Below, in pieces: positions 1 through 20,000 of a stretch of DNA of 20,000 nucleotides. Position 1 is the stretch's first letter, and each line of letters begins with the position of its first letter. The translations under genes were made by a program, and so were the position numbers. The DNA comes from Pseudovirgaria hyperparasitica (Eukaryota). The DNA lies in the NCBI GenBank assembly GCA_010093815.1, contig ML996572.1. The stretch is one strand, 5' to 3'. The notes under the pieces are model-generated. The model worked only from the letters and a program-made list of their open reading frames with translations, did no database searches and was not told the DNA's origin.

Positions 1-1750
1 CTTAGATGTTCGCATAGAACGGCATTAATATTCTTTTTCGCTAGGGTCTATCTCTACTAATAGAATCTACGTCTCTAGCCTAATTTATATAAACTCTATA
101 GATAAAACGCAAAGAATAGTACTAACTCGCCTACTATTATCTCGGGGGCGTATAGTATAGTACTTTAAGTTAATTTACTTAATAAGGAAGAGAAGATAGT
201 TAATATAATAGCTCTTATCGCTATAACTTATCTTAACTATTTAGTAACTCTTAAGACTAGGGCTAGTCTAATAGCTATTATCTTATAACTAATTAACCCG
301 ATTAATACTATAACTCGTACTAGCCCTACCCTCTATAATAGTTCTAATAAGGGTTAGAAGATTTAGATAAAGGCGGTTAAAAGGCATTAGCTAACGTACG
401 TTAGCTACTAGCTATAACTAGCGCTTCTATAGGTTATTCTACCGGTTCTAGAACGACTAATAAGCTCTATACCGGCTAGCCTCGGTCTCTTAGTAATAAT
501 AGACGATTTACCTAACTACTATAACTATTCTACTAGGCGTATAATATTTAGGAAGAATTATATAATCTAGACGTTAAAGACGCTTACTATACAGGGGTTA
601 AAGAAGCTTTCTTCTACCTTAGACTAACTAATATAGATACTATTAAACTTATATAGTTTAGTAACGAAACCGGCCTCGCTAGCCTTAACCCGCTACCTAG
701 TAATATTAATAAGAGCCTACCTTCGTAGTTTATAGCGTGCTAAGTAACTAATATATATCTAGTATACTAGATCTAATATAACGTTTATAACGAGGTATTT
801 CTATCGCGAAATAAGCTATTTAAGTACCTTAAGGATAGAAAGTACCTTAAGATAATAATAAAGGCTAAGGTTCCTCTATATAATCGTATAGTTCTAAGAT
901 TAGACGTCGTATATTATAATATCTAGGGTAACGTAGTACTATTATTAGTTAGTAATCTACTAGGTACCGGCTAAGTATATAAAGAATCGTACTATATCTA
1001 AGTTAAGGCCTTACTTAGTCTTAACGGCCCCGTTAAACGCATCTATCTAGACATAGAAAGCGTGGTAACGCTAATTAACTAAGTCTTTCTTAAACAGTAG
1101 AACCCTAATACCTAAATACTTACCTAACTAGCTATTTCTATTTAAGGAGTAGAGGGAGTTAAGCCTATAAAGTTAACTAAGTTCATAGTTATTATACTAT
1201 TTCTCCCGGGCCGAACGTCTAATAGTTTAACTACTATAATAGCGAAAGTAATATACGAAGTATATATCCTTAACTATCTATAGATAGGTCTCCTTCTCGG
1301 AACTAACGTTATAGTATCTTAGAAGATAGATATCTATATAAGTATATATATAATAACTATTGGTACATGTGGCAGGATTACTATACTAACCTTTACTACT
1401 ACTATTCGACTAGTAGTATACTAGGGAGTAACCGTTTCATAGTATACCGTCCTCTAGCTATAAATACTTACGCTAGTTCTAATTATAATCTATCGCTAGC
1501 ACGAGTTAGTTATAGAAGATTATATATTCACCCTAATATATATAAGTATAAGGCTTAGTTAGGGCGGAGGCGTCTATATATATCTTACTAACTAAAATAT
1601 AGCGTATATATTTATTATAAACTATAGATTTAGGTCGGTATATATAAATAAAAATATAAGACTCGGTATATTAACGGACGAAATAGACGCCCTCTACGTA
1701 TTTTAGACTAAAGTAGTCCCTTTAGATAGTATAGAGGGATTATCTATAAA
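1..1750 (+). pseudogene. Ty3/Gypsy element X, 5' half: gag C-terminus, C2H2 zinc finger and aspartic protease in one frame (+3), cut at 1750 by LTR Y
   Basis: Frame +3 reads a gag-like QMFAWNGIDVLFRQ...PTESTSLAQF near the start, CNVCNEVFxSRNKLFKHLKDRKH at 777-845, the protease motif ICLDTGSVVTLIDQVFL from 1041, and LLLGTD near 1290-1307. Confidence 0.85.
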
Positions 1751-1978
1751 TGTAAGAATAGGGTTATTAGATAGTAGTATAGTTAGATAGAATAATAGGG
1801 TGTATTCTATTATAGAACGAATTACTACCGAACCCTTTTAGTAGGAATCCGAGAGTATATATATAAAGGGACGCCGATCTATCTAGTACGTAACTATTTA
1901 CCGCCCTTCACGTTACCTCCTAACCCTGTTAGCTAAGGTACGTGTAGGTCGGGTTCTACCTAAGACTAAGTCCTAACA
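1751..1978 (-). repeat. 228-bp LTR of element Y, inverted copy with intact TG...CA ends
   Basis: Its reverse complement aligns end to end with 17052-17279 at about 93% identity, transitions only. No Y internal sequence lies next to it. Confidence 0.95.
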
Positions 1979-2760
1979 CGATACTTCTAGATATATAGTA
2001 TAGAGATACTATTTACGAGCGTATCCTTATATAATAGATATCTATACGTTCTTATTACCTTAACTTTACTATACTTATATAAGTTCTTCGATAACTACGC
2101 CTTAAAGTTCTCTAGCGCCTTAATCTTCTTATCTACTCTCTCTATACCTATCCGCTAGTCTATTATCTACTTAATAACCTCTATCTAGTCTATATATAGC
2201 GCCGTAGGACTAGAAGCCGTAGCTACTAGAACTAGCTTAGGCGGCGTTACTTCTTAAGGAACTAGTAATATACTAGATAGAGATAAAGAATATTAAGGCG
2301 GAGGGTATATCTAAATAGAATAGGGTAAATAAGGCTAGATATACCTATATAGAATAACCTCTTATTTAAATATACCGTCGCGTTAATAACGTTTTACCTT
2401 ACGATTGTCTATCTACTCCTTATTATATATTCAATCCCGTCTCTCTTTATATCTAGCTTAAGCCTTATTATACTTAGTCTACTATTCTTTACGTTTTATA
2501 TTCTATAATTACTACTTAGTAGTAAATAACTATATATCCTCTTATAACTTTATCTATTTCTCTTTATTAAGCTAACGCTTATTAGAACGCTTCGACTATA
2601 CGCCGATAGACTTATAGTTATAGAATTACTCCTTTAGAAAAGACGGTAGATTCTTAATAGAGATACTCTCCTCTACTTCTATGGTAAGTACGTTTACCTA
2701 GTAGTAGATATCTACGGTTATAATCTTATAGTACTATAATAAATCACTAGCGAGAGCCAT
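1979..2760 (-). pseudogene. RIPed ORF of unidentified repeat element W (gag/ORF1-like N-terminus), truncated by LTR Y
   Basis: ATG at 2760 (MALASDLL...) opens about 260 codons with mostly RIP-type stops. A charged helical segment is followed by a Pro/Ser-rich linker (PPPQYS...VPQEVTPPK). No diagnostic motif was recognised. Confidence 0.5.
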
Positions 2761-2824
2761 AGAAGAATACATAGACTCTAGTACGAGTAGCGTAAGAAAT
2801 AGTATAATATATAGAAGAGGTGCC

Positions 2825-3262
2825 TATAATATAATAGGTAACCTTAGATAATAACCTAAGGCTAAGATAGACACCTATAAGGAGAGCTAATTATAGGTAC
2901 TTAGAATAGGTATTCTAAGTAGTCTACCTAGTAATTAAGAATAGAATATTAGTATTCTAAGTAATATATTAAATACTTAGAATAAGTATTCTAATTAGAG
3001 GACCTTAGTAGAACTATATAGACCCTTTAAGCCCGAACCCTAGAGATAGTTCTATAGTAATTAATTTAAACTTATACTAATATAATTACTACTTTACTCG
3101 CCTACTAGCTAGTTACTATTTATACTCTATTAATACTTACTATAAATCTACTTATACCTCTTAAAGCCTTCTAAGTATCTTTATCTTTAGAAAAGCTAGA
3201 ATACTCTATAGAACGGACTACTTTAGGGATAAGCCGTACCCCTATTAGGAAGGTTTATTATA
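2825..3262 (+). repeat. Probable 5' LTR of Ty3/Gypsy element Z (boundaries approximate)
   Basis: Lies immediately upstream of Z gag. It has RIPed inverted termini (tataata at 2825 or 2830 and tattata ending at 3262), a TATA-like tatata at 3015-3020 and internal palindromes such as tacttagaata-gg-tattctaagta at 2898-2921. The partner LTR is not in the window. Confidence 0.55.
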
Positions 3263-3264
3263 GT

Positions 3265-3273
3265 TTAATTACT
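3265..3273 (+). promoter_or_regulatory. Candidate self-priming primer-binding site (PBS) of element Z
   Basis: ttaattact just after the LTR is the exact complement of agtaattaa at 3056-3064, about 35 nt downstream of the TATA-like box. Confidence 0.5.
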
Positions 3274-3321
3274 TATCTTAGACTCTAAAGTAAGTATTTA
3301 CGCTATCTATTTAAATATAAA

Positions 3322-4000
3322 ATAGTAAATAATAGATAATTCTTATCTTCGCAAACTACCCTACGAGTACTAACTATAGAATAAGTTAGATACCTTATTA
3401 CTAAATTAGGGGAGTAAGTTACGGAGCTCTAAAGGGAAAATATTAAACTTAGAAAAGCTAAAGAGGGCTTTAAAAGAAAAATTCTAGAACCTTTTAAAGG
3501 TAAGCGAAGCGAACTCTAAGGATTCCTAATATAGATTAGAATATACCTCTAGGTCTATTAAATTTAGGACCTAGAAGAATAAGTTATATTTACTACTAGA
3601 CTACTAAAGGAAGACGTACTTATATAGTTTAAGCCCTACTTAAGGGACTTTATAGAAAATAATCCATAGAATTAATAGAATAATACTACTAAGGTCTTTA
3701 AACGCTTTAAAGAATTTAAGGAATATATTAAGATAACTTTTAGAGATATAGATAAATAAAGAATAGCTAAGAGATAGATCTAGTAAATAGTCTAGATAAA
3801 ATCTATATCTAACTACGCCTCTAAATTCTAATAAATCTCTAGTTAGCTAGAATAGGATAATAAACCCCTAATTCTCTAGTTCTATACTAGATTATATAAT
3901 AATATTAAGGACGAAATCTCTAGAGAGAGAGACTATCCTACTAACCTCTAGAAGTATATTAAGCTTATAGTCTAGATTAATAACTAACTATATAAGAGAT
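3322..4000 (+). pseudogene. gag of Ty3/Gypsy element Z (chromovirus-type capsid), interrupted by the LINE
   Basis: Frame +1 reads IPEPFEGKRSELQGFLTQIRMYL from 3481, then DALTWFEPYLRDF, YASKFQQISSQLEWDDEPL and AVRIDNQLYER. Confidence 0.88.
3988..4000 (+). repeat. Candidate 13-bp LINE target-site duplication ctatataagagat (left copy; right copy at 9306-9318)
   Basis: Identical 13-mers directly flank the LINE tail and the LINE 5' end. Confidence 0.65.
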
Positions 4001-4237
4001 ACTATAATAATAATAATATTAGTAAACTAGGTAGAGTACCACTCTATAGGCGCATGCCTCCTCTAGTCTAAGCTACTATATAAGAAGAAACCTACGAATA
4101 GGAAAAACTCCCTTATATCCATAACTACGCTCTATCTATCCTCTTGTTCTTTATATATATATAGCCCTAGGGGCTACCCATGGGCCTATAGCCTATATTA
4201 TAATAGTTTACCCTTAGGTAGCACGTATAGATACGGA

Positions 4238-4272
4238 GATTATTAGTTAAGGGCTGCCCTTAACTAATAATC
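4238..4272. repeat. Perfect palindrome with 17-bp arms and a 1-nt spacer at the LINE ORF2 end
   Basis: gattattagttaagggc-t-gcccttaactaataatc read directly from the sequence. Confidence 0.95.
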
Positions 4273-7200
4273 GCGGTTCTCCCGGGGTTCTTCCGATATA
4301 TACCGGGGTTCTTCCGGCATATATCGGGCTTCTTCTAGTATATATACGCGGGTCTACTAGAACTAGAGGAGAGGAAGGTGTACGAGCATCTATCGGGCGA
4401 CGTCCTTAGAGTACTTATTAAGCTATCGCGTAATATTAGAGGTCCTCGTTATACGGACGAGGGCTTATCTTAGGGTATAGAGGCTAGAGTACGTCGCGAG
4501 GTAGTAGTATATTATACCTCTCCGGCCGTAGTCCTCGCACTAGAGAGATATATCTAGGACACCTCTCTAGTAGAGGTAATATAGGAGATCTATAGCGCCT
4601 ATTCGGGCTTAGAGGAGTATGGATACTTAGGCCTTTATTAGCCCTTTATATATCTATTTACTCGGTTCCTTCTAAGGCTCTCGGATCCATTCTAGATACC
4701 TATCCTATTAGGAGGCCCACTGGGCTTTAAGTACCTCCCTCTATTTATCCTAGATCTATGACCGTATAACGCGGCTAAGCTCCTTAGGGCTCTATTAGCT
4801 CGGGATAGTATCCGGGTTATTTTAAACCTCCTACACGGTCTAGCTCGAGTCCGCCTCTATATAGTATTTATATTATACTCGAGTTTATTCTATAGTAGGG
4901 AGGGCCTAGTAATGCGCGCGGATACGTGTACGTAGTACGGCGAAGGTATATACCCTATCTCCTCTACGTTCTTATGCTTATTATTTAGTAAAGTATATAA
5001 GTCTCTATATCTAGTAGAAGTTCTATATACTTATTACGTTTATCTCGCGTTAGAGGAGCGTTATATTAGTAGCTTTATATACGCTAGAGATAAGGCAGAG
5101 TATACGGTTTTATATAGACTTAAGCTTTGCCCGCTAAGCTTATGTAAGGGCCGTGTACTAGCACTCGTGTCTATATATAAAGGCTAGGCGTACTAGGGAG
5201 ACGTATAGCTATCTCGCCTTATCCCGGGCTATTCCCTACGTAGATACTATAATCCGGTATATAGCGGTTTCTATCTAGAGGGCTCTAGAGACGGCGTGTG
5301 CCACCTATGGTCCCTATTTTAGCTTATTATTAATTATGACGCCGAGTGCTCGTATACTCTATGCTAGTAGTTCTATGAAGGCGTCGATTTAGGGGCGACG
5401 TGCCCCCTCCCTAGTAGCCTATTCTCTATAGTAGTTAATAAAGTATATAAGCTAGTATTTTTTAGGTGCGAATTTTACTCTATAGTGCTTTACCTACTAG
5501 ACGCATTTCTCGTAGTCTCGTTCGAGTCGTGTACATGTTCTACTAGTACTACTATCGACCGTGAGGAGGTATATATCATCTACGTATCCGACTATCTCTA
5601 TATATTCTATTCTCTAAAGGAGGTCTACTATAAAGAAGAGGAAGAGGATCGGGGAGATAGTACTCCCTTACGGGATACCGTATGCCGTCTCCTTATATTC
5701 GCTTCGGTATCCGGGGATATATATTTAAGTAGTCCTTTACGCGAGGAAGGACTATATAAATTATATAATCCACTTAGGTATTCGCCTTATCTAGAGGTTA
5801 TGGATAAGTCTTATATAGTTTACCTTATTAAACGCCCCTACTATATCTAGGGAGAGTAGTATAACGACTCGTCCTTATTTCTATATAGTCTAGATAACCT
5901 TAAGGATATATTAAATGGCTATAATTAGGGAGCTTCCTACCTTCGCCTTCTGGTTTACTAGGAGAAGGCCGTATACCTATGCTACTATACTTATCTTCTT
6001 AGTAATCGTGGCTTCTAGTATCTTACTAAGGTAGAAGAGGAGGGCGATTAGTCTCTATCCCTTCGGCGTGTTTAGGCTCTTCTCTAGTTTTAGGAGTATA
6101 ACTATATATACGGTTCGGAAGCTCTATAGGTAGTATTCTATACGGGCGCACGCTCGGAATATATGGCCTATAATTAGTAAGGTCGCCTATATGGTCCTCT
6201 TAAGGCATCGATTTAGAATTCCGTCTAGCCTAGGCGCTTTATCGTTTAGGAGTATCTTAATAGCGCCGAGTATATCGTCGTCCGTGATTTCCCTAGAGAT
6301 ACTTATAGCTTCCGGGTATTCCGTGCCGTTAATATCTAATAGGTCTACGGGTTCTAGGAGAGGGAATATAACCTCTTATAGGATCTCTGTTTTCTCGAGG
6401 CTCGTAGAGTATATCTTTTCTTAATATATAAGAGGGGGTATAAGTGGTATAGGTATCGGGGAGGCGGTGCTTTTAGCCTATTTTACTATATACCATAGTC
6501 TAGTAGTATTACGTGTGTGTCTATCCGTAACTATACGCTACTATTTATATCGCTTATTACGGAGGACCTTATCTCGTTATCTTCTCGTCTCTCTCTATTC
6601 ATTCTACGCTTTAGGTGTATAGTTATAGTATACGCGTGTATATAATCTCCGGACTTCTCGCCTATACTCTTATACTTAAGGTATGCTTTTCGGGTCTAGG
6701 GGTCTATATATTCGGTACGGTACGTGTTTATCTCTTGCTCCCTAGTACGCCTATAGAAGTGTATTCATGGCCTGGTTGATGGCCGGGCCATTAGATACGT
6801 CGACTATAGACGGGTCTAGGATCGTCGATTCTAGGTCCTTTAGGTACTTTTCCTAGTTAGTGTCCTTCTATAGCTATCGCTCTTATTAGTCTTAAGGGGT
6901 AGATACGTCTATTATAGTCTCTATATATTCGTGGTCGGAGTCTATCTATATAAGGCTTAGGCGGTAGTATTAAGTCCTATTATAAATGTATCTAGTGGCT
7001 AGGGTAAGGTTAAGTGTAGATCCGCCCTTATCTTATTTATATTTTCGCTAGGTAATCTATCCTACTAGTATAAGAAGGTATAGGAAGCCGTAGTATTAGG
7101 TATATAGTTCTCTAGCTCGAAGCTCTTCACGGGTAACGGTTAGTCTACCCTACTAGCTATAATAGAGGTTAAAGTCTTCTAGGAGGATGTGTTATCCTAG

Positions 7201-7551
7201 CTTAGTAGTGCCCTTAAGCATGTTATCCGCCTAAAGCAATCGGTTCTAATTATATATATTATGTATATAGAGGGGTCCGATATTCGTCTAGAGGTATAGT
7301 ATTATCCGGAGGTTATCCCGTTTAGTATATAACTATAATAAGAGTAGAATAGACTTATAGATATGGAAGAGGACTCTCCTCTCCGGTCCTAGGGGGTGTA
7401 TTATATAATATCCTAGGTGTATTATTGGTTTGTTCGTCTGGTAGTGTTTATATAGCTCCTATATAGCGAGTATTATAGCTCTAGTCTCCTTAAGGAGTAT
7501 CGCCTAGTTCTTACGTTTATACTATACGTTTACCTATATAATTAGGAGTAT
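4243..7551 (-). pseudogene. LINE ORF2 (APE endonuclease, reverse transcriptase, CCHC), about 1100 codons; no RNase H recognised
   Basis: IQVNV and LAIQEP (about 7540-7453), GDFNLHH (about 7178-7158), TLDLT, SDH (about 6935), LDIVGAFDKV (about 5850-5821), GIPQGSTISPILF (about 5679-5641), GYVDD (about 5589-5575), LGVIIDNKLKW, STWG and CEDCGRRGTIHHYLATC (about 4540-4490). Start and end are in the same frame. The true stop is ambiguous (4264 or 4243). Confidence 0.92.
4282..4344. repeat. Three tandem 21-bp repeats encoding (H/Y)MPEEPR-like units at the ORF2 C-terminus
   Basis: ccggggttcttccgatatata, ccggggttcttccggcatata and tcgggcttcttctagtatata. Confidence 0.9.
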
Positions 7552-9026
7552 ATCTTAGTCTCTTATTAGGTGCTAGGGAATATATAGACCTATATATTTA
7601 TTCCTCTAAGACGCAACTATCCTCGTGCGGCGGCGGCCTTAGTAATTCCTTAGGGCTATCCTATTATTAGCTTTCTCGGGACGGTTTACTATTCCTAACC
7701 GCTTCCTTATAAGGAGGTAGTCTATAGTAGTAGTATTATAGTAAAGAGAGGAATAGTAGTAGATCGCATTATTTATAGCTACCTTGCTCCCTTTATCCGG
7801 ATTAAGTAGATATATTTAGTAACCTATTTATGTTTCGCGCACGTAGCCGACTACGACGGGTACTTACCGTCGTAGTTAGAGTACTTCGCCGTGTCCCTAT
7901 CCCTCTAGCCCTCTCCTCGTGTCCCGTAGGGGTACTTCTAGGTACTATATTCTTATTAATACTATCTATACCTAGTCTTTTAGGAGTACCGCTATGCCGT
8001 ATACCCGTATCCCTAATAGTTAAAGCACTATATTATCGCCTATGCTCTATCCCATGGTTCCGCCATAAGAAGCTCCCCTTCCACTAGGAATCCCTCTTAC
8101 GTAATTTAATGCGCGAGGGCGGGGTCCTTAAGCTCTACTATTATAGTAGAGTATACCTTCGATCTAGTTTTAATCCCTTATATATTCTTCTACCATGCTC
8201 TTATAATCTTAATCCCTAGGTATTTTCGCTTATTTAACTATTCTATCCGCGTGATATCCTCTTCTCTAATAACCTATCCGCTTACGGGTATAGAGTATAC
8301 CTATATCGGGTATATGGCCGCCCTAATAGAGGCGCCTAGGAAGATACTACTAATCGCGTTCGGATCGCGTGAGATAGTCTACTACGCGATATTCATTATC
8401 GTGGTAAGTACTACTCCTCCTAGCGTGAGTTTAGTAGTAACGACGTTTAACTATATTCCCTTTTATTTATTAATCTTACTTACTATATCCTTTGGGGATG
8501 CTTACTAGACCTATACTAGGGTATCCTTATCCTAGATTACGACGCGTATACTATATACCACGTCGCCGGTCCGGGGGGCCCGTAGTATAGCCTCCGGTAT
8601 TACTACTATTTATACCTATATACTAGGGCGCTTACCTTAAGTAAGTTCCTCCTAGATTCTACGTAGGCTAGCCTCTATTCGGTCGAGCCTACCCTCCGGT
8701 GCTCCTAGTTATATCTTCTTCTCCTCCTCTATAATTCCCTTTAGATTCCGGATAAGGTCCTAGAATATATATAGAAGGGTCTTCTAGCCCTCTCCGGCTT
8801 CCTTCTCTATATATACTACCTAGTAGTTAATATAATCTAGGAGGGTTTCCCCTCTCGGGGTCCCCTTTATTCCGTCTATCTATAGTGGCGTGCGCCTTTA
8901 GGTATGTTCTACGTTTTAGATAGGTATATAGTTACCCTCGGTAATATCGCTATATGGCCTTTTCTATCGTACTGGTGGGGGTATATCCGGTATATACCGG
9001 GGTATATCGGTGCCTAAGGCCGCCAT
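7542..9026 (-). pseudogene. LINE ORF1 (gag-like nucleic-acid-binding protein), about 495 codons
   Basis: ATG at 9026 is in frame with CFNCQGYGHTAQRC (from 8027), CGWCQQEHSTQKC and CSNCDGKHPSWSATC. The end overlaps the ORF2 start in the -1 frame. The stop position is approximate. Confidence 0.88.
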
Positions 9027-9027
9027 A

Positions 9028-9060
9028 TTTATTAGTTAAGGGCTACCCTTAACTAATAAA
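9028..9060. repeat. Second copy of the palindrome (15-bp arms), immediately upstream of the ORF1 ATG
   Basis: tttattagttaaggg-cta-cccttaactaataaa. The 31-bp core differs from 4240-4270 by one G>A. Confidence 0.95.
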
Positions 9061-9318
9061 AGGGGGTCGGCGTATCGGCGTTCTAGTAGCGTGGTCCGTG
9101 CCTCTATCTCCGTGAGGATTTTAAGAGGGTATATATATATCTTTATACGGCGATAACGTCTTGGTTTCGACGCTGCACGTACGTGCGTGTAGTAGTAGTT
9201 AGTGTACTTAGTATACTCTATCGATTAAGGTGTGTATCTCGCTGTATTACCCCGAATGGACCAAGTTAGCCTCTTAGGGATGTAAAAGAAGTTTGTAATT
9301 GATCTCTATATAAGAGAT

Positions 9319-10869
9319 TATAACTATTCTATAAAAACGGCCCTACTACACGAGCTTATAAAGAAAAATATAATATTTAAATAGGGACTAAAGTAAGAAT
9401 AAGCATTTTAATAATTAAAAGAGTCTATTATAACTAAACCTATGTTAAAGATATATTAAATAGGAAAACCCTATAAAGTTAAGATAGATATATTAGAATT
9501 CACTATTAGAGGGTAGTTAACCTAGATAGATAAATAAGGGAAAAGATATTCTATAGTATTTTACTCCCGAAAATTCTAAGGATCGGAAATAAATTAGCTA
9601 ATCTATAAAAAAGAACTCTACGCTATAATTAAGTATCTTAAGGAATAGAGAAGCTATCTCTATAGATTAGACTATATAGTAAAGGTATATACTAACTATA
9701 AAAACCTAACTACCTTTACTATAATAAAGGAACTCTAAAAGAAATAAATTAGTTAGTATAAGCTTCTTACGGAGTTTAATATCTAAATTATATACTATAA
9801 AGGATCTAAAAACGGAAGAGCCGACGCCCTTAGCCGATAAGTAGAATATAAGTAAAAAGAACCTACTATAGAATAGACTATATTAGAAATTACTAAAGAA
9901 GGAAACCTTAAACTAATATAATATATTATAGTAATATAAAAAGAATTTATACTTAAGAACTCTAAGGGAAGGAGTATAATCCCGAGGGATAAGACCTACT
10001 ATTTTATTAAAGAATTCTATAAAGATCTAATATACGGATATTAAGGAGAAATAAAAACTTATAAAAGATTTAAGAGATACTATATAACTTATAAGGAAAG
10101 ATAAGTTATTAAGGAAGTTATATAGAACTATATTCTATATAGTAAAAGCTAATCTAATAGATATAAACTATACGGAGAACTTTAACCGATTCCCCTACTA
10201 TTATATACTTAGAAAATAATCTCTATAGACTTTATAATAGATCTACTACTCTTAAGAGAACTAGTTTCGCGAGTATAGTATAATACTATACTAGTAGTAG
10301 TTAATAAACTTATGAAGTACGCCTACTTTATACCCTATTAAAAGGATATAGATATAAAAGAAATAGTCTATGTATTTCTATAAGTAGTTATAGTAAACCA
10401 CGGTTTACCTAATAGTATTATATCTAATAGAGATAAGCTCTTTATATTAAACTTTTAGAAAAGTCTAGTGCGATAGCTTAGAACGAACTACTAACTATTA
10501 ATAGTCTACTATCTATAGATAGATAGATAAATAGAGATCCTAAATAGAATACTAGAATAATACCTCTAATACTATATTAATAAATAATAAGATAATTAGA
10601 TAGAACTACTACTACTAGCTTAATTTACCTATAATAGCGCGATAACCTTAATAACTAAAACCTTACTATTCTATGCGAACTACGGATTTAACTCTATAGC
10701 TAGCTATAATTATAAACTAGAATAGTCTATACCAAAAGTAAAGATTAAGGTAGAATAACTATATAAGCTATACTTAGAGCTATAGACTAAACTTTTTTTT
10801 ATAAATAAAAGAATAATAAAATATATAAATTAAAAGAGAATAAAGAGACTATCTCTAAGGGAGAGAGAC
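9319..10869 (+). pseudogene. pol remnant of element Z: RT thumb, RNase H and integrase up to the GPY/F module, cut by LTR X
   Basis: NYSIKTAPLHELTKK, VETDASEFTIGG, VAFYSRKF, IHEKELYAI, YTDHKNL, NGRADALSR, HHCC zinc-binding motif (HKDPMHGH...CILC), ISMDF, SDRDKLF, YHPQTDGQTE, and GPSLREGD ending at 10869. Assignment to Z rests on strand, position and the shared 13-bp repeat. Confidence 0.9.
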
Positions 10870-11177
10870 TGTTAAGATCATTAACAAGTTAAGTTATATT
10901 AGTTATAAAGTATACTATTTTCTATATACGCATCCGGTTGGTTATATTTATATAAACGACCGGTTCGCAACTACCTACATTAATTATATATAGTATATAC
11001 TACTACTATAGCTATAATAAGGTACCCGAATTTAAGAAAATCTACTACTACCCTTAGTAGCTTTACGCGTAACGCTTAGCTAGATACGGGTTTATATCTT
11101 TATAGATACTATAGCGCGGTTAATCTACGGCTAAACCGACGCTAGGGAGTTCCTTAGCGGGCGCGATATACTTTATA
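10870..11177 (-). repeat. Probable 3' LTR of element X (about 308 bp) with adjacent polypurine tract at about 11178-11190
   Basis: An abrupt tgtt... start at 10870 interrupts the Z integrase. The ends tgttaag and ctttata form an imperfect RIPed inverted repeat. On the - strand aaggggac precedes the LTR. The inner boundary is inferred without a partner LTR. Confidence 0.6.
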
Positions 11178-11352
11178 GTCCCCTTAGAGCGACCTCATCG
11201 CTTAGCTAGTAGCTTAGTAACCTTAATATCTTTATTATTATCCTAGTCGACTTACTATACTTCGCCGGTAGATAGTACGCTAGTTAGTTTATATAAAGCT
11301 ATTACGGGCTTATCTTATATACTATTAGAGTTATTATCTAGAAAAACTAGCT

Positions 11353-13740
11353 TTATAATCTTTTAGTACGTCTTATAATATAACGGTCTATTTAGTAGTA
11401 TTTTAGAAGGTAAGGTTCGTACTACTCGTGACTATAAGTAGCTATAATAGTATCTTCGAGTCTAAAGCTATAATAGTAGTAGATATTCTAGTAGTATTTA
11501 ACTATTTACTTTAGTCTTAACTTCTTAGTATAAAACTTATATTTAGTATCGTGGGTACGGTTTAGGTACTCCTATATATACTCACTAATTTCGTTATTAA
11601 ATAACCTTATGGTATATTTACTATACTTATAAATTAACTTTATAGGCTCGAGGAGGTTAACTACCTTCCCTAGAGGCCCTAGTCGCTTAATTAGCTTATC
11701 TATTTAGTATAAGTAATATTCTAGTTCTCTACGGTTAGCTAGAGAATAAGCTAACTTACTTAGGCTAGGTAGGAGACCTAGGTAGTTAACTAAATTAGGC
11801 TACTTAGACTTTTATTAAAATAACTAAGATAATATTTTTAAGGTGGCTAAGGTTATCTTTATAACTAGGCGGGGCTATACTATAGCGAAATCGCTATTAA
11901 TTTCTTCCTTATTAGACGAGATAACGACTTATTCCTTTACGAGCTTAGGTTAGATAATATAAGAGTCCCTCTTAATAGTTAGTTTTTTAAAAACTAGACT
12001 TTCTATAACTACTCTATTAAGGCCCTATATCTTTTTAGCGGTGCTTACTTTCTACCGAAAGTCCTAGAGTAACGTAATATATATATCTAGATTACTCTTA
12101 ACTTTAAAGGAGTCTTTAGTTATTAAAATAGTATACTTGAATATAGATTACTTATATCTATTTTTAACTAAGTTAATACCTTTATCGCTAATAAGTTTAT
12201 AAAGAGTTTTAGCTTACTTAAGGAGTATTATATATAGGTTATTCCCGGTAGCTATTAGAACGGACGTTAAAAATTATACCTAGATAGCTACCGTGGTTCT
12301 CTAGTCGACTATATTTACCTTGATAGATAAGGTTATATTATATAGTTATTAGTAGATATTAGTAAGATAGACGTCGGCCTAGGTTAACTAGTTAATAATT
12401 CTTTTAACTACGTCGAGGTTATACACGTAGATACCTAACATAGTTACTTCCTTATTATCCGGCTAATCTTTCTATAGAATCGCGATTAGATTAAATCTTC
12501 GCGTACCAGTTTTAAAATTAATTACCCGACTTAATTTAGGCGTGAATAGCGATAGGTTACTAACGTTTAGTACTAAGCTACCTAAGTTTATTTACTATCT
12601 ACTTAACTAACTATACGGCGAGCTAAAGTCCGAATTATCGGTAGTAGTTAGCGATATAAGTAACGTAGTATATATATAATCTAATTATCGTGATTAGGCT
12701 AAAATTAGATCGTCTACTAGACTTTTTATAGTTAGATATACGGCGCTTATAATCTTTAATAGTCGCTTAGCTAAAATGCCGCTATCGTTATCTTCGTGTC
12801 TATATATTAGATTAATATCTAAGGGTACCGCCTAAGTATAACGGTCGGTTTCATTCGCTATAAATAGCTTATCTTTAATTACCTAGGGCTTAGAACGAGT
12901 CTTTTCTAGAATCTACTAATAATATAGTAGTAATATCGCTACTCTACTAAGTATAAATTAATTAAAGATAATCACGACCTTATTATTTAAAACGCTAGGG
13001 GCTTCGCACGGGAGATAACCGTCCTAAAACTATCCTTCTTTTAAGAATACGGCCGGCTATTAGATACTAACCTTACCCTTTCTTATAATCCGTTACTCTA
13101 TTACTATAATAATTAGTAACTTTACTCGGTCGGACGGCTAGACGTTTATAGACGGCTAAGTTATATAGTTCTCTATAATATTAATAGAATAATCTATATA
13201 AAATAGCTATAAATTATATTTTAATAGGTGCCGTTATTTAGTTATAGAGAAATTACCTACTACCAGCCTATTACTAGAGATCTATACGGGTAGAGCCGAT
13301 GATAAAGGGTATTCTATTACTATATATTCTAGAAGAATTAGTAGAAAAGCTTTTAATAAGCTAGGAAAACTCTTAGAATCTATCTAGTTCGCTATTACGT
13401 TATATAGAGCTATATAGGATAGTTAGTTAGCTAGGTCGATATTTACTCGCGCCTAAATCTTTTCTATAGGCTACTAGTAGTACTTTTCACCTACCTTTAG
13501 ACGTAGATATAGAAGGATATTAGTTAGTTTAGATTAAGTATAACTATTATAAGCCTACTAAATTAATATACTAGGTCTAGTAAGGATAAAGCTAGTTATA
13601 TATAGTAATTAGTTAATATTATAGAATATTTATAGGTTAGTAACTACGAATAGTAGGCCGTGCGGTTAGCTTAACTATAGTAGTCGTCTTTAGTTAATAG
13701 ATCTAGATCTAGTACTAATCTTTAAGTAAATAATATAAGG
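11353..13740 (-). pseudogene. Extra ORF of element X between pol and the 3' LTR, about 720-800 codons, with a putative C-terminal C2H2 x2 plus CxHxxCxxC zinc cluster
   Basis: One frame reads protein-like with only TAA/TAG stops at roughly Gln+Trp frequency. It has an acidic and Ser/Pro linker at about 11940-11760, then Tyr spacings matching zinc ligands at 11631-11410. The start is undefined. Confidence 0.65.
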
Positions 13741-13859
13741 AAGTATTTAATAGTTATATATCTATAGAATACTTAGTAAATATATATATTATAACGCCGC
13801 TCGTTATAATAGATATTAATAGCTCTCTACCTATAATAGCTAGAGGCGGATAGGTATTA

Positions 13860-16800
13860 TAACTTTAAGTAGTCGTCGACCTAGCTAGGCTCCTAGTAGA
13901 CTATTTCTATGGGCTTATCTAAGGTTATATTCTTCGACTAAGTCTAATAGGAGTATACTTCGCCGTATCTACTAACCGAATTCTAGACTATCGCTATATA
14001 CTATTACCTAGTATTTAATAGTTAGTTTATAATTACGCCCGATTCGAATATAGCGCCGATTATAGATAGCTATCGCTATCTACTTATTTATAATAGTAAG
14101 TAGACGTATATCTTCTTTATAGTTAAAATAGTTAAGATCCTTTAGAAATGGTTCTAACTATTTAATAGATATTACTAGGTATATTTTCTATATCTCTAGT
14201 AGCTCTAGTTCATACGCCTAACGGTCTACTATACGTTTAATTAGTACTAGTCTAACTTATTATTAGCTAAGCTTATAATAAGCGCCTAGAATCTTATACC
14301 CTTTATATAGTTAAATATAGATCTAGTTACTAGGAGCGAGATCTAGTAGAGATATATAGCGTCTATTGAAACGCTCCTTCATACGCGTCTAGGCGAATAC
14401 TAGCGTATCTAATGCCTCTTTCTAGTTTATATTACGCTTTTAGGCGTAATTATTTACTTCTATTAAACTAGTCTTCTTAAATAGGGTGCCTTTAGATAGT
14501 CGGAAGCCGTATACTATCTCGTTTAGAGATTTTTATATTAAGGCGTTTATTAAATTATTTATAAGCCGCTAGACTAATAGAATATAGATCGTCTAGTCTA
14601 TAGCTAGTAATATTAAAATAAGAAAACGTAGGGTAATCTCTACCGTTTAGTTCGTGCGTTCGCTTTAACTATTACTCTATTTATAATAAGCGGTTAATAC
14701 TAGGATTTTAGTACTAATGCCCTCGAAAATTCCTTTCTAAAATAATAATAGGAATTTTTGGTCCCTATCGTAAATAATTACGGCTAGGACTCTCTATTCT
14801 AGTAGTATACTCCTTCTAAACGTAGTTACCTATTACGCGGTAGTCTAGTTATTCCGGCCTAGGACGAGGTAGATATACTTAGTAAACTTATCCGTTATAG
14901 TAAGTAGTATATTAAGCCTATTCTATATTAGTAGTCCGATAATAAAGTCTATTATAACTATATAAAATAGTATTAGCGGTAACTAGACTAGCTTTAATTC
15001 GCTATATAGCGTATATCTTTATATCTAGTAAGTTTTATAGGTGGGATAGTACTAAATATAGTATTTTAGGCGCTTTATAAGCTAATAAATAAAGTAGCCT
15101 ACGCGAATTCGATTATATACTTAGAAAAATCCTATATAAGCGCTTTTATTATAGAATTAAGCGAAGATATCTCTATTAAGCGATTTTAGTATATAGATCT
15201 AATATTATCTATTAAGCTAATCGATATAATAAATTATACTATTAGTAAATTAAAAAGGAATTAGGCGGGTAATATTATTATTCTAGTCTAGTACTATAGC
15301 TTTTATACTTACCTAGTACTTATTATTATTATATATATTAGCTAGCTACCTCGTAAATTTTAGGTTAATTTTAACTATTATAACGTTAAACGTCGAGAGC
15401 TTCTTAAGAATATCTAAGTCTCTTAGCTAGGCTCTATCATAGATCTAACGGAGCCGAGAAAGAGCGTTAGGTACCACGTACTCTTTATCTAGTCTATATT
15501 TAAGCTCTAGATTAAACTAGAATAGATACTATAAGGCCCGTACTAGTTAGAGATTTAGCTTATTAACTAATAAGCTTATAAGCGCTATCTATCGAATAAT
15601 ACTTAGCGTGGCTACGTGGTCGGTAATAATAATTATTAGTTAGTCTAAACCGTTAACTATATAGTATATTAGGCGTATAGTCTATATAACTACTACTACT
15701 TCTAGCTCTATTAGCTAGTATCGCAACTCGGCTATAGAGAGCTCTTTACTAAGGTATAGAATAGGCTTAATATCTAATTATCTAATCTTTATAATATCGT
15801 CTACTTCCCCTTTAATATAGTAAGTAAAGACTCTAAAGCCGTACTTTAATACGTTAATGTCTACGTAGAGCTATTATTTTAGATTATAGTAGACGAGCTT
15901 AGTCTCGTCCGCGAAGGCGGCCTAAATACCCTTCTATAATACTAATAGCTAGTCTATTTAAGCGATCTTTATTTATTTATAGTATACTATATATATATAT
16001 ATCCCGCTAAAGGTACTTCTTTAAGAAGACGCGTTTTCTCGGTCTATAGATTCTAGGCGAGCTAAGTGTAATATAGTATATATTACCGTAACTATCCGGT
16101 TAGTCTAAGGTAGTATTCGAGCTTATCGAGCGTTTCGGGATACTAGAGATTATATATAGCTACTAATTTCTTAGCTATAGTAGAGAGTCTATAAGTATCG
16201 ACCTTCTAACCGAGTAGGGTAATAGATAGGTATTCTAAGTAACACTTTTTACCTTTAAGCGTTAGGTTTCTTACTTATAGTATAGTAAACACCCGCTAAA
16301 GATAGTTAAGATACTCGTTAAGTTCCTTACTAAATGCGGGAATATCGTTAATATATACTATAGCGAACGCCTCGCATCTAGCGTCGTATAAGATCTTATT
16401 AATCTACCTCTATATATACGGTAGAGAGTTATAGAAACCTATTAGAATAACATTTAACTACTTCTAGCCCTAGTACGATATAAACGTTAGTTTATAACGG
16501 TCTTCCTTAGCGACCGGCTACTAGTAGAAGAAGCTAGCTATATTAATAATAGATATAAACTTCTTTCTAGCCGTATATTAGATAATATTACCCTAGAGTA
16601 GTAATAGATAGGAGTCCTTAATACTAATTTTATTTAGGCCTCTTATATCTCTAACTACCCGACTAGCGTCCTTACGCGATATCTAGATAAGTAACTTTAC
16701 CATAGAGTATATAATAAATATTAGGAAACCGAATAGTATTATCTATATCGGGTATTCTATATAACCTTATATATAAAGCTTATTATATATCTTATTAATA

Positions 16801-17051
16801 ATGGCCTTACCGCTTGCTCCTAACGGGTAGATACGGTAGCTTAGCTTTATACTAGCCATTTTCTAGTTACTTACTAGGGGGATACGCATCTAGTCTTTCT
16901 CTAGAATATTTATAAGTCTAGTATTATAAAATAAGGTAGCGTAACTTCGGATAATCTTATTAAATATCTAGGTAGTCGCTTCGTCTTTAGCGAAAATTTT
17001 TATACTAAATATACCTATCTATTTAACTTTATTAAGCCGAGTAAGCTTTAT
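13860..17051 (-). pseudogene. Ty3/Gypsy element X, 3' half of pol: RT, RNase H, integrase and degenerate chromodomain
   Basis: IPEKDWMRIPL, RIYPLG, RVVGDIRGLNK, DSYPLPLQGDII, ASFFYQW, YIDD (literal YIND at 16355-16344), LYVDIDASK, HHCC motif (HDESAH...CPTC), TIDFIIGLP, SDRD, WKIHPVISIEQLEP, and a chromo-like segment at about 14085-13924. There is one frameshift, at the (TA)n run 15988-16002. Confidence 0.92.
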
Positions 17052-17279
17052 TATTAGGACTTAGCCTTAGGTAGAACCCGACCTATACGTACCTTAGCTA
17101 ATAGGGTTAGGAGGTAATGTAAAGGGCGGTAAATAGTCACGTACTAGATAGATCGGCGTCTCTTTATATATATACTCTCGGATTTCTACCGAAAGGGTTT
17201 AGTAGTAATTCGTTCTATAATAGAATATACCCTATTATTCTATCTAACTATACTACTATCTAATAACCCTATTCTTATA
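17052..17279 (+). repeat. 228-bp 5' LTR of element Y
   Basis: Matches the reverse complement of 1751-1978. It contains a TATA-like run at about 17165-17174, is preceded by tttat and is followed by a PBS-like sequence and gag. Confidence 0.95.
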
Positions 17280-17313
17280 TTTAAATTACTCTCTATATAG
17301 TACTATAGTTAAG

Positions 17314-18627
17314 ATAGTCTAACTAGAACCGAGAAGGTCGACACGATCTACTATAGAGATAAGTAATACTATATTAAATAATAGGGATCCTCTATAATTA
17401 GTATTAATCCCGGCCGTTTCTAACCGAGAAGTAGAAATATTAGACTAAATCACGGAGCTTTTAGATGAAGAAATGGTAGATACACCGAGTAACTTCTAAT
17501 AATATAAAGCCGGATAACGAGTCGTGGCGGAGCTATATAAGGTATTATAATAAACCATTACCGAACTTTAGGAATACATTGCGAATTAGGCTCGAGAGAT
17601 TTAAACCCTTAAAGAATAGATAGAACGCGCGAAACTCCTCGTAAAGAGACGAGAACTTAAGGAGTCTCTTAAAGAACTACGCCGAACGATAGTAGGTGGA
17701 CGACTTCCTATACTAATTTAGGCGGAATTAGTTTATCTACTATTAGAGTTATGATAATCTACCGTATACCTAGCCGCTTCGTTACCGATTTACCCTACTC
17801 CTTCTCTAGGTATACTAAAATCTAAAGACCCGACTATATTTATAGGGAAGAACTAAAAGGAGTAGAAAGACTAGAAGAGAGACTACGAAAAGTACTTCCT
17901 TAATAACCCTCTACTCTTTTCTACTAAAGTATAACGCATTTCATTCAAAGAACGATACCTAGACTTATAATCCCGCGATTAATAGAATAGATAGAAGGAA
18001 GTATAGCTACTATGTACGATAACCTAGAAATATTTAGCTATATTTATACTAAACACCCTTAGAACGGATAGAGAACGTGAAAGAAAGGCACTATCTAAGT
18101 TAAGAAGCGTAGTATAACGACCGAACTAGACACCTACTTAACTACTATAATACCTCTAAAACCTATAGAATAATATCCCTATACTATAGAAAAATATTCG
18201 TATATTCTAGTTTCGCGAAGTACTACTTCCGTTAATCCGCGAAAGACTAGAAATAGTATTATTAAGTTTTAACTATCTATATAAATTAGAGGAGAAAGCT
18301 AATAAATACTACCGCATCCTTAAGGAACGCGGCTCTCTAGGTAAAACTAACGAACTCTATACGGGTTAGAAACGAGGTCAATTAAATACGTTTAATTAAG
18401 AGTAACCTTCCTATAATTAGTACTAGAAGAGTATAAATCGGGGTAGAAACGCGTTAAGAGGATACTAAAATAATTAAGGTGGTACTTCTTAACGCGGAAA
18501 AGAATAAGGCATAGGCTTAAATATAACGCCTATCGTAAAATAGTAGGATTATAGTATACTTCGTTACTATAAGTATAGAGAAATAGAATATATTTCGCCT
18601 AACTATAAGAATCTAAAAAAAGAATAG
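17314..18627 (+). pseudogene. gag of element Y
   Basis: Probable RIPed start ATA (MVQPEPRRSTRS), KDPTIFTGKNQKEWKDWKRDCEKYF near 17824, zinc knuckle CYKCGETGHISPNC at 18565-18606, and TAG at 18625-18627. Confidence 0.85.
18615..18621 (+). promoter_or_regulatory. Candidate -1 ribosomal frameshift slippery heptamer A AAA AAA
   Basis: It is in X-XXY-YYZ phase with gag just before the gag stop, and the protease frame is -1 relative to gag. Confidence 0.7.
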
Positions 18628-20000
18628 GCTAGTATACGAGACCTAACCGCGTTCTTAGCTAAATTATATATACTTAGGAGGAGCCGTAGCGCCTTCCGGC
18701 GAGTAAAGACCTAATATTACTAAAAGTATTATTACCTATAGTAAATAGTAATAAAACTATATAGACCCTTATAGACACTAGTATAGAAGATAACTATATT
18801 TCGTTAATTCTTATAAAGGAGTATAGATTATTATATAATCTCGGTAAAGTTAGCCGAACTATCGTAGTTAATAGATATAAAGTTAGAACTTTAGGTAAAG
18901 CTATAACGAATTATAAAGTTTATAACTTAAAGATAATAAAATAGTAGATATCTAATAAATTTATTATAGCTAATATTAGCTAATAGAATATGATTCTAGG
19001 GATACCTTAGCTTAGACGCCTAAACCTAATCCTTAATTTTTAGAAGAAGATATTAATGTTCCGACAATACCGTGGTAAATTATACTAGTAAGTCGTAACT
19101 ATTAGTAAGAAGGTATAGAACCTCGCTATACGGACCCGATTATTACTAATCTATCTTACGTCCTTATCGATTATCGATAAAGACAAGGATAATAGTAATA
19201 ATTAGGGCGAAGACACGCTACCCGATATATATTCGTAGTATATAGATATATTTTTAGTAGGAGATACGTTACTTCTCCCTAATTACAGGCCGTATAAGCT
19301 AAAGATCGAGCTTAAAGAGAGAGTAGACGTCCCTTATAGCCTACTTTATCTACTTTAAAGACTAGAACTTAAAGTTCTTTATAAATATATTAAAGAATAC
19401 CTCGAAAGAGGCTAGATATATTATAGTATATTATCGGCTAACGTATCTATTCTCTTTATAAAGAAGAAAGACGGAAGTTTACGTCTATATATCGACTATT
19501 AGGTACTAAATATAGTAACTAAGAAGAATTATTATCTATTACCACTAGTTAGTAAATCTTTAGACTAATTAATAAAGGTAAAGTACTTTACGAAGCTAGA
19601 TTTATAAGATATATATTACTAGCTTCGAATTCGTCGTAGAGATAAGTAGAAAACCGTATTTCGGACTAGATATAGTTATTTTAAGTATACTATTATGCTA
19701 TTCAGGCTAATAAATGCGCTAGGAGCGTTTTAAGGATATATTAATACTATACTTATAGGATTACTTAACGTGATTTATATAGTTTATCTCGCGAATATAC
19801 TAATTTACTCTAATAGTATATAGAATTATAAAGAACACGTGAAATCGGTGCTAAATCGTCTAAGGTAGTATAAACTCTATATAAAATTATCTAAATGCGA
19901 GTTTTACTAATAAGAAGTTGGGTTTCTCGGCTTTATTATAATATATAGCGGCCTAAAAATAGAGCCGGAGCGTGTAAAGACTATTATAGAATAGCTAGAA
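18615..20000 (+). pseudogene. pol of element Y: protease and reverse transcriptase (partial)
   Basis: LIDTGAEDNYIS at about 18768, ILGIPWL, VPYGPLYPL, LFVKKKDGSLRLCIDYRALN, KYFTKLD, WKTAFRTRYG, MPFGLTNAP, the catalytic motif position at 19785-19796, and KLSKCEF. Confidence 0.93.

Follow-up and report, generated by a model that had tools for sequence, protein, structure and literature searches.

Does the DNA behind the pol gene of a fungal Ty3/Gypsy retrotransposon hold a second gene of the same element, or the remains of something that came to lie there by other means? The question is raised by a stretch of 20,000 nucleotides from Pseudovirgaria hyperparasitica (contig ML996572.1), which we call the window. 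The original prediction placed a large extra ORF with a putative zinc-finger cluster at positions 11353-13860, between pol and the 3' LTR of a Gypsy element, X, on the minus strand. The locus has been extensively altered by repeat-induced point mutation (RIP), which turns TGY (Cys) and CAY (His) codons into TAY (Tyr). In 11353-13860 the TpA/ApT ratio is 1.81 and (CpA+TpG)/(ApC+GpT) is 0.09, values that indicate extreme RIP. The window as a whole is a patchwork of truncated elements that adjoin each other, with a LINE-like block at 4240-9068. The surroundings of the presumed gene are as follows.

9395..10869, plus strand: RNase H and integrase of element Y, a different Gypsy, broken at 10869 and lying tail-to-tail with the tail of X
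10870..11352, minus strand: non-coding tail and candidate 3' LTR, ending ...CTTAACA at 10870
13870..15768, minus strand: RNase H, integrase and chromodomain-like end of X pol, frame -0
16202..16997, minus strand: reverse transcriptase of X, frame -2, split from the remaining pol by a frameshift
17052..17285, minus strand: 235-base repeat at the 5' truncation of X, with a second copy at 1742-1976 on the plus strand

Element X can be assigned to Ty3/Gypsy because its domains follow each other in the order RT-RH-IN on one strand. RIP keeps the individual Pfam scores low: RVT_1 matches nucleotides 16580-16202 with E 1.6e-4 and 21.9 bits, under the cut-off of 29.6, and RT_RNaseH matches 15768-15600 with E 2.8e-5 and 24.7 bits against a cut-off of 24.8. 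The RT region contains 18 stops in 265 codons of frame -2, compared with 23-35 in the other minus frames, and its purine content at codon position 1 is 0.59; the remaining part of pol has 52 stops in 633 codons of frame -0. The X integrase aligns to the integrase of Y with a RIP-aware diagonal score of 127 (null maximum 68-82), which also backs the by-eye reading of the latter. The RNase H of Y is recognized directly at nucleotides 9395-9777 (RT_RNaseH_2, E 7.2e-16; RT_RNaseH, E 7e-13). The chromodomain-like end of X pol, approximately 14050-13880, was read by eye only; Pfam Chromo gives no match there at E<=10, and the integrase is equally missed. X has no 5' end in the window, being cut at about 17050 by the 235-base repeat, whose two copies are about 94% identical with sharp edges (score 603, null 53-63); those of their differences that were inspected are transitions.

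The segment downstream of pol divides into the following parts, where frame -0 denotes codons starting at positions divisible by 3.

about 12990-11353, minus strand: remains of the extra gene's coding sequence (ORF2 core), 546 codons in frame -0, by stops and purine bias
11410..11625, minus strand: cluster of Tyr units resembling Cys/His zinc ligands after RIP, by pattern and shuffles
12733..12990, minus strand: block (86 codons) homologous to the C-terminal 87 residues of protein P0001, by phmmer and Smith-Waterman
12991..13869, minus strand: stretch of 880 bases between the end of pol and the ORF2 core, with no clear coding signal

Positions 11353-13860 comprise 836 codons of frame -0 with 67 stops, all TAA or TAG and none TGA, as the original prediction had described. 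The frame is also that of the integrase, since the RT_RNaseH match sits in the frame -0 translation starting at 18399. The lack of TGA, which had been taken as a mark of this frame, turns out to be uninformative. Because RIP destroys TpG within TGA, this stop is nearly absent from all six frames (TGA/TCA counts in six 500-base bins over 11001-14000 are 0, 4 and 1 in the minus frames and 3, 2 and 1 in the plus frames), and stops are therefore RIP-type in every frame. More can be learned from stop density. The stops of frame -0 number 23 in 279 codons at 13569-12733, 27 in 344 at 12732-11701 and 6 in 116 at 11700-11353, the last with a binomial p of 0.0018. The density in the ORF2 core, 7-8%, equals that of pol, against about 14% for the remaining two minus frames. 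A measure that is proof against RIP is offered by purine at codon position 1: between 11500 and 13000 it reaches 0.61, exceeding the values at positions 2 and 3 by about 5 standard errors, and the sliding purine profile of the core peaks at 0.21.

Above approximately 13000 this signal ends. Purine periodicity is about 0 from 13860 to about 13000, the 100 codons of frame -0 at 13869-13570 contain 12 stops, which is background, and at 13500-13050 stop counts are alike in frames -0 and -1. Of the proposed protein-like reading of over 700 codons, some 546 codons (12990-11353) are thus supported, and the upstream part has no clear coding signal. Positions 12990-11353 were once coding in frame -0; for the stretch 12991..13869, possible readings are a spacer, an N-terminus that evolved fast, or a concealed junction.

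Homology provides the third line of evidence. A phmmer search with the extra gene found one protein at E<=0.001 among 1,835,955,588 representatives (E 8.1e-4, 38% identity), namely P0001, the hypothetical protein EJ05DRAFT_486397 (XP_033599784.1) of Pseudovirgaria hyperparasitica, a Dothideomycete; it is 234 residues long. Its Smith-Waterman score with the block is 111, compared with 26.6 +/- 3.2 for 200 shuffles. Undoing TpA-context RIP changes alone doubles the score, to 231 against 46.4 +/- 6.3 (200 shuffles; z about 29). The match is confined to frame -0, stops of the window are aligned to W five times and to Q twice, and the differences between the last 87 residues of P0001 and positions 12990-12733 are largely accounted for by RIP. 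Residues 1-147 give no significant alignment to the window (z 0.5-1.4). A start at 13569, corresponding to Met1 of P0001, was considered and dropped; in a split test the N-terminal part is not significant. Taken together, codon periodicity, stop depletion and a RIP-consistent homolog bear out the proposal of a real protein-coding gene on the pol strand, downstream of pol. The copy in the window is dead.

P0001 in turn is an orphan, and its structural model is of low confidence (pLDDT 0.33). It belongs to no Pfam family, and relatives were absent from 473 longer candidates; among 93 of similar length only P0001 itself was found. No relatives were found in metagenome contigs, with either the protein or the alignment as query, or in viral contigs. 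In the ESM Atlas there was no usable feature match, and all structural matches had TM <=0.30.

Domain and structure searches with the extra gene were equally blank. Pfam gave no family at E<=0.1 for the three minus frames of 11353-13860 and none at E<=10 for sub-segments of the gene, PDB sequences gave no match to its reading at E<=1, and no Pfam, PDB or protein-library match names its fold. The Pfam result is uninformative because the integrase of X itself also gives no family at E<=10; likewise, the RH-IN-chromo part of X had no match among 7,998 scored candidates. In DNA saturated with RIP, standard profile searches miss even the element's own integrase, and "no hit" must not be taken to mean novelty; dead genes can still be picked up by purine periodicity and by RIP-aware alignment. 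Compared with the gag, PR, RT, RH, IN and LINE pieces of the window, ORF2 reached a best RIP-aware diagonal score of 75.7 (shuffle maximum 68-82), in a test whose controls were 127 for IN against IN and only 84.5 for RT against RT, so that its power for RT is low.

What might the protein have been? Near its end the reading contains, letter for letter as originally described, YSKY-x11-Y-x3-Y, YKFY-x11-Y-x4-Y and Y-S-H-E-*-Y-E-P-Y. CAC is preserved as the His codon of the last of these, and once more in the linker, in ...NRTHDTK.... The units are placed at ORF2 residues 648, 676 and 696, and all fit Y-x2-Y-x3-L-x4-I-x2-Y-x3/4-Y, a stricter pattern that was derived after the data had been seen. 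Units 1 and 2 are 28 residues apart with a linker of 8 residues, and unit 3 adjoins unit 2. Shuffles of the whole ORF yield a tandem pair of the loose pattern in 0.11% of cases, and shuffles of its last 120 residues in 1.6%. The units are therefore more regular than shuffling gives, which fits Cys/His zinc ligands turned to Tyr by RIP. The region is Tyr-rich on the opposite strand too, where frame +2 has three overlapping matches of the loose pattern at 11529-11547.

The C2H2 consensus is C-x2-4-C-x12-H-x3-5-H with a hydrophobic core, and fingers in an array repeat with a period of 28 residues. Classical arrays (zf-C2H2) resemble the Tyr units in having ligand positions paired at x2 and then at x3/4, with hydrophobic residues at fixed places, and the spacing of units 1 and 2 equals the period of such arrays. 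Unlike in the consensus, the spacing between the pairs is 11 and not 12; Tyr occupies every ligand position except two His, and Pfam gives no match. Judging from these patterns, the extra gene probably ended in zinc fingers. The suggested RING-like half fares worse. A RING finger has eight cross-braced ligands (C3HC4), of which only 4 of the 8 positions are represented; the second finger-like unit shares its last part with this one, and after Y-x-H-x2-Y-x2-Y no C-x2-C pair occurs before the stop at 11353.

We now turn to the question whether the gene belongs to X. Contigs of at least 80% likeness cover 30 of 30 bins of 9001-17000 in sequencing runs X1 and X2. In run X1, seven to 12 distinct contigs carry variant letters inside the gene, for example at 12186, 12306 and 13264, in the 40 variant sites listed of about 900; summed contig depth is no copy number. 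Runs X3 and X4, which bear the same species label but come from another study, cover 9029-9082 alone, and this is given no weight as evidence. The extra gene belongs to repeated sequence. Among the joints and loose ends listed, there is no junction between 10870 and 17050, and among the contigs listed, none of which exceeds 302 bases, none bridges pol and the extra gene. Linkage of the gene to X is likely but unproven.

At the other side, a canonical ...CA closes the repeat unit at 10870, and other Y copies have a different sequence there. Contigs of these copies diverge after 10869 as loose ends, and three joints set 10872, 10873 and 10899 beside other Y positions, two of them with sides shorter than 30 bases. 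The tail 10870-11352 has neither a second copy within the window nor coding periodicity; its frame +0, with only 9 stops in 161 codons, has no periodicity in support of coding and was discarded as noise. An exact-seed repeat search found no LTR pair in the window. When the two presumed LTR regions were aligned after collapsing bases to purine and pyrimidine, the score was 49 (shuffles 40.5-56.5); a transition-tolerant scan of 9000-19200 against the window on both strands returned the 235-base repeat only, and scans for terminal repeats and a polypurine tract gave nothing beyond chance. An inverted 16-mer at 11213-11228 is no more than chance would give. No flanking LTR pair for X was found in the window; X is 5'-truncated, so this says nothing for the family. 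Considering adjacency, multi-copy status and the ...CA terminus at 10870, a position of the gene between pol and a 3' LTR of X is plausible.

We suggest, with a probability of about 0.55, that the window harbors a 5'-truncated and RIP-saturated copy of X from a multi-copy family, and that its 3' part holds the wreck of a second gene, which lies in the sense direction behind pol and ahead of the terminus at 10870. The extra gene would then be cargo of the Gypsy family and not its neighbor.

The alternative that survives best is that a remnant of another repeat, a transposon or a duplicated fragment of a host gene, came to lie beside a doubly truncated X without being its cargo. In its favor is the patchwork of the window, where Y is broken at 10869, X is cut at about 17050 by the 235-base repeat and a LINE-like block is also present; the missing LTR pair points the same way. 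The 880 bases without coding signal that separate pol and gene could hide a junction, and the sole homolog is annotated as an ordinary hypothetical protein. However, gene and pol share strand and frame, both are multi-copy, no joint or loose end at 13000-13900 is among those listed, and the unit ends in the canonical ...CA. On balance we consider this origin possible, if doubtful.

Quite unlikely is a second alternative, that the segment encodes the C-terminus of the pol polyprotein, whose true stop is hidden by RIP. The integrase frame is indeed kept in the segment, and RIP stops would mask any original one. Against this, the first 100 codons after pol have stops at background level, purine periodicity is missing from 13860 to about 13000, and phmmer, run without a length limit, found no polyprotein containing the block. 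The 880 bases without clear coding signal after the chromodomain-like end leave fusion with pol, an option in the original prediction, unsupported. Finally, that there is no gene at all, frame signal and Tyr patterns being chance in AT-rich RIP sequence, is very improbable and close to refuted. In its favor, "no TGA" is uninformative, 9-10% of the residues in any frame are Tyr, and among the 39,996 codons of the six frames the loose finger pattern is seen 33 times. Chance is opposed by homology to P0001 at z about 27-29 in one frame only, by purine periodicity of about 5 standard errors and by stop depletion the same as in pol.

If the gene is cargo of X, it would be a separate ORF rather than an extension of pol. 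Accessory ORFs of other LTR elements are expressed from spliced or internally promoted transcripts, and the same could apply here. Before RIP, the Tyr units would have been C-x2-C...H-x3/4-H zinc fingers. Given such fingers, we infer a nucleic-acid-binding protein, with DNA as the most likely target, whose role may have been to direct integration or to adjust how the element was transcribed or silenced. As a tentative wider picture, we propose a chromovirus-type Gypsy family with a large accessory gene for a zinc-finger nucleic-acid-binder of an uncatalogued fold family, steering integration or countering genome defence; RIP would later have erased the family in this genome, and the orphan gene model P0001 would be the sole relative of the protein that survives in public protein sets.

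To our knowledge, accessory genes are rare in LTR retrotransposons and few have been noted in fungi, such as brtn in Boty. A limited literature search listed no paper that describes a sense-strand zinc-finger ORF behind the pol of a fungal Gypsy element. Such genes show how LTR retrotransposons negotiate with their hosts. If our reading is true, a sense-oriented zinc-finger gene of 550-740 codons behind pol represents a new accessory type.

A known, ordinary alternative is presented by the fungal "complex transposons", described as multiple insertions at one locus, where nesting puts extra domains into Gypsy-like annotations (Muszewska et al. 2011, PMC3248453). Unlike in the cases described there, the extra segment here resembles no other element type in the window. 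Closer in host is the Boty-like (BcGypsy1) Ty3/Gypsy element of Botrytis cinerea, which is reported to contain the additional gene brtn (PMC8365987, citing Zhao et al. 2011) and is, like X, a fungal Gypsy with a gene beyond gag-pol. The two are likened by description only: brtn is called antisense in the cited title, whereas the present remnant is sense and downstream of pol. Additional coding capacity on the 3' side of pol, in Gypsy-type elements of otherwise standard make-up, is described for the ORF3s of bdelloid rotifers and for an m6A-demethylase domain in orchid Ty3/Gypsy elements (PMC5408684, PMC9289625). These concern other hosts and other proteins, with recognizable domains, whereas none is recognizable in the extra gene through RIP damage. 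Compared with these systems, an extra gene behind a Gypsy pol would be unusual but not unprecedented cargo.

The window is a patchwork of dead retroelements, in which at least four fragments are nested in both orientations. It is AT-rich (GC 0.25-0.35 outside 4000-9000), its indices of repeat-induced point mutation (RIP) are extreme throughout (for 11353-13860, TpA/ApT is 1.81 and (CpA+TpG)/(ApC+GpT) is 0.09), and in its whole length ORFs of at least 80 codons occur only within 5485-8508. In the following, X is the minus-strand Ty3/Gypsy element, Y is the plus-strand Gypsy element adjoining X tail-to-tail at 10869/10870, and frame -0 is the minus-strand frame of the X integrase, with codon starts at positions divisible by 3.

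Retroelement features of the window
16580-16202, minus strand, frame -2: RVT_1 of X (Pfam)
15768-15600, minus strand, frame -0: RT_RNaseH of X (Pfam)
Down to about 13870, minus strand: integrase and chromodomain-like end of X (by-eye reading)
9395-10869, plus strand: Y, RNase H (9395-9777, Pfam, E 7e-16) followed by integrase, broken at 10869
From about 17500, plus strand: third Gypsy element, with gag and protease at 17500-18800 (by-eye reading) and RVT_1 at 19458-19940 (Pfam, E 1.5e-16)
About 3100-3950, plus strand: gag-like reading
4240-9068: LINE-like block, less mutated, with RVT_1 on the minus strand at about 5340-6063 (E 2e-15)

The 5´ part of X is missing; at 17052-17285 the element meets a 235-base repeat. 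This is the minus-strand copy of an inverted pair (plus-strand copy 1742-1976, about 94% identity, sharp edges) in which all inspected differences are transitions; the sequence around the pair is RIP-degraded and otherwise unrelated, and the pair marks the point at which X is truncated on its 5´ side. In the LINE-like block GC is higher, about 0.41, and RIP weaker (index 0.26). Its edges, 4240-4279 and 9029-9068, carry near-identical palindromic sequences (31-40 bases, 88% identity), which also match as inverted repeats because each is a palindrome. Sequencing runs X3 and X4, which bear the same species label but come from another study, match the window at 9029-9082 only. Past 9082 their contigs are G-rich and look like the unmutated form of an A-rich loose end of run X2 there; the differences are G-to-A at TpG, a hint of an un-RIPed copy of a neighbouring element in another isolate. 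Summed contig depth of Y is about twice that of X; with the caveat that summed depth is not copy number, Y may be a more abundant family.

Three independent lines of evidence show that a genuine protein-coding gene, now dead, occupies part of the stretch downstream of the X pol. In frame -0, stops make up 23 of 279 codons at 13569-12733, 27 of 344 at 12732-11701 and 6 of 116 at 11700-11353, compared with about 14% in the other two minus frames and 52 of 633 in X pol read in its own frame. For 11700-11353 alone, the binomial p of the depletion is 0.0018. The second line uses purine/pyrimidine identity, which RIP, a C-to-T and G-to-A process, leaves unaltered. In frame -0 between 11500 and 13000, the purine fraction is 0.61 at first codon positions, 0.48 at second and 0.49 at third ones; the first-position value exceeds those of RT (0.59) and pol (0.57), and the sliding profile stays above zero between about 11550 and about 13000. 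The original prediction had taken the lack of TGA, with only RIP-type stops, as a sign of coding. That argument fails, because RIP removes TpG and CpA: hardly any TGA or its complement is left in any of the six frames of the window, and every frame passes the same test.

The whole 836-residue reading, with stops written as X, was searched by phmmer against 1.84 billion representatives and returned a single protein, P0001 (hypothetical protein EJ05DRAFT_486397 of Pseudovirgaria hyperparasitica, E 8.1e-4), query residues 291-371 aligning with 148-228. Under RIP-aware scoring, in which a window codon may stand for any residue encodable before RIP, P0001 matches frame -0 only (236, shuffles 74-112), other frames being at null. 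The block of residues 148-234 scores 111 unreverted (null 26.6 +/- 3.2) and 231 when TpA-context changes alone are undone (null 46.4 +/- 6.3; 200 shuffles each). Of the aligned stops, five stand opposite W and two opposite Q, as RIP predicts. P0001 itself has no Pfam family and no relatives, and its structure model is of low confidence.

We suggest that the extra gene belongs to X, with a probability of roughly 0.6. It lies on the X pol strand and in the X integrase frame. Every one of the 30 bins of 9001-17000 is covered by contigs from runs X1 and X2 with a likeness of at least 80%, and within the gene there are sites at which 7-12 different contigs of run X1 show variant letters; the gene is therefore multi-copy and not a single host gene. 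Summed depths, which are not copy numbers, are similar on either side of the pol-gene boundary, and none of the joints and loose ends listed falls at 13000-13900. The unit has a terminus, ...CTTAACA, at 10870, and the contigs of other Y copies diverge after 10869. Three joints (10872, 10873 and 10899) place this end beside other Y positions, in one case in the opposite orientation, although two have sides of fewer than 30 bases. A terminus at about 10870 beside varied Y positions is the pattern expected if one mobile end had inserted independently several times. On the other hand, exact-seed, collapsed-alphabet and transition-tolerant repeat searches of the window found no LTR pair, none of the contigs listed bridges the pol-gene boundary, and truncated elements abut in this neighbourhood; nested "complex transposons", as treated in parts of PMC3248453, are the ordinary alternative.

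The supported remnant of the gene is 12990-11353 (546 codons), because the sequence upstream has, in part, background stops, and has no periodicity and no significant alignment to P0001. The predicted protein-coding gene thus stands for this part; the claimed length, above 700 codons, is not supported. The first 147 residues of P0001 give no significant alignment to 13860-12991 (z 0.5-1.4), and an ORF start at 13569 was dropped for this reason. In 13500-13050, frame -0 is no better than frame -1. The gene may reach further upstream through a poorly conserved N-terminus. Read-through from pol, the other form proposed for it, is unlikely: frame -0 of 13869-13570 has 12 stops in 100 codons, the background density, and purine periodicity is absent between the end of pol and about 13000.

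Searches of Pfam and of PDB sequences returned no family and no match for the extra gene. These blanks carry no weight, because the X integrase (14122-15600) is blank as well, with no Pfam family at E<=10 and no match for X RH-IN-chromo among 7,998 scored candidates, yet it is clear from purine periodicity and from RIP-aware comparison with the Y integrase (127, null <= 82). Where DNA is RIP-saturated, an empty profile search should not be counted as a sign of novelty. Compared in the RIP-aware manner with the gag, protease, RT, RNase H, integrase and LINE pieces of the window, the gene is similar to none of them (best score 75.7, at null).

The coordinates, frame and Tyr patterns of the extra ORF were described correctly in the original prediction, which read the Tyr residues as former Cys and His ligands of zinc. 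Three Tyr units start at ORF residues 648, 676 and 696, and all fit Y-x2-Y-x3-L-x4-I-x2-Y-x3/4-Y. Unit 2 starts 28 residues after unit 1, and the 8-residue linker between them includes an intact His codon; unit 3 adjoins unit 2 and contains the proposed "RING-like half", which supplies just 4 of 8 RING positions. Tyr makes up 9-10% of every frame. With Tyr in the ligand positions, a loose C2H2-like pattern has 33 matches in the 39,996 codons of the six frames, and three of these cluster in frame -0 (11625, 11541, 11481). In this region Tyr is frequent on the opposite strand too, where frame +2 has three overlapping loose matches. Shuffling the whole ORF yields two loose matches in tandem in 0.11% of cases, and shuffling the last 120 residues, which keeps the local 20 Tyr, does so in 1.6%; a stricter pattern, defined after seeing the data, arises in 0 of 20,000 shuffles. 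On balance, we lean somewhat towards the cluster being a former zinc-binding module.

Taken together, the dead gene was probably Gypsy-family cargo and probably ended in zinc fingers; our confidence in the full reading, which combines the dead gene, the cargo and the zinc-finger end, is moderate. Extra genes are known from fungal Gypsy elements: PMC8365987 names brtn, carried by Boty-like elements, along with other predicted ORFs; further cases from other kingdoms appear in PMC5408684 and PMC9289625. Among the papers returned by our literature search, none describes a zinc-finger gene on the sense strand downstream of pol for any fungal Gypsy element. Extra-gene cargo in Gypsy elements is a known phenomenon; if the reading is true, a sense-strand zinc-finger version of it would be new.
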